From: a virus
Direction: 5' to 3' (one strand)
IMG/VR virus record: IMGVR_UViG_3300025009_000052
Length of the DNA stretch: 64,000 bases
The notes under the pieces were generated by a model. The model was not told where the DNA came from, ran no database searches, and was given only the letters and a program-made list of their open reading frames with translations. Position numbers and translations under genes: made by a program. Of the stretch, positions 1-64,000 are shown piece after piece (within the stretch, counting starts at the first letter, position 1; each line of letters opens with the position of its first letter).

Positions 1-142
1 ACGTTCCACCATTTACCACTCTAGCTTCTAAGAATCTATCCTCACCCTCCTTCACTTTAGAGATATCCAAAGTTATCTCTGGAATATCTCTAAAAGGAGG
101 TATTGTAAGTTTAAATTCTTTTTTAGTAACTAAGTCGCTCAT
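1..142 (-). CDS. hypothetical protein, partial (runs off the left edge)
   Basis: ATG at 142 abuts the stop of the upstream gene; reads MSDLVTKKEFKLTIPPFRDIPE... open to the window edge. Confidence 0.7.
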   Translation of the reverse strand, partial: MSDLVTKKEFKLTIPPFRDIPEITLDISKVKEGEDRFLEARVVNGGT

Positions 143-1255
143 TTACAGTGTTATCCCTATACTTCTTAAAAAATCATCATTCGACATTGTTTCTTGAGCA
201 ACTGCCGAGTTTTCCTCGGTAGTTTCCTCTGGATTTGTCTCAAGATCTTCTTCTACCACTATCGGAGCCGAAACAACCGCCGGTTTAGTAGTGGTGACGG
301 GCTTAGTAACAGTCGGCTTAGTAACTACTGGTTTAGTAGTTGTTACCGTCGGCGTTACTGTCGGTTTAGCTAATGTAGTTGGCTTCTGATATACTGGTTT
401 TGTAATTATCGGCTTAGTAACCGCTGGGGTTTCTTCTTCTTCAGGAGCGTCATCTATTACAGGAGCATCGGACTTACCCAGAATTCTATCTACAGCTAGA
501 CAAACATCGGCTTCAGTAGGTTGGTTAACAATTTCTTCTACTTGTTCGGCTGTAATAACAGGATATAGTTTATTGAGCTCATAAGCCTCTTGATCTAATC
601 TGGACAAAATAATCTCATCCAATACATAAGCTTTTCTTTGTTGAACAATCTGTTGCTTCCCATTCAATAGTACAGATACATTTTCCTGATATGGGGTAAC
701 TGTATATGTAGTGTCCAGCGCCTTTCCAGGTGGAACAAAACGATTGATATTAAAATACATACCTTCTAGACCGATTGGATCAATGCCCTGATCTCTAAGA
801 GATTTAATTGCGCCGTCTAAAGCAAGTTTAGCTCTATGTCCAAGCTTCAATAGGCCAATTTCTCCCTGGGGGGTAATAACGTTCATATAGTGCTTACATT
901 CTAAATTATATCTTTTACATAATTCAGCGGCTTCTTTAACATCGTCTCTGGTAGCTTGGCCAGCTTTAAACAATTCAGCTACATTTTTCTTATGAGCTTC
1001 GTAACTTTCTCTCAATAAATGAGCAGCAGATTCAATTTCAACCATTTTGGTCTTTCGATTAGTGACCCTAACGTCTTGAAATGGCTTGTTTTTACCTGTA
1101 GAGTCTTTATACCCCCACTCAATTCGGTAATATTGTGACCACTTACCTTTATCGGCTAATTCACCCATAGGGGGTAAAATACCGTAGATATTATCGCCAT
1201 CTTTAATCTTAAAATTCTTTTTTCCGCCGCCATATCTGGCTGATCCGATTTTCAT
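143..1255 (-). CDS. putative phage ssDNA-binding protein (T4 gp32-like) with Pro/Thr/Lys-rich linker and acidic tail
   Basis: N-terminal FKIKDGDN..ILPP pattern typical of phage gp32-like SSBs; acidic C-terminus ending NDDFLRSIGITL; replication context. Confidence 0.6.
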   Translation of the reverse strand: MKIGSARYGGGKKNFKIKDGDNIYGILPPMGELADKGKWSQYYRIEWGYKDSTGKNKPFQDVRVTNRKTKMVEIESAAHLLRESYEAHKKNVAELFKAGQATRDDVKEAAELCKRYNLECKHYMNVITPQGEIGLLKLGHRAKLALDGAIKSLRDQGIDPIGLEGMYFNINRFVPPGKALDTTYTVTPYQENVSVLLNGKQQIVQQRKAYVLDEIILSRLDQEAYELNKLYPVITAEQVEEIVNQPTEADVCLAVDRILGKSDAPVIDDAPEEEETPAVTKPIITKPVYQKPTTLAKPTVTPTVTTTKPVVTKPTVTKPVTTTKPAVVSAPIVVEEDLETNPEETTEENSAVAQETMSNDDFLRSIGITL

Positions 1256-1271
1256 TTTGACACTCCTTTTG

Positions 1272-2042
1272 TTATATTTGCTCTCTTACCGACGTAAGTG
1301 CTTTTTCAACACCCTCTTCGGTTATTTTTGAACTACTATATATTGAAACTTCTTTTAATTCTTTATCTAATTTAGAACCAACCGTAACTATAAATACGTT
1401 TTTAGTTATTTGCCTAAATCTTTGAGCAAAATCTTTGATCAGATCGGTATTTTCTGTTTGGATCATAATTGGAATAATCGTTCCTTCAAAATCACTATCT
1501 ATAGCCGAAACAGTTGCCTTGTCTAGATAATAAAGACCGGCTACCTCAGCCCCAACACCTTCGTTAAACGATTTAACAACAACATTTAAAGCTTCTTTTT
1601 CTGATTTGATAATTTTGTTAAACTTAGCGCTAGGTATTAGAGACTTATAACCCGTTATTCCTATTGTATAAGCAATACTTTCAAAGGTTGAGCTCAAAAT
1701 ATCAAACATTGACGATCCAGCCAATTTGTTCATATAGATTCTTGGACTAACTTCTTTAAGAAGGGTTTTATAAAAATCTTCCCCATCTAAGGTAAAACAA
1801 TCAAACTTTTCTTTAGATATTTTAGCAAATTCGTCACTTAAAGATCCTGTAATTAAAATAAAAGCACAATTACACTGTACGGCGGCTCGGTACTTTATAA
1901 ACAAATCATTTAGATCTTCTTTTGCTCGTCTAGCCTTAGACTCTAACCCTCTTAAAGTATGGGGATTTTCAGTATCTATCTTTGTATTCACAATGTCTTT
2001 GTTTTGCTTTATTTTAGCCATAATCTCAACTAATTTGCTCAT
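1272..2042 (-). CDS. hypothetical protein
   Basis: 256-aa ORF with GGAG RBS, in operon. Confidence 0.7.
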   Translation of the reverse strand: MSKLVEIMAKIKQNKDIVNTKIDTENPHTLRGLESKARRAKEDLNDLFIKYRAAVQCNCAFILITGSLSDEFAKISKEKFDCFTLDGEDFYKTLLKEVSPRIYMNKLAGSSMFDILSSTFESIAYTIGITGYKSLIPSAKFNKIIKSEKEALNVVVKSFNEGVGAEVAGLYYLDKATVSAIDSDFEGTIIPIMIQTENTDLIKDFAQRFRQITKNVFIVTVGSKLDKELKEVSIYSSSKITEEGVEKALTSVREQI

Positions 2043-2050
2043 TTTTTCTC

Positions 2051-2284
2051 CTATATTCCAAAATATTTTTTAACTTTATCTTCCGTATTAAAAGAATCCC
2101 TAGCCTTTTGCAAGTCAATTCGACCATCGTAATTATTTAAGAATGTTTTATTTATAACAAATTTATCTTCAAGTTTAATTTGCAAATATAGATAATCCCC
2201 TTTTATTGATTGGCTAACCCTATGCTCTAATTTATCAGTTATATTGTCGATCGTTTGAAGCTCAGAAACAATTGGGTCGTACAT
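2051..2284 (-). CDS. hypothetical protein
   Basis: 77-aa ORF in operon. Confidence 0.6.
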   Translation of the reverse strand: MYDPIVSELQTIDNITDKLEHRVSQSIKGDYLYLQIKLEDKFVINKTFLNNYDGRIDLQKARDSFNTEDKVKKYFGI

Positions 2285-2969
2285 TCTTACCTTCCTTTCT
2301 CTTATATACCATATTTTTATTATTTTTTATTAAAAAATTAGTAAAATATGCTGTCGCTTGAGATGTACCTGATAATACAGGTGTTCCCATCTGTAAGCCT
2401 TTTGTGTAACAGGTAACTATTGATCCATAATTAGAAGATTCAGTGTCTATCGCTCCAACCGAGTAAAAATTTTTACTTAATATTGTTCCATAACAAGCCG
2501 GATAAATATCACAAATATTGTCTAAATCCCTATTTTCATTACCAGATGCTACTATTACCATTGTCTTATGAGTTATCTTCTCTAATTCCAGAAATTCTTT
2601 ATGCTCGTATCCACCACCACTCATAGATATATTTAAATAACTTAACCCGTCTATATTAGCTTGTTTTAATGCTTTTATGGTATATTGCAAAGATTGTCGG
2701 GCAGTAATATCGTAATTCCAAACTTTATAGGACACAATACAATATTTTTTACTATCTAAGCCTGAAGATACTAGGCCAAAGATATTGGTTCCATGACCAT
2801 GTGAGTCGTATCCAGAACTGTCTGGTACGAATGATTTTAACCCATTACGACATAGGATAGGGTTTTCTGCTTGGACAATACTAATGCCAGAATCTATAAT
2901 ACCTATTTTAATACGATCTTCTGACCAACCAATGTTGATTAGTAGTAGGACAATAAGAATATATTTCAT
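2262..2969 (-). CDS. exported subtilisin-like S8 serine peptidase
   Basis: Catalytic motifs IIDSG, HGHGT, ASGN, SGTSQAT; likely start MKYILIVLLL (signal-peptide-like) after AGGAG. Confidence 0.85.
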   Translation of the reverse strand: MKYILIVLLLINIGWSEDRIKIGIIDSGISIVQAENPILCRNGLKSFVPDSSGYDSHGHGTNIFGLVSSGLDSKKYCIVSYKVWNYDITARQSLQYTIKALKQANIDGLSYLNISMSGGGYEHKEFLELEKITHKTMVIVASGNENRDLDNICDIYPACYGTILSKNFYSVGAIDTESSNYGSIVTCYTKGLQMGTPVLSGTSQATAYFTNFLIKNNKNMVYKRKEGKNVRPNCF

Positions 2970-3010
2970 AACTACTCCTACCATTAAACTACCACAATCT
3001 CCCAATTATG

Positions 3011-6000
3011 TCAAATAGATTCTGCTTTTATTTGTATCCGTATAATATTAGTATAAGGCTTGTCGGGCTTTTTGTAGTAGAAAAAACAACAAACAGCACC
3101 GGCTTTTAGTTCTGGTGGATATGACAATATTCCAGTATCGTAATCTGGCCATAAAACCTTTTCAGATGTATATCCAGAGGAATCCACCACTATCTTTAAG
3201 GCTTTTTTAGACCCATTAGAGTAGGCAAACTCTTCAGCATTTATAATATATCCGAGAACACAAAACCTAAAGTATTGGGTAATATTGGTTTCATCTATTT
3301 TTTGAAGCTGCTCGCCAGTTAAAAGGGGAAATTCTTCACCAAAATTATTACAAATCACAGGATATTGGGGAGTAATGTGAATCTCACCTTCGTAATTTTC
3401 TAAAAAAATCTTAGTTAAATCCAAATTCATAGTCGGAAATATTGATTTTTTAATCTGAAAATCTTTTAACGGAGTCATTCCGATATACAAATCGTTTATT
3501 TTAGATGCTGCTGGGCCCTTTTTTTCGTATTTTTCTTTTAGCTTAACCTGTTTGGGATCTAAAATATCGTAAGAATTAAGCTTTTCTAGATAATCTCTAT
3601 AGATAACGGCGTCTTCAAATTTTTTCATCTTCACTAGTAGACTATCTTTAGGGTCAAATAAAGAATCCAGCACACCCACATGGATTAGTTTTCTAGCAAT
3701 TGCACTACCACATACCTTTTTATTAGCAAAGTCTTGTATAGATTTATAGGGTCTTCCTTCTATTATTTTATTCGCTAGTTTAGCCCCGACCCCAACAATC
3801 ATTGATAACTTGTTTCTAATCTTATTTAAATTATAGTCAATACTCATTTTTTCAGTAGATAGGTTAATATCAGGAGGTAAAACCATATCTCTAGTGTACT
3901 GATAAAATACTTCTTTAATCTCTTTATCTTTAGCATTACTAAGTACTGCTGCCCACCATTCTAGGGGGTAATGGTACTTTAAAAAGGCGCAAGCGTATGA
4001 AATTACGGAGTAACCAACAGCATGACTTTTGTTAAAACCATACCGAGCAAACGTTTCCATCATAGACCAAATTTCGGTCGCAACGTCCCTACCAACTTTT
4101 ATAGTAGCGCCCTCTATAAACACAGGTTTTAAGGAGTCGATTAGTTTCTTTTTCTTTTTTCCCATAGCTATACGAACGTTTTCTGAATCTATAACTGACA
4201 TTCCAGCTAACTCTCGGCATATTCGACTAACCTGTTCTTGGAAAACAATAATACCATGAGTTTCAGGTAGCATTTGATTAAGAATTTCTAAGTGACCCCT
4301 ACTTGTTCCGTTATTTCTCGCCACATACTCCTCGGCCATATTTCTACCAGTTTTTTCGTCAATAAAATCAAGTGGTCCTGGTCGCACTAAAGAGGTTATA
4401 GTGGCGCAATCTAGTATTGATTTTGGCTGTAATCTTTTTACAAAAGGAGTGACCGACTGTGTATTTAGTTGGAAAACACTTTCTGTTTTTCCACTACCTA
4501 ACATTTTAAAAACATTTTGGTCTTCTGGTAAATCCCAGATGTAAGTTTTAGTTCCGTTATGTAAAAAATAACCAGTTTCTATTGTGCCACAATCTTTTAT
4601 AGTTTTATTACATTTAGGACATATTAGGTTGGCAGCCTGGTCATGTAGGCAAATTGGTTCCAAACACCCGTCCCCTGACTCTTCAGTCCAGCCATCCTCT
4701 TTAAACATTTCAGGATCGCATTGTTTACAACCATAACTACCACTTTCTGGATGTTGCCAACCAATACACTGTGGTTCATTCGTTTTTTTAGCATTAATAT
4801 AGTCTAAGGCAAACCGTATATCTTTTAACGACTGGACTACTAAAAAATCATATTTAATTAACTTAGCCTCTTCACATTGTTTAGCTTCAGGTTGGGTTAC
4901 TCGATTTACCCCACCTATTTCAAAAACCGGCAAAATATCTTCAATATCACAATCGGCAATTAAATATGAACAAGCATGGCGAGAGTTTTGTCTAGATAGT
5001 GATAGGGCTCTTTTAACTATATCCCACTCTTTTGGCCTTTCAGTGGCATATTTTTGTAAATCATCGTTAGTTTCTAATAGGCCTGGGTGCCAAGTACCCT
5101 CATTATCTTCATATCCAAATACATATTCATTATCATTCACTCCTTGAGGGGTATTAGGGAGTGACTTACTAAAAGCAGCTACCAAATCATCTACCTTACC
5201 ACCATTTATAAATCGATTTGCGTCTAAAATAGCGGATTTAATCCTTAAAAGGGTTCGGGTTGACGCTTGGGCAACTCTTTTTCCGTATGTTTTATATAAG
5301 TACCCACTATTCCCATCTTGCCCAACCAAAGGAGTACGACTTTCAAAGTCCGCATCTATGTCGGGATAATTTCCCTGCTGTATTCTATCTAAGGTTAGGA
5401 ACCTAGCACTAGATAGTCCATATTTAATAGGGTCTAAGTGGGTTATTCCGGCTAGATAAGATATGAGGAATCCACCAGCACTTCCCCTGGCAGGACCGGT
5501 TAAAAACCCACTCTTGGCGTAGAAATCAAATATTTTCTCTATCGGTAAGAAATATGGTATTAAATTAATTACACCATTTTTAGTCAATAAATCAAATTCC
5601 TCTCTAAACTGCTGTACATATTGGGGATTATCCCATTTCATTCTACCTTTTTTCTTAATTATATCAATTAAAAGCTGTTCTGGGTTACCGTCAACCTCTG
5701 GGAGTCGGTAACTATACTTTAACTCAAAGTCTTTGAATCTTTCGGCCCATTGATAGCTGTTTTGAACGGTTTTTTCAATAGCCTTATCGGTAAATCCCAA
5801 TTCAGTTATTAGATATTCTTTAATATCTTCGGTTGAACAAATATATTGACTTGCTTGGAATTGTTTTTCACCACCCAAACGCATATTTTGGACGATTTTA
5901 TCTTCTTTTTCTGAATAATAAGCGTAATTATTAATCAATAGCTTGCCGGCTTGTCCAAATTTCTGGGCTAGAGCCATAATAAACTTATTAGCTTTAGTTT

Positions 6001-6802
6001 GGATATCTCCGGTAGGCATATCTCTAAAGGTATTGATTAGTTTAGCCCCATGAATATCTTGAAATGGCTCAGCTACCTTATATCTAACTTTATTAATATA
6101 GATATAAAGTAGTTTTTTGTGCTTATTTCCCCTTCTAGTTAGTTCAATAGCTGTAGCTTGTTCAAAATAATCAGTTTCTATTCTATCGTTAGCCGGAATA
6201 TAATATTTTTTACCGTTTAATTGGACTTCTACCGTTTCTGACCAATATTGATTGTGTTTATAGGGAACAATAGACGGATAAAAATTATCTTTAAATAATT
6301 CCAATAGCCTTTGATAATATTGCATACCTACACTAGCACTGTTAACTAATAAATGTTTAGTTACAATATCTTCTACGTTGGAATTAGAAACAGTTACGTT
6401 GAATTTGCTTAGGTCCTCGAGGTCCGCCCATGTCCACAAATAGAATTTATGATCGCCAATATACATCTTAGTTCTTTGGGTATTACTACACATTTTGACT
6501 AATTTCTGATAAGCCGGTTGGTCTAAAGCGTGTATTACCAATTTAAAATATTTAACATTTTGAGATGGGGTATTTAAGGCCATAGGACAGTTTGGATCTT
6601 TAAAGAAGATTTCAATACCCAGTATCGGTTTAATATCGCTTTTTTTAGCGTATGAATATGCTTTCAAAGAACAGGACATATATCCATTATCGGTAACGGC
6701 AAAGTATGGTAACCCAAGTTCTTTAGACCGTTTAATCATAGAACTAACTGTAGAGCCGGTCAAATAGCTTTCTGGATGATTACATGTACCGATATGATTC
6801 AC
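3011..6802 (-). CDS. dnaE: DNA polymerase III alpha subunit (family C)
   Basis: PHP domain (AVTDNG, KPILGIE), GPARGSAGG, PDIDADF, HAC, KYDFL, RPGP, FQEQV, YGFNKSHA, LPPDIN. Confidence 0.97.
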   Translation of the reverse strand: MNHIGTCNHPESYLTGSTVSSMIKRSKELGLPYFAVTDNGYMSCSLKAYSYAKKSDIKPILGIEIFFKDPNCPMALNTPSQNVKYFKLVIHALDQPAYQKLVKMCSNTQRTKMYIGDHKFYLWTWADLEDLSKFNVTVSNSNVEDIVTKHLLVNSASVGMQYYQRLLELFKDNFYPSIVPYKHNQYWSETVEVQLNGKKYYIPANDRIETDYFEQATAIELTRRGNKHKKLLYIYINKVRYKVAEPFQDIHGAKLINTFRDMPTGDIQTKANKFIMALAQKFGQAGKLLINNYAYYSEKEDKIVQNMRLGGEKQFQASQYICSTEDIKEYLITELGFTDKAIEKTVQNSYQWAERFKDFELKYSYRLPEVDGNPEQLLIDIIKKKGRMKWDNPQYVQQFREEFDLLTKNGVINLIPYFLPIEKIFDFYAKSGFLTGPARGSAGGFLISYLAGITHLDPIKYGLSSARFLTLDRIQQGNYPDIDADFESRTPLVGQDGNSGYLYKTYGKRVAQASTRTLLRIKSAILDANRFINGGKVDDLVAAFSKSLPNTPQGVNDNEYVFGYEDNEGTWHPGLLETNDDLQKYATERPKEWDIVKRALSLSRQNSRHACSYLIADCDIEDILPVFEIGGVNRVTQPEAKQCEEAKLIKYDFLVVQSLKDIRFALDYINAKKTNEPQCIGWQHPESGSYGCKQCDPEMFKEDGWTEESGDGCLEPICLHDQAANLICPKCNKTIKDCGTIETGYFLHNGTKTYIWDLPEDQNVFKMLGSGKTESVFQLNTQSVTPFVKRLQPKSILDCATITSLVRPGPLDFIDEKTGRNMAEEYVARNNGTSRGHLEILNQMLPETHGIIVFQEQVSRICRELAGMSVIDSENVRIAMGKKKKKLIDSLKPVFIEGATIKVGRDVATEIWSMMETFARYGFNKSHAVGYSVISYACAFLKYHYPLEWWAAVLSNAKDKEIKEVFYQYTRDMVLPPDINLSTEKMSIDYNLNKIRNKLSMIVGVGAKLANKIIEGRPYKSIQDFANKKVCGSAIARKLIHVGVLDSLFDPKDSLLVKMKKFEDAVIYRDYLEKLNSYDILDPKQVKLKEKYEKKGPAASKINDLYIGMTPLKDFQIKKSIFPTMNLDLTKIFLENYEGEIHITPQYPVICNNFGEEFPLLTGEQLQKIDETNITQYFRFCVLGYIINAEEFAYSNGSKKALKIVVDSSGYTSEKVLWPDYDTGILSYPPELKAGAVCCFFYYKKPDKPYTNIIRIQIKAESI

Positions 6803-7059
6803 TAAACATCTCCGTTTTGTTCAATTTTCTTATCTTCGTAAGGGGAGATTATTCGTCTGTACATTTCTAATTTAGCACCTTCTAGAGCACCTATAGCGTC
6901 ATTAAAGTCCTGATATTTAGCCACATCTCGCTCTATAAACATATAGCAAATGGAGGTGATTAAATAGTTTAGTTCTCCAGCATTTTTAGGAGTATTTTTA
7001 AATATCTCCAACAAAGCTTTATCGAATTTTAATCTATCGTCCTGTTTTATATATGGCAT
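6802..7059 (-). CDS. conserved phage hypothetical protein
   Basis: MPYI..GELNY..GALE.AKLE.YRR..PYED.K..NGDV pattern, recalled as common in phages. Confidence 0.7.
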   Translation of the reverse strand: MPYIKQDDRLKFDKALLEIFKNTPKNAGELNYLITSICYMFIERDVAKYQDFNDAIGALEGAKLEMYRRIISPYEDKKIEQNGDV

Positions 7060-7691
7060 TATTCCTCCACTATTTCTAATAAAGAACTACCTGACGTAAT
7101 CCCCATTTCATGTTTTTTACTTTTCATCAAAGCCAAAAAAGCTTTATAGACATCGACCGTCATTCTAATATCTTCCTTGGCGTTGTGGGCTTGGCCCATT
7201 GGAATATTAAAATACTCTACCATACTTTCCAACTTACCAAGTTCTTTAGGTAGTATACCAGCCTCTTGAAAAAAAGTCAATATCCTTAATGTATCTAAGG
7301 AATTGTGATGGACATATTTTGACCAGATTTCCCCATCCAACAATTGGTTTTTAACAAAGGGTATATCAAAATCAATATTCTGACCACACGGCCTATAGTG
7401 CCTTCTCTTTTTTGGAATCTTATGTTTTTCCAGTAAGGCTACTAATTTAACGGCTCCTTCTTTGTAAGTAATTGTTTGGGGGTCATTAAGGTGGTCTTCT
7501 AAATTAATACCAGTTACTTGCATTGCTTCTGGCGTAACACAAATCGTGCTAACATCTTCCGGCTTCAATTGGAGATACAACTCATCTATCAGTTCTAAAT
7601 CGTCGTTATATACACCGAAATAAGCTGTTAATAAAGAATGAATAGTAGGGTCAAGCCCTCCCGTTTCACAGTCAAAAAACAATTTTCTCAC
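7059..7691 (-). CDS. dnaQ: DEDDh 3'-5' exonuclease (DnaQ/epsilon-like)
   Basis: DCETGG (ExoI), QNIDFD (ExoII), AHNAKED (ExoIII); next to dnaE. Confidence 0.9.
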   Translation of the reverse strand: MRKLFFDCETGGLDPTIHSLLTAYFGVYNDDLELIDELYLQLKPEDVSTICVTPEAMQVTGINLEDHLNDPQTITYKEGAVKLVALLEKHKIPKKRRHYRPCGQNIDFDIPFVKNQLLDGEIWSKYVHHNSLDTLRILTFFQEAGILPKELGKLESMVEYFNIPMGQAHNAKEDIRMTVDVYKAFLALMKSKKHEMGITSGSSLLEIVEE

Positions 7692-7924
7692 TAGTCCCTC
7701 ACATTTATTTTAAGTTTTTTTCTAATTTTTCTAATAGCTGCCATAAATATATTATCAACCTCATTGTTTTCTAGTAATAAGACTTTGGCTATTCTATCGT
7801 CCTCAACACCATCAGGATAAGAATCCATAAAAATCTTTAGAGAATTGTTTAGCCGTGGGCAGTAGATAAAATCTCTCTCTTGTTCGATCTTATCTTGTAT
7901 TTTTTTCTTGTCTTTTGGGTTCAT
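7691..7924 (-). CDS. small protein resembling a stand-alone sigma70 region 4 HTH
   Basis: DGVEDDRIAKVLLLENNEVDNIFMAAIRKIRKKL resembles the sigma4 pattern T.EEIA..L...ERV.QI...A.RKLR. Confidence 0.55.
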   Translation of the reverse strand: MNPKDKKKIQDKIEQERDFIYCPRLNNSLKIFMDSYPDGVEDDRIAKVLLLENNEVDNIFMAAIRKIRKKLKINVRD

Positions 7925-8289
7925 GGTTTCCTTTTAAATGGAAGTACGGTTTCTCCACCGTACTCGGTTTTAAATTGAGTTAAATATAAATCGTATTTTT
8001 TTAAATTACTATCAATAGAGTTTTGTAGTTTTTTTCTTAAATTGCTGAATTTAATAATATTAGTTCTAACCTCTTCCAGAGCCTCCATTGATTTTTTATA
8101 TTCTGGCAATACAGCTACAATGTCGTCCCGCCTTAATAGGTTAATATTATAGGTTAAATCTCTTTGTAATCTATCCAGATAAAACAGGTCAATTTCAATT
8201 CTATTCAAGTCGTGCTCTAGTAAATTAGTTTCCATCTCCAGCCCTACAATTATTCCTCTAAGTTCTTTTATTTTCTTCTTCAGACGCAT
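7921..8289 (-). CDS. coiled-coil hypothetical protein
   Basis: 122-aa ORF with heptad-like pattern. Confidence 0.65.
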   Translation of the reverse strand: MRLKKKIKELRGIIVGLEMETNLLEHDLNRIEIDLFYLDRLQRDLTYNINLLRRDDIVAVLPEYKKSMEALEEVRTNIIKFSNLRKKLQNSIDSNLKKYDLYLTQFKTEYGGETVLPFKRKP

Positions 8290-8326
8290 ACCTACTTATA
8301 ACATTCGCCATTAATCCTCTCTTAAT

Positions 8327-8381
8327 ACTATATACCACAAAAAATAAAAAACCCTCCAATTAGGAGGGTTAGTTTAGAAAA
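8327..8381 (-). repeat. 55-bp terminator-plus-promoter cassette, copy 1
   Basis: Identical to 14812-14866; contains hairpin AACCCTCC/GGAGGGTT with U-tract and TGTGGTATATAGT extended -10. Confidence 0.9.
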
Positions 8382-8395
8382 GTATCTTTGTTATT

Positions 8396-9616
8396 TTAGT
8401 TAGATTTCTCTTCGAGATATATCGGAAAGCTTCTAAAAAAACTAGTTCTTCTTTTGTTGGTTTTAATATAATAATTAAGCATTTGGAGAGCTTCGGAGTC
8501 GAAACCCTTACCTTCCGAATAGTCGTCTTGACCAGGAACACTGCCATTTACCTGCACCTTTCCTTGACCATACTCTACTCTTTCGTGCCAGTGGCCAACC
8601 CGATAAAAATCTACAATTTTACCGATTTGAGCTTGTCTCTTATTCATTAGTTTCATCATAGTATCACGATTTAAATTTGAGAGCTCGTTACCGTGTTCGT
8701 AAACTATAGTTGAGCCGTATATTTCGGTATTAGTAAACATTTTACTGGTTATAGAAAATTTAATATTTTTCAATCCGCCAACTTGACATAGCAATTCTAA
8801 TTGCTTATAGATAACGTAGGTTAAATTGTTTTCTCCTGGCTTAACATATGTGCTTTGTTTCCCCAATCTATCATGATTTCCAGTTACACAAACAATATCG
8901 ATACAAGGAAGGCCGGTTAAAGATATTGGAATTAAAAGGTCATGGTAGATACTAACAATCGCTTCATTCATTTGTCTTGAGGTTCCAAATTCACACCCCA
9001 TTAAAGATTCTTCTCCATGCATATGGGAAGACTCAATAATATCTCCTAGAATTCCGATTACCATTCGTTCCACATCATAAAAGACAGAGTTTCGCTTTAT
9101 TTCTTTCACAACTTGGTCACACACTTTTTTAATTCTTTTTCTAATAACATCACAAGACACTACAGTATTTCCACAATCATCTTTGATTAATTTACCATAA
9201 TGGATATCACTTAACAGCAATTCCATGGTCATTTTATCTTTAGTTTTATTATCTTTTGATTTAAAAACCAATGATTTAGGTACTTTATACGGTGATAGTT
9301 TAATTTGTTCTAGAAGTAATTTAAACTGGTCTAGTAAATCTTCTCGATCAATCCAAGATTGGAGGATGGTACGATTTTCTTTGGCTCTGTATGAATTGTT
9401 TTTCTTGCTTCTGTGAACATCTTTTAATAGTTTTAGGTCGTGGTCTTTTTGTAAAAATAAATCTTTATTTCTTTGGTAACATTTTCTAATTGCTTCAGAG
9501 TGAACATTTTCTTTAAATTTTTTTTCAAAAGCGTCGCCTATTTCTGCCCACGTCCAATCAGTTTCTTCTTTTTTTTGAATAATAAAAATAATTTCTTGAT
9601 CAGTCCATTTTCTCAT
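8396..9616 (-). CDS. N-terminal HTH plus calcineurin-like metallophosphoesterase
   Basis: SDIHYG, GDIIE, GNHDR, EHG, GHWH motifs. Confidence 0.85.
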   Translation of the reverse strand: MRKWTDQEIIFIIQKKEETDWTWAEIGDAFEKKFKENVHSEAIRKCYQRNKDLFLQKDHDLKLLKDVHRSKKNNSYRAKENRTILQSWIDREDLLDQFKLLLEQIKLSPYKVPKSLVFKSKDNKTKDKMTMELLLSDIHYGKLIKDDCGNTVVSCDVIRKRIKKVCDQVVKEIKRNSVFYDVERMVIGILGDIIESSHMHGEESLMGCEFGTSRQMNEAIVSIYHDLLIPISLTGLPCIDIVCVTGNHDRLGKQSTYVKPGENNLTYVIYKQLELLCQVGGLKNIKFSITSKMFTNTEIYGSTIVYEHGNELSNLNRDTMMKLMNKRQAQIGKIVDFYRVGHWHERVEYGQGKVQVNGSVPGQDDYSEGKGFDSEALQMLNYYIKTNKRRTSFFRSFPIYLEEKSN

Positions 9617-9636
9617 CGTACCATCCTGTTTTTTTA

Positions 9637-9644
9637 TAAAGATT
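9637..9644 (-). promoter_or_regulatory. candidate late promoter element AATCTTTA
   Basis: Same octamer upstream of several virion/lysis genes. Confidence 0.5.
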
Positions 9645-9683
9645 ACGATATTTTAAAAAAACACCGTAATCTAACTGCTAATA

Positions 9684-10229
9684 TTATGCAGGATCTTTGT
9701 CAAATTTAATTTCTTTTTTAGGAGGAATAATATCATATACCTCCATAATTTCTATTGAACTTTCACTATCGTCGTTTTTAAACAAAGACCCTTCTTTTTG
9801 TCCAATAAATTTCGGCTTAAGGTCTGCCACTAACGAGGCAACTGCAAACTGTATTCTAGGTGCAATTACGTTACCGTCCTTATCAATTTCTCGACCAACA
9901 ACAAAACACTGTTCGTCTTTTATAAGACCATCGGACGACCTTTTCGCTATACCCTTATCTATCAACATCTGCACTTTAGACTCCAACGATTTAGCATTCT
10001 CGTCCACAATTACTTGCGTTACAGAATCACTAGAAATGTTAGCGATTTGATTGCTGGCATTTAATCGCCTAGCTAAAAGCTGTACAACTTGACCAATCTT
10101 ATCAATTTCTTCAGCCAAAATTTGAATTTGTTGTTGGAGACCAGTAGTCAGCCCTTCTAATGCAATTAGTTTTTGACTTGCATTAAGTGATTTTGTTTTA
10201 GTTTCTGATTTTTTAGTAATTTTACCCAT
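9684..10229 (-). CDS. hypothetical protein
   Basis: 181-aa ORF, translationally coupled. Confidence 0.7.
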   Translation of the reverse strand: MGKITKKSETKTKSLNASQKLIALEGLTTGLQQQIQILAEEIDKIGQVVQLLARRLNASNQIANISSDSVTQVIVDENAKSLESKVQMLIDKGIAKRSSDGLIKDEQCFVVGREIDKDGNVIAPRIQFAVASLVADLKPKFIGQKEGSLFKNDDSESSIEIMEVYDIIPPKKEIKFDKDPA

Positions 10230-11188
10230 TATCCCTCCCGTTGCTTGATTGCAGCTAATTTATTTGCTAATTGTAAGTTAAATTGATTTAAGTCCGATCC
10301 GCCAGACGATTGAGTCTGTTGTTGTTTCATATAATGAAATTCTATTTGTTCTGGAGTCATTAAGGGAACCTTATTGGTAGGTTCGATTTTAGCATGTCTC
10401 TCATTGACCCTCAATATTTCTTGAGCTTTTTCTTTAGGAGTCATCTCGCTTAATTTTTTTCTATTTTGACTTATTTTTAAGTCTTCCCGAGCAATTGCCT
10501 CGGCTTCCTGTGGGGTTAATCGTCTTTCTCCTAACCCATCTGCTTTTATTTTTTGCCTAACAGAGTTGGTTGGTTTTTTATTAACCGTTTTGGTTAATTT
10601 AGTTGTAGTTTTCGCCGCTGGTTTAATCGTTGGCTTAACTTCAATCGGTTGAATCGTAGGCTTAGTTGGTATATTAGACAGTGATTTTAATTTATTAACT
10701 ACGGGTGTAGTTTGTACTGGTTTAATATCACTAGGCTGCTGAGTAGCCTGAATAGATACACCCCTAGTACCCTTATATGCCAGTTGTTTTAAAAAATCCA
10801 CCTCAATCTCATTGAACTGGCTTTGTATTTCAGTCGCTTGGGGCTTTAATGCTCGAAGCCCTAACAACACCTCTAGTCTATAAACTATATATTCCTTAAG
10901 TTCGTTTTGAACGTTCTGAATAGCTTGTTGATCAGCAGAAACACCTTCAAATAGATTATGGTTAATTAGCATCTCATAGAGTCGGGCTTGTTCTAAGCGA
11001 AGTCTAGCGTTGTAAACAATACTTGTTTCTTGTTCATCCAATTCAAAAGCAGACTCTTCCTGTATTTCTTCAACAACCTGATGAGATATATTATGAAATG
11101 GGGTTATAGATATAACTTCGGGTTGTGAGTTGTCCCCCAACATTTCATAGTTTGATATCGTATCTTGATTTTCCCAAAAATTTCCCAT
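10229..11188 (-). CDS. hypothetical protein
   Basis: Likely start MGNFWEN after AGAGG RBS. Confidence 0.65.
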   Translation of the reverse strand: MGNFWENQDTISNYEMLGDNSQPEVISITPFHNISHQVVEEIQEESAFELDEQETSIVYNARLRLEQARLYEMLINHNLFEGVSADQQAIQNVQNELKEYIVYRLEVLLGLRALKPQATEIQSQFNEIEVDFLKQLAYKGTRGVSIQATQQPSDIKPVQTTPVVNKLKSLSNIPTKPTIQPIEVKPTIKPAAKTTTKLTKTVNKKPTNSVRQKIKADGLGERRLTPQEAEAIAREDLKISQNRKKLSEMTPKEKAQEILRVNERHAKIEPTNKVPLMTPEQIEFHYMKQQQTQSSGGSDLNQFNLQLANKLAAIKQREG

Positions 11189-11232
11189 AAAATTACCTCT
11201 CTTAGAGATATACCACAAAATCTAAATAAATA

Positions 11233-11826
11233 CTACTTTTGTTCTAAAAAGAACGCATATCCTAATAAGATAGCGTCTGCCCTGTCTTCATCTTTAAGTT
11301 TAAGATCTAAATTGAACAGTTCATTAACCCTACGGACGTTAACGTGTTTTTTTCCGACTTTGCCTAATCGCTTACCGTCACTGTCCTTGACGACCTTCTC
11401 ACCTAAACCGTGTTTGGTTCTGACAGTTTTATTTTGTTTTTTTTCTTCAGTGGTCATTAGGCAGCCACATACCCTACGCCACTCTTCAGTTCGGTAATAT
11501 TTAGCCGGAGTCATTGTATAACTTATCATTTCAGCCACCCTAAGGTGTATGAATTCCAATATTTTTTGTGAAAAGTTGTTTTTAGAACCCTTAGATGTTT
11601 CCTCAATGACTAATTTGTCTGGACTAAACTGTTTCATTAATTTTTCAATTTCCCTAAAACACTCCCAGGACCACTGTAAATAGTCCATAGGATATTCGAT
11701 TTTAGGTTTTTCAATTTTTGGTAAAGTTCCAGACGCTAATAGTTCATATTTATTATCTTTTATGTGCGCTACCGAATATCCTGTCTTGGTTGAAAGATCC
11801 AAAGACAGGACAGTTATAGAATCCAC
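11233..11826 (-). CDS. RuvC-like Holliday junction resolvase
   Basis: LSLDLSTKTGYS, LVIEE, DEDRADAILLG. Confidence 0.85.
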   Translation of the reverse strand: MDSITVLSLDLSTKTGYSVAHIKDNKYELLASGTLPKIEKPKIEYPMDYLQWSWECFREIEKLMKQFSPDKLVIEETSKGSKNNFSQKILEFIHLRVAEMISYTMTPAKYYRTEEWRRVCGCLMTTEEKKQNKTVRTKHGLGEKVVKDSDGKRLGKVGKKHVNVRRVNELFNLDLKLKDEDRADAILLGYAFFLEQK

Positions 11827-12137
11827 TATTCCTCTTCTACTTTATCATTTTCTTCGTTAGATTGGCCATTAGCTTCTCTTATAAGCATATTAATATAAGC
11901 CATTTTCATTTTTAATGCCCCAATAGCATCACGGTATGGGCCCGCTAAAAAAGTAACATTCTCTTTAGCCGATTGAAGTTCCGTGTCTAGTTTTTGGGCC
12001 AACTCTGAATCTTCTCTATGTTTAGAGTAAATCAATAGGTTCTTTTCTAAATCCTGAGATCCCAAATTCTGAATTGATTCAACAAATGATGGGAATTTCT
12101 TAAGTACTTTTTTCTTAAATTCTTGTGTCTTGCTCAT
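11826..12137 (-). CDS. hypothetical protein
   Basis: 103-aa ORF with GGAG RBS. Confidence 0.65.
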   Translation of the reverse strand: MSKTQEFKKKVLKKFPSFVESIQNLGSQDLEKNLLIYSKHREDSELAQKLDTELQSAKENVTFLAGPYRDAIGALKMKMAYINMLIREANGQSNEENDKVEEE

Positions 12138-12147
12138 TTTTGCTCCT

Positions 12148-12504
12148 TTAAAACTTATTATCCTTGAAGTCGAACTTTGGTAATCTCTTAAAGCATTCTA
12201 ATCTATTAAGATGTCCAATTGTTGCTTCCACAATACATAATTGTATTTGCTTTTCTTGATCTAGTTGGGTTTTTAATCTACCAGATGTTTGAAGAAACTT
12301 AGGAAAAGTTTCATGAGCCATTAGTGTTTTGGCGTCATCTACAATGGTAGTTAGGTCTTTATTGTTCATTAAATGCGTAGCTTTATTTTTATGTACATAT
12401 TTTTCTAACAATAGAGTTAGTGTCTGTACCTTATCAGAATGACCTTGATTTTCCATAACCTTAAGTGTTTCTAAAACGTCTTGATAAATATTGTCATTTA
12501 GCAT
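12148..12504 (-). CDS. hypothetical protein
   Basis: 118-aa ORF with GGAGG RBS and upstream TGGTATATT. Confidence 0.65.
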   Translation of the reverse strand: MLNDNIYQDVLETLKVMENQGHSDKVQTLTLLLEKYVHKNKATHLMNNKDLTTIVDDAKTLMAHETFPKFLQTSGRLKTQLDQEKQIQLCIVEATIGHLNRLECFKRLPKFDFKDNKF

Positions 12505-12544
12505 GTTGCCTCCCTCTGTTAATTAAATATACCATAAACAGAGG

Positions 12545-14545
12545 CTATTGTCCAATAGAAATAACGTCCGAAATCATTTCTTTTAATTCTGGACTATGGT
12601 CTACCAATATTATTTGTTTACCGCTATCTAATGATTTTAAAACATCTAAATACTGTTCTTTTCCCTCAGAATCCAAACCATCAAACGGTTCATCTATGAT
12701 GAAGAAATTCGCACCCTTACCTACCTTATTTTCAATAACATCAATGACGGCTAAATCTACCGCTAAATCAATTACTGTACGCTCACCACCAGACAATGTT
12801 TTAATGGGAATGTCACTTTCACCGGCTTTAGTTATAATAGCATTTACCTCATCTTTTATGGTGCCAGACTTGTTTTCCTTACATCCCTCAAAAAAGATGC
12901 TGGAATTAGCCATATTATGAACGTTTCCTAAAATAGAAGTGGCCGTCTCACCAATCGTATCCAAAGTCTCTTGAAATATTTGAAGAGTGTATGACTTAAT
13001 CAGTCTTTTAGCTTCTTCCGCAATTATCAGGTTATTTTTTAATTGACACAATGAGTCTTGGATACTAGAAAGCTTTTGCTGCTTTTGGATAATATTTACT
13101 TCAATATCTTCCATTCGTTGTTTGTAAGATCTACAATTCAAATTATAGTTTTGAAGTTCTTTTCCCATAATTTCAATGTCAGTACTTACAGTGTTGAGAG
13201 TGGTCTTGACACTATTGATCTCCCCGTCATATATTTCACTAATTTCTTTTTGTTTTTGAAGAAACAGGTTTTGATCTTTTAGATATATGGAATCAATTTC
13301 TTTTTGAAGATTGCTTAACTTATTTTTTTCTTGAGACAGTTGTTCTTGTAATCCGGCAATTTGAATATCAAAAGAAGATGTGTCTGGCGATTGTAATTGT
13401 TTAATTAAACACTCAATAGATCCTATGTCTTCTAAAAGAAGTGGCTCTTGGTCTATTTTAGACTTTTTTTGTAAAATATCGCTCACCAGATTTTTGATCT
13501 GGGTATCTAATTTGTTAATATATTCTTTTTGATCGTTGCTTGACCATAATTGATTACAGGTAGGACAGCTATTGTTTTCAGCATGTTGTTTTTGTTGTTT
13601 AAAAGTGTTTACGTTAGATACTATACTTTGTATTTCGGTTTTTAGATACTGAATCTTATTCAATTGTTGCTTTTTATCGGATAATTTATTAGACAATTCC
13701 TGTCTTTTCTCAATTACGCTTTTCACTAGGGCGTTTTTTTGATAATTAACCTCTTTAATCAAAGACTCTATTTCCCTAGAAGCACTGAGGTCATATTCAC
13801 ATACTCCTTTTATTGGTTTAGATATTTGACTCAACTGATTTTGCTTATTTTCAATTAGAGACTGGAGCTTAGTAGATAATTGATCTCGTACAAGTCTTTT
13901 TTGTTCTAATAAGTCTCTATCCACAAGACATACCGGTGCTATTTCCCTGTTTTTTATTAAAATCAATTCGTCTATATTTGCTGTTAAATTGATACATTCA
14001 GAGGCTTTTGTATCAATTAATTGGAGGTTATTTTTATTTTTCTCATTAATAAGTTCGATTTTATCTTGATAAGGCTGTAATCCTAATAATTCAATTAAAA
14101 ATTCATAAGTTTGTTTAGCTGTCATTTGTAAGAAAAAACCCCTCTCCTGCTGTGACTTATGTATAATTTTCTTGAAAAGCTTTCTGGGCACCCCTATTAG
14201 TTCGTCCAATTTTAACTCAGCCAAATCAACATTGCCAGATATAGTTTCGCTAGGTAATTTAATAGTAAGTCCATCTTTTTTACTTCGTTCTACAGTAATA
14301 ATTTGATCATTATATTTAAAAATCCCCCTAACGTATATGGGTTTTTTAGTAAATCGACTTTGTAATTGTGTTGCTGGTATGGAATTTACATCTAATAAAT
14401 AGTCCAAAGCGTGGAATATTGTTGATTTACCTACTCCAGACGGGCCATCAATTAGCAATAGGTTACTATGATTACTTAGTTCAAAAACTTGCTCTTCAGT
14501 GAATCTTCCTATGTTGTTAAATATAAGTGTTTGTAAGTATAACAT
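12545..14545 (-). CDS. sbcC: SbcC/Rad50 (gp46-like) ABC ATPase
   Basis: Walker A GPSGVGKST, coiled coil with CPTC zinc hook, LSGGE signature, IIDEPFDGLD, VDH. Confidence 0.95.
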   Translation of the reverse strand: MLYLQTLIFNNIGRFTEEQVFELSNHSNLLLIDGPSGVGKSTIFHALDYLLDVNSIPATQLQSRFTKKPIYVRGIFKYNDQIITVERSKKDGLTIKLPSETISGNVDLAELKLDELIGVPRKLFKKIIHKSQQERGFFLQMTAKQTYEFLIELLGLQPYQDKIELINEKNKNNLQLIDTKASECINLTANIDELILIKNREIAPVCLVDRDLLEQKRLVRDQLSTKLQSLIENKQNQLSQISKPIKGVCEYDLSASREIESLIKEVNYQKNALVKSVIEKRQELSNKLSDKKQQLNKIQYLKTEIQSIVSNVNTFKQQKQHAENNSCPTCNQLWSSNDQKEYINKLDTQIKNLVSDILQKKSKIDQEPLLLEDIGSIECLIKQLQSPDTSSFDIQIAGLQEQLSQEKNKLSNLQKEIDSIYLKDQNLFLQKQKEISEIYDGEINSVKTTLNTVSTDIEIMGKELQNYNLNCRSYKQRMEDIEVNIIQKQQKLSSIQDSLCQLKNNLIIAEEAKRLIKSYTLQIFQETLDTIGETATSILGNVHNMANSSIFFEGCKENKSGTIKDEVNAIITKAGESDIPIKTLSGGERTVIDLAVDLAVIDVIENKVGKGANFFIIDEPFDGLDSEGKEQYLDVLKSLDSGKQIILVDHSPELKEMISDVISIGQ

Positions 14546-14547
14546 GT

Positions 14548-14796
14548 TTATCCTTTTTCTATTACTTTTTGTCTTTCACTCTCAACAATATCCTTATTGA
14601 TTTCTAACTGTCTCTGTCTTAAGCCATTATCAATAACCTCTGTAGATTTAGAGAATGGGGATGATAATTGTCTTTCCATTTTTCCCATCATACATATACC
14701 ACAATCTAAATTACGGGGAATATCAGTAGTGTTTTTAAAGTATTTCTTTATTTCAACCTGACATTTGGGGTTATTGCACTTAAAAATTATAATCAT
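14548..14796 (-). CDS. small zinc-ribbon protein (FmdB-like)
   Basis: CNNPKC...CGIC; likely start MIIIFKC after AGAGG. Confidence 0.6.
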   Translation of the reverse strand: MIIIFKCNNPKCQVEIKKYFKNTTDIPRNLDCGICMMGKMERQLSSPFSKSTEVIDNGLRQRQLEINKDIVESERQKVIEKG

Positions 14797-14811
14797 TTTA
14801 ATACCTCTACA

Positions 14812-14866
14812 ACTATATACCACAAAAAATAAAAAACCCTCCAATTAGGAGGGTTAGTTTAGAAAA
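14812..14866 (-). repeat. 55-bp terminator-plus-promoter cassette, copy 2
   Basis: Identical to 8327-8381. Confidence 0.9.
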
Positions 14867-14878
14867 TTTATAATTTAA

Positions 14879-15865
14879 CTAATAAGATTTTTTAATATTG
14901 TTTTTCTTATTCAAAACTTCGTTACGGTGCGTCTTCTCTTGTTCTTTGATAAAAGTATCTAGAGTTTCTGCATCTTTACCTGTTGGAAAAACACTCTTAC
15001 TACTCCAATAATTGGTCGTATCTTTTTTTACAGGCTCTTCTTTGTGCCCGTAATATTCATAGGTATCTCCATCAGGTGTTGTTACGAACGTTTTCATACT
15101 TAAGGGGTATCCAATAGTAGGACAATCTGAAAAAGTGTCAACAAATACGATTTTATAGCCCATAAATCTAAAAGATTCTGTTCTACTCCAACTTCCCTTA
15201 AGTGTAGGATTACAAACAACTTTAACAACTGCATCCGCATAACCCTGGGCTACAGCTTTTTCCCCATTAAGCCAAAGTTCATTTTCGTAAGCTGCTCTGT
15301 ACGACTTTAATGTTTGCTTACCATTAGTTCTCTTTACGGTTTGCTTATCCATCATTGTAATTCTTTCTAACCAATGAACATATCTTTGGTCCAATTGAGA
15401 TAGTCCGTCTCCAAACTCACCGTAGAAACCACCCGTTGCTTTGTGACTCATTAGTTCACCAAAAGGTAGGATGTATCTCTTTCCTAAGAATTGAACTGTT
15501 TGGAAGCCCATACTAGCCGCAAAACTAGTGATGGTGTGTATTGGACGATTTAAGCTATTTAGGTAGTTTTGCAATTCCAATCCTGCATAGATAGATCCTC
15601 CACCCGAGTCAATAAATAGAAACATAGGGTCGCCACTGGGTAAAGAAGCGTCCATCTGTCTAGCTTTATCCATAACTTCTGCTACGGAAGAGCCGTCAAA
15701 ATAGGTATTCATAATCAGTGTGTTTTCCTTAGAAAGATTAATAGTAACAATACCGTCTTTGGACGACACAATGGTCTTATGGGGCTCGCTCTTTTTAACC
15801 TCTTTTGTTGCCCCAAATGTCAACGACACACACAAAAGAAGAATAAACATTAGTACTTTTTTCAT
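14879..15865 (-). CDS. ClpP/crotonase-fold serine protease with signal peptide
   Basis: IDSGGGSIYAG, FAASMG (catalytic Ser), LMSH; hydrophobic N-terminus MKKVLMFILLLCVSLTFG. Confidence 0.85.
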   Translation of the reverse strand: MKKVLMFILLLCVSLTFGATKEVKKSEPHKTIVSSKDGIVTINLSKENTLIMNTYFDGSSVAEVMDKARQMDASLPSGDPMFLFIDSGGGSIYAGLELQNYLNSLNRPIHTITSFAASMGFQTVQFLGKRYILPFGELMSHKATGGFYGEFGDGLSQLDQRYVHWLERITMMDKQTVKRTNGKQTLKSYRAAYENELWLNGEKAVAQGYADAVVKVVCNPTLKGSWSRTESFRFMGYKIVFVDTFSDCPTIGYPLSMKTFVTTPDGDTYEYYGHKEEPVKKDTTNYWSSKSVFPTGKDAETLDTFIKEQEKTHRNEVLNKKNNIKKSY

Positions 15866-15915
15866 TTTTTTCTCCTATACGGATTTACTACCGTTACTTT
15901 AATATACCATATTTT

Positions 15916-16182
15916 TTATATTTTATCGCACTTTAGTGGAAATATAATATTATGATCTCCATTGTGTATTTCCACATAATCATCTACTTCATTTAAGTTA
16001 TTGATATTATTAATGTAAAATCGACTATTGTATTTAAGGACAGTAACTTTGTTTTTATTAGACTGAATCACTATCTGTTTATGATTATAAGTACAGATTA
16101 AATCATAAGGAAATATTTCATGACAGTATCCTAAGATAGATAGTAAAAATAGAACAATACTAACGTTTCTGATTGTATTCAT
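15916..16182 (-). CDS. small exported or membrane protein
   Basis: N-terminal hydrophobic segment. Confidence 0.55.
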   Translation of the reverse strand: MNTIRNVSIVLFLLSILGYCHEIFPYDLICTYNHKQIVIQSNKNKVTVLKYNSRFYINNINNLNEVDDYVEIHNGDHNIIFPLKCDKI

Positions 16183-16557
16183 TTAAAACTCCCATTTTAT
16201 AGACACCGATACCATAGTTTCCTGTTTTTTAAAGTTATGCACAAAGTCTGGTCTAACATGACCACCTACAAATTTAAAGGTAAGTTTTCTAATTGGTTTG
16301 GTTCCAATTTCTCCTTTATAGAGGCTAGCCACTGTGGTCGTGATTATAAATACCGTACTCTTTTTTAATCCGGTTTTTTTCATCACATAGTATTCGGCTT
16401 TTTTTCTAACTTTATAGATATGATTAGATTTAAGAATTGCTTTTTGAACATACCCCTTAGCCCGCATAAAATTAGCCCTATTGTTTTCATCTGTCTGTTC
16501 ATCGGCACCAGTATTATAAGTTGCGACTATAAATATGATTAACAAAACATACTTCAT
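16183..16557 (-). CDS. exported hypothetical protein
   Basis: Signal-like N-terminus; ends in beta-strand-like SVSIKWEF. Confidence 0.6.
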   Translation of the reverse strand: MKYVLLIIFIVATYNTGADEQTDENNRANFMRAKGYVQKAILKSNHIYKVRKKAEYYVMKKTGLKKSTVFIITTTVASLYKGEIGTKPIRKLTFKFVGGHVRPDFVHNFKKQETMVSVSIKWEF

Positions 16558-16562
16558 GTCTT

Positions 16563-16592
16563 ATATTAACATTAAAATTAGGTAAAAGTCAA
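16563..16592 (-). promoter_or_regulatory. sigma70-like promoter (TTGACT-18-TAATAT), apparently leaderless
   Basis: -10 ends 5 nt before the ATG at 16557; no SD. Confidence 0.6.
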
Positions 16593-17231
16593 CTATTTAC
16601 TGTTTTTAAGGGCTAAAAGTGCCTTGAGGATTTCACCGCTAGACGGTTTTTTGTCTAACTGATTGATATCTATGGAGTTTGATCCATCTACTATTTCGGT
16701 GGGCCCATTTATATTAATATTAACTGACGGAGATTCGTTTGGAGGTAATGGAATTGAGGCTGGGTTACCAGATGCTATTAATTTCTCCAACATTTCGATA
16801 GTTTTGTGATACTTTCCCAATAAATTAGTATCTAAGTTTTCAATAATCGCATCGTCATTAGTAGCTAAATACTTATTTAACTTATTAATATAATAACGAT
16901 TCATTGCCGACATAAAAGTAGCTACGGTATTGGCTCCTTCTATTTTAGAATTGCAGGTTTTATTCCACAAAGAAGAGGCAATGTCGTTGATTTTGGACAT
17001 CTTTTTATCATTCCATTTGCCTCGGTGAGCTACATAAAGTATGATATTTTTATTAAAATGGGATATTTCGGCAATTTCGGCATAGGTTTTACCAGAAACA
17101 TAGAGCTCAAACCATTGTGTGACTTTTTCTGAGTCTATTTTGACCAAACCTGGACATCCATTTTGTCGATACTCAACAATGGCATCTTTTTCATCTTGGG
17201 TCATATCGTCAGGAAGTCCTATTAAATCCAT
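16593..17231 (-). CDS. HTH protein, possibly terminase small subunit-like
   Basis: FELYVSGKTYAEIAEISH..W HTH, helical middle, C-terminal NININ strand. Confidence 0.4.
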   Translation of the reverse strand: MDLIGLPDDMTQDEKDAIVEYRQNGCPGLVKIDSEKVTQWFELYVSGKTYAEIAEISHFNKNIILYVAHRGKWNDKKMSKINDIASSLWNKTCNSKIEGANTVATFMSAMNRYYINKLNKYLATNDDAIIENLDTNLLGKYHKTIEMLEKLIASGNPASIPLPPNESPSVNININGPTEIVDGSNSIDINQLDKKPSSGEILKALLALKNSK

Positions 17232-17572
17232 CTTTTTCCTTTTCTTTTAAAGATTACTTCTGTATCGCTCCAGAATAAAAATCTTACCCAATTGGCTATA
17301 TCGTGAAGTGCCCTTTCCTTAGTTTTTTTACTAACCTTACTTCCTTTTTTAAAAATAAAATCATACTCTACCGTTCCAGAGTATATCCCTAATGAGTTTT
17401 CTTTTTCAGAGTTCTCATCTAAGCAAAAATCATATTTTAAATTAAAAGTATCTAAATTGTCAAACACTAGCTTGGGCCATATTTTTAAATTCTGAAGCTG
17501 GAAATCCGAAACAACCCCTGTGAGTAATAGGTTGGTACGATCTTGTTCGACTACGTTATTAGGTTCCATCAA
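17222..17572 (-). CDS. hypothetical protein
   Basis: 116-aa ORF in operon. Confidence 0.65.
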   Translation of the reverse strand: MMEPNNVVEQDRTNLLLTGVVSDFQLQNLKIWPKLVFDNLDTFNLKYDFCLDENSEKENSLGIYSGTVEYDFIFKKGSKVSKKTKERALHDIANWVRFLFWSDTEVIFKRKGKRWI

Positions 17573-18564
17573 ACACCTTCGGTTAGATTTTTTAAATAAT
17601 CATTTATTTGAAGTTTAGTTACGCCCGCAATTGGTTCAAAATAGCTTTCTAAATATTCTGGAAGTTGGTACAAGCCCTCTCTACTTACCTGAATTGTTTT
17701 ACGATCGGTTGGAACACCCTTAATACTAGCAATTTCTTTATATTTCTTTTTCATGGTTGTTATCCAGGACGTTTTTCCATGAAATTCCAGATAATTACGA
17801 GCAGTATTGGTTAATTCGGGAACTTCTTGGCCCTCATAAATAACATATTTATAGATAGGACTAACGACATTAGCTGTGGATATAAATTTACTAGAAATCA
17901 TAGACCCGTCGTCGTTGTGGTCAAATATCCAAATGCCCTTTTCCGAATTTGCATCCGCCATAGTGTCCCACTTGGGGGTTCCTATATATTGACACTTACC
18001 TATTTGCTGACCTTTATGTATATGTCCTGATATGATCTTATCTTGAGGGATTAGGTTAGGTTCTATGGCGTCTTCAGCATAAAATCCGGTCTCGTAAGAA
18101 GCGCCAGTAAAGGTTTGGTGGGCGACCAACAAAGTAGTAGCTCCTTTATTGTACAAAGTAACACAGTCGTCTAATAATTTTTCGTGATTTTTAGTATAAG
18201 GCGCATATGCAATGTTATTTATGATAGTGGGCGTATTAATAATATGAACATTAGGCCACTTACCATGAAATACATTTAAAGCATTAAATAGTTCTTTTTC
18301 CTTAGACCCAATTTGATCATGATTCCCTACTAAAACTATGATATTTTCTAGCCTACTATTGCTTAATTTAGAAAAAACTGTTAGCCAAAAAGTTTCAACC
18401 TCTACTCTTTTTACGGCATGGTTGTGAAATAAGTCTCCTAGAAACTCTATGGTATCGATATTTTCATTAAAAATTACATTAAATATATAATTCATTAACC
18501 TATTGGCTTCTTCTAGGTTAGTTAATTTAATATGTGGATCGCCGACTCTCAATATCCTATTCAT
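17569..18564 (-). CDS. sbcD: SbcD/Mre11 (gp47-like) nuclease
   Basis: GDPH, GDLFH, GNHD, AHQ, SGHIH; partner SbcC nearby; likely start MNRILRVGD. Confidence 0.9.
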   Translation of the reverse strand: MNRILRVGDPHIKLTNLEEANRLMNYIFNVIFNENIDTIEFLGDLFHNHAVKRVEVETFWLTVFSKLSNSRLENIIVLVGNHDQIGSKEKELFNALNVFHGKWPNVHIINTPTIINNIAYAPYTKNHEKLLDDCVTLYNKGATTLLVAHQTFTGASYETGFYAEDAIEPNLIPQDKIISGHIHKGQQIGKCQYIGTPKWDTMADANSEKGIWIFDHNDDGSMISSKFISTANVVSPIYKYVIYEGQEVPELTNTARNYLEFHGKTSWITTMKKKYKEIASIKGVPTDRKTIQVSREGLYQLPEYLESYFEPIAGVTKLQINDYLKNLTEGV

Positions 18565-18862
18565 CGTAAGCCACCACATAGTTAAAATCTAATAGAATAA
18601 ATTGCCTTGAGTCTCCACTTATTTCAAATTTCTGGGTCAAATGTTTTTGAGTATATAGATTTTCTTCTTTTACATAAACATATCCATCTTTGGGTATGGT
18701 AATAACTGAATTACCATAGGTAATCTGTGCGTCTTGCAATACTTTAAGCTTAACTATATTAGCTTTTTGCTGCACAGATGCAAATCCAGAGGTTACTTTA
18801 GTTTGGATTTTTCTTTCTCCAGAGTATATCTCTGTCATTACAAATCCATTTAGTGTTTTCAC
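18557..18862 (-). CDS. GroES-like co-chaperonin
   Basis: MKTLNGFV.. start, TSGF mobile-loop-like segment, KV, C-terminal FILL...VVAY match the Cpn10 layout; GroEL present in window. Confidence 0.55.
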   Translation of the reverse strand: MKTLNGFVMTEIYSGERKIQTKVTSGFASVQQKANIVKLKVLQDAQITYGNSVITIPKDGYVYVKEENLYTQKHLTQKFEISGDSRQFILLDFNYVVAYDE

Positions 18863-19908
18863 AAGACCACTCCTTTTAGCATAATTATCTTTTTCTCTAC
18901 CATATTTAAATCATGGGACGCATTTATGATTTTATCTATAGAGTCTTTTTTAGTTACAATATCTTCAACATCTTGTTCTGGATCTGGAGTGTTATCGTAT
19001 ATTCCCACGCCTTCTTCTGATCCTCCGTCATAATTATCTTCGGAAATTTTACTATCGGTAGACACATAGCCCACACCATTAAGTAGGGTTCTAATATGGG
19101 ATTCAGAAATCGGTAGTGTTGGTATTTTTTTACCTTCTGTTGCGTCTTTTTCAAAAGACGAATTGACAGCCTTAGTCAGATCCTCAATAGAATCTATTTG
19201 AAGTCGATATTTAAGAGCATTTGCTCTATATAGAACTTTTTTATCTGTAGGGTATAGTCGCAAAAACGTTTTAGAATACTCCTCAATCATATTGCTGACC
19301 ATATTGCCAATACAGGTTGATCGCCACACCCTAGTATAGTCTCCACAATATTTATCGATGCCAGTAATCAAACCACACACACAAATATCTATTAAATCCA
19401 ATAAGTTAAGGTGAGATCTGGGGGTTTTTCTATAAAATAATTTAGCCCTATTAATAGCTAGAGGTAGGTTGTTTTCGATTAAAATTCTTCTAGCTTCTAA
19501 GTATTCGTTATAATAGTGCTGCACCTTTTCTGGTAGTGGCCCGCCCCAATTATCTACTATAAATTTAATTAGCAAATAATTTATTTTGTATCTACCGAGA
19601 TTATTCCCTTTCTTTTCTTTAAAATCAGATATTATCCTATCACTAAATGACGTAAACCTTTCTCTAAAGTAGGGCTTAGCACTTAATATATTGCCACTTT
19701 CGTGTAATATATAGTCTATAAATTTAGCATATATTTGGTTAGTTTTTGCGTATTTTTGGGCATAGTACTGGAACTTACGCTCCAGCGATATCATCAATTC
19801 AACCTGTTCTTTTTGGTCACCAATTAGACCATCATTGTCTATAATTGCTTGGTTGACTTGAATAGCCAGCTCTTGGAATTTTTTATCATATTGATTCTTT
19901 TTACTCAT
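18859..19908 (-). CDS. phage sigma70-family factor (regions 2-3; region 4.2 HTH missing)
   Basis: ARRILIENNLPLAINRAK...LLDLI...GLITGIDKY region 2; ends 7 aa after EKKII. Confidence 0.85.
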   Translation of the reverse strand: MSKKNQYDKKFQELAIQVNQAIIDNDGLIGDQKEQVELMISLERKFQYYAQKYAKTNQIYAKFIDYILHESGNILSAKPYFRERFTSFSDRIISDFKEKKGNNLGRYKINYLLIKFIVDNWGGPLPEKVQHYYNEYLEARRILIENNLPLAINRAKLFYRKTPRSHLNLLDLIDICVCGLITGIDKYCGDYTRVWRSTCIGNMVSNMIEEYSKTFLRLYPTDKKVLYRANALKYRLQIDSIEDLTKAVNSSFEKDATEGKKIPTLPISESHIRTLLNGVGYVSTDSKISEDNYDGGSEEGVGIYDNTPDPEQDVEDIVTKKDSIDKIINASHDLNMVEKKIIMLKGVVL

Positions 19909-19931
19909 ATATATCTATATACCATATTATT

Positions 19932-21416
19932 CTAATAAAATTGTACAGTTTCACCCGTTTCTTCGTAATATTCTATGCGTTTTTTTAACTGTTGTTCTAA
20001 AATAGGCTGTCCAGTTACCCTAAAGTCGTAAATCATCGTAAAGGGTTTAGGTTTATGAAAAGAAGCATATTTGGAAATTTCTAGTTTTCTGGTAGACCTT
20101 CCCATTGGGCCCTGTTTTGTGACAACTTCAGAACTTCCACCCATTAAATTAATAGTATTGTGTGTGGGGTAAATATTAGTACCCGTAGCAATAGCTTTGG
20201 TTCCAATTAATATCTTACTGTCCCCTCTATTAAACCTATCAACCTGTTCCTGTAAGCTAACCTTATCTAGACCATATAGGGCGGCTTCTGCTTTACTACT
20301 ACTGTGAACATACCCGTAAGGAACTCTTAAAAGCTCAGATACCATCTGGATCTGAGACAGCTCTTCAACCAATATAAGGGTTGATTCTTTTTTAAGTTCC
20401 CAACTAGCATTGGCTATTTTAGCGGCAATTTCTATTATATTGGTGTTATGAAGAAAGTGCTCTCTTTTACACTCAATAGGATCTGTCTTTTTCTTAGTAG
20501 AGGGAGAGAAGGTAGTAATAACCTTAAACTTTAATGGACATAGATATCCTTGGGCAATAGCGTCTTGAATCGATAATGTCCAAACAGTTTTTCCTATGAT
20601 AGAGTACAGCAATATCTCACCCCCGTCTCCACGGCTCTGAGTGGCAGATACAAGAGCTCTATAGGGTATGTTAGCTAAGGCTCCATGACACGTTTTTTCA
20701 AGGGTTTCTGATCCGAATTGATGGCTTTCATCAATTAGCATAGCTTGTTTATCAGCAAAGAACTTATACTCAGGAGACCCCTCTTTAAGCATAGTTAGTG
20801 ACTTACCAATCGCTATCGTAATTGGTTTTTTAATATCTTTTTTTCCATCCCCAAAACCGCCCACCATAAAAGATCCGAAATGATACTCAAATTTTTCTAA
20901 TAATTCCATAAATATTGATCTTGAGGGGGTAGCCACTACTGTTCTTAGCCCCATTAATTGGGCTAACATCAATAAAATCAAAGACTTACCACTACCTGTA
21001 GAAAGTTCGATATTTCCATGTTTTTCGTTAAGTAAACTATTAACTGATCCCACCTGATACAGATATGGTGTTAAATCTAGGCTATTTTGCCATTTATAAG
21101 GTTTAAATTCAGGATATTCGACCAGATTTTCAACAGGAATATCTAATTTTAGATAAGGAACGCTTCCGGGTCTAATGTAGTAACCACCTGAATCTTCAAA
21201 TAAAAGGGTGGTTTTCTTTTGTGATTCTAATTCATTAATTCTATCCTGCCAAGCATCTGGATCTTTATTCCTTAACCACCGCATTTTTTTAACCTTACTA
21301 ATCTGAAAGACGATATCTTTATTCGTAAAGGTTAATTGTTGGCGAACCCAATTGATGTTTTCCTCTGTAAAATTAACTAGATATGCTTTAATAGGCGTTG
21401 TTATAACAATCTTCAT
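19932..21416 (-). CDS. SF2 DNA helicase (UvsW-like)
   Basis: STGSGKS, DESH, SAT, QGPMGRSTR; likely start MKIVITTP at 21416. Confidence 0.9.
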   Translation of the reverse strand: MKIVITTPIKAYLVNFTEENINWVRQQLTFTNKDIVFQISKVKKMRWLRNKDPDAWQDRINELESQKKTTLLFEDSGGYYIRPGSVPYLKLDIPVENLVEYPEFKPYKWQNSLDLTPYLYQVGSVNSLLNEKHGNIELSTGSGKSLILLMLAQLMGLRTVVATPSRSIFMELLEKFEYHFGSFMVGGFGDGKKDIKKPITIAIGKSLTMLKEGSPEYKFFADKQAMLIDESHQFGSETLEKTCHGALANIPYRALVSATQSRGDGGEILLYSIIGKTVWTLSIQDAIAQGYLCPLKFKVITTFSPSTKKKTDPIECKREHFLHNTNIIEIAAKIANASWELKKESTLILVEELSQIQMVSELLRVPYGYVHSSSKAEAALYGLDKVSLQEQVDRFNRGDSKILIGTKAIATGTNIYPTHNTINLMGGSSEVVTKQGPMGRSTRKLEISKYASFHKPKPFTMIYDFRVTGQPILEQQLKKRIEYYEETGETVQFY

Positions 21417-21437
21417 AACTATATATACCACAAAAGC

Positions 21438-21445
21438 AATCTTTA
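21438..21445 (+). promoter_or_regulatory. candidate late promoter AATCTTTA, back-to-back with an extended -10 promoter on the minus strand
   Basis: 4 nt upstream of ATG 21450 (lysis operon). Confidence 0.55.
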
Positions 21446-21449
21446 ATTT

Positions 21450-22262
21450 ATGGAAAACTACATAGATATATCCCATGGCATGGAATTGTGGCCAGATAAA
21501 ATACCGAATCACCGAGAAAATGAAAACGGAATCCATTTTTTAGTGATTTATTATATCCTAAAAGATATAATAGGAACACTAAATCAAGATGATTTAACTA
21601 CCTTCAGAAGAATTGTTTATAATCTACAAACATTTGATACTCAAGGTCAAAAAGTCAAAGGACTTTATGATCGTGGAGCTTACGAATCTTTAAATCCCGA
21701 CAAGACAAATATTAGGACAATTAGCCACGACAATATAAATTCAATCGCTTGTTTTTCTAAGATACTAAACACACCCTATCATAAGGAAATTTACGATCAC
21801 GGTAAAGATAATTGGTGGAGATTTGATAATGTTTATCCAGAAAAACCAAGATGGTCTAGACTTATGCATCCAAGGGACATTATCTTTTGGTCATATTTAG
21901 CTAATAAGTTTTTATCTAAGTTTTTCATATGGGAACCAATGATAGAATGTTTATTAACATGCTATTTTAAATACGATTCTAGACCACAGCTACATGAACG
22001 AATCTGGTATTTTATTACTAGTAAGGAATATACAAAAATAACTGGGATAGCAACTAGCGGGAAATTACTAGCTTTTGTTAGACTATATACTGTAAAAAAC
22101 ACTTGGTTCGGTAAATTAACTTGGAAGCTGTGTACTAAGTTTATCAATAGGGATTTTGAGGAAGGCTGGTTTGGGGTAATATCTTTTTATTTTAAAAATC
22201 CTGATCACCCTATTAATTTACTTGCTAAAGAAATATATAATAACAATAAGGAGATGTTCTAA
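21450..22262 (+). CDS. Trp-rich hypothetical protein coupled to the endolysin
   Basis: 270-aa ORF; stop overlaps the endolysin start. Confidence 0.7.
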   Translation: MENYIDISHGMELWPDKIPNHRENENGIHFLVIYYILKDIIGTLNQDDLTTFRRIVYNLQTFDTQGQKVKGLYDRGAYESLNPDKTNIRTISHDNINSIACFSKILNTPYHKEIYDHGKDNWWRFDNVYPEKPRWSRLMHPRDIIFWSYLANKFLSKFFIWEPMIECLLTCYFKYDSRPQLHERIWYFITSKEYTKITGIATSGKLLAFVRLYTVKNTWFGKLTWKLCTKFINRDFEEGWFGVISFYFKNPDHPINLLAKEIYNNNKEMF

Positions 22263-22627
22263 TGTACAAGTTTGGACCAAAAAGTTTAAAAGTAAGAGGG
22301 GAATTACATCCTGATTTGCAAATTATAGTGGACGAGTTAATTAAAAAAAGAGATGTTAGTTTACTATGTGGATATCGGGGAGAAGAAGATCAGAATAAGG
22401 CTTTTGAATCGGGAAATAGTAAGTTAAAATACCCCCAATCTAAACATAATAAGAAACCAAGCGAAGCTGTCGATGCGGCGCCCTACCCGATTGACTGGAG
22501 TGATATAAAAAGATTTGAAGACATGTGCAATCTAGTTGAAGAGATTGCTAAGGCTAAAAACATCAAAATAAGGCTCGGGAGGAACTTTAGTTTTGTTGAT
22601 TGGCCACATATTGAGCTTATTGACTAA
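22262..22627 (+). CDS. M15 family L-Ala-D-Glu peptidase endolysin (T5-like)
   Basis: GYR..EDQ, SKH...AVD, DWPHIEL. Confidence 0.92.
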   Translation: MYKFGPKSLKVRGELHPDLQIIVDELIKKRDVSLLCGYRGEEDQNKAFESGNSKLKYPQSKHNKKPSEAVDAAPYPIDWSDIKRFEDMCNLVEEIAKAKNIKIRLGRNFSFVDWPHIELID

Positions 22628-23660
22628 TTTTTAAATTTTTTCCGTTAAATAATCTAAAATTTCTTGAGTCCATTAGGGCTACTATCTTGTGGAGCATAAT
22701 AACTTCTTTATTGTACGATTTATCTGTAACTCGAAAATATGATTTTTTAATATTGTCTTTATGGTTTCTTAAAACTCTAGCAAAAAGCTGAAAGCTTGAG
22801 TCTATATTAGAACTTTTTTTCATGTCAATTAATGTTGTGATATTAGGGTCGTTAAATCCTAAGATTCCACGGTCAACAACTATTAATACGTCGTATTTTC
22901 CATTTTTGAATTCATTAATGTTTTTATTTTCTTTGTCGTTTGAGCTAGTACTTACTACGCATTTTCTACCAATTGATTTTAAGTAGTTAACTACTGTATT
23001 GGCCTGTAAAATGCTTCCACAAGCTATCATAACTTTGGATAAATTGGCTTGTCTATCTTGTAACTTACCCCAGACATCTTTGATATTGTTTTGGAAACCT
23101 ACTCCTATAACGTCCATATCTACAGCAGAAAAAACGTCATTTTTTTGTAATTCGTCTGCTGATATATAGTACATCCCATATTTTTTAGAACTAGTTTGGT
23201 TGTGAAGGTTAAATTTACTTGGGGTTCCCGACATAAGGACAATATGTTCTGGGCGGTATTTATTAATTATCTTTTGATCTGTATTTTCTAAAAACCACCG
23301 ATGACACTCGTCAACTATTAATAAATCTACCTTATCCCATTCTAACTTATTAATTCCCTGTGGTAAGCCGACTTGAACCTGAGCGTTTGATCCAAATGTT
23401 CCGTAGGTAAAGCGTATATGGACATTAGCGTCTTTTAATTCTGCAAGGTATTGATCTTGTAAAGTTTTTTGACCTTCGGTTAAAACGAGTATATTTGCAT
23501 TTGGATATATTTGGATATATTTATTAATTATAATATGGGATATTGTGGTTTTTCCTGAGTTTGGACAAGCAGCTAATACTGACGCTATGTATTGTTTATT
23601 TAAAGCGTTTTTTAAGACTTGTTCTGCGGCTTCTGTTTGGTATTTATAATTTGCTTTCAT
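22617..23660 (-). CDS. compact SF2 helicase/ATPase (Res-like)
   Basis: CPNSGKT, DECH, SGTP, GFN, QLFARVLR. Confidence 0.85.
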   Translation of the reverse strand: MKANYKYQTEAAEQVLKNALNKQYIASVLAACPNSGKTTISHIIINKYIQIYPNANILVLTEGQKTLQDQYLAELKDANVHIRFTYGTFGSNAQVQVGLPQGINKLEWDKVDLLIVDECHRWFLENTDQKIINKYRPEHIVLMSGTPSKFNLHNQTSSKKYGMYYISADELQKNDVFSAVDMDVIGVGFQNNIKDVWGKLQDRQANLSKVMIACGSILQANTVVNYLKSIGRKCVVSTSSNDKENKNINEFKNGKYDVLIVVDRGILGFNDPNITTLIDMKKSSNIDSSFQLFARVLRNHKDNIKKSYFRVTDKSYNKEVIMLHKIVALMDSRNFRLFNGKNLKISQ

Positions 23661-23666
23661 ACTTAG

Positions 23667-23695
23667 ATACTAGCATGGTAAGGGTGTTTTGTCAA
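23667..23695 (-). promoter_or_regulatory. sigma70 promoter TTGACA-17-TAGTAT, apparently leaderless
   Basis: Consensus -35, 17-bp spacer, TG extension; ATG 6 nt after -10. Confidence 0.8.
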
Positions 23696-23696
23696 T

Positions 23697-23720
23697 AAAA
23701 AAGCCCCTCAGGAGAGGGGC
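23697..23720 (-). terminator. intrinsic terminator
   Basis: GCCCCTC/GAGGGGC hairpin followed by U-tract on the minus strand. Confidence 0.75.
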
Positions 23721-23743
23721 CAATGCAATGAATTAACTTATGG

Positions 23744-23950
23744 CTACTTTATAGAGTTTTTAGATACTCTAAATGATTTTTCTTTTTTTACTAAATCGTG
23801 TAATTCCCATACTTTATCAGATTCTTCCTCAACTCCAGAGTAGATTTCCGACTCCATCAAAACTTCGGTCATATCATTTAATATTTCAATTCTATTATGT
23901 AAAGAAATCGATAATATTCTTAATTGGTCATCACTAAATTTACTAAACAT
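23744..23950 (-). CDS. small hypothetical protein
   Basis: AAGGAGG RBS, 68 aa. Confidence 0.7.
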   Translation of the reverse strand: MFSKFSDDQLRILSISLHNRIEILNDMTEVLMESEIYSGVEEESDKVWELHDLVKKEKSFRVSKNSIK

Positions 23951-23962
23951 AATTGCCTCCTT

Positions 23963-23999
23963 AAAAAAAGAGGCGGTACGCCGATGAAAACGTACCGCC
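23963..23999 (-). terminator. intrinsic terminator with a possible antiterminator
   Basis: 9-bp stem GGCGGTACG/CGTACCGCC plus U-tract; the loop is complementary to upstream CCGATGA. Confidence 0.75.
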
Positions 24000-24065
24000 C
24001 AATATCATCGGTCAGAGAATACCACTCCTTCCCTTCCAGTTCTGTGGCTGAAGTCTCTGTAGCTT

Positions 24066-24245
24066 CTAAAATTCGTCTTCTTCTGTCTTTTCTAAGCCGC
24101 CTTCTCTTAATTCATCTAAGAATTTTCCAAAAGCTTCGGCTTCTTCGTCAGTGCAGGTTTCTATTTCTTCAGCATTTTTATCCTCTATTTCCTGCTCTGT
24201 AAGTTCCCTTTCTGTATATTCTTGTTCGATGGACTTATCTTTCAT
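24066..24245 (-). CDS. 59-aa highly acidic protein (not in ORF track)
   Basis: MKDKSIEQEYTERELTEQEIEDKNAEEIETCTDEEAEAFGKFLDELREGGLEKTEEDEF; GGAG RBS; sigma70 promoter upstream. Confidence 0.75.
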   Translation of the reverse strand: MKDKSIEQEYTERELTEQEIEDKNAEEIETCTDEEAEAFGKFLDELREGGLEKTEEDEF

Positions 24246-24263
24246 TGTGTCTCCGATATATTC

Positions 24264-24292
24264 ATACTAACACGGTATAATAAATAAGTCAA
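24264..24292 (-). promoter_or_regulatory. sigma70 promoter TTGACT-17-TAGTAT
   Basis: Near-consensus boxes with TG extension. Confidence 0.75.
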
Positions 24293-24304
24293 CAACTATT
24301 TTGA

Positions 24305-25657
24305 TTATTTTTTGAATTTGTCGTATTCTGTTATTAACGACTTACCATCAAATAACCAACTTGTTTCGGCTTTTTTTCCATGTGGGTGTCTTTCGGCCTT
24401 AATTCTAACGCCTAAATGCTGATTGGTTTGTGGGTGTCTAACGTCTTCTATTGAATACCCAGGCTCTCCACCTAATGCTTGTATTAAGTGTCTCTGTCTC
24501 ATCTCAGTATGTTTAGGATTTGAACCAATGCTTGTGCCAGATAAATGTAGATGCCGATCATTGTCGTTGATAATTTGCTTATTTAGATTAAGCAATGTAT
24601 TTCTAAATTCTGGATTTTTTTGAAGATTGTTTTTACGATCATAGATGTTCCATAATTTCCTATGGGTCGAATCCATATCCTGTGCGGTAACCGGTTTTTT
24701 CTTAAAGATCATGTGTTTTTGTTTCCAAACTAACTTACCATTATTTGCTTGATGCGCAATCTTATGATCAAATTTATTTTCTTTAAGTTGATTGTCTGGA
24801 TGTTCCATTCCAGCCTTGTCGTTATTGTCGAAACGCCAATTGCCATAATTATCTTGATAAGACTTTTTTAAACTAAGTGGTTGAAGTTTTCCGTATTTTT
24901 CTCTTTGATTTTTAAGTTCGTCCCACCCCTTACCTTTGTAAGCCACATAGCCACCTTCGTTAAATCCCCAGTTCGGAGCTAAAAACGCCATGGCGCAACG
25001 TTCATTTGGATGATTCCCCGAAATACTTGGAGTTGGGTCTCCTTTTTTGTGATATCCATGACTTAGCTCTGACAGTCTCCACGTTCGTGGGGTAACTCCG
25101 TCGGGTAATAGATATACACGTTTGCATTCGGAACATGTCCTCTCGTCATTGGAAACTATATAGAATACAACGGGATCATCAATTCCTTGCGATGCTCCTA
25201 CTTTAGCTATTTGCAAGGCTGTTCCCATATTAGCAGCCTTACTAGATTCACAATTGGCAATTAATTTAAAATGATTTTTGGCAGAATCTATTTCCTCATT
25301 AAACATCCCATGAATTGTTTGAGCATCAATTTTTTTATCTTTCGTAGTTTTATCCCTTATATATCCATCAATTCTATTAGTAACCTTGGCTTTGGTTTTT
25401 TGCTTGAGAGATTCGATATAACCATTTGCTATACGCAGCAACGATTTTAAAGTATCCTCTTCACTTTTATTTGGATCTTTAGTCCCAAGAGACTGTAAAA
25501 ATAAAGATGTTAGGCTGTTTTTAGATGTAGAAAAAATAATTTTCTTTTCTCTGCTAATTTTAGGAATTAATCCTAGAAACTCCAACGTAATTGGATCAAA
25601 TCTTTCATCTACTAATTTTTCTAAAGCCTCAATTGATTTTAAAGTTAGACCCTTCAT
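24305..25657 (-). CDS. MuF/SPP1 gp7-like head morphogenesis protein with C-terminal extension
   Basis: DERTCSEC...HPNERC (MuF HPNCRC-like), downstream of the portal; ~185-aa extension after LKKS. Confidence 0.75.
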   Translation of the reverse strand: MKGLTLKSIEALEKLVDERFDPITLEFLGLIPKISREKKIIFSTSKNSLTSLFLQSLGTKDPNKSEEDTLKSLLRIANGYIESLKQKTKAKVTNRIDGYIRDKTTKDKKIDAQTIHGMFNEEIDSAKNHFKLIANCESSKAANMGTALQIAKVGASQGIDDPVVFYIVSNDERTCSECKRVYLLPDGVTPRTWRLSELSHGYHKKGDPTPSISGNHPNERCAMAFLAPNWGFNEGGYVAYKGKGWDELKNQREKYGKLQPLSLKKSYQDNYGNWRFDNNDKAGMEHPDNQLKENKFDHKIAHQANNGKLVWKQKHMIFKKKPVTAQDMDSTHRKLWNIYDRKNNLQKNPEFRNTLLNLNKQIINDNDRHLHLSGTSIGSNPKHTEMRQRHLIQALGGEPGYSIEDVRHPQTNQHLGVRIKAERHPHGKKAETSWLFDGKSLITEYDKFKK

Positions 25658-26253
25658 TATTTTACATCTAACCCGCTTGCAGCAATGATTTTAGAAATAT
25701 CGTTTGACTCTATTTCTTTTCTTTTATTGGCTTCGTCTTCCCATTTTTTCAAAACACTATCGACTATTTTCTTTTGCGAGGACTCTATTTGCTTTTTGCT
25801 TCTTTGTATCTTATCTTTCTGCGATTTTCTCAACTCAGCCAATTTCAAAACAGCTTCTCTCATAGAGAGAACGGTAGGTTTCTCACCCTTTTGAACCAGT
25901 GATTCTAATTCTTGAATATGTTGGTCTAACTGACTAGCGTCCTGACCATCTTGGGGCTCTTCCACCATTTGGTCATCTTGCGATGGGTCTTGGCCCATTT
26001 CTTGGCCCATTTCCTGTTCCTGCATTGCTTGCTCCTCTTCTGGAGAAACTGGTTGGCCATTTGGATCAACTTGTCCCTGGGCCATTTGCTGTTGTTGCAT
26101 CAACATTTGTTGGGCTTGCTGAGCCTGTTGCTGTTGGGCTTGTTTTTGGGCCTCGTCAAATCCTTTTTCGTACCCTAACCTAAAGGAAACATCCATATTT
26201 TCCAGCATTTTTGATCTTAATTCGAGGTATTTTGTTTTGTAATCTAGTGCCAT
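25657..26253 (-). CDS. Gln-rich head-module protein
   Basis: Between portal and MuF; low-complexity Q/E segment. Confidence 0.65.
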   Translation of the reverse strand: MALDYKTKYLELRSKMLENMDVSFRLGYEKGFDEAQKQAQQQQAQQAQQMLMQQQQMAQGQVDPNGQPVSPEEEQAMQEQEMGQEMGQDPSQDDQMVEEPQDGQDASQLDQHIQELESLVQKGEKPTVLSMREAVLKLAELRKSQKDKIQRSKKQIESSQKKIVDSVLKKWEDEANKRKEIESNDISKIIAASGLDVK

Positions 26254-26264
26254 TTTATCTCCTA

Positions 26265-28055
26265 TTATTTATCACTTTCATCGTCCAAGTAATCTTTCAC
26301 AAGTACCTTAAGCGTATCGTATGTATTTTTTCTAGTAGCGTAATATGCCATTACTGCTGCTGGGTTAAATTGAGCTAATTGTGATATGTGTTGAAAAAAG
26401 AATTGATCTCTTTTGTATTTTAAAATAGGGTCAACAAAAGAAGCTGGGCTCTCTGTTAATTCCCCAATAACCCTAGAGGTATCCATATAGGTATCAAAAA
26501 TTTGGCGAATCATTATGTTAAATGGTATTTTCCCACCCAAATGAGTTCCTATCTGTTCTTTTTCAACCTCTTCCATTATTGCGTCATAGTTGTAATGGAG
26601 TGGTGCATCTTGCTGTAATCTTACCGACTCTTGCTGTTTAGTTTCAGCATCTAAACCAGATAGTGCAATATAGCAAAGCTGAGATAATTCTGGATCCATA
26701 ATAGGGAATAGCTTTTCATTTAAGAAATCCTGAATCTTTAAAATCAAGGGTCTTAGTCCGCCATCCCTAGAGGCCACCAATTTGTATTCATTGCTTGTTT
26801 CAGCCATCGAACTTTGGTTTGTGCCCCTAGACAAATGTTGGAAGCCAGGTAACTCGTCTGGACTCATATTAAATGCAGATAAAATATTTCTAGTTACCTG
26901 ATCGTATAAGAATTGAAACTCACCATCTCTTTTTTGATTAGAGGTTTGAGTCCAAGTAACCACATCTTCTTTACCTACACCAAAAATAGGGGTTCTAAAG
27001 CTATTACCAACGTCATTAATTGAAGCGTTGTATTGTTGTTTAATATCTTCCAAAACACTTTGGTCAATCTCGTCCGATTGGATAACCAACATTCCCCTAG
27101 CACCACGGCCATTTTGGAAGTAAAGCTTATTGTAAAGTTCAATTGATTGAAAAGTAGTTATAGAACTAACAATAGTGTCTAATGGAGGAACTGGGTAGCC
27201 ATTATGCTCAACGTCTGAGGATGGGAATAAATTATAAACCAACATTTCTTCTGGAGCAAAAGCTTGTCTGGGCATTCCGTCTATTACTTGGACCCATGCA
27301 TACTCATCTTCTTCAAATTTCTTTTTATCAATTTTTTTATACTCAATATCACCAGTAATACTTTCTAATAAAGAAAGGGACGACATTCTAATTGATTCAG
27401 CAGTTTCGCCCTTTTTAACCGTAGGGTAAATAGTTCCAGCATCGGCAGGTCTAAACCTATGGAATTCTTTAGTATTGGTGTCGTAAATAATTTCAGTTGA
27501 GAATCTACCAAACGAAAGTCCGTTTCTAGCGCTTAAATCTAAAAACTCAGATAGGGTCATTTTTTCGTCTTCTTTAACCCCTTCCGTATTACCACAATTA
27601 ATCAATAATTTAGTAAAATTATCAATTCTTTCTTGAATTTTAACCATTTGTTCTGGTTCAATAAAATCTTTAAAATCACCTCTTACGTCTACCTTAATAC
27701 CCACATCAAAGCGGTCTTTTTTAGGGTGACCCATCATTGATAACGCATTGCCTCTAGTTCTTAAGATAGCGGCAATTAAAAGGTTCTTAACCCTAATATC
27801 TTTAATTACAGCGTCGGGAAGTAGATCCCTCTTGATCTTATATATCCCAGCATAATTATTGTAATTATTGGGTTTTTCCATAAAAGCAAGTCTAGGAACA
27901 TGCTTATTATTGTTGGAAGAACCCGTAGCTTTTTTAATAAAATCCATCATAGTAGGATTAGCAGAAGAACTCTTCATAATAATATCGTTTAGGTCGTCCT
28001 GGGCGTTTTGGATTTCTGATTGAGCATAGGTAATAGTATGTTTTTTATCTGCCAT
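26265..28055 (-). CDS. portal protein
   Basis: NGYPVPPL, YNKLYFQNG..G.L, ILSAFNMSPDEL, GLRPL (HK97-type portal pattern); near terminase. Confidence 0.88.
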   Translation of the reverse strand: MADKKHTITYAQSEIQNAQDDLNDIIMKSSSANPTMMDFIKKATGSSNNNKHVPRLAFMEKPNNYNNYAGIYKIKRDLLPDAVIKDIRVKNLLIAAILRTRGNALSMMGHPKKDRFDVGIKVDVRGDFKDFIEPEQMVKIQERIDNFTKLLINCGNTEGVKEDEKMTLSEFLDLSARNGLSFGRFSTEIIYDTNTKEFHRFRPADAGTIYPTVKKGETAESIRMSSLSLLESITGDIEYKKIDKKKFEEDEYAWVQVIDGMPRQAFAPEEMLVYNLFPSSDVEHNGYPVPPLDTIVSSITTFQSIELYNKLYFQNGRGARGMLVIQSDEIDQSVLEDIKQQYNASINDVGNSFRTPIFGVGKEDVVTWTQTSNQKRDGEFQFLYDQVTRNILSAFNMSPDELPGFQHLSRGTNQSSMAETSNEYKLVASRDGGLRPLILKIQDFLNEKLFPIMDPELSQLCYIALSGLDAETKQQESVRLQQDAPLHYNYDAIMEEVEKEQIGTHLGGKIPFNIMIRQIFDTYMDTSRVIGELTESPASFVDPILKYKRDQFFFQHISQLAQFNPAAVMAYYATRKNTYDTLKVLVKDYLDDESDK

Positions 28056-28062
28056 ATTTCAC

Positions 28063-29019
28063 CTATTCTGCTGTTATACAGTAAACCCTACAAATATCAG
28101 TAGTTGGGTTTTCAATTGTTAAACTAGTTATATTGGATTTAGTTAAAAACATACCTGGCTTAACCACTCCATTGATAGAAAAGGGCTCTATAATATTTGT
28201 TACTACTGACCCATTTATTTTAATATTTAATTTACCGTCTGATTCGATATAAACAAATTGTTGGCTAGATTGGTATATTGAAATAGCACTAGGAGAATTA
28301 CTTACAGCAGTTTCACTTGGCAAAACACCAATTGAACTAAACTCTATATAGTCATGACTTACGTCTGTAATTTCATAAGTTCCTTGACTAACTAAGCTAA
28401 ACCCATCTACGATGGCTAATTTATCACCAATTTGAACACCGGCGGAAGTATATATATTAACCTGTTGATCAAAATCCGCACCTAAAACAATTGATGACTC
28501 TTCTACTCCCGTTTCGTTTTCAATACTAAAAGAAGTAGCGCTTCTGGCTATAATTTTAAACTCACCTTGATTACTTTGGTTAAATAATGTACCGATTCTA
28601 ACTCTGTCACCAACCTGTACTAATCCGGTGACTAAACTAAAAGCGGTTCCAGAGGTAGAGGTAAATGTCAATACTTTACCATTTTTAGTAACGCTAACTT
28701 CGGTATCGGCAGCAGCTCCAGAAACCCTAGGTGTTCTAAAAAGAGGGGCGGTTCCTGAATTATGAGAGATTACATATATACTGGAAGTACCTGATTTTAA
28801 AGCAATATCATATGTAGTGGTAGCGTCGCTATTTAAAGAAACGGATCCAGAAAACAAATTTAAAGATTCTCCAGAAGCTAAAGAAATCAATTTACTAACC
28901 GGTTGATCTATTTCTAAACCTAAATATTCCCTATGCCACTTGAAGGAATTTAAGGTAGGATCGTTTTGATTATCGTTTTCATATCCATTCATGTGTACGA
29001 TTAGATTCATTTTACTCAT
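28063..29019 (-). CDS. beta-rich virion structural protein
   Basis: Ser/Thr/Gly-rich with repeated VQ.GD.V.I modules; between terminase and portal. Confidence 0.55.
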   Translation of the reverse strand: MSKMNLIVHMNGYENDNQNDPTLNSFKWHREYLGLEIDQPVSKLISLASGESLNLFSGSVSLNSDATTTYDIALKSGTSSIYVISHNSGTAPLFRTPRVSGAAADTEVSVTKNGKVLTFTSTSGTAFSLVTGLVQVGDRVRIGTLFNQSNQGEFKIIARSATSFSIENETGVEESSIVLGADFDQQVNIYTSAGVQIGDKLAIVDGFSLVSQGTYEITDVSHDYIEFSSIGVLPSETAVSNSPSAISIYQSSQQFVYIESDGKLNIKINGSVVTNIIEPFSINGVVKPGMFLTKSNITSLTIENPTTDICRVYCITAE

Positions 29020-29048
29020 TTTTTCTCCAAAAATTAAAGGTCACTAGT

Positions 29049-29056
29049 TAAAGATT
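29049..29056 (-). promoter_or_regulatory. candidate late promoter AATCTTTA
   Basis: Upstream of the portal operon. Confidence 0.55.
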
Positions 29057-29112
29057 GGTATTATTAACCCAAATACCAATTAAAATCACTATTTTTTCGA
29101 TAAAAAACATAT

Positions 29113-32100
29113 TTATATCCACAGAATCTTCTTTTTGTTGACATTTTGAGTAGGTTTAGGACTATTTGTCGCCAAACTACTAATTTGTTGTTGCATAATT
29201 TGTTGGTTAGTGTTTTTAGCAACTTCCTGTAAGGGTTTGTGTGTTTCCACCTTAACAGGTTTAGGAGAAGTTTCAGGTTTAACAGTGTGGCACGAAATTT
29301 TAACACCACTTTTACAAAAAAGATTCTGAAAAGGATACCTAATCGCATCCATAATATCAGCTATTCCATCAGTATCGTGATATGGCTTACCTTCAACTGT
29401 ATCTCCACTGCCATCTAAACTCCAACGATATTCACCAAAAGAATTAATAATTATTTGGTTGACCGGTGTTTTTAAAACAAAGAAAGATCTTTTATTGTTA
29501 CTATCAACTATCTTACCTTGTACCGCTGCAATACCGTCCTCAACTACTTTTTTAAATTTAGGACATTTCATTCCTTTTCTTTTAAAAGTTTTAATATAGG
29601 CAGGGTAGGCTTGGTCAACAAACCATTTGGATATCCCATAGTTCTCTTGTAATTCAGAGGCGTATTTAACAATATCATCTAATTCTAGTTTATTTTCTAT
29701 AAAAGAGTCTACCAACCAAACATCTCCATTGGGTAATAAAGCCAATACGATTAGGGCAGTATAGTCCGTATATCCCCAGTCGGCACCACCTATAAATTGA
29801 ATACCCAAATCTTTTAGTTGCTTAATTAAATACTCAAAAGGATTTAAAACGCCATCTGGAATCTCTTCTCCGATAAACCTTAAAACAGCTTGCTCAGCAG
29901 TTAGGGTGTTTAGTTCATCTATAAATCTAGGATAAACCAGTCCAGAGGCCGAGGGTTTGTTACAGAGTAACTGTGCGTCGGCCATGTCGATAGGGGTGGT
30001 TTTAAAGTTGTTGTGGACGGCAACGGCGGATTTAAACAGACCCCCATGAGCATCTTGTGGTCGGTCAACCAGATAGTTTCTCATAACAGATAGCATTTTG
30101 TGTTTGGCTATTCCGGCATATGCTTCAAATTTTTCATATCTATTTTTTTGCTCGTCGTTAAGGGCTTCCCACTCTTCTGGAGATAAATTTTCCATAGGAA
30201 GGTCACGGGAAATATAGCGAGTAACTTTGGGCTCATCTATTTTAGCGGTTTCGTGAGTAATTCTCTCGCAAACATCTAAGATATTCCATCTTAAGATTTC
30301 ACCACCGGCTTTTTCAACTTCCTTAAGCGTCTTCTCCATGAGACCACCGCTATACTTACGGGTACTTAGGTACACCGTGAGAGGGAAAAACCCTTGATAT
30401 GTAGACGGTATCATCTTCGCTTCTTTTAGGGCTGTTGGGTTTTGAACAACGTCAACCTCGTCAATACAGTTATGGACTAAATATTGGTTAGCAAAAAAAT
30501 TATTATTGTCTTGAACCGTAAAGTCATACGAATCCTGTATCCCTATTGATTCTATTTTTAATATCTCACCTATGTGTAGTTGATTTTTATTAATATTTTG
30601 ACAAGTTACTGAGTAACAGCTATGTGCATGATTATGAGTTTCCTTAGTGGTAAATTCGTTTCCACAGTATTTACACACTCTAATTGTCTTTTCAATTACA
30701 TTTTTAAATTTATATATTAAGTCTGGGTGAATATAGTCTTTACATATTTTATATAATTTGTATTTTTCAGACACTCCTCCATGCAGTATCCAATAATCCT
30801 CTCCACCCTTGTAATTCTTTCTTGACTGGACAGAGACGTCTATGTTAAAATTCTTCTTTAGAACTTGTCTTAATAAATCATTCTGTTCATAAGTAAAAGA
30901 CTGTGTGTGGAACTCTAAAGACATAGAGTTACTACCATCGTCCATAAACCAAATTGCCAACCCAAATGGGTTTAGCCTCCAAACCTTTTCGTCTATTTTT
31001 TTACGAAAATTAGCCCATTCATTTAACGAAGGTGAATTTCCCGTATACATCCTATATAATGGGGTTGATCCGTATCCCGGCTTTGTTTGGTAAAAACTTA
31101 CCTTATATTGTTTCTCAAGAATAGATTGTTTCCATTTTAAATACTGTATTTGGGCTTGACCATGTTGTTCTGCAAAATAAGCATTATTCCCCTTTCTTTT
31201 ATAACAGCCTCCATCGCCTAATAGAGAACCTAGTAATAATTGTTCAATCTCACTTGTTTCTATTTTTGGTACACTATACTCCGTGGACACCTTTTCTTTT
31301 ACTAACAAATCTACCTTAGAACTCTGCTTTCCTAGTTTAAGTAATTTATCACCAACCTTACAATCTTTTAGTGGTCTATATGTACCGTCTATACCACAAA
31401 CTTCATGACTGGCTCCTAATTGTAATGACCTACCATTCAATAACGTTACTTCAAATAACTCTTGCTGTTGTTTATAAGCATGGGTTATTTTTTTAAATTC
31501 AAATAAACCTGTTTGGTGGTTTAGAGAATACGCCTCTACATTGTCTCCCCTTATTATTCTTTTATAGAGAGCCATAGCAGATACGTTCCTACGAACTCTA
31601 TTGGTAGTAGAATTAGAGTTTTTACACATTACATCTACATTTCTCCCAATACACAGAATAGGTACATGTTCACTGTTAGCCCCTTGAATCGTACAGGTTA
31701 CTATGTTTAAATAAACAGTTTGGTTAGTTTCTGTAATCCATTCAATATATGTCTTACTATCAGAGCTTTTTTTCCAACCATGGTGTTCTAAATAAGGCCT
31801 AAGTTTTCTAAAAAAAGAGCTTACATATTGAATTGCCTTTGCTGATTGTTGCTTAATAGCTGCCATATGAGCCATTGGTATTCTAAGATGTATCATTAAT
31901 AAAACTTCGAGAGCAGCAGCAGAAAGTGTGTTGTGGCTGATACACCCATTAGACCAATAGGAGTGATCGTCCTCTACTGTTAGGTCAAAGAAATGCGCCG
32001 AATCTATCGTTTCTTTTTTAAATGAGAGCCATTGATTATTACCAACACAATTGCCCTCAATTAGGGGTTGATGACAAATTAAGTCATTATCTTGCAGTTC

Positions 32101-32589
32101 ATTTACTTGACACCATTGTTCTGTTCCATTTCTTAATATCCAATATTTATGAATTGGGGTTGATGTTAGTTCTATTCCGTTATTTAAAGTTAATTTGATT
32201 CCGTCTTTAAATCCGTCATCTATCCAATTAGTAACTTTTTTCCAATTCCAACCTGTCCAAACAATATCTCCTATTTTAATATTTTCTATATTTACTAATC
32301 CATTTGGAGTTAATAATTTACTACCCTTGACCTGACACTTATAACTATCACGGCTAGCAAGCATAGCTACAGAAGGTATCTCCGCACTCTCCCCCGTCTT
32401 CATTAACTCGTAAATTCTCCACATAGCTTCGACGGGCCCATGTGTAGATGTGGGGTAAACTACCCCCATAGGGAAGCGTATATCTAAAAAAAGATCCATC
32501 CAATCCCTTAACTCTTCAGCCGAATTTAAAGGATCGAATATGATCTTCTTTTTATACTCTTCTAGTTCTTTCTTTTGATTTTCGTCCAT
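29113..32589 (-). CDS. terL: terminase large subunit with two inteins
   Basis: Spliced Walker A ASRDSYK|T, Walker B PIL|CIDE, nuclease GGADWGYTD and DIMDAIRY. Confidence 0.92.
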   Translation of the reverse strand: MDENQKKELEEYKKKIIFDPLNSAEELRDWMDLFLDIRFPMGVVYPTSTHGPVEAMWRIYELMKTGESAEIPSVAMLASRDSYKCQVKGSKLLTPNGLVNIENIKIGDIVWTGWNWKKVTNWIDDGFKDGIKLTLNNGIELTSTPIHKYWILRNGTEQWCQVNELQDNDLICHQPLIEGNCVGNNQWLSFKKETIDSAHFFDLTVEDDHSYWSNGCISHNTLSAAALEVLLMIHLRIPMAHMAAIKQQSAKAIQYVSSFFRKLRPYLEHHGWKKSSDSKTYIEWITETNQTVYLNIVTCTIQGANSEHVPILCIGRNVDVMCKNSNSTTNRVRRNVSAMALYKRIIRGDNVEAYSLNHQTGLFEFKKITHAYKQQQELFEVTLLNGRSLQLGASHEVCGIDGTYRPLKDCKVGDKLLKLGKQSSKVDLLVKEKVSTEYSVPKIETSEIEQLLLGSLLGDGGCYKRKGNNAYFAEQHGQAQIQYLKWKQSILEKQYKVSFYQTKPGYGSTPLYRMYTGNSPSLNEWANFRKKIDEKVWRLNPFGLAIWFMDDGSNSMSLEFHTQSFTYEQNDLLRQVLKKNFNIDVSVQSRKNYKGGEDYWILHGGVSEKYKLYKICKDYIHPDLIYKFKNVIEKTIRVCKYCGNEFTTKETHNHAHSCYSVTCQNINKNQLHIGEILKIESIGIQDSYDFTVQDNNNFFANQYLVHNCIDEVDVVQNPTALKEAKMIPSTYQGFFPLTVYLSTRKYSGGLMEKTLKEVEKAGGEILRWNILDVCERITHETAKIDEPKVTRYISRDLPMENLSPEEWEALNDEQKNRYEKFEAYAGIAKHKMLSVMRNYLVDRPQDAHGGLFKSAVAVHNNFKTTPIDMADAQLLCNKPSASGLVYPRFIDELNTLTAEQAVLRFIGEEIPDGVLNPFEYLIKQLKDLGIQFIGGADWGYTDYTALIVLALLPNGDVWLVDSFIENKLELDDIVKYASELQENYGISKWFVDQAYPAYIKTFKRKGMKCPKFKKVVEDGIAAVQGKIVDSNNKRSFFVLKTPVNQIIINSFGEYRWSLDGSGDTVEGKPYHDTDGIADIMDAIRYPFQNLFCKSGVKISCHTVKPETSPKPVKVETHKPLQEVAKNTNQQIMQQQISSLATNSPKPTQNVNKKKILWI
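30469..31653 (-). mobile_element. intein (395 aa) with LAGLIDADG homing endonuclease in the terminase Walker B
   Basis: Starts CIGRN, contains LLGSLLGDG and LAIWFMDDG, ends YDFTVQDNNNFFANQYLVHN followed by Cys. Confidence 0.92.
31930..32337 (-). mobile_element. mini-intein (136 aa, no endonuclease) in the terminase Walker A
   Basis: Starts CQVKGS, has TPIHK block B, ends FFDLTVEDDHSYWSNGCISHN followed by Thr. Confidence 0.9.
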
Positions 32590-32596
32590 TGTACCC

Positions 32597-32836
32597 TTAA
32601 TTTTGGGATAATTTTCCTAATATATACTTACCTTCATAACATATACCATCTATCTCTACATCAGCATAAATTTCCATTTGTATTTTAACTACTCGTTTTG
32701 CATGAAATTCAAGTTTAAGGAATTTAGCCATTAGTGGTCTATCGTCTAAGAAAACCTCAGTATTGTAACCGGCAGAAATTTGACCGGGGGCTTTGTTCTT
32801 AATTGTTAATTTGTGTACTTTGTTGGTCTGACTCAT
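32597..32836 (-). CDS. hypothetical protein
   Basis: 79 aa, AGGAG RBS. Confidence 0.65.
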   Translation of the reverse strand: MSQTNKVHKLTIKNKAPGQISAGYNTEVFLDDRPLMAKFLKLEFHAKRVVKIQMEIYADVEIDGICYEGKYILGKLSQN

Positions 32837-32872
32837 TGGTCTCTCCTATATTTACTAGGCTTAATTGCCTAA

Positions 32873-33094
32873 TTATGGTCTCAAATTATTTTGTGTACTT
32901 TTAATTTTCATCCATAATTTTTTATACCAAGGCAGTTCGAGATATTCCACCCTAGCATGAATATCAACGTATTTTCTAGTGGTTTGGGCAAATACCTTAT
33001 TCATTTCAACCACAGACTTAGCCAAGTCGGGGTCGTCGAGTACTTGGGACAATTTAATTTCTAAGTTTTTAAATATAATATTACTTTTTTCCAT
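32873..33094 (-). CDS. hypothetical protein
   Basis: 73 aa, coupled to groEL. Confidence 0.6.
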   Translation of the reverse strand: MEKSNIIFKNLEIKLSQVLDDPDLAKSVVEMNKVFAQTTRKYVDIHARVEYLELPWYKKLWMKIKSTQNNLRP

Positions 33095-34857
33095 TATGGC
33101 CTCAAATTAGCTTCGTTTACTTGTGATTCTGGATTATCTATTATTCTTTTATGTTCCATTTCGTCAATAGCATGGCTTCTTTCTAAACTAGCATCTCTTG
33201 GGTAAGCCACTATACCGCCCAATGTTCCCATAACCATAGAGATACTTACCGCATTTTTTAAAGCCTGTTCTACGGCCCTAGTAGCATCTAAAACGCCCAT
33301 TTTCTTAGCATCTCCAAACTTAGCATTTTCCACATCATAAGTAATATTAGGATCTTCTATCATCCTAGTTAGTATTTCTTGGATTTCCTCATAAGTATAA
33401 CCTGCATTATCTAAAAGTCTATAAAACGGTGCAAATAAAGAAGGAATGATTATTTGTTGAGATACTAAGTCATTGTCGTCATTAAGGGACATGGCTAAAT
33501 TAATTAGAACTCGACAGCCGCCAGGTACGCATCCGTCTGTAATTGCGGCTCTAACGGCACAAACTGCATCTTCAGCTCTATCAGCTTTTTCTTTTAACTC
33601 CCCATTAGACGAGCCAAATATTTTTAGTTTAGCTATTCCATTGGTTAATTTACCCAGTCTTTCTTCTAAAATTGATTTTTCGAGTTTAGATTCGGAAGTT
33701 TCTCTTTGGACCTCGAGTTCTCCAGCCCTGCTTTCAATATTAAGAGCGTCTGGGTCACCAACAATAGTAGTTCTAAAACGAGAAATTTCAATTCTTTCCA
33801 TATCTTTGCCAAAATCTTCTATTTTAGCTTCTGTTAATGGATTAGACATATCAAATATTGATGCGCCAGTAAATGCCGACACATCCTTTAAAAATTCCAA
33901 TTCTGAATTTATAATTGGCATTATTGGTGTAGCTAAAGGAACAACGTTGATTGAATTAGGATTTTGAAAGTTAAAACTTAATTGGGTTAATACCTGATCG
34001 CTAAATTTATGTGCAATAATAACTACGTTTTTAAAATCGGAATTACCACTTACATAGGCCTCGCCAATTCTTTGCAATATATCCATTATTTGCACCATAT
34101 CATTTATCTTACCGTCAAATAAAATAAACAATGGCTTATCCATCGTACATTTTTGATGGGCTTGATCGTTAATAAATGCGGCGTGAAACTTCCCAATACT
34201 TTCCTCATATCCTTTTGAAATTGGAAATCCCTCAATTAATTCAACCTGATAACCTCCTTGGCCAGATAACTCTTGAATCGTAACGTGTGAGCTTGCTCCG
34301 TACCCTACACTATCGAAAGCTGTAATTACGGCGTCTGCCATTTCAGAATCACCATTAGCTGAGATGGTAGCTACTTTTTTCAATAAAGATTTGTTTTTAT
34401 CATTAATTACAATTGAAGCCGCTTTTATTTGAGGTATTAACTTATCGTTTAATATTTTTTGGATAAGTCTGGTGGTTTTCTGTGGACTGTATTTTCGATT
34501 ATTTTCACAGAAATTGAATAAGTTCTTAATTAAGGCAGCGGCTATAATAGTTGCGGTTGTCGTTCCGTCTCCCGCTTCCGATACAGTTCTAACCGCCACA
34601 TCTCTAGTTTGCTCGGTTATTAAATGTTTATAGGCATTTTCATAGCCTAAAGATCTAAAAATAGTAACACCGTCTTTGGTATTTTTGTTAGGAATTTCAG
34701 GTAGTTCTGACTCTATAATAACATTCCTTCCACCGGGCCCAAGGGACTTTCCTACAATATCATCTATTTCATCCACAGTAGAAATTATAATTTTTTTTAA
34801 ATCCGCCGAATTACTTGTAAACATTTTAGATGGGGTTTTTACTTTTCTTACAGACAT
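33094..34857 (-). CDS. groEL: GroEL-like chaperonin
   Basis: SLGPGGRNV, TKDGVT, AGDGTTTA, ATISANGD, VPGGC. Confidence 0.96.
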   Translation of the reverse strand: MSVRKVKTPSKMFTSNSADLKKIIISTVDEIDDIVGKSLGPGGRNVIIESELPEIPNKNTKDGVTIFRSLGYENAYKHLITEQTRDVAVRTVSEAGDGTTTATIIAAALIKNLFNFCENNRKYSPQKTTRLIQKILNDKLIPQIKAASIVINDKNKSLLKKVATISANGDSEMADAVITAFDSVGYGASSHVTIQELSGQGGYQVELIEGFPISKGYEESIGKFHAAFINDQAHQKCTMDKPLFILFDGKINDMVQIMDILQRIGEAYVSGNSDFKNVVIIAHKFSDQVLTQLSFNFQNPNSINVVPLATPIMPIINSELEFLKDVSAFTGASIFDMSNPLTEAKIEDFGKDMERIEISRFRTTIVGDPDALNIESRAGELEVQRETSESKLEKSILEERLGKLTNGIAKLKIFGSSNGELKEKADRAEDAVCAVRAAITDGCVPGGCRVLINLAMSLNDDNDLVSQQIIIPSLFAPFYRLLDNAGYTYEEIQEILTRMIEDPNITYDVENAKFGDAKKMGVLDATRAVEQALKNAVSISMVMGTLGGIVAYPRDASLERSHAIDEMEHKRIIDNPESQVNEANLRP

Positions 34858-34913
34858 GATTTTACCTCTTATTAATACTTATAATAATATATACCATAAA
34901 ATACTGTAATATA

Positions 34914-35615
34914 TTAAGCTTTATGTGTTTTATCTAAGACCTTTTCCCAATCAAAAACAAGGGCTCCTTCTTTTCTTGGACTATAATACTCGTCTAATAC
35001 AGATGCGTTAACAAATAAACACAACCCCTCCCACTTAGTTCCCCGAGCTTCATGAATATGACCAAATACATGCATTTTTATATTATTGCGCATAACGGTA
35101 TCTAACAGAAGTTCGCACCCACAAAGATCGCCTCTAACTGTTTCATCTAAGATTCCATAAGGTGGTCCGTGTGTGATCAAAATATCCGTATCTATGGGGA
35201 TTTTATCCCAATCGTCACCAATAAAAGTTTGCCCCAATGCTTTGGCCCTACCCTTATTCGCATCTTCTATTGTTCTACTTCTGTTAAAAGCCCAATCACA
35301 AAAAATTGGCGTAGATGCCGATCCGTGTATTTTGATCCCTTCGATTACAATTGAGGTATTGTTAAGATAAATTATATTGTTTTTCTTACAAAGATCTTCA
35401 AAACTTTGGGGATATTTCTCGAAACCCCAGTCGTGATTGCCAGCACAAAAAATCTTATAGGTATGGGGTAAATTTCCAAACCACTCTGTAAATTTCACTA
35501 CTTCTTCAAAAGTACCTCTACCGGAACAGTCGCCAGCAAATAAAATCATATCGCCATCTGGTACTTTTATTAAATTATGTTTATTGTGGGTATCGGAAAT
35601 AGTTACAATTTTCAT
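34914..35615 (-). CDS. metallophosphoesterase (MPPED/239FB-like)
   Basis: ISDTH, AGD, AGNHD, THGPP, FGHIHE. Confidence 0.92.
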   Translation of the reverse strand: MKIVTISDTHNKHNLIKVPDGDMILFAGDCSGRGTFEEVVKFTEWFGNLPHTYKIFCAGNHDWGFEKYPQSFEDLCKKNNIIYLNNTSIVIEGIKIHGSASTPIFCDWAFNRSRTIEDANKGRAKALGQTFIGDDWDKIPIDTDILITHGPPYGILDETVRGDLCGCELLLDTVMRNNIKMHVFGHIHEARGTKWEGLCLFVNASVLDEYYSPRKEGALVFDWEKVLDKTHKA

Positions 35616-36604
35616 TTTCCAAATCCTATTGATTTAGTTTCTTTTTTAAAAGCATTTTGGAATCTTTTTTTATGCTTAACTAATTGATTAGTAGATTCTA
35701 ATATTCCGATATCGTCTAATTTAGATCGAACAATGACTTCCTGCAAATGAGCTATACTAAAATGATTTTCAGCAGCTAATTTGGCACTTTGCTTATCTTC
35801 CTCGGTAGCTTCGGATATTTTTTGAATAAATACTAGCAATTCCTCACACTCTTTAGTATTAGGGTGTTTTAGTTCAATAACCTTATCGAAACGACCGGGC
35901 CTGTCTATTAAGGCTTCGACTGAGGTTTCTGGATTATTAGTAGTAGCTAAAATAAATGTCGGAACTCCTTTAAATGGAGATCCAACCCCATCTAATAAAT
36001 TTAGCAATGCCGATTCAGCACCTCGAGGTCCATAATCGCCATCTGTAGAGCCTCCGCCAATATCTTCGATAACCAAAATCAATCTGGTAACGGTAGGTAA
36101 GAATTTGGCATGGCTTAGGAATAGCGAACTAACTGACTGGGACTTGACCGAAGATGTGTCCCAAATAACAACACAAGTACCTGGATCTATTAGAAACTTC
36201 TTACAAACTTCATTTAAACTAGCAGATTTTCCACACCCTGGCTGGGAACATAATAAGACAGCTCTTTTCTTATCTCTATTAAGTTGTTCGTAAACATATA
36301 GTCTATCGAAAAATGTATTAGCTTCTTTTAAGATAATCGCCGTATTGTCTATTGATTTAAGTAAATCATAGTCTCTTAATTGAAACGGTTGTAGTTTTAA
36401 GCCACACTGTGTATTTTCAAATGAAAAACAGCCAGGCTTAATTTCAACATTTTCTACCCTTTCTTCTTCTTCAACAAATTTATATTGAATTATCTCCTCA
36501 CCTGTTTGAATTGTCAGGTCTGATTCTGGGATACTAGTTCCTTTCCCTAAATCAGACAGTTTTGTAACTTGCAATACTTCAAATCTGTTTTTTAATTCTG
36601 ACAT
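35612..36604 (-). CDS. AAA+ ATPase
   Basis: QPGCGKS, VIEDI, LLNLLDG, ATTN, DRPGRFD. Confidence 0.92.
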   Translation of the reverse strand: MSELKNRFEVLQVTKLSDLGKGTSIPESDLTIQTGEEIIQYKFVEEEERVENVEIKPGCFSFENTQCGLKLQPFQLRDYDLLKSIDNTAIILKEANTFFDRLYVYEQLNRDKKRAVLLCSQPGCGKSASLNEVCKKFLIDPGTCVVIWDTSSVKSQSVSSLFLSHAKFLPTVTRLILVIEDIGGGSTDGDYGPRGAESALLNLLDGVGSPFKGVPTFILATTNNPETSVEALIDRPGRFDKVIELKHPNTKECEELLVFIQKISEATEEDKQSAKLAAENHFSIAHLQEVIVRSKLDDIGILESTNQLVKHKKRFQNAFKKETKSIGFGK

Positions 36605-36613
36605 TTAAATCTC

Positions 36614-36838
36614 CTATTTTGCCTCATTTTTTCTAGTATATCTATTAAAAAGGTATTGATGTGGCCGGCTCAATCTATGATATCTTTTATGTGTGCCAAC
36701 CAACTTCACACTATTTTCGGATCTTCCTACTTCCCAACTAAAACGAAACTCAAATTTATTGATAGACATATTGCGTTTCATTATTCGACCGTTTCTTACA
36801 TATATATGGTTCGATCCTTTAACCTTTGCTTTTGACAT
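36614..36838 (-). CDS. small basic hypothetical protein
   Basis: AGGAG RBS. Confidence 0.6.
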   Translation of the reverse strand: MSKAKVKGSNHIYVRNGRIMKRNMSINKFEFRFSWEVGRSENSVKLVGTHKRYHRLSRPHQYLFNRYTRKNEAK

Positions 36839-36848
36839 TTAAATCTCC

Positions 36849-37064
36849 TTAAGCCTCGCCCCTATGGAATAAAATTATAAGATATTCAAAAATACCAAGT
36901 TCCGCTCTATTAATTCTTCTGGATTCTTTTTGGGTTCCTAATTTTACTTCTAATTTTCCTATAGGGTGAAAGTCGCTACAAGTGTAATGATCGGTTTTTT
37001 TGAAATTAGTCCTTCGGCTCTTACCGTACATATCAATAGCGTCTTTGTATTTGAAATATTTCAT
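36849..37064 (-). CDS. hypothetical protein
   Basis: AGGA RBS. Confidence 0.55.
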   Translation of the reverse strand: MKYFKYKDAIDMYGKSRRTNFKKTDHYTCSDFHPIGKLEVKLGTQKESRRINRAELGIFEYLIILFHRGEA

Positions 37065-37082
37065 AAAATCCTGTTTATAATT

Positions 37083-37334
37083 TCAATACCACTTTATATA
37101 AAAATCATAACAATCTTCAAAATAATTTATTTTATCAACTTCCTTATTAATTCCAAATGTTAATTCGTTGGAGCAATCTGGTGGTCCGTCACGGTCAGTA
37201 TTATATATTTCCACACCAATGATATCATTATCAAATCGATATCTTCTCCTATTTATTTCATATGACCACTTATTTTTAATACGCTTATTGTGTATGTCAG
37301 AGGTTTTCCAAGTAAAGCAGGTGTTTTTAATCAT
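37083..37334 (-). CDS. hypothetical protein
   Basis: Coupled to the upstream gene. Confidence 0.55.
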   Translation of the reverse strand: MIKNTCFTWKTSDIHNKRIKNKWSYEINRRRYRFDNDIIGVEIYNTDRDGPPDCSNELTFGINKEVDKINYFEDCYDFYIKWY

Positions 37335-37759
37335 TCTTTTCCTTTCAACATACTATCTATTAACTTATCGGATTCACTTAATACATCTTCTATATATTGC
37401 TCTGGATTTTGTTCGACTTTTTTCTGCTTATCCTCAATTTTGTGTTTTTCGGTATATTTTTTAACTATAATAGCTTTTTTATGTTTCATCTCTATTTTAA
37501 GCTTTTGTTGGATTTTTCTCAATTTAATTTCATAATACTTAACTCTAAGCCTAGATAGTTCTAGCATATGAAAACATTCGCTAGCATCCATTTCTAGGTC
37601 AGTAGGAAATCCGCTTTTGTATTTTTCGTACTCTTCGCTCACAGGAACTCCGTTGGTCCAATTATGAAGCTCGTCTTGGTCGCTAATATAATCCCGACCA
37701 ATAACCTTGGTCTTATAATGAGAATTTTCGCCGGTAAAGATACAATTTCTTTTGCCCAT
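37331..37759 (-). CDS. hypothetical protein (degenerate HNH-like N-terminus)
   Basis: CIFTG...N.VP..EE...K pattern; preceded by TGTGGTAATAT with no SD. Confidence 0.55.
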   Translation of the reverse strand: MGKRNCIFTGENSHYKTKVIGRDYISDQDELHNWTNGVPVSEEYEKYKSGFPTDLEMDASECFHMLELSRLRVKYYEIKLRKIQQKLKIEMKHKKAIIVKKYTEKHKIEDKQKKVEQNPEQYIEDVLSESDKLIDSMLKGKE

Positions 37760-38053
37760 ACCTTATATTACCACAAAATAACAATATTTATCAAACTTTT
37801 TTGATCTAAAACCACGATTTCCCTATTTATAGATACATAGCGATCTTTGGCTTTTACTAAGGATCTATGTGTAGATGATTTGTGCTTGGTTAATAAGGAA
37901 AGATATAGCATGGTAATTTCGCCATGTAAACACAGGAATTATTATGAAAAAAAATGAAAAAAGTTTCTTTAAACAATTGGCTACCAACAATACTAACTAT
38001 ATTACAAATAGTCCAAATAATATGGCAGTTGTGGATTGGCATATTACCACATT

Positions 38054-39637
38054 TTACAATAAAATAGACCATCTTTTTTTACCACAATCCCAAATTCTGT
38101 ATAATTCTAAGGACATGGCTAATTCTTTTTCAGTATTAGCCATAGTTCCTACAGCGCCTTTCTTTAAAAGTAAATCTTTTTTATTGCTTTGTTTGCTTTG
38201 TCTAGTCATATCTGGAGCGACGTAACTGTAATCTGGAAGCAAGTGTTCAACAAGCTTAAAACCGCATTTTTCATAAACAGTCCCTTCTGAGTATCTATTA
38301 TCTGACCAGGAGATCAATTCTTTATAGCCCATATCTTTAGCATATTCCGTTAGTTTTTTAACTAATCTAGAAGCCCCTCCTAATATTTGAACGCCGTCTT
38401 TAAAAACTAAACGATTTAAAACAAACGGAGTTCCTTCACCCTTCTGTCTATGGTGAATGTTTCCAGTAACTAATCCTAACAATTCGTCTTCAAAATAAAG
38501 GCCAAAAGCAATTTTAAAAGTGGTTTTACCTTGTATATGATGGTCGTCTAGGAATTTAGCAGCAATTGATCTTTCAACTTCTTTTAATTCGCATTTTCTA
38601 GCGTAGATTTTTCTATCATAAATCCCTAAAACAGACTTGAGATAGTTTTTAACTTGGGAGTTTCTATCTAACCACTCGTCTTCAAATATAGTTATAAGGC
38701 GAATTCCTTGTTCGTTAGCTTGTTTCATTTTGTCGTAGTGATAGTTGTGGTTTTCAGCATGTTTGGGTATTCGTTCCGAATGCCAGTGTAATCCATTATA
38801 CTCAATGGCCAAATTTAAAGATGGGATGTAAATATCAAGTTCTTTACCTTTAGTTTTCCCCTTAAATCTTAATTTTTCAGCATGGAACCCAAATGAAGTT
38901 ATCCAATTGTGGACTATCCCTTCGGTTTTAGAGGTTCCGTTACAAGAACAATGACCACAATCTTGTGAGTAAAAATTAGTTAATCTATTTTCTCTTATAA
39001 AACCACATTTATCATGTATAGCTTTTAATGGAAACCTTTTTATAGAATAAGACTCTTCTATTAGCGTATATCCTAGGGCTTTTAACTGATCACGAACTTG
39101 ATCGATAGTTAGGGTTTTTCCGCATTTGTTTCTAGGATCTCCTTGGAATATTTTAGCAAACGCTTTTTCGTAAATAAATCCGTCAGGTGCCAATATTGTG
39201 ACGAATGTATTCTGGGAACTTATTATTTTATGAGATTGGTCTGGTAGTCTTTGTTGTAATATATCTATAGGAAGGGAACAATCTTCCTTGTGGGCGTCAA
39301 ACTTACCTCTTATAACCGCCCTATATTGTGGATGTTGATTTAATATCTTTTTAGCGGTTTCTGGGTGTATTTCTAATTGCCTAATGGTTTGATTTAATTT
39401 TATTTTTTGATTATCTTTTAGGGCTTGTTCTAACACTAATAGAAATTTATTTTGTTTGTCGTAATGCTTTTTGCCTAACCTACTGACCATATTTATATTG
39501 TATTTTTTTATCCAATAGTTAATGTTTTGTCGGTCAATTTTTAACTCAGCCCCTATTTCATTTTGATTATAGCCCTCGGATGCCATTTGTGTAATTTTTT
39601 CTAAAATTTCTGGTGTTAGTTGTGATTGATAAGACAT
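38054..39637 (-). CDS. free-standing homing-type endonuclease (HTH + PD-(D/E)xK + IYARKC...RIWDCG domain)
   Basis: ELDIYIP..LAIEYNGLHWH, LITIFEDEW; own promoter; likely start MSYQSQ. Confidence 0.75.
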   Translation of the reverse strand: MSYQSQLTPEILEKITQMASEGYNQNEIGAELKIDRQNINYWIKKYNINMVSRLGKKHYDKQNKFLLVLEQALKDNQKIKLNQTIRQLEIHPETAKKILNQHPQYRAVIRGKFDAHKEDCSLPIDILQQRLPDQSHKIISSQNTFVTILAPDGFIYEKAFAKIFQGDPRNKCGKTLTIDQVRDQLKALGYTLIEESYSIKRFPLKAIHDKCGFIRENRLTNFYSQDCGHCSCNGTSKTEGIVHNWITSFGFHAEKLRFKGKTKGKELDIYIPSLNLAIEYNGLHWHSERIPKHAENHNYHYDKMKQANEQGIRLITIFEDEWLDRNSQVKNYLKSVLGIYDRKIYARKCELKEVERSIAAKFLDDHHIQGKTTFKIAFGLYFEDELLGLVTGNIHHRQKGEGTPFVLNRLVFKDGVQILGGASRLVKKLTEYAKDMGYKELISWSDNRYSEGTVYEKCGFKLVEHLLPDYSYVAPDMTRQSKQSNKKDLLLKKGAVGTMANTEKELAMSLELYRIWDCGKKRWSILL

Positions 39638-39775
39638 AAAACCTCTTTTGTTATATAATCTATTATACCACAAACTAATATAAAATGATCTATATTTTAT
39701 AAAAATAATTTAAAATAAAAACGAACCTTCGCGTCTATTTGTTAATTTAAAGGTCGTAATTGGCTAATTGTTAGA

Positions 39776-39802
39776 AATAAAAAAGGGGAGCTAAGCCCCC
39801 CT
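39776..39802 (-). terminator. terminator after the major capsid gene
   Basis: GGGGGGC-TTA-GCTCCCC hairpin plus U-tract. Confidence 0.7.
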
Positions 39803-39827
39803 AAATACTTGAAATTAATAGAATCTA

Positions 39828-41216
39828 TTAACTTAATTGACCAGAAATGTTTTCAAAAAGGACGTTTTTCCTTGGCTGATAGCCCGCGAGGCATTTGAAA
39901 GAAAAGTGCGCCTCGGGCAAGCTTAAATCGTGGAGAGCAAGTTTTAATCGTGAATATGGAGCTAATTGGTGAAAACCAAAAGTATTGGTTTGGAGCAAGA
40001 AACCAGTTACAGAACCTGGCTCTTTAAAGCCCAAATCTACGAAACTAGTTGCGCCTGATCCACTAGCTTTTACTCTACCGATAAATTTAGCAGCAGCGGC
40101 AGTTCCACCATCAGCAGATCGGTATACGTTAAAATATTTACAACCGGTTACGGCAGCGATAGCTAAAGTAACTTTTTGGCCAGCAGTAGGAGATACTTGA
40201 GCAGAAGATGTAGAAACACTCTCGCCTCTTTCGTTACAAGCGGTAGCTTTATAGTAATAATCTCCAGCAGCCAAAATAGAAGCTGCATCGTTAGCTGCGG
40301 TAGGAGTTACTGTAGCAGGGGCAGCAGGTGAGCCGGCTCTACTTCTAGCAGGAGCGGTTTTACCAGAAAGAAATCTTGAAGGTTCTAAACTAATTGTACC
40401 GTTGGATGTCCATTGGGTTCTTAGGTTAGCGCCCATAGCTTCCTGAGCAGAACCAGCAAGCATGATTCTTTCTTTTGCGTGAGCAATTTTATTATAAGCA
40501 GAAAGAGAAATCGGGTCTAGCATCAATTTATCAGCAGAACCATGATTCATAGCACTTTTAACAGCTCCGTCCTCGATAAACGATTCGGTCAAAGTACCGT
40601 TAACTGCGATAACTACTGTTTGGTTTGATCCGTATTCTGCAAACATAAGGTCTTGAGTGTTAGAAAGAGAATCTGAAAGTCTAACTTGCATATCGACGCC
40701 TTGCATTCCAGGTACGTCAGCGATTACAGCAGGGTTTCCATCGAAAACACCTGAGTTAGAAAAATCAGCTTGTCCTCTAAAACCGTCAAATTCGATATCA
40801 GCAGATAGTTTTATAGCAGCGTCGTTTCCGGCTCTGGTTTCAGCTTTTTGGCCATCAAATGCGGCAACTAAATTAGCAGCAACACTTACTCTACGAACTG
40901 TAGAATAATAAGCCATAGGTATGGTGATTCTTGAATAATTAGAAGTATCCTCTTCGCCAATTCCACCCTCATACTGAGCAGATCCGCCGAAAATTCCGTA
41001 ATCTAATTGACGGTTAAATTGTACCAAAGTACCTTTTGCGTCTTTAACTGAGAACATTTTTTGCAATTTAATTTGTTTGTCGTCAAAACAAACATTTTCC
41101 ATAACTGGGGATAGATCTTCAATCTGAAGAGCCGATCCTTGTTGTAAAGAACTTGGTGCTGCGTTGTAACTACCAGCTTCCAAGGCTTTCATAAGGTCAT
41201 TCAATTGGTTTACCAT
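39828..41216 (-). CDS. major capsid protein
   Basis: DLMKALEAG...GSALQIEDL N-terminus as in Herelleviridae-like MCPs, with an inserted Ig/FN3-like segment; strongly biased codon usage. Confidence 0.85.
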   Translation of the reverse strand: MVNQLNDLMKALEAGSYNAAPSSLQQGSALQIEDLSPVMENVCFDDKQIKLQKMFSVKDAKGTLVQFNRQLDYGIFGGSAQYEGGIGEEDTSNYSRITIPMAYYSTVRRVSVAANLVAAFDGQKAETRAGNDAAIKLSADIEFDGFRGQADFSNSGVFDGNPAVIADVPGMQGVDMQVRLSDSLSNTQDLMFAEYGSNQTVVIAVNGTLTESFIEDGAVKSAMNHGSADKLMLDPISLSAYNKIAHAKERIMLAGSAQEAMGANLRTQWTSNGTISLEPSRFLSGKTAPARSRAGSPAAPATVTPTAANDAASILAAGDYYYKATACNERGESVSTSSAQVSPTAGQKVTLAIAAVTGCKYFNVYRSADGGTAAAAKFIGRVKASGSGATSFVDLGFKEPGSVTGFLLQTNTFGFHQLAPYSRLKLALHDLSLPEAHFSFKCLAGYQPRKNVLFENISGQLS

Positions 41217-41225
41217 GTAATCCTC

Positions 41226-41888
41226 CTATAAAAGATGTTTTATTAATTCAATTGATTGAGTGTTATTATAATAAGTATCAATAGCTTCTCTGTCTTTCTT
41301 CTCTAACTTTTCAGATCTGATTTTTTCACAAAGAATGTTTGAAATTTCTTTCTGACTTAATTGACTTGCATCTTTTTTAGTAGGAGCTACGGTAGCTTCA
41401 GCTTCGGTCTTTTTGATGTATTCAATTTTAGTAATTGCTTTTCTTTGTGGAGCTTCTTTCTTAATAAATTTTGTAAAAGCTTCGGTCAGTTTTTCCAAAT
41501 TTTTCTTAAGCTCAGTGTTTTCTTCTTTAAGAGACTCTATCTCAGCTTTGGCTAATTTGTCTTCTTTCTTTTCAATTTTAACTTCCTTTACTTCTTCAGT
41601 TTTATTGATAGTGTCAGATCCAAATATAGTCTTTTTAATAGCTTGATAGTGTGCGTCTTGCTCAGCTTTGCTCATTGATTGGTAGAGTTTGTCCATTTCG
41701 GCAAAATCCTCTTCGTCATAATCAAATTCACTTTCTTGTTTAGCTACTTCTTCTGTTTTTTGAACTTTAACTTCTTCAGTTTTAGGTTCTTCTATTTTAG
41801 CCTCTTGTTCGGCTTTAGCTAAAGATTCAGCAAATTGAGTTTCTACCTCACTAATGAGAGCTGCCATTTCTTGTTCTGAATATTTCAC
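41226..41888 (-). CDS. putative scaffold protein
   Basis: E/K-rich helical protein directly upstream of the MCP, with many xK[AT]E motifs. Confidence 0.65.
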   Translation of the reverse strand: MKYSEQEMAALISEVETQFAESLAKAEQEAKIEEPKTEEVKVQKTEEVAKQESEFDYDEEDFAEMDKLYQSMSKAEQDAHYQAIKKTIFGSDTINKTEEVKEVKIEKKEDKLAKAEIESLKEENTELKKNLEKLTEAFTKFIKKEAPQRKAITKIEYIKKTEAEATVAPTKKDASQLSQKEISNILCEKIRSEKLEKKDREAIDTYYNNTQSIELIKHLL

Positions 41889-41921
41889 GGGCGACTCCTT
41901 TGTTAAAAGTTAATGGGTAGA

Positions 41922-42308
41922 TTACATTCCTTTAGTTGGCCACTGAATATCGGCTTCAACTTCAGTAGCGGCGGCAACTTTGGCATCTGCTAATGTAGCA
42001 TCTGTAGAAACATACATTTTAATACCAAGTTTTACGACTTCGGCATAAATTTTTGCCAAAACACCAGCATCAATTCCATTATCATAAGCAAGAACTAACT
42101 TATGGGGTGCGAAAGCAATGAGGTCTTGGCCGAAGATATCTTTGCTCACATTATTGACAGCTTCGATTTGAATGTAGGCTTGATCTGTGTTAATTGTTAA
42201 TTCTGGCCATGCATTAGCATCTTTTGATTCAACGATTGTCATGCCTCGAATTACCAACTTGTCTTTAAGATCTCTTGCCCAAGCATAAGCTTTAGCGGTA
42301 CTTTTCAT
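41922..42308 (-). CDS. putative head (decoration) protein
   Basis: First gene of the capsid operon; AGGAG RBS before MKSTAK. Confidence 0.55.
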   Translation of the reverse strand: MKSTAKAYAWARDLKDKLVIRGMTIVESKDANAWPELTINTDQAYIQIEAVNNVSKDIFGQDLIAFAPHKLVLAYDNGIDAGVLAKIYAEVVKLGIKMYVSTDATLADAKVAAATEVEADIQWPTKGM

Positions 42309-42495
42309 ACTTGACTCCTTTATAAAAAGTTGATTAATATACAAGAAATTGTATATTTGTTTACAATATATTACTGATTACCATTTTTGTTAATAATTAA
42401 ACAATTTCAAGTAGTTATAAGTAATAAATGAAATGAGACTAGTTGTGATTTCAATAAATTGCGACGTGAAAATAGGTAATGACAATCTTTAATCT

Positions 42496-42730
42496 ATGAA
42501 ATGTCAAGAAATAGATGGGAAAATATATAAAATCACTAATATGATTAATGGAAAGATCTAATGGGGGAAGTTCTGTGTTTGCTAAAAACATCGAAACCGG
42601 TAAAACAATAGAGTTTGAATCGGTCGCATATTGTTCTAGGGTTTTAAACATCAGGACTTCAGATATATATGGTTGTATTTCTGGTAGACAAAAGACGGCT
42701 AAAAAATATTCTTTTATAAAAAATATATAA
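42496..42730 (+). pseudogene. internally deleted GIY-YIG/NUMOD1 homing endonuclease remnant
   Basis: 42496-42561 reads MKCQEIDGKIYKITNMINGKI* (GIY-YIG start), joined out of frame to a NUMOD1-like C-terminus (ETGKTIEFESVAYCSRVL..I..C..G..KTA). Confidence 0.75.
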
Positions 42731-42743
42731 TAAGAGGAAAACA

Positions 42744-43898
42744 ATGGATACTTTATTAGGTACTTATTTGCATGGCATTGGGTCTACTACCGATTTGGAT
42801 TCAAGTGGTGAAAGAGTTAAAATAGAAGGAATTGATATATCTTCAGCTACACAGGATGGAACGATAAACTTTGAGCATAAGTCCGAAGAGCCATCGCAGA
42901 TTGTTGGGAAGATCCTTGAGGTTAAAAAAATATTGAAAAAAGACGATTGTGAAAATGAACACCATGAGTATTTTTGGAAAAAAGCCGGTGAAAGGCCCTA
43001 TCTATATGTTGCAGGAGTATTGTTCGACAAGTTCAATCACCCCGGAGCTATCAGTATAGCAGCTATGTTAAAGTTCGATCAGTTAACTGATAAGAAAAAT
43101 ACCAAACATGTTGTTAATTTTAGTATTGAAGGTTCTAGACTAGATAAGAAAGGTATTTGGATAGAAAAATGTATAATGAGAAAAATAACTGTAACCACCG
43201 CTGCATGTAATAAAATGTGTATAGCGGAATTACTAGAGAAACCGTCAAAAACCAAACTTATATCGAAAGAGTCATTATTTGACATTTTTAAGAAATGTGA
43301 GGAAGTGGAAAGTAATTTAAACAAATCCGACACTCAACCCAAATTTAAAAGTAAACTATCGTTTAAACTAAAGCCAACAATTTCACCTAAAGAAAATTTT
43401 AAGCCACTAACCCCTATGTCTACCCCGGCAAAAGAGGGCAAACCTATAATACCTAAAAGAACAATATCCTCTCAATCAAATAAAGAATGGAAGTTAGGAG
43501 ACAGGATAGTTCCGTCAAAAACCACTAAACCAAAAACTGGTAAGGATATTTATAGTAATCCTAATACTTGGAAATCTGAAGGAAAAAAGAAAAAATTCTA
43601 TATGTCTAATATTCAAAAGGCCTTAATAGCTAGCTGTAGTGACTCTGCCCCATCTAACTTAACAGGTATGTCGGCTCTAACTAAAGAATGTTTCGGTAAA
43701 AAACAACTTGATAAAATTTTTAAAACACTGTCAGACAGTGCTTTTGAAAGGTTGGACAAAAAAGAAGATTTAGTTAAGTTTATTTCGGAAAAGTTACCAA
43801 AACTTAATGAAAACGAGGTTTTAGCTATCGCTAAGGCTGTAGCCTATATTAAGGAAAAAAAGAACGAATTGAAATTATCCGAAATGATTAAGGAATAA
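42744..43898 (+). CDS. prohead (capsid maturation) protease
   Basis: GIGST..LDSSGERV, NFEH, FSIEG, ITVT...CN; divergent from the capsid operon. Confidence 0.8.
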   Translation: MDTLLGTYLHGIGSTTDLDSSGERVKIEGIDISSATQDGTINFEHKSEEPSQIVGKILEVKKILKKDDCENEHHEYFWKKAGERPYLYVAGVLFDKFNHPGAISIAAMLKFDQLTDKKNTKHVVNFSIEGSRLDKKGIWIEKCIMRKITVTTAACNKMCIAELLEKPSKTKLISKESLFDIFKKCEEVESNLNKSDTQPKFKSKLSFKLKPTISPKENFKPLTPMSTPAKEGKPIIPKRTISSQSNKEWKLGDRIVPSKTTKPKTGKDIYSNPNTWKSEGKKKKFYMSNIQKALIASCSDSAPSNLTGMSALTKECFGKKQLDKIFKTLSDSAFERLDKKEDLVKFISEKLPKLNENEVLAIAKAVAYIKEKKNELKLSEMIKE

Positions 43899-43900
43899 TT

Positions 43901-44302
43901 ATGGCTAAGGAAGGAAGGGATTCTAATCGAGTTGCTGCTATTTTAATTAGAGACTGTCTGGACAATATATTAATGGGCCAAAGGAACGATGGTAGTGGTT
44001 GGGCTAATCCTGGCGGTCATTTGAAAGTTGGCGAACAGTATTTTGAAGGAGCGCTAAGGGAACTTAAAGAAGAAACTGGGCTAGACGCTGTTGAGTTAAA
44101 ACTAATTAAAATGCATAAATACGGGAAAATATTGGTTTATTTGTTTGAAGCTAAAGTTGGTATAGAACAAGATATAGACACATCTGGTGACCCGGATAAA
44201 GAATTTTCCACCCTAAAATACTGTGACCCTAACGATATTAAAGAAGATCTACACGTTCCTTTAGAAAGGAATGCTGTTATGCAATATTGGATGGAGAGTT
44301 AA
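43901..44302 (+). CDS. NUDIX hydrolase
   Basis: GGHLKVGEQYFEGALRELKEETGL Nudix box. Confidence 0.95.
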   Translation: MAKEGRDSNRVAAILIRDCLDNILMGQRNDGSGWANPGGHLKVGEQYFEGALRELKEETGLDAVELKLIKMHKYGKILVYLFEAKVGIEQDIDTSGDPDKEFSTLKYCDPNDIKEDLHVPLERNAVMQYWMES

Positions 44303-44475
44303 TTACAACAAAGTTCAATACCCTTCTCATCGTCATTAAGTAATCTTAGAAACGCCTCTTCATATTCTTCTTTTACACAATAACTAATATCTATATAGTG
44401 TATTTCCTTGTCCAAAACATTGTCGGGCAGATCATTCAGTATTTTTACAAGATCCCTTAATGTTGCAAATTTCAT
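44299..44475 (-). CDS. small hypothetical protein
   Basis: Likely start MKFATL after GGAG. Confidence 0.55.
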   Translation of the reverse strand: MKFATLRDLVKILNDLPDNVLDKEIHYIDISYCVKEEYEEAFLRLLNDDEKGIELCCN

Positions 44476-44476
44476 A

Positions 44477-44758
44477 TTAATAGTCTCCCCAATTATAAGA
44501 ATCAATACCTTTTAACTTACCACTTTCGGTAAATCTAAATACAGTAGTTGCATCGTCACAGTTGTTATTTTCGACTATAGTTAATATGATTTCAGTTACT
44601 GTGTTGGCTGGATATACAGTATCTTGCGTCCAATATCCATTGGTAGATATATAGGGCGCCGAGCATATTGCAGAATGCTCAACGGTTTTGTTTTCGATTA
44701 TGAATTGAATATTTCTTTGATTGAATAGATTTTTTAATATTTCTAAGTCAGTTTTCAT
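44477..44758 (-). CDS. hypothetical protein, paralog of 45357-45638
   Basis: Shared D L..L.....R.I.F, GYW, TTVF.FTE.G.L..I.SYN.GDY. Confidence 0.75.
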   Translation of the reverse strand: MKTDLEILKNLFNQRNIQFIIENKTVEHSAICSAPYISTNGYWTQDTVYPANTVTEIILTIVENNNCDDATTVFRFTESGKLKGIDSYNWGDY

Positions 44759-44997
44759 GGTGACTCCTTATTTTTTTCTAACTTATCTATATCTAGGTAT
44801 CCTCCATCTTCTGGATTATCCCAGTAAGCCATTTTAAAAGACATTAGATAAAATCCCATTTTTTCTTCTACCTCAATACATTCTGATATTAGATCAGTTA
44901 ACATTTCTTCTAACCCACCGTGTTCCTCGTCATCTGGAAATTTTTCACACAATACCCATCTTCCGTCTATTCCGACGAAAACCTTTAGTTTCTTCAT
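44755..44997 (-). CDS. small acidic hypothetical protein
   Basis: Likely start MKKLKV after AGGAG. Confidence 0.6.
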   Translation of the reverse strand: MKKLKVFVGIDGRWVLCEKFPDDEEHGGLEEMLTDLISECIEVEEKMGFYLMSFKMAYWDNPEDGGYLDIDKLEKNKESP

Positions 44998-45152
44998 CTT
45001 ATTCGCTCTCCTTTGATTCCCATGCACTTACCAAATAACCATGGTGCGAACCCCTTAGGTGTTATTAAATGTACGGGTAATTTAAGGTATTCCCCTAATA
45101 GTTCCGTAGTGTTCCAAATAAAACAATATATATTATTTATAGGGAGATACAT
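44994..45152 (-). CDS. 52-aa hypothetical protein (not in ORF track)
   Basis: MYLPINNIYCFIWNTTELLGEYL...GERIR; coupled to neighbours at both ends. Confidence 0.55.
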   Translation of the reverse strand: MYLPINNIYCFIWNTTELLGEYLKLPVHLITPKGFAPWLFGKCMGIKGERIR

Positions 45153-45355
45153 TATAACTCCTTGGTGTAAATATTATAAAAACCATTGGTGATTTCGGTA
45201 ACTTGTATTTTTCTAAATTTTCCCCTTATTATGCAGATATCGGAATAACGCTCAAAAATTATCATCAGCTCACACCTTGTTACAGTGGTATTAAACGAAG
45301 GGATAGAGCATAGGTTTCTATATATTCTGTCTGCTGGAGTTTCACATTCTTTCAT
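45152..45355 (-). CDS. hypothetical protein
   Basis: 67 aa, in operon. Confidence 0.6.
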   Translation of the reverse strand: MKECETPADRIYRNLCSIPSFNTTVTRCELMIIFERYSDICIIRGKFRKIQVTEITNGFYNIYTKEL

Positions 45356-45356
45356 T

Positions 45357-45638
45357 TTAGTAATCTCCGTAATTATACGAGCTAATATTTATTAAACCAC
45401 CGTCTTCGGTGAAATTAAATACCGTAGTACACCCACAATCTAAAGTATCTAGGGTGGCAATGGTCAGCACTATCTGTCGGTAATTCCTTTCTGGCTCTAT
45501 TTCCTCTGATTTCCAATAACCGTCTTTTACGTAGTGTTTATGTACAGGCGGAATCGTTACCGTTTGGTTGCCCAATGTAAAGGCAATTCCTCTTTTGTTA
45601 AGCATCTCCCTTAATACCATTAAGTCGTCGGTTCCCAT
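45357..45638 (-). CDS. hypothetical protein, paralog of 44477-44758
   Basis: See paralog. Confidence 0.75.
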   Translation of the reverse strand: MGTDDLMVLREMLNKRGIAFTLGNQTVTIPPVHKHYVKDGYWKSEEIEPERNYRQIVLTIATLDTLDCGCTTVFNFTEDGGLINISSYNYGDY

Positions 45639-45647
45639 AGTAACTCC

Positions 45648-45941
45648 TTATAAATCAAAGCCTTGTTTTTCCGCTTCAGTTTTACTGAGCGAGCCTTTTG
45701 ACTCAGATTCTTTCTTTGTACGGTCGTAGTCTATCTTTTTATACTCTACAAAAGTTCCAGTAGGTTGTGATATTTTATATACCAACTTAGTAGCAGGATC
45801 TTGAAAATACGTTCCAATGCCAATTTGTTCCATTAGTTGATTCAATTCTGGATTGATCTTTTTCATCTCTTCCTTCAATTGCTCATATCTTTGGCTAAGT
45901 TCTAAAAATTTCTTTTGGGTTTCGGTCAATAAGTTACTCAT
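45648..45941 (-). CDS. hypothetical early protein
   Basis: Start MSNLLTE after AAGGAG and a sigma70 promoter. Confidence 0.7.
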   Translation of the reverse strand: MSNLLTETQKKFLELSQRYEQLKEEMKKINPELNQLMEQIGIGTYFQDPATKLVYKISQPTGTFVEYKKIDYDRTKKESESKGSLSKTEAEKQGFDL

Positions 45942-45967
45942 TTTTAACTCCTTTATTGTGTTAATTA

Positions 45968-45996
45968 AATATACCACAAGGCGCAGTTCAAGTCAA
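45968..45996 (-). promoter_or_regulatory. sigma70 promoter TTGACT-17-TATATT
   Basis: Shares the downstream TGGTATATTTAATTAAC sequence with the elements at ~47610 and ~12530. Confidence 0.75.
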
Positions 45997-45998
45997 TA

Positions 45999-46187
45999 TT
46001 ATTGTTCCAAAGAACTATCTTTGTAAATATCTAAAATCATTGAATCTATCACTTTTATTGTCCAAGTAACTACCTTATGGACTACAGATAGTTTTTTGTA
46101 ATAATCACTACAATGTATCTTGTCGCCACAAAGTTCTATTTCCATCAACTGTTTTTGCTTGACTAAAGAATGTTTTACAGATTCCAT
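45999..46187 (-). CDS. hypothetical protein
   Basis: Likely start MESVKH after GAGG. Confidence 0.55.
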   Translation of the reverse strand: MESVKHSLVKQKQLMEIELCGDKIHCSDYYKKLSVVHKVVTWTIKVIDSMILDIYKDSSLEQ

Positions 46188-46192
46188 ATTGA

Positions 46193-46321
46193 TTACCTCG
46201 CACCTGCAAACCACTTAATTCCTTCTAGCGCATTTTGATAGTCTAGCTTAAGGAATTGAATTATGGCGACCACAAAGATAGTTAAGAAAAATAGAAAAAA
46301 TAGTTTATCAAATTTATTCAT
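46193..46321 (-). CDS. 42-aa single-pass membrane protein (not in ORF track)
   Basis: MNKFDKLFFLFFLTIFVVAIIQFLKL...; AGGAG RBS. Confidence 0.6.
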   Translation of the reverse strand: MNKFDKLFFLFFLTIFVVAIIQFLKLDYQNALEGIKWFAGAR

Positions 46322-46330
46322 ATAAGTCTC

Positions 46331-46585
46331 CTAAGTTGTCTGTTTACCGCAATTATAAGCAATCCTAGCCAATTCTACTAGGTTAAAATATTCTTTAAAA
46401 ACACTATACATATCGTATCTATTTCTACTTTGACTATTATAATTAGCCATTATAAATACCTTATCGGTCATCTCTCTTGGCCAAGTTTCTATATCAAAAT
46501 AATCCTCAACAACAAACCTGAATAGAGATGGGCTATTGTCGAATTCTCCATCTTTACAATTTTGTATTATTCTTTTAGTATCCAC
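46331..46585 (-). CDS. hypothetical protein
   Basis: 84 aa, GTG start after GAGG. Confidence 0.6.
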   Translation of the reverse strand: MDTKRIIQNCKDGEFDNSPSLFRFVVEDYFDIETWPREMTDKVFIMANYNSQSRNRYDMYSVFKEYFNLVELARIAYNCGKQTT

Positions 46586-46586
46586 A

Positions 46587-47582
46587 TTAAACCTCGCCCT
46601 CTACAAAAACCTTTCTGCACCTTACTTTTGTAATACACTTACTGTAAATTACCATGTCTTTTACTTTTACCCTACACTTCAACAACTTACCCTGATTGTA
46701 GTTAAGTGCTAATTCTGGGGTTGGAGATAAGTGCAAGCCACCGCCACATTCTCTGTTTTTATCTGGGTCAAAATCTGGGCAATCAATTGTTTTACCAATT
46801 TCATATTTAATTTTACCTGTTTTAAAGTCTGTTAGGTTAGTTGGGCTAACCGATTTATAGAGAATTATTTCACCGTCTACTACGTTTTCTGGGTAAACCT
46901 CTTTAAAGGTTTTTAAATTATGCTCTACTTGTTTTTGTCTAACGACAGTAACCGTTTTTACTTTTTTAAATTTAATATTTTGTCGTAATATTATTACAGA
47001 GTTTAAACTAGCTTCTAGTTTAACAGATGTTGATTCTACGGTAATAATACTCATTTCGGTAGCTGTAACCGTTGAGTTATCGCAAGCTCTAACCGTTGAG
47101 TTACCGTAAGCTGTAACCGTTGAGTTACCGTAAGCTGTAACCGTTGAGTTACCGTAAGCTGTAACCGTTGAGTTACCGTAAGCTGTAACCGTTGAGTTAC
47201 CGTAAGCTGTAACCGTTGAGTTATCGCAAGCTCTAACCGTTGAGTTACCGTAAGCTGTAACCGTTGAGTTACCGTAAGCTGTAACCGTTGAGTTACCGTA
47301 AGCTGTAACCGTTGAGTTATCGCAAGCTCTAACCGTTGAGTTATCGCAAGCTCTAACCGTTGAGTTACCGTAAGCTGTAACCGTTGAGTTATCGTAAGCT
47401 GTAACCGTTGAGTTATCGCAAGCTCTAACCGTTGAGTTACCGTAAGCTGTAACCGTTGAGTTATCGCAAGCTTTTCTGATTTCAATAACTTCTGAGCTTC
47501 TAATCTCTATTTCAGTAAATTCTTTGAAAGTTAAGGGTAAATTGTCTAAGTCTTTTTGTGTTTTAATCGTAATTATTTTCAT
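46587..47582 (-). CDS. octapeptide-repeat (beta-solenoid) protein with conserved phage C-terminal domain
   Basis: 17 x A[CY][DG]NSTV[TR]; C-terminal YK...Y.IG....ECGGGLH...K.RC. Confidence 0.8.
   Translation of the reverse strand: MKIITIKTQKDLDNLPLTFKEFTEIEIRSSEVIEIRKACDNSTVTAYGNSTVRACDNSTVTAYDNSTVTAYGNSTVRACDNSTVRACDNSTVTAYGNSTVTAYGNSTVTAYGNSTVRACDNSTVTAYGNSTVTAYGNSTVTAYGNSTVTAYGNSTVTAYGNSTVRACDNSTVTATEMSIITVESTSVKLEASLNSVIILRQNIKFKKVKTVTVVRQKQVEHNLKTFKEVYPENVVDGEIILYKSVSPTNLTDFKTGKIKYEIGKTIDCPDFDPDKNRECGGGLHLSPTPELALNYNQGKLLKCRVKVKDMVIYSKCITKVRCRKVFVEGEV
47061..47468. repeat. 17 tandem copies of a 24-bp coding repeat
   Basis: Unit AGCT[GC]TAACCGTTGAGTTA[CT]CG[TC]A. Confidence 0.97.
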
Positions 47583-47609
47583 TTTAATTCTCCTTTTATG
47601 TGTTAATTA

Positions 47610-47638
47610 AATATACCATACCTCATTTAATATTGCAA
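47610..47638 (-). promoter_or_regulatory. sigma70 promoter TTGCAA-17-TATATT
   Basis: Near consensus with TG extension. Confidence 0.7.
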
Positions 47639-47715
47639 GTAAATAATAATCTATATGTTATCAACAGGATAGTCCTCAGATTAACTGAGCGTCCATTTTT
47701 CCACAGGAGGAAAAA

Positions 47716-48120
47716 ATGAGTCTATCAAGAGAAGCAAGAGACATTCTAATTGTAGCAATGGCCAATAGAGCCAAGGCTAATGAAGTAGCGGATGCAATTG
47801 ACGCCGCTTCAGTCGCAAGTGTAGCTACTGTAGTAGCTGCTATTAGTTCTACCAACATGACCGCCGCTGTAGTTGCTGCAACTACCTTTACAGCATCTGC
47901 TGGTACATTTGTTAATGCCGCTGAGCCAACTGGTGCCGAAATAGACACCGCCATTGACGAAGCTACCGCTAAGGTAAAAGCCGTAGTTGATATTAAGGCT
48001 GATAATGCAGATTTAGAAACCCTTAGAACAGAGGCCGAAGGAAGACTAGACGCTATTGAAACCAAAATCAATGCTGTTTTAACTTCGTTAAAAGCTGCTG
48101 GAGTTATGGCGTCTGCATAG
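47716..48120 (+). CDS. Ala-rich virion (head fibre/decoration-like) protein
   Basis: C-terminal KINAVLTSLKAAGVMA typical of head fibres; strong RBS; own terminator. Confidence 0.6.
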   Translation: MSLSREARDILIVAMANRAKANEVADAIDAASVASVATVVAAISSTNMTAAVVAATTFTASAGTFVNAAEPTGAEIDTAIDEATAKVKAVVDIKADNADLETLRTEAEGRLDAIETKINAVLTSLKAAGVMASA

Positions 48121-48153
48121 TATTTAATAATTTCAAGTATTTAGGTTGTAGGG

Positions 48154-48182
48154 AAGCCCTTCTAAATGGAGGGCTTTATTTT
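48154..48182 (+). terminator. intrinsic terminator
   Basis: AAGCCCTTC/GGAGGGCTT hairpin plus U-rich tail. Confidence 0.65.
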
Positions 48183-48742
48183 AGTAATTTCAGTATTTTA
48201 CTATGAACATCTAAGGCTTTTTCTTCACAAAAGACTTCCATATGCTCTATGTTAATCCCACTACTTAATATGTGAGAATTAACAATTTTATACATATCCA
48301 TTATTGTTTTCTGTTCTTGAAAGTCCCAAAACAATATATTAGGGATTATAGAGTGTCGTCCCAATAAATTTACCCGACATGTTTTCAGATTATTAGGTAA
48401 CAATACTAAATGTAATGATTGAAACTCATGAAGTAAAACCCTGTATCTATATAGACAATCTTTGTATTTTTCTAAAACCATTTGGTCAGTACTTCCTTGA
48501 GTTAAGTCGTAAATCATTGATTTTATAAAAGTCTTGTCCCACAAAACAATTAAGTCAGGATGTATAGATAATAAATCACGAATCAAAATATAATCCTGGA
48601 TAGATTCGTTAATTTCTCCATGGCCAAAAACCATTACTTTGTATCCTGATTTTTGCAATTCTAATCGCAATAATCGAATTTGAGTAGAGACACCAACCCC
48701 GCTCAGCCCGTCAATGGAAATTAGCCTTTCATTAATCTTCAT
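48176..48742 (-). CDS. thymidylate-kinase-like protein with degenerate P-loop
   Basis: LISIDGLSGVGVSTQ..LL, VLWDK; the P-loop Lys is replaced by Val. Confidence 0.6.
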   Translation of the reverse strand: MKINERLISIDGLSGVGVSTQIRLLRLELQKSGYKVMVFGHGEINESIQDYILIRDLLSIHPDLIVLWDKTFIKSMIYDLTQGSTDQMVLEKYKDCLYRYRVLLHEFQSLHLVLLPNNLKTCRVNLLGRHSIIPNILFWDFQEQKTIMDMYKIVNSHILSSGINIEHMEVFCEEKALDVHSKILKLLK

Positions 48743-48775
48743 ACTTTATATTACCACAATTTACCCTAAAAAGAC

Positions 48776-48783
48776 AATCTTTA
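48776..48783 (+). promoter_or_regulatory. candidate late promoter AATCTTTA
   Basis: Upstream of the neck operon. Confidence 0.55.
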
Positions 48784-48813
48784 ACCAGATATATATAAAA
48801 TTAAGGAGATAAA

Positions 48814-49221
48814 ATGAGATTATCGGCTAAAATATTGGAAAATGTATCTAGTATAAATCATTGGAATTATGCTAATGAAGCTTATGTTTATGAGGGCCAA
48901 GCCAATACTATTTACTTACAACTAGTTGATTTATCTAAGCCAATTCAAGCTAGTTCGGAATTTCCAATGAGATATTCACCAACGTCGGCTACTTTTTCTT
49001 TATCGGCTAAGTTTTCATCTGTAGATTCAGCCAAAGAATTTACCATAGTAGCAACTAAACCTTTTGCTGATGATAAATCAATATTTAAAATTGATATTCC
49101 GTCAACTCAATTTCCTAGAACTGGTAATTTAATTCTTATTTTAACCGAAAACGGAACATCTAAAACATTTTTGGTAAAATCTGCTATAGTAGCGGAATTA
49201 TTGAATGTTGGAGGGTGTTAA
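48814..49221 (+). CDS. putative virion protein
   Basis: Beta-rich; first gene of a late operon. Confidence 0.55.
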   Translation: MRLSAKILENVSSINHWNYANEAYVYEGQANTIYLQLVDLSKPIQASSEFPMRYSPTSATFSLSAKFSSVDSAKEFTIVATKPFADDKSIFKIDIPSTQFPRTGNLILILTENGTSKTFLVKSAIVAELLNVGGC

Positions 49222-49222
49222 G

Positions 49223-50041
49223 ATGGCTGACTATACTATTTCTAAGGAAATTACAAATAATGTTTATCCCGTTATCAGTTCGGCTACGTCTGATTTATTG
49301 GGTAGGTGTGAGCCCTTAATAACACCGGATAAATTAAAATTGCTTTATTTGAAGGGAATTGATCTTTCAGATTACTCTTCGGATGATTTAAAAATACTTA
49401 TCGAATATGCTGTAAATACTTTTGAATCAGAAAGTAAGCTTTTTGTAAATAAAGTACAGATGAAAGAAAGGATTCCATACGACCGAGCACTTTATGCAAA
49501 GTTTCTCTATATGAAAACCCAACATGGGCCCATAATTTCAGTTGAAGATTTATCGGTAGTTTCAAGTAATGGTGAGAATATATTTAGATTACCAGCTTCG
49601 TGGGTAGATATGGGTCAGTCACATAGGCGGCAATTGAATTTACTACCTATTTTAGCCTTATTAGGCGCTAATTCTCTTGTAGATGGAAGTCAAAATAACG
49701 CCGGGTTAGTTTTTTTACAAGCTATAAATGGATTCTCTTGGCTTCCTGCTTTCTGGACAGTTACCTACACGGTTGGATTAAGTCACATAGAAGGCCAGGT
49801 TCCTAAAATAGTTAATGAAATTATAGGTATGATAGCGGCTATCGATATTTTAAGCGCAAAACAAGCCCAAATAAAATACAACAGTACGAGTATTAGCCAA
49901 GATTCTCTTGCACAATCTTCAAGTGGGCCCGGTAACCAAACCTACCAACCCAGAATTCAAATGTTAGAAGAAAAGAAAGCTAAAATGATGGGTCAAGTTA
50001 AGGCTAAGTTTTTTCAAAAATATTACCTTTCAAACGTATAA
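49223..50041 (+). CDS. putative head-tail adaptor/neck protein
   Basis: PIISVE.L, VTYTVG, VP, S.S.SQD.L.QS pattern; likely start MADYT. Confidence 0.6.
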   Translation: MADYTISKEITNNVYPVISSATSDLLGRCEPLITPDKLKLLYLKGIDLSDYSSDDLKILIEYAVNTFESESKLFVNKVQMKERIPYDRALYAKFLYMKTQHGPIISVEDLSVVSSNGENIFRLPASWVDMGQSHRRQLNLLPILALLGANSLVDGSQNNAGLVFLQAINGFSWLPAFWTVTYTVGLSHIEGQVPKIVNEIIGMIAAIDILSAKQAQIKYNSTSISQDSLAQSSSGPGNQTYQPRIQMLEEKKAKMMGQVKAKFFQKYYLSNV

Positions 50042-50101
50042 AGTAATTTTATTTATAGTATAAATATGTGGACTTATTCGTAAAGTATGGTATAATAAGG
50101 T

Positions 50102-51970
50102 ATGGGTAGGGGAATCAAAATACTAATAGATAAAGACCGACTAATAGATTTATATCTAAACCAAAACAAGACTATACCCGAAACAGCTAAGGAATTGAAT
50201 TGTGGCCACACTAGTATTATAAGATATCTCAAGAAATACAATATTACTAAACCCTTAGAGTTAAAACACCAAAATGTTTCGAGATCAAATCGAAGAATAG
50301 ATCATCAAAAGTTAATTGACGACTATTTGGTTAATAAAATGCTTACTCCTGAAATAGCTAAAAAATATAACACCAATGTATCGTCTGTTGCAAGGATATT
50401 GTCCGATCACAATGTTGATGTGGACGATCGATATAGGCAATACCGAAAAAAAGTAGCCGACGACAATATTCCCTATAAAGATATTATTGAATTGTATATT
50501 AATCAAAATAAGACAGCTTTAGAGGTGGCAAATATTCTTAAAATAAGTGAATTTAAAATTAGAAAGTGTATGGATAAAATAGGCACAAAGAAAACGAAAG
50601 AAATGTGGACTAAGTTAAATACTAATAAAGACACGCAATGGGATTTACTAAAAAATCCAGAATGGTTTTACCAAAAATATATTTCAGAAAACAAGACTAT
50701 AATTGAGGTTGCTAAGGAGGCTGGGTCAACCATTAGAATGGCTAGGCTTTATCGGATTAAGTATGGTTTTAAAAAGAGTACCGAGCAGAAGGGTAGTTTT
50801 TTACAAAAAAATAACAGTAATGTTAAAGATAAAGAATGGCTATATCAAAAGTATATTGTAGAGAATACTAGAATTATCGAAATAGCCGAACAGGAAAATA
50901 TTAGTATGTGGTTGGTTGAATATTATATTCATAAGTTTAACCTACACAAAAGCCATGCGCTCAAAAGAAAGCTTAGGATAGAAACTAATATAAGCAGGGG
51001 GAACCAGACTTGTATTTTTGGGCAAACGATCGATGAATTGGCGGAACAATACAAATTATCACATTCTTTTACTTGGTCTTTGTTTAAGAGGAATTCCTTC
51101 TCCACCTATGAAGAATTACACTCTTTTTTGGCTAAAATCAGTATAGATAGATTTACTAGTTTAGAACTGTATACCAATAAGCTTTTGGGGCTAGAGAATT
51201 ATAATCAAAAAGCACACCTCACATTAAACTATAAGCCGGATTTCAAAATAAGTGACATTTTATATTTAAACGTTGATGGTTTGTATTGGCACTGTGAAAA
51301 AGAGGTGGACGATAGTTACTATCATTTTACCATGAGACAAAAATATGAGGAGTTAGGTCTGCAAATTCTCCAATTCCGTGAAAACGATATTTATAAAAAT
51401 CCTGAAATAGTCAAGTCTATTGTGAATAATAAGACAAATACTAATATTGCAACTATCTACGGTCGTAAAACTGAAATTAAAGAAGTAAAAACTGAGGACG
51501 CTAAAGAATTCCTAACTAGGTGCCATTTAAAGGGCTATTTTTCGGGAAAACACATAGGTCTGTATTATAATGGCAATCTTAAGAGTGTGCTAAGTTATAA
51601 GATTTACGATAAAAACACCCTTAAAGTTGAAAGATTCTGTACAGATTTGAATACTAGAATTATTGGTGGGTTCTCTAAGTTATTAAAATATTTAGAAAGA
51701 AATGAGAGTTTTAAAGAAGTTTATTATTGGGTTGATTTAAAGTATGGAACTGGTAAATTTTTAGAGCAATTGGGATTCCAACACTCTCACGATACTTTAG
51801 GTTGGGAATGGACGGATAAGTTTGATACCTTTAATCGTAGAAGGTGTCGGGCTAATATGGATGAGAGGAAGCTTAAAGAACGTGAATATGCCAATGAATT
51901 AAAATGGTATAAGATTTACGATGCTGGTCAGAGGTTATTTGTGAGGAAATATGTACAAACTACTACTTAA
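50102..51970 (+). CDS. free-standing endonuclease with tandem HTH repeats; same C-terminal family as 38054
   Basis: Repeated L...Y.....T..EIA; KPDF..VDGLYWH; IYGRKT...KIYDAG. Confidence 0.75.
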   Translation: MGRGIKILIDKDRLIDLYLNQNKTIPETAKELNCGHTSIIRYLKKYNITKPLELKHQNVSRSNRRIDHQKLIDDYLVNKMLTPEIAKKYNTNVSSVARILSDHNVDVDDRYRQYRKKVADDNIPYKDIIELYINQNKTALEVANILKISEFKIRKCMDKIGTKKTKEMWTKLNTNKDTQWDLLKNPEWFYQKYISENKTIIEVAKEAGSTIRMARLYRIKYGFKKSTEQKGSFLQKNNSNVKDKEWLYQKYIVENTRIIEIAEQENISMWLVEYYIHKFNLHKSHALKRKLRIETNISRGNQTCIFGQTIDELAEQYKLSHSFTWSLFKRNSFSTYEELHSFLAKISIDRFTSLELYTNKLLGLENYNQKAHLTLNYKPDFKISDILYLNVDGLYWHCEKEVDDSYYHFTMRQKYEELGLQILQFRENDIYKNPEIVKSIVNNKTNTNIATIYGRKTEIKEVKTEDAKEFLTRCHLKGYFSGKHIGLYYNGNLKSVLSYKIYDKNTLKVERFCTDLNTRIIGGFSKLLKYLERNESFKEVYYWVDLKYGTGKFLEQLGFQHSHDTLGWEWTDKFDTFNRRRCRANMDERKLKEREYANELKWYKIYDAGQRLFVRKYVQTTT

Positions 51971-53162
51971 AACAATCGAAAAGCAAAAAGAAGATAAACT
52001 CAATTTTATCAACAATTTACATAAAAGTATTGGTGAAAAACCCAATGCTATTTTAAATCGACAACCTCACTTTATATTTTCCACTGAAAATCCCAGATAC
52101 CCTACTAAAACCAAAATGACTCATGAGGATGTCTTAGATCTTTTGAGAGACAAGGGTTATGATGCTCACGAAATGTATGGGGTGGATGAGATTGAGGGAA
52201 AATATGGAGATAAAGAAAAAAGTATTTTAATTCACAATCCACATATTAGATCAATACCTCATTTACACCAATTAGTTCAAGCACTTGGACAAGAATCAAG
52301 CCTATATTCTTCAGGACTAAACAGCGAACTTCACTTCCATTCAGGCCCAAATGCCGGTCAACATATGAAAGGAACTGGAACAGATATTCCTAAAGTTAAG
52401 CCAAATGATAATTATTCCGAAACAAAAGACGGTATGGTTTTCCAACACAACATGGATCACGAAAATCTATATCCGATGTCCGAATCTATGTTAAAAATGA
52501 AACCTACTAAGATTAACAAATCAGAGTTTTATGCTAAAAATGGATTTTATTTATGTAAAAATCAGGATAAGCATCCTTTAGAAGACCATAATCCAGATAC
52601 TAAATTGATCCACTACTCCCCCCAACAAGGATTAACCGAATTGGATCCAGAACATCACGGGGTCAGGGGAATAGGTTCCGAAGCTAAACAAGGTAAACCG
52701 GAACATCCAATGTCTTTCTTTTATTTAGAAAATACTGAGCCAGAACATATTGTAACATCTGGATCTAAAAGTAAATACATTACTTCTTTAGGTAGTAAAA
52801 AACTTTATGATATTGGCAAAGATAGTCATAATTTGTGGAGTCAAGCTGAAGAAATTGCTCAGAAAAGACAGACCAATCCTGGTGTAGTTAGAAAAGAAGA
52901 TTTCCACAATGCTATTAGAAATGCTGGTTACCATGGAATCTATAATTCTAGCTTAGGCGATACCATGAAAAATGTGGTCGGGATGTTTGAAAAAATGCCA
53001 ATTGAAAAAGAAGTTCCAATGCATCCGATGGATTTTAAAAGAACTACTAGTTTTGATCACAACAGTAATAAACAGATTCACAGTAGTGCAGAACAATACG
53101 CTAATGAATTTGGACACCACGATCCTAAGTTTTTGGCAAAATTGAAAATGTCCTTGAGGTAG
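51951..53162 (+). CDS. two-domain polyvalent-type protein (DUF3293/SAM-lyase-like + ART-like)
   Basis: STENP...GKYG.KEKS...LGQES; LIHYS...FFY...NAGYHGI. Confidence 0.45.
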   Translation: MYKLLLKTIEKQKEDKLNFINNLHKSIGEKPNAILNRQPHFIFSTENPRYPTKTKMTHEDVLDLLRDKGYDAHEMYGVDEIEGKYGDKEKSILIHNPHIRSIPHLHQLVQALGQESSLYSSGLNSELHFHSGPNAGQHMKGTGTDIPKVKPNDNYSETKDGMVFQHNMDHENLYPMSESMLKMKPTKINKSEFYAKNGFYLCKNQDKHPLEDHNPDTKLIHYSPQQGLTELDPEHHGVRGIGSEAKQGKPEHPMSFFYLENTEPEHIVTSGSKSKYITSLGSKKLYDIGKDSHNLWSQAEEIAQKRQTNPGVVRKEDFHNAIRNAGYHGIYNSSLGDTMKNVVGMFEKMPIEKEVPMHPMDFKRTTSFDHNSNKQIHSSAEQYANEFGHHDPKFLAKLKMSLR

Positions 53163-53164
53163 TT

Positions 53165-55972
53165 ATGGCAGTTAGAAAAATAAAACACCCTATATTGAAT
53201 CCCGATAAATCTATTAACCATACAAAAGTTAGGAAACATATTAAATCCGACCTGTTTACTCCCGAGGAATATGTCAATATGCTTTCTGGGCATTATCATG
53301 ACGACCTTACTGCCGATGCGGTTCCAGAGCCATATTTAAAAAACAAACACAATACACCAGAAAACAACGCAAAGGTTTTAAACAAGTATCTAAAAAGATT
53401 AAAAAATAGCGGTAAAAAGTCTGAATATGGGAACCCTAATTCAGAAAATATCAATAAACTAATTAGGCGATATAAGCTACCTAGTTCCACTATACATAAG
53501 TTTATTGAGAATCCAAAGTCTTTTGGAAGTAATCCTAAAGATAAGTACTGGACACCTCAAGTATCGGAGATAAATCCAGATAGCTTGGAAAAAGAGCACC
53601 TATATAAAATCGCAGCTAAACATCCTGATAAGTTAAGTGATTATATTGACCATCAACATTTTGACGATAATTTAATTAAAAACCATTTACTCCACAATAA
53701 CAAATCTCTAGGTGGTTTAGATAGTGGTGTTATTTCAAAACTGGCCGCTAATCCAAATTTACACGGTGGAGATGCTTTAAAAATCTTAGAAAGTTCGCCT
53801 ACCCATCAGATTAGTAGTGAGACGGCAGGGAGGTTATTAGATAAAATACCTGAAAACGAACGTCACGAATTTATCGATAAAACCTTAGGTATAACTGGTG
53901 GACACCACAATGACGAATTTGATGAAGAAAGCCTGAGAGAGGGTGGGGTAAGTGAAGAAGATATTCAGAAGGCTAAGGATAATTGGAATGAGGATGATAA
54001 TTGGGACGCATGGAGAGATGGAATTAATCATAGCCCACAATTAAGTGCTAAATTTGCTGGTTACGATAAATTAAAAGACCATCAAATAGACCATATTATG
54101 AGACATGGAGATACTGACTCTAAGATCAAACTGTACCACAATGAAAAAATAGATCCTAAATATGGCTCTAAAATGTTGGAAAAATGGTATAACGACGATA
54201 GTCATCATGGTTATGACTCAGAACATTTGAAGGATTTTTTAAAAGAAGAAAATAGAGATTTTGTTTGGGAAGATTCTTTTGAAGAGGGTACTGAAAAAGC
54301 TAGGAATGATTATTCGATAGGTGAATATCTTAGTGATAATAGAAACGATGGTATGAGTGATGAGGATATTGCGGAATATGAAGAAAATGGGAATCTCCCA
54401 GATCATGTCTATGAGGGCTATGATCAAGTTATAGACGAAAGAGCTCAGGATTATATAGACGGCATTATGGACGATCATTTTGATAATTCTTTAGAAAACG
54501 AAGATTATATTCCCAATCATATTAAAGAACACTCACCGATTGTAAAGCAGCTTAGAGAAAAAAGAAGAGCTAGGGAAGATAATAAAGCCCTAGAACAGGC
54601 CCAAGAAGAAGAGGATAACAATAAAGACTTTTTGGACCAGTCTGTACCAAAAAGAACTCACGAACATGAATACGGCGAAAATCTACACCAACATGAAATG
54701 CTTAAGGATTATGCAGATCAAAACGGTGGTTCTATTGATGTAGGTAAAATGCACAAAATGTTTCCTAATTTAAAAGATACTTGGAAGCAAATATTTGGAA
54801 ACCAAGGGAAGCTTTCTTCTAAGGAAATTCAAGAAAAGATAGACCAAATTCCTAAAACCAAATACAACGTATCCTATCGGAATTGGGATGGAATGCAGAG
54901 AACCAATGGTAATGAGCAGGTGGTTTTTAGATTAGACCATAGTCCAGAATCTTTATCTAAGCTAAAGGAAGATCCTGAATTGTACGATACTTTTAAGAAA
55001 GTACAAGAGGTTTCTCAAAGAAGCGGTCACCCAACTAACTTAAATACTATTGGATGGGCTCGGGTTGACACAAGTAATCCAAAACACTGGCTTACAGATG
55101 AATTACAAAGCGACTTCGGGTCCACTGCTAGGGATTATTTAAAAAGAGAAGGAGCCCATGATAAGGCTGGACACATGGATAAGATAATTCAACACCATAA
55201 AGATTGGCGTGAAAATTTATTAAATTTAGTTATCAAAGAAGCTAAAAAACACGGTGTTGAGAAGGTATCTACCCATTCTCCTGAAAGTAAAGCCGCCCAT
55301 ACTGGAGCCGATAAAGCCCATTCTGTCTACAATGATAGTTACAAGAAAGTACCTCGTAAGATGGGTTTTTTACCATCTAAAGCTGATAGCTTACCATTAG
55401 ATGACGAAGGTAGGGAAGTTTTCATGAGTAAGAAGGGAAATGCAGATGATTTTGAAAATCACCAAAATGCTTTTAATTTTCACAATAATATGTACCACGC
55501 TCACCATAGTAATAATCTAGATCAAGGTGCTTTTGACGATCCTCATATGGGTACTAGATTTAGTTTAGCAAATAGCCATAAAACATTAGCTACTCAGCAT
55601 TTAGATAGGATGCGACAAATTGATCCTACTATTAAATACAATAGTTTAAAAAATCAATTAAAACCCGAAGCTATTAGTTTTAACTCAAAGCCATATGCTG
55701 GTGAATATAAAAACAGGGCTGACGAAAATCTATCTGCTAATAAGGTAGAGAGCCATAGTCATGACCTCCTATTAGAAAACAAACCTATTGTAGCCGAATC
55801 TCACCCAGCCCATACCCTTGACCTAAGACCTAAAATAATGCAAAAAACTATGCAAATAGCTGATTTATTGTTAAAAACGGAATTAGCTTACTTCTTAGGC
55901 AAACAAAAGAATTTAGAAGTTAACCATTTGCTTAAGAATGTGGTAGAATTAAGGAAGAGCTTAGGTTATTAG
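53165..55972 (+). CDS. large polyvalent-type protein (helical repeats, acidic region, DELQSD domain)
   Basis: H...N.IGWARVD...DELQSD...W...L....KEA...G motif recalled from large polyvalent proteins. Confidence 0.55.
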   Translation: MAVRKIKHPILNPDKSINHTKVRKHIKSDLFTPEEYVNMLSGHYHDDLTADAVPEPYLKNKHNTPENNAKVLNKYLKRLKNSGKKSEYGNPNSENINKLIRRYKLPSSTIHKFIENPKSFGSNPKDKYWTPQVSEINPDSLEKEHLYKIAAKHPDKLSDYIDHQHFDDNLIKNHLLHNNKSLGGLDSGVISKLAANPNLHGGDALKILESSPTHQISSETAGRLLDKIPENERHEFIDKTLGITGGHHNDEFDEESLREGGVSEEDIQKAKDNWNEDDNWDAWRDGINHSPQLSAKFAGYDKLKDHQIDHIMRHGDTDSKIKLYHNEKIDPKYGSKMLEKWYNDDSHHGYDSEHLKDFLKEENRDFVWEDSFEEGTEKARNDYSIGEYLSDNRNDGMSDEDIAEYEENGNLPDHVYEGYDQVIDERAQDYIDGIMDDHFDNSLENEDYIPNHIKEHSPIVKQLREKRRAREDNKALEQAQEEEDNNKDFLDQSVPKRTHEHEYGENLHQHEMLKDYADQNGGSIDVGKMHKMFPNLKDTWKQIFGNQGKLSSKEIQEKIDQIPKTKYNVSYRNWDGMQRTNGNEQVVFRLDHSPESLSKLKEDPELYDTFKKVQEVSQRSGHPTNLNTIGWARVDTSNPKHWLTDELQSDFGSTARDYLKREGAHDKAGHMDKIIQHHKDWRENLLNLVIKEAKKHGVEKVSTHSPESKAAHTGADKAHSVYNDSYKKVPRKMGFLPSKADSLPLDDEGREVFMSKKGNADDFENHQNAFNFHNNMYHAHHSNNLDQGAFDDPHMGTRFSLANSHKTLATQHLDRMRQIDPTIKYNSLKNQLKPEAISFNSKPYAGEYKNRADENLSANKVESHSHDLLLENKPIVAESHPAHTLDLRPKIMQKTMQIADLLLKTELAYFLGKQKNLEVNHLLKNVVELRKSLGY

Positions 55973-56019
55973 CTATCTATTAAATCTTAATCTATAATCT
56001 ATTGTGAGGATTTATTAAA

Positions 56020-59000
56020 ATGGATAAGTTACAGGATTTACTAGAAAAAATAGAAGAAGTAATAGAGCAAGATCTTCAGAAACAACATATTTCCGATCTC
56101 TTCAAAGGTGGTAAAAAAGCTAATATCGGCGAAACCAGAACTTGGGATGGAAAAGACTATATCAAAACCCAAGATGGTTGGGACTATGTTGCTCAGGGGC
56201 ATGAGCCAAAAACTAATGAGCAGCCTAAACAACCTCCAGAAGTTCAAAAACCAGTTTCAGATATTAAAACTCCTCATGAAGTAAAATCTCCAGAGCCTCA
56301 AGTATCAAAGCCCCAGGAAGAAACAGAACAAACGAAAGAAGTTGTTGAGTCACCAAGACAAGAAATTTCCGAAACCTCAGAAGAAAAACAAGAAGAATAT
56401 GTAAACGCTCGTAAATCCAAGGTTTCTAACTTGGGTAAAGATATAAAAGGCTCAGCTAGACATAAAAGACAATATAGCTCTATTAAAGATATGGGAACTG
56501 CCGAAATATCCGATATTACCGTTAAAAACCTATTGAAACAATTCCCTATCAATCTAATAGACGATGTAGCTAAGGACAATCCAATTATCCCCTATGTAGC
56601 CAACCAAATTTTAAATAGATTTCCTGCTAGTCCAAAACACGAAGTTCAAAAAGAAATGTATTTGGAAACTTTTGAATATGTTAGAAATAGAGTTCAAGAG
56701 CTGTCTAAACAAAAAGACTTATTATTTACCGACGTTATTTCAGCTATCCAAAAAGAAATTGTTGCTAAGATTAAAGAAAACAGGGCTTCTGAAAACTATG
56801 TAAGAGGTTCCGACGACTTCTTAGTTCCCTATGTAAATAAAACCTTAAATTTTAGAAAAACAAAGGGCTCTGTTGGTCAAGACGTTGAGGATTTAGTAAA
56901 TGCTTTTGCTAGAACACTACCTGAATCCGATCAGGATGGGTTAAGTGTTGGTTATATGCTTAAGGAAACTAGACAAGCTGCTATGGCTGAATTTTATACC
57001 GAAGAGGGCGTAAGAAAAATAAAAGACTTGGTGGAAGGAAAGTCTTTAAGTAAAGTTTTTGAAATAGTCTCAGAAGGTAAAAAATCTAAAAAGTTTTCTG
57101 TAGCCGAGATCTATACTCAAGACGCTAAAAGAACTGGCCCAGATACTAAATTAACTACCGAAGAAGACCAAGCTAATTTTATTATAAAATCCTGTGAAAT
57201 GAAGGGTTTACAGTGGGGAAATAGTGTTACTGACGAAGAAAGAAAACACCATTTGAAAATGTCTTCCGAAGCCTTTAAGGATTTGGCAGATATATTAGAC
57301 TTACCCGAAAAAATGATTTCATTTAATGGTAGGTTAGGGTTAGCAATTGGAGCCAGAGGCCACGGAACTGCTTTAGCTCATTATGAACCAAAAGAAATTG
57401 CTATTAATTTAACTAGGTCGAAAGGTGTCGGATCATTGGCTCATGAATGGGGCCATTTTTTAGACAATATTTTATCCAAAACTCATGGTGTAAATGCTCA
57501 CCCAGAAAATCAATTCTTATCCGAATCTGCTGTTTGGAATATGGGTGATAAATCTCCGGTTCAAGAATCTATGAAAGAATTGGTTAAATCAGATGCTTGG
57601 AAAAGCTTTAAAGACTCTACCCGTGATGCTCTTAATGATTTAGCTAAACACGGAATTAAGGAAAAGCCTAGCTATTGGATGTCACCTAAGGAATTATTCG
57701 CCAGAGCTTTTGAAGGATATATTAGTTATAAATTAAAATCCAAAGACAGAGAAAATACATATTTATCTGGTGGCAGCGAAGGTTTAATGTGGTGTACCAA
57801 GGAACAAAAAGAAAAATTGGCACCATATTTCGATAAATTTTTTGAAGAATTGAAAAAATCAGATCATATTAAGAAGGCTATGGATTTAGAAAACGATTTG
57901 CAGAAAGGAAGTCTTCAAAGTAAAATGGGTAATCCCAAAAAACAATTAAGACCTCAAGAGACTAATACTATGATCAATTGGGTATCAGAGCAGCAACCTA
58001 GGGAAAATATCCCAGAAGCCACCAATAAAGCCAAACAGAGGTTTTTTCATAAGCTACATTCTCAAACAGAAGTAAAAAAACATCCTAAAACTGGGGAGAG
58101 AATGTTTTTAATGCATAGGGGTACTGAGACTGATTCGGACACACACAATACATCACTATCATCTTGGACGCCAAACTACAATATAGCTAATGATTTTGCC
58201 GACAGTATTGACGACGATGGTACGAAAAGTACAGTTCATTCTGCTTGGATACCAGAAAGTGCTATTCATAATTACATACCGAATTCAATTGATAGAGATA
58301 TTAAAGAATACGATGAGTTAATCCCGAGAGAGCAGGAGTACATCGTTAAGCCACATAATTTTTTACATGCTAATTGGCAAAAATTACCTAACAAAGAAGG
58401 ACTTGATCGTAAGATAAACTGGAAACAGCGAATATATGGTAAAGGGGGTAGGCTGGCAGCCGGCGAAAATATAGAAAATGATTTGACTAAATCTAAAATT
58501 AACGCAGATGAAGAAGGTGAAATAATTAAGAAAAATAAAGAAAAAGCTGAGGCCAAAAGAAAACACAAATTTAAAGCTGCTCAGTGGACGCACCCAAATG
58601 GACACCCAAGATGTATTATTTGTGGTGACGAAGAAAGGATTGATGGATATTGTAGTCCATCTTTAGATAAATCCCAAACTAAATGGCATAAAAGAAACGG
58701 TATTTTACAGAAAAGTTGGAGAAAAGCTATTGCAACAGGAGCCGCCCTATCAACAATGTTAGTGGGAGCCCACAATATGGGTCAAAACAAAGAACCTGGC
58801 AGGCAACCTTCTTCTGTTGATCAGTCTCAAATAAACCAAGTAAAAATTGCCCCAGACCATGGTTTAAAATCTGACATGTTACATAATATTAAGAATAATC
58901 CTATTGTTGAAAACAATGTTTTACCTAAAGGTAGGTTTGGACAATATAGCCTGTCTCAAAACGCTATTAAAAGTGTTTTTAATAAAAACCAAACATTAGG

Positions 59001-59262
59001 TGAAAGGTATGGCCATTTATTAAAACTTTCCCCCAATGAATTAGATCAACAACTAAAAAACGATCCTAATTTAGACCATCAATTGGCAGATTCTCATTGG
59101 CATAATTTACAGAGTGAGTTTGGAAACAAACCTGACCATATAGCCCATGCTTGGTATCAAAATCCAGAGAATACCAGACAGGAAAGCCAACTTAAGGGAG
59201 GTGATTCTAATTTTAATAATCACTTCTATGTGTCCAAAATCATTAAGAATCTTAAAAAATAG
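56020..59262 (+). CDS. large polyvalent protein: LPD1/zincin metallopeptidase + ART-like + Zn finger + lysozyme-like
   Basis: LGLAIGARG..AHYEP..INLT..GSLAHEWGH..ELFARAFE; HRG..SSWT..EQEYIV; CIICG; FGQY...AHAWY. Confidence 0.75.
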   Translation: MDKLQDLLEKIEEVIEQDLQKQHISDLFKGGKKANIGETRTWDGKDYIKTQDGWDYVAQGHEPKTNEQPKQPPEVQKPVSDIKTPHEVKSPEPQVSKPQEETEQTKEVVESPRQEISETSEEKQEEYVNARKSKVSNLGKDIKGSARHKRQYSSIKDMGTAEISDITVKNLLKQFPINLIDDVAKDNPIIPYVANQILNRFPASPKHEVQKEMYLETFEYVRNRVQELSKQKDLLFTDVISAIQKEIVAKIKENRASENYVRGSDDFLVPYVNKTLNFRKTKGSVGQDVEDLVNAFARTLPESDQDGLSVGYMLKETRQAAMAEFYTEEGVRKIKDLVEGKSLSKVFEIVSEGKKSKKFSVAEIYTQDAKRTGPDTKLTTEEDQANFIIKSCEMKGLQWGNSVTDEERKHHLKMSSEAFKDLADILDLPEKMISFNGRLGLAIGARGHGTALAHYEPKEIAINLTRSKGVGSLAHEWGHFLDNILSKTHGVNAHPENQFLSESAVWNMGDKSPVQESMKELVKSDAWKSFKDSTRDALNDLAKHGIKEKPSYWMSPKELFARAFEGYISYKLKSKDRENTYLSGGSEGLMWCTKEQKEKLAPYFDKFFEELKKSDHIKKAMDLENDLQKGSLQSKMGNPKKQLRPQETNTMINWVSEQQPRENIPEATNKAKQRFFHKLHSQTEVKKHPKTGERMFLMHRGTETDSDTHNTSLSSWTPNYNIANDFADSIDDDGTKSTVHSAWIPESAIHNYIPNSIDRDIKEYDELIPREQEYIVKPHNFLHANWQKLPNKEGLDRKINWKQRIYGKGGRLAAGENIENDLTKSKINADEEGEIIKKNKEKAEAKRKHKFKAAQWTHPNGHPRCIICGDEERIDGYCSPSLDKSQTKWHKRNGILQKSWRKAIATGAALSTMLVGAHNMGQNKEPGRQPSSVDQSQINQVKIAPDHGLKSDMLHNIKNNPIVENNVLPKGRFGQYSLSQNAIKSVFNKNQTLGERYGHLLKLSPNELDQQLKNDPNLDHQLADSHWHNLQSEFGNKPDHIAHAWYQNPENTRQESQLKGGDSNFNNHFYVSKIIKNLKK

Positions 59263-59297
59263 TTTGATTTGAATTAGCTTCTGTGGTAATATATAGT

Positions 59298-59780
59298 ATG
59301 GGATTTAAATATTTTTTAACCACCGCCTTATTATTAGTTACAATATGTACTTTTGGGGAAAACGATAACCCAAAACGAACCTACAGACAGATCTTAAAAA
59401 ATAAGCCCAATATAGATAAGAAATATGCGACTAAATTAGCTAAACTTATTGATAGACATAGCATAAAACATAAGATACCAGCCCATATCTATACCGCCAT
59501 ATTAATGCAAGAAAGTGGGTATAAATTGGGCGCTAAAAGGTGTATTAAGAAGTGTACTGATTTTGGGATTAGCCAAATTAACCATAGAACAGCGAAAAGC
59601 TACAACCTAGATAGGTCTAAATTACTGAAAGACTTAGACTATTCGATTTGGGCCGGTGCTATGGTGTTGGCAGATTTTAAAAGATACAAAAAAACTGAAA
59701 AGCGTTGGTGGTCAAGATATAATGCGTCAAGTAAACATAAAAGACTGGAGTATGAAAAACTAGTTAAAAGGTATTTTTAA
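59298..59780 (+). CDS. lytic transglycosylase (SLT) with signal peptide
   Basis: AILMQES, DFGISQIN, RYN; likely leaderless start at 59298. Confidence 0.9.
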   Translation: MGFKYFLTTALLLVTICTFGENDNPKRTYRQILKNKPNIDKKYATKLAKLIDRHSIKHKIPAHIYTAILMQESGYKLGAKRCIKKCTDFGISQINHRTAKSYNLDRSKLLKDLDYSIWAGAMVLADFKRYKKTEKRWWSRYNASSKHKRLEYEKLVKRYF

Positions 59781-60031
59781 TGAACAAAAAAGATCAAGCT
59801 ATTGTGGATAAAGCTATCTCTATGGATTGGGACGATCTTGCCCATTCTATTATTAAATTAGAAATAGAATCAGATAAGATACAGTCTGGTGAAATAGAAG
59901 GGAACTTAAAACTAATACTTAAAACAATTTATATTTATGAATCTGTTAAATATCACAGAATACTGGAAACTTCTGGCCAATGGAAAGTGCCTGAATTTGA
60001 GTTTCCTTATGGCGACGATTTCGACCTATAA
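59780..60031 (+). CDS. hypothetical protein
   Basis: Coupled to the SLT gene. Confidence 0.6.
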   Translation: MNKKDQAIVDKAISMDWDDLAHSIIKLEIESDKIQSGEIEGNLKLILKTIYIYESVKYHRILETSGQWKVPEFEFPYGDDFDL

Positions 60032-60064
60032 TCCTTAAGAATCAAATAAATACGGTTAAAAGAC

Positions 60065-60072
60065 AATCTTTA
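60065..60072 (+). promoter_or_regulatory. candidate late promoter AATCTTTA
   Basis: GACAATCTTTA, as at 42481 and 48773. Confidence 0.55.
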
Positions 60073-60089
60073 GCGTTAAGGAGATAATA

Positions 60090-60617
60090 ATGGATATTAA
60101 ACCAGCAGATATAGAAAAAATTGACGTTTTAGGTGAACTAAATGATGAAAACGTAAAAATCATAAAAACCTTTGGTGGCTATTTCCTAGCAGTTGGCAAT
60201 AAAAAGAAAGGTCAAAAAAGCCCCGAAGTATTGGCCGCAGGTAGTCATCCAGCCTTAGTATCTCATCAATTATGTAAGGAGTTTGAATCTTTTAAACCAG
60301 CCTTGCAGAAGTCAGAGCATACAAATACTATTGTTGAGGAGGTTACCTCTAAGCTTGACCCTACTATTGTAAATAAAGGATTTGAAGCTTTTATCTTATC
60401 TGAAAATAACAAAATTAACTTTATAGTTTCTAGGTTTAATTTGGATATTGTTAAGTACGAGGCTGAAATTAGCAATAACTGTTTATCTTTTTCTAAACAT
60501 AGTAGTAACGATATCGCTAAGAATTATCCCGAATTACAAAAAAACTTAGCATCCATTATGAACGATAAGTGTACGGAATTAAACATAAATAAGCTGGATT
60601 TAATTAAAGGCAAATAA
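60090..60617 (+). CDS. putative head-associated protein
   Basis: Late operon; internal LQKSE motif. Confidence 0.55.
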   Translation: MDIKPADIEKIDVLGELNDENVKIIKTFGGYFLAVGNKKKGQKSPEVLAAGSHPALVSHQLCKEFESFKPALQKSEHTNTIVEEVTSKLDPTIVNKGFEAFILSENNKINFIVSRFNLDIVKYEAEISNNCLSFSKHSSNDIAKNYPELQKNLASIMNDKCTELNINKLDLIKGK

Positions 60618-60618
60618 T

Positions 60619-60879
60619 ATGGCGGTTGATTTTAAAAAGATCTATGAACTTAGAGAGCAACTAAATGAGTTGCTAGAACAAAGACCTGAGATGAAATATT
60701 ATCAGGAATTTATTGATAAAGAATTGGAAAAAGCCGGTGATAATCCACATAATAGGTGTGCGGTTCTAGAAAACCTTCTAAGAGATAATCAAAAAAAGCT
60801 AAGAGAGGCCTGGCAAGAATTACAACATGATTGTAAAAAACTTAAAAAATTAGCAGATAGACTAAAAGAAGATGAGTAA
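60619..60879 (+). CDS. helical hypothetical protein
   Basis: 86 aa, in operon. Confidence 0.6.
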   Translation: MAVDFKKIYELREQLNELLEQRPEMKYYQEFIDKELEKAGDNPHNRCAVLENLLRDNQKKLREAWQELQHDCKKLKKLADRLKEDE

Positions 60880-61747
60880 GATTAACGTACTTCCAATCGA
60901 AATACCAGATATCGGCTTCACTTTTGAGGCTCAAGAGCAGTTTGCTACAGACAAGGGAATTTTACTTGAGCATTGGGTAGCTATACCTTCTCCTATTGGT
61001 TTAAAAGATAGGGGTGACTATCGAAGATCTGGCGAACTAGACGTTGTTTCTGAAAACGGGTTTATCTATAAAAAAGTAGGTGAATTTAAGGGTACTATTG
61101 TTAGTAATAGTAAACACAATACCAACACAGACGGTGGAATTTACGATAATTCAACGGCTAGATTAGTATTGCCTAAATATTATCAATGTCATATTAATGG
61201 CCCAGACAAAAAAGAAATATCTCTATTGCCTGGCGATCGTATTTATGCCAAAAATATAGAATTAAAAGTAGATAACTATCAAAGAGCTGAATATGGTGTT
61301 AAACATAATGACTATCTACAATTTCCAGCTAAATGTGTAAGTTACTTAATAGATTCTCAAAATATTGAGTACATATACAATGTCGATTTCACGACCGACC
61401 AGTATGGTAATATTCAGTGGATATCTGGTAATCGAAATCCAGGTATTGATATTTCTACAGGAAAAGGTAGGGTTTATTCTATTAGATATACATATTTAGC
61501 ATATTGGTATGTTTCCCAACTAATAAACGAAATTAGAGTTACTAATGATGGTGTAAATCCAGTTAGGCTCCCTTATCAATGTATGATTCAAAGAGAGTAT
61601 GTTTACCATAACGCAATTAGAAAGGCAACGGAAAATATCAATTCAACCAAAGAACAGCCGAAAAGTAGAACGCAAGTTAAACCGGACGATTCTTTAGATC
61701 CTAATAAATATGATGTAAAGGTTGATATGGGGCAGTTTGAGGAATAA
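60872..61747 (+). CDS. putative head-closure/neck protein
   Basis: L.PGDRI, YSIRY, P.Q..IQRE pattern in a late operon. Confidence 0.5.
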   Translation: MSKINVLPIEIPDIGFTFEAQEQFATDKGILLEHWVAIPSPIGLKDRGDYRRSGELDVVSENGFIYKKVGEFKGTIVSNSKHNTNTDGGIYDNSTARLVLPKYYQCHINGPDKKEISLLPGDRIYAKNIELKVDNYQRAEYGVKHNDYLQFPAKCVSYLIDSQNIEYIYNVDFTTDQYGNIQWISGNRNPGIDISTGKGRVYSIRYTYLAYWYVSQLINEIRVTNDGVNPVRLPYQCMIQREYVYHNAIRKATENINSTKEQPKSRTQVKPDDSLDPNKYDVKVDMGQFEE

Positions 61748-61751
61748 TACT

Positions 61752-61759
61752 AATCTTTA
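61752..61759 (+). promoter_or_regulatory. candidate late promoter AATCTTTA
   Basis: Intergenic, upstream of the 61791 operon. Confidence 0.55.
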
Positions 61760-61790
61760 GAATAGTAAAAATAATGGAGTTAACATAACT

Positions 61791-62207
61791 ATGAAGCTAA
61801 AAAACAGAAGAAAAGCCAACAATAATTATGACCCATCTAGTGTAGATTCAAATAGTTACAACGATGCTGCTGGGGCTAGAAAAACTATAGAAGTCGGCCA
61901 CCACCTAAAGCCTATTAAAACAGGGGCTACCACCTTTACTACTGACTGTTCTACAAAAACTAAAGTTGGGAAAGGCATTTCTCTAGCTATTTTTGGTGTA
62001 GCAGACGGAAGTGTAACTATTGGCGACTCAACTGTCGCTATATTAGCTACTGGGGTTACGGACGCCAATGGATTTGTAGGGATTCCAGTAATGGCGGAAC
62101 ATTGGATATACCTTAACACCTACACTTATGACTATATTATTACAAGCTCTGCCGATATTAAAGTTTTTATAATTGAAGACGATACTTATATAATAAATAC
62201 ACCATAA
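61791..62207 (+). CDS. putative virion protein
   Basis: Beta-rich, late operon. Confidence 0.55.
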   Translation: MKLKNRRKANNNYDPSSVDSNSYNDAAGARKTIEVGHHLKPIKTGATTFTTDCSTKTKVGKGISLAIFGVADGSVTIGDSTVAILATGVTDANGFVGIPVMAEHWIYLNTYTYDYIITSSADIKVFIIEDDTYIINTP

Positions 62208-63100
62208 TGAAAGAAAAAGAAAGAAATCTAATTAAAAGACTCTTAGGAGAGGATATCCTAGACAAATTGGAGAAATCTGAAATTTCTGGTGGTATTCTTA
62301 AGCTTAATACAAATACAGTTACCGACCCTAACGATATTAAAATAGCCTTACAAATCGTACCTAGATCTGTTTTAAGCTATCTGTTTATGAACTTAAAAGA
62401 TAAACAAATAGGCGATATTATTGATTTGGACTTGCCATTTGCTGAAGCTAAGCTACATATTAATAAACTATCTCCTGATAATTATAGTGGCGATTTAGTT
62501 AAAGAGGGTAAGAAAATAGCAGAATTTAAATATAGATCATTGCCATCTATTGGTTTGATCTTAATGTCCAGTTTGGAACTATATGATACTGATCAGCTTA
62601 ACAGATTGGGACCTGCCGACTATCAATCCGATAAGGCTGAAAGTTTACAAAATCTAATAGATGAAAGACTTAAGCTATACGATTTGGTTCATAGTGTTGT
62701 TGATAAGAAGATTTCAGAAAGAGAAGCTATAAAAGATTTAATTCATCAAAGGATTACTTCTGAGTTATTTAGACCTCAAATAACAATTGCTCCACAACCT
62801 GAAGAGCCAGAGCCTGATAAGAAAAGTAAGTTAAAACAATTCTTAGAAGATAGAGTAAATAGGGCTCCAGTAAAAGAAGAATCTATTGAAATGGACAAGA
62901 AAGAAATTAAATGTCCTGATTGTGGTGGGATTTTATGTAAGGGCGATGATAAGATAAGTCCCTGTATTTGCTTTGGTGAAAATATGGGTAAAGAGATAAA
63001 GGTAAAAAAAATAGAAAACGGTAGGGTAAAAATAAAATTCCCCAAAGATTTTGGTGCTGAAAATATTGAGATGTTACTTGAAGCTTTAAAAAATAAATAA
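62207..63100 (+). CDS. hypothetical protein with C-terminal zinc ribbon
   Basis: LEKSE near the N-terminus; CPDCG...CIC. Confidence 0.6.
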   Translation: MKEKERNLIKRLLGEDILDKLEKSEISGGILKLNTNTVTDPNDIKIALQIVPRSVLSYLFMNLKDKQIGDIIDLDLPFAEAKLHINKLSPDNYSGDLVKEGKKIAEFKYRSLPSIGLILMSSLELYDTDQLNRLGPADYQSDKAESLQNLIDERLKLYDLVHSVVDKKISEREAIKDLIHQRITSELFRPQITIAPQPEEPEPDKKSKLKQFLEDRVNRAPVKEESIEMDKKEIKCPDCGGILCKGDDKISPCICFGENMGKEIKVKKIENGRVKIKFPKDFGAENIEMLLEALKNK

Positions 63101-63110
63101 GGATCGATAT

Positions 63111-64000
63111 ATGGATAAAATTTATGTTAGTATTAATGGTGATAATATCGGTTCTGAACTTGGCCAAGCTATTGCTTCTGACGATCACGAAGGTCTGGGC
63201 AAATTATCCCAATCAATTAAAGATAACCATTCTGAAATAGACCAATGGGTTGAATCTAAACAAGGTCGAGTGATAGTGTCGTCTGGGGACGAATCAATAT
63301 TTGAGATTCCAATTGAAGCTGCTCAAGAATTAGAAGGAATTCGTGATAGATATAAAGAGATGTCTGGCCATAGTTTAACTATTGGCGTTGGTTCAACAAT
63401 GAGCGAGTCTTCCAAGGCTTTAATCTACGGTAAGATGAATGGAAAGAACCAAATTGTTGAGTATTCACCAGAAGTAGATAAATTTTTAGCAGAAAACAAT
63501 GTAGATGAAGATTCTGAAATTCCAGAAGATGAAAATATTCAGGAAAATGCAGATTCCTCAATTGAGGACGACTCCGATGTTCCAGAAGAGTCAGAAGATA
63601 GTGATTTAGAAGGTATACCTGAGGAAGATAATATTCCAGCAAGCGAAGAAGTCTCTGAAGAAGTCTCTGAAGAAGATATGTCCGAAGGTGATACTGTTCC
63701 AGAAGATGAAGTTAAGGAAACTGGTTTTGACGAGGAATCTACGGAACCAGAAATTGACAATATTGATGAGTCCACAGAAGGCGAAGAAATGCCTGAAGAG
63801 GATGTGTCCGAGGAAGGTGAAGAAAATTCAGAGGAAAATTTAGAAGATATATCTGAAGAAGCTCCAGAATTATCCGAAGATGACGAGAATTATTTCGATA
63901 TAAATCCAGACGAAATAGAAGAATTAAAACCCGAACACGTTGCTAATGGTGACTTAACATATCAAGGCGATCAACAAGAAAATTCAAAAGACGAAGAGGA
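63111..64000 (+). CDS. mCpol (minimal CRISPR polymerase/Cas10 palm-like) domain protein with long acidic region, partial
   Basis: Hand translation: MDKIYVSINGDNIG...GRVIVSSGDE...SLTIGVGSTMSESSKALIYGKMNGKN, then D/E-rich and open to the window end. Confidence 0.75.
   Translation, partial: MDKIYVSINGDNIGSELGQAIASDDHEGLGKLSQSIKDNHSEIDQWVESKQGRVIVSSGDESIFEIPIEAAQELEGIRDRYKEMSGHSLTIGVGSTMSESSKALIYGKMNGKNQIVEYSPEVDKFLAENNVDEDSEIPEDENIQENADSSIEDDSDVPEESEDSDLEGIPEEDNIPASEEVSEEVSEEDMSEGDTVPEDEVKETGFDEESTEPEIDNIDESTEGEEMPEEDVSEEGEENSEENLEDISEEAPELSEDDENYFDINPDEIEELKPEHVANGDLTYQGDQQENSKDEE

Follow-up and report, generated by a model that had tools for sequence, protein, structure and literature searches.

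The mCpol domain, which was reportedly first named in a 2015 paper in NAR, has so far been studied solely as the bacterial half of Panoptes. In Panoptes, the effectors are kept off by the product of mCpol (PMC12657230, PMC12657218). The mCpol enzyme OptS binds two ATP molecules at its dimer interface (PMC12657230), and its active sites are made from two protomers (PMC12657218). The catalytic residues of KpOptS are Asp6 and Asp57, and the Asp6 position is required for full OptS activity (PMC12657218). For comparison with OptS, we used the structures PDB 9mnr, 9pd0 and 9nwn (PMC12657218, PMC12657230, PMC13577387). In its passages on the polyvalent class of proteins, which contains GGDEF domains, the work of Iyer et al. 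(2017) predicted that these proteins are packaged and injected, and proposed that their GGDEF-type cyclases interfere with host nucleotide signals (PMC5512222). In the literature that we searched, there was no paper on a phage family of mCpol carriers, and mCpol was not found described as a phage or polyvalent-protein domain.

Here we describe such a gene at the end of a 64,000-nucleotide stretch of viral DNA (the window). The source is a relative of Myxococcus phage Mx1 from groundwater, uncultured and with a genome of approximately 155 kb; the phage is Mx1-like and contractile-tailed, and the mCpol ORF opens a late gene. A previous interpretation made from the letters of the window (the sequence-only reading) had noticed that this ORF was overlooked by the ORF track and runs past the window edge. 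We found the same: the ORF occupies 63111..64000 on the plus strand, its first 296 codons (296 aa from ATG 63111) being open up to the window end, and it contains all of the motifs quoted in that reading (YVSINGDNIG, VIVSSGDES and LTIGVGSTMSESSKALIYGKMNGKN). As that reading had proposed, we retrieved the remainder of the gene, which was taken from a 155-kb contig (L003) that shares 10,890 nt with the window without a single mismatch. The gene runs on to L003:11413, and the full protein (P0001) has 470 aa. A Shine-Dalgarno-like AAGGA shares bases with the stop codon of the preceding gene; this gene, in tight coupling with the mCpol gene, encodes a 297-aa product that showed no family or solved-structure match. 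The features of the window are as follows.

39828..41216, minus strand: major head protein (phrog_752 'major head protein', E 1.9e-46)
60872..61747, plus strand: 291-aa late-block protein (phrog_1004 'virion structural protein', E 3.2e-10), kept in relatives
62207..63100, plus strand: upstream neighbour, 297 aa, with C-terminal CPDCG...CIC; orthologues lie directly upstream in L001, L002 and L005
63099..63103, plus strand: AAGGA, Shine-Dalgarno-like, 7 nt before ATG 63111, by direct sequence reading
63111, plus strand: ATG start of the mCpol-carrier gene, from the ORF as read and completed from L003
63123..63464, plus strand: mCpol palm domain, residues 5-118, by Pfam PF18182, AlphaFold model and Foldseek to OptS
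63135..63143, plus strand: first-strand motif N9-G10-D11, by alignment to KpOptS; N9 is at the Asp6 position
63282..63293, plus strand: hairpin motif S58-G59-D60-E61, by alignment to KpOptS; D60 is at the Asp57 position
63477..64000, plus strand: start of the acidic disordered linker, by composition and pLDDT of about 40; it reaches approximately residue 365, past the window end

The sequence-only reading had identified the N-terminal part of the ORF as mCpol, and both the Pfam search and the structure prediction of this part point to the same identity. The Pfam mCpol profile (PF18182) matched with an E-value of 3.7e-16 and 59.9 bits (cut-off 26.4) over model positions 1-114 of 114, the PADLOC CARF_HEPN_mCpol profile matched at 7e-8, and the sequences of the Panoptes OptS structures 9nwn and 9mnr matched at E 1.3e-7. 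The AlphaFold model of the domain showed a pLDDT above 90, and a Foldseek search with this model placed OptS at the top (9pd0, 9mnr and 9nwn; TM 0.83-0.89), the superposition across 116-118 residues reaching a TM of 0.85-0.89 and an rmsd of 1.5-2.0 A at an identity of only 25-28%. Profile and predicted fold identify residues 5-118 as a genuine mCpol palm domain. By analogy with OptS, this domain probably assembles around NTPs into dimers or tetramers. We also considered a GGDEF diguanylate cyclase (PF00990) and rejected it: the motif is SGDES and not GG[DE]EF, the PF00990 profile gave no Pfam match even at E-values up to 10, where only mCpol and a sub-threshold Cas10 palm2 appeared, and GGDEF structures reached a TM of merely 0.45-0.58 against the model in Foldseek. 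PHROGs contained no family for the mCpol-carrier protein.

Alignment to KpOptS showed that the NGD and SGD substitutions pointed out in the sequence-only reading (N9 and S58) are real. Of the two metal-binding aspartates of mCpol, D60 is present at the position of Asp57 and Asp6 is replaced by N9, so that the pair is incomplete; S33 is aligned with the ATP-selecting S30 of OptS. That reading had taken the N and S substitutions as possible signs of inactivity. For S58 this does not hold because the active KpOptS reads A-A-D at the same place, and we dropped the equation of SGD with an inactive enzyme; of the two, N9 alone lies at a proven catalytic residue. The family set for site analysis comprised 154 representative sequences. 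Of the 154, 74 have N and 78 have D at position 9, D11 is kept in 153, and D11, G59, D60, E61, K102 and K108 are near-invariant. Among these representatives, N9 covaries with S or A at position 58, and D9 with G58. In other words, to the question of whether the N and S residues are typical of homologues, the answer is yes in one clade (N in 74/154) and no in the sister half of the family (D in 78/154), which keeps D...GGDE. N9 does not vary within the close clade, and 72 of 73 N-type sequences cluster together; within the N clade, D11 is found in 74/74, G59 and D60 in 73/74, and E61 in 71/74. Given that the N type is essentially one clade, it represents a stable state and not a decaying one, and the fixed, clade-wide N9 that covaries with S58 is at odds with decay. 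In the N9/S58 clade, the domain may hold nucleotide without turnover. If mCpol is injected, the N9/S58/H26 clade would be a retuned form, with another product or a tight-binding state.

The strongly acidic tract that had been seen downstream of the domain is also real: residues 123-340 contain 93 D/E versus 5 K/R, and 43% are D/E. This linker spans about 240 aa, with an AlphaFold pLDDT of about 40. Across the family, it shows 18% identity and varies in length from 55 to 400 aa, its acidic character is retained in kind, and it holds conserved short motifs, for example, ML.DM.H.N. The linker is followed by a conserved three-helix module, which was found in 132 of the 154 family representatives. 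A word-based search with this C-terminal module alone matched only mCpol-bearing proteins, and therefore a carrier with another head domain was not seen; the ESM Atlas returned merely generic helical hairpins for the module. The proposed prohead-protease motif, [LIM]-x-K-[SAGT], had no match in the mCpol-carrier protein.

Six codons before the stop codon, and inside an overlap with a -1 ORF, lies the sequence A_AAA_AAA (L003:11389-11395). A -1 frameshift at this site is predicted to append a basic domain of 102 aa, yielding a 567-aa product. All 37 of 37 distinct short-form genes carry an X_XXY_YYZ heptamer in frame, 2-10 codons before the stop, versus 4.1% of the control windows. The peptide encoded in the -1 frame is conserved among 33 distinct loci that were aligned, and several family members end in the same peptide in frame, namely P0017 (91 bits), P0137, P0148, P0108 and the Mx1 protein P0016. 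A separate 71-aa downstream gene was ruled out because the conserved -1 residues begin before its first ATG. As for a stimulatory RNA structure, shuffled sequences fold at least as well as the 75 nt 3' of the site (z 0.28); A-rich slippery sites do not require such a structure. The helical module, the frameshift extension and the core syntenic status described below had all been overlooked in the sequence-only reading.

The mCpol gene sits in the head-to-tail joining block. Downstream are genes for the tail sheath and a Phi812-type tube, and for the adjacent 251-aa downstream gene, the best match in the VIA wide search was a SaPI1 neck chain (Z 9.9, rmsd 2.4 A, 101/109 residues). Foldseek with this 251-aa neighbour gave no match, and neither did PDB sequence searches with profiles of four neighbour families. 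With sheath and tube downstream and a neck-like gene adjacent, the virion gene cluster assumed from the letters is confirmed. The previous impression that no partner effector lies nearby also held up, as the neighbours are virion-type genes with no Pfam or PHROG effector match. We rejected membership in a Panoptes system, as there is no adjacent OptE-type effector and the gene is not bacterial, its 155-kb contig being that of a phage, with genes for capsid, sheath and tube. A scaffold gene beside the capsid gene was likewise rejected because 22 kb separate the mCpol gene from that of the major head protein, which is on the opposite strand and has small upstream ORFs of its own.

We also surveyed related loci. 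In 47 of 47 informative IMG/VR loci, which were found via a neighbouring 332-aa gene and each have at least 3.5 kb of upstream sequence, the mCpol gene lies 0.7-2.1 kb upstream of that 332-aa gene. Five complete relatives of 153-177 kb carry one mCpol copy apiece. The mCpol carrier is a core, single-copy, syntenic gene of these related phages. The phage mCpol family comprises at least 561 clusters at 50% identity (E <= 1e-10) and forms a large group of its own. Against 50,697 phage genomes, megablast of the region found nothing, tblastn with the N-domain or the 332-aa neighbour as query found Mx1 alone, and tblastn with a D-type relative as query found nothing; patterns from close N-type relatives (alignment A1) found no relative in 185,579 prokaryote genomes. 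The same mCpol subfamily occurs inside relatives of 0.7-1.7 kaa with NUDIX, GNAT, SAM-lyase and DUF5661 domains, and P0144, P0150, P0100 and P0154 combine several unrelated effector domains in one polypeptide. In the giant relatives, mCpol is followed by DUF5661, a motif distinct from the C-terminal module; we found no mention of DUF5661 in the literature. Searches of the five complete relatives for SAVED, STIV_B116 (AcrIII-1-like), Tad2-like, Phage_gp49_66 and Cas_APE2256 gave no match, with controls silent for 3/5, the SAVED and Cas_APE2256 (CARF) searches being among those with silent controls.

The only cultured relative is Mx1, whose orthologue (WNM70340.1; OR576727.2, 33963-35369) is annotated as a 'hypothetical protein'. 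It resembles P0001 in architecture, synteny and helical module, and the tail sheath gene follows five genes downstream of it. The C-terminal domain of the Mx1 protein is a homologue of the P0001 frameshift extension but is encoded in frame, without a frameshift. The Mx1 protein has lost both acidic site positions, with S8 at one and 'DLGAV' where P0001 has SSGDE, and it has a shorter linker in which P and G abound, in contrast to the acidic linker of P0001.

Based on these results, we tentatively propose, as the best reading but one still short of probable, that the protein is a particle-associated carrier delivering a nucleotide-binding or nucleotide-making mCpol domain. The product would consist of four parts, namely the mCpol palm, the acidic tether, the three-helix module and the basic 102-aa domain, the last being added only when the ribosome shifts by -1 at A_AAA_AAA. 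The C-terminal parts would anchor the protein in the particle during assembly, with the proportion of the two forms determined by the frameshift, and the mCpol domain would be the cargo, entering the cell alongside the DNA. Once in the cell, it could bind NTPs, make a cyclic nucleotide and disturb host nucleotide-based immunity, for example, by keeping a Panoptes-like guard effector silent. A precedent for such cargo is offered by the mCpol subfamily members inside the giant NUDIX, GNAT, SAM-lyase and DUF5661 proteins, and by the predicted packaging and injection of the polyvalent class (PMC5512222). Speaking against this reading are N9, at a residue that OptS requires for full activity (PMC12657218), the missing match to the proposed prohead-protease motif and, weakly given the silent controls, the lack of sensor, sponge and ring-nuclease matches in the five complete relatives. 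That the injected mCpol at once supplies the Panoptes-type 'all is well' cyclic nucleotide, or a close decoy, seems unlikely to us. Because Mx1 keeps the carrier without the acidic site positions, the conserved role needs no catalysis. Counter-defence cargo usually turns over, and the domain occupies the same slot at 47/47 loci, so that an essential morphogenetic role fits better in this respect. Such an assembly role is possible, and nearly as likely as the particle-carrier reading. The protein would then be a non-delivered morphogenetic factor, a chaperone or scaffold for head completion or the neck, in which NTP between mCpol protomers is an oligomerisation switch, the tether and module bind partners, and the frameshift sets the ratio of the forms, as in lambda G/GT. 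This would be in keeping with a core, single-copy gene that is never swapped in the neck block, with -1 programmed frameshifting, which is typical for assembly and structural proteins, with conserved linker motifs such as ML.DM.H.N, with an Mx1 protein that is retained minus its catalytic acids, and with the OptS dimer interface, which holds two ATP (PMC12657230). However, oligomerisation alone would not predict a metal/nucleotide site that is conserved across hundreds of 50%-identity clusters. In addition, the domain is also found in polyvalent-type giant proteins, which are not assembly factors, and the usual G/GT slot, from tube to tape-measure, is filled by other small genes.

The remaining explanations carry less weight. 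A soluble enzyme would have no need of the tether, the helical module and the frameshift-controlled basic domain, yet these are conserved with the mCpol domain, and late expression follows the action of most defences. We therefore doubt that the product is an unpackaged late cytoplasmic enzyme whose operon place reflects timing and whose cyclic nucleotide silences abortive-infection effectors (anti-Panoptes) or jams CBASS/type III CRISPR sensors, roles that the sequence-only reading had suggested, although the mCpol fold, the conserved site and the fact that the mCpol product holds Panoptes effectors off (PMC12657230, PMC12657218) agree with it. Moreover, the sponge and ring-nuclease families (Tad2-like, AcrIII-1-like and Phage_gp49_66) had no match in the five complete relatives, some controls being silent, and thus nothing points to depletion of the guarded signal by the phage. 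Slightly more doubtful is a pseudo-enzyme, in which the N9/S58 palm is a folded oligomerisation head and the acidic tract does the work, for example, by mimicking DNA and thereby occupying the portal channel or the host's DNA-binding defence proteins. An inactive site would drift, which is what has happened in the catalytically degenerate Mx1 protein, whereas the N clade keeps D11 (74/74), G59/D60 (73/74) and E61 (71/74). The location of N9 at a proven catalytic position, the Mx1 site itself and a tract that is 43% D/E, with nearly no K/R and conserved in kind, all favour a pseudo-enzyme, but at 18% identity and 55 to 400 aa the linker is poorly conserved. The sequence-only reading had also suggested a dominant-negative subunit that co-assembles with host mCpol and poisons it. 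OptS sites are formed by two protomers (PMC12657218), and N9 could give a defective half-site, but half of the family has the canonical site, and the identity of only 25-28% to OptS makes mixed oligomers unlikely. Poisoning would also switch Panoptes on and harm the phage: loss of the product activates the toxin, so that the infected cell is killed early. We regard this last explanation as highly improbable.

Throughout this clade of 150-180-kb phages, the mCpol fold is encoded by a fixed gene, present once per genome, within the particle-building block. If it is active and delivered, as in the particle-carrier reading, these phages make immune-type nucleotides, and signalling defence would be a two-sided exchange; an injected mCpol that replenishes the signal would, if true, be the first counter-defence that restores an inhibitory signal instead of destroying an activating one. 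Should it be an assembly switch, this would represent a rare recruitment of a signalling-enzyme fold into virion morphogenesis. The D/GGDE, N/SGDE and degenerate Mx1 sites on one conserved carrier constitute a natural experiment, and Mx1 is cultured.

The lambda gpG/gpGT tail assembly chaperones and the T7 capsid proteins 10A/10B are made in two forms via -1 frameshifting. The mCpol carrier has in common with both an X_XXY_YYZ heptamer near the stop and a conserved -1 extension, and it is acidic, as is lambda gpG. Unlike gpG/gpGT, it is not encoded between the tube and tape-measure genes, and unlike both pairs it has an N-terminal enzyme fold and a frameshift that is predicted from sequence. 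We rejected a lambda-type G/GT tail chaperone on account of this wrong position, the tube/tape-measure gap being filled by other small genes. With the polyvalent proteins, as portrayed in the relevant passages of PMC5512222, the carrier shares its late virion gene location and its relatives fused to NUDIX, GNAT and SAM-lyase domains. However, these proteins are multi-domain and P0001 has a single enzymatic domain, and its carrier portion (tether, three helices and frameshift domain) is not among the parts described in those passages. Finally, OptS and the phage domain share the minimal Cas10-like palm fold, with D60 corresponding to Asp57 and S33 to S30. OptS is bacterial and encoded by a defence-island gene, whereas the phage mCpol belongs to a late structural-block gene with no adjoining 2TM-beta or CARF-TM effector of the kind found in Panoptes; and, unlike OptS, it carries Asn in place of Asp6 and continues into an acidic tether, a helical module and a predicted frameshift extension.

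The open reading frame that runs off the end of the window starts directly after the stop codon of a 297-aa gene. Its window-encoded part is identical to a 470-aa protein in the protein database (P0001), whose gene is carried on a 155-kb groundwater-metagenome contig. The fetched piece of this contig (L003) agrees with the final 10,890 bases of the window with 0 mismatches; both therefore come from the same genome, and the rest of the gene, which the sequence-only reading lacked, was obtained in this way.

The mCpol-carrier gene and its protein
Window 63111-63998, +: mCpol-carrier ORF, 296 codons, running off the window end; ATG start, AAGGA 7 nt upstream
P0001 residues 1-122: mCpol domain (Pfam match and AlphaFold model)
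P0001 to about residue 365: acidic tract (93 D/E and 5 K/R in residues 123-340)
P0001 residues about 366-425: conserved helical module (alignment of relatives and AlphaFold model)
P0001 to residue 470: short acidic tail (sequence composition)

The first 130 residues matched Pfam mCpol (PF18182) with an E-value of 3.7e-16 and 59.9 bits (cut-off 26.4) over model positions 1-114 of 114. Cas10 palm 2 was a weaker, sub-threshold match, the PADLOC model CARF_HEPN_mCpol matched at 7e-8, and PHROGs contained no family for the protein. The sole real matches in a PDB sequence search were two Panoptes mCpol structures, 9nwn and 9mnr/9pd0 (E 1.3e-7). The AlphaFold model, for which 15 relatives were used, gave pLDDT values above 90 for residues 1-125, 81-87 for helices 366-385, 387-396 and 398-417, and about 40 for the acidic linker, which we read as disordered. 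The top Foldseek match of this model was OptS, the mCpol enzyme of the bacterial Panoptes defence (target-normalised TM 0.85-0.89, rmsd 1.5-2.0 Å, 116-118 residues), with GGDEF domains and Cas10 ranking well below. The match over the whole Pfam model and the superposition on OptS thus bear out the mCpol assignment made in the sequence-only reading.

Asp6 and Asp57 of KpOptS hold metals, and both are required for full activity (PMC12657218). In the HMMER alignment they pair with N9 and D60 of P0001, so that the Asn noticed in the sequence-only reading does stand at the place of a proven catalytic residue. The accompanying change of GGD to SGD is also real, but it is less telling as a sign of inactivity, because active KpOptS carries A-A-D there. 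S33 aligns with S30 of OptS, one of its two ATP-selecting residues (PMC12657230).

When 1.84 billion representatives were searched exhaustively, 840 clusters matched at E <= 1e-3, of which 561 passed E <= 1e-10; among the 150 best, nearly all are 350-900 aa long with an N-terminal mCpol domain. Residues were counted by position in 154 aligned family sequences. Asp occupies position 9 in 78 sequences and Asn in 74, while position 58 is Gly in 79, Ser in 63 and Ala in 8. Covariation between the two is nearly perfect, 77 sequences combining D9 with G58 and 70 combining N9 with S58 or A58. D11 (153/154), G59 (149/154), D60 (152/154) and E61 (136/154) are kept across the family and also within the N group (74, 73, 73 and 71 of 74, respectively). 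In a domain tree computed with FastTree, one pure clade (support 0.79) gathers 72 of the 73 N-type sequences (those with Asn at position 9), with four label changes overall. Judging from the single clade and the retained D11, G59, D60 and E61, the N/S site is old, stable and still constrained, and not decaying. H26 is shared by most N-type sequences; it accompanies N9/S58 in 47 of 63 sequences, occurs in 0 D-type sequences (Asp at position 9), and may belong to a site that has been remodelled. The D24-D25-H26 motif (window:63180-63188) is invariant in the close clade.

As an unbiased test of distribution, 73 IMG/VR loci were fetched via the 332-aa neighbour alone, 47 of which include 3.5 kb or more of sequence upstream. 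All 47 carry an ORF with the mCpol domain and helical module 0.7-2.1 kb upstream of the 332-aa gene; of the roughly 40 distinct domains that could be read, about 12 are N-type. Exactly one copy was found in each of five complete relatives (153-177 kb). The Myxococcus phage Mx1 alone has a relative among 50,697 cultured phage genomes, and N-type patterns found none in 185,579 prokaryote genomes. BFVD contained one uncharacterised uncultured-phage relative, together with ordinary phage GGDEF proteins.

Genes around the mCpol-carrier gene
Window:33094-34857, -: GroEL-type chaperonin (phrog_5725, E 4e-93)
Window:38054-39673, -, and window:50102-51970, +: homing-endonuclease-type genes (HNH, NUMOD); with that on L003, three are scattered in the structural region
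Window:56020-59262, +: 1080-aa LPD1 polyvalent-domain protein (Pfam mark; phrog_616, E 6e-38)
Window:59283-59780, +: SLT-type transglycosylase/lysozyme-like gene
Immediate upstream genes: 297-aa, 138-aa and 291-aa (the last phrog_1004, 'virion structural protein')
L003:11707-12462, first downstream: 251-aa gene
Second downstream: 332-aa gene, weak SP10 terminator match
Third to fifth downstream: 93-, 433- and 94-aa genes
Sixth downstream: 861-aa gene without family match, taken to be the sheath because it precedes the tube gene and by comparison with the annotated sheath gene of Mx1
L003:18207-19046, +, seventh downstream: homing endonuclease, between presumed sheath and tube genes
Eighth downstream: Phi812-type tail tube gene
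Ninth downstream: small genes and a 1263-aa gene

The same gene order is found in the IMG/VR loci L001 and L002, around the D-type member L005, and in Mx1, where the sheath gene is annotated. The major head protein lies 22 kb from the mCpol gene on the opposite strand. The model of the 251-aa neighbour (pLDDT 89) had its best match in one chain of 9mu2, the SaPI1 neck structure (Z 9.9, rmsd 2.4 Å, 101/109 residues); the next match scores 7.8, ferredoxin-like cyclase folds trail at Z about 6, and Foldseek returned no match. By its best match to one 9mu2 chain, this protein would be neck-like. The LPD1 and SLT genes share the late block with the mCpol gene, and at the matching place Mx1 encodes a NUDIX protein of 1480 aa plus a kinase.

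A profile search found the helical module in 132 of 154 family proteins, including that of Mx1. Identity to relatives is equal in the N-domain and the helical module (55%) and only 18% in the linker, which ranges from 55 to 400 aa across the family with 20-50% D/E and almost no K/R. Most N-type linkers hold the short conserved motifs QPEHE.DM, HDA.EN.DDE.D.DNIEADEE and ML.DM.HANM.DEE (columns about 370-430 and 570-590 in A1, an alignment of close N-type relatives), of which P0001 retains only the last, as MLSNMIHGHL. We suggest that such motifs are partner-binding sites. The long members P0008, P0010, P0012, P0013 and P0015 have basic C-terminal repeats ending NLPKSE and a GDRV.HN.HGAGTV motif, both absent from P0001.

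The end of the P0001 gene bears a sequence signature that predicts a -1 frameshift.

Elements of the predicted frameshift
L003:11389-11397: run of nine A's, giving A_AAA_AAA as an in-frame heptamer (K464-K465) six codons ahead of the stop
L003:11386-11700 (window position about 64496 onward, past the window end): -1 frame ORF

Slippage would give a 567-aa product with a basic 102-aa extension (pI 9.9). An in-frame X_XXY_YYZ heptamer, mostly A_AAA_AAG or C_CCA_AAG, lies 2-10 codons before the stop in 37/37 distinct short-form relatives with a 55-115-aa -1 extension; the rate in same-size control windows elsewhere in these genes is 4.1%. The -1 frame peptide is conserved at 33 distinct loci (LP.K.TKHI.KP..P.G.VK.GK.KV.D..TGK..W), and occurs in frame at the C-terminus of P0017 (91 bits), followed by P0137, P0148, P0108 and P0016, the Mx1 orthologue. 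No downstream RNA structure was found at the slip site. A separate 71-aa gene called at L003:11488-11703 was ruled out as the source of the peptide, since conserved residues precede the first ATG of the -1 ORF; it is probably the tail of the frameshift extension.

Some relatives are giants. The mCpol subfamily is joined to NUDIX and DUF5661 in P0144 (1716 aa, its gene one of three giant genes in a row), to GNAT and DUF5661 in P0150 (1372 aa), to GNAT and NUDIX in P0154, and to an S-adenosylmethionine lyase domain (sub-threshold match) in P0100. The small DUF5661 domain (motif E-H-T...D-H-L...EDP.YY) is located about 40 residues past mCpol in P0150 (556-602) and P0107 (445-489) and about 540 residues downstream in P0144 (1298-1337); the literature searched contained no mention of it. 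The Mx1 orthologue retains the fold motifs, linker, helical module and C-terminal domain, but position 9 is S and 'DLGAV' replaces SSGDE. Whatever the conserved role in Mx1 may be, it does not require catalysis.

That the position is fixed and the copy single, that two forms are predicted to be expressed and that Mx1 retains the gene all speak for a protein that is part of the particle or required to build it. The near-invariant nucleotide/metal site, together with the polyvalent relatives, speaks for an enzyme or a binder of nucleotides acting in the cell. Our tentative preference, held at less than even confidence, is a particle-associated carrier that joins both lines: it would ride with the particle and deliver its mCpol domain into the cell. 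Close behind, and itself rather unlikely, is an assembly factor using NTP-dependent oligomerisation, which would account for the first line and leave the polyvalent relatives aside. A late enzyme that is not packaged we consider improbable; slightly more so is a pseudo-enzyme whose acidic tract would mimic DNA, a reading that would suit the linker composition and the Asn at position 9 and sits poorly with the constrained site.

The sequence-only reading had also offered a dominant-negative subunit, for which the Asn could speak; we give this very little credence, because against Panoptes it would be self-defeating, loss of the mCpol product releasing the toxin (PMC12657230). No direct support was found for a specifically anti-Panoptes role. 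Matches to Tad2-like, STIV_B116-like, Phage_gp49_66, SAVED or Cas_APE2256 families were absent from the five complete relatives, in searches whose controls were silent in three of five cases.

Full-text literature on mCpol and phage yielded no description of a phage-encoded mCpol; only Panoptes papers and reviews matched. The giant relatives match the polyvalent-protein pattern as set out in Iyer et al. 2017 (PMC5512222), where such proteins are interpreted as packaged and injected with the DNA, and where GGDEF domains are noted among them with a suggested interference with host nucleotide signals. What is new is the setting of a known enzyme domain: its host is a phage, and both its architecture and its role in the genome are new.
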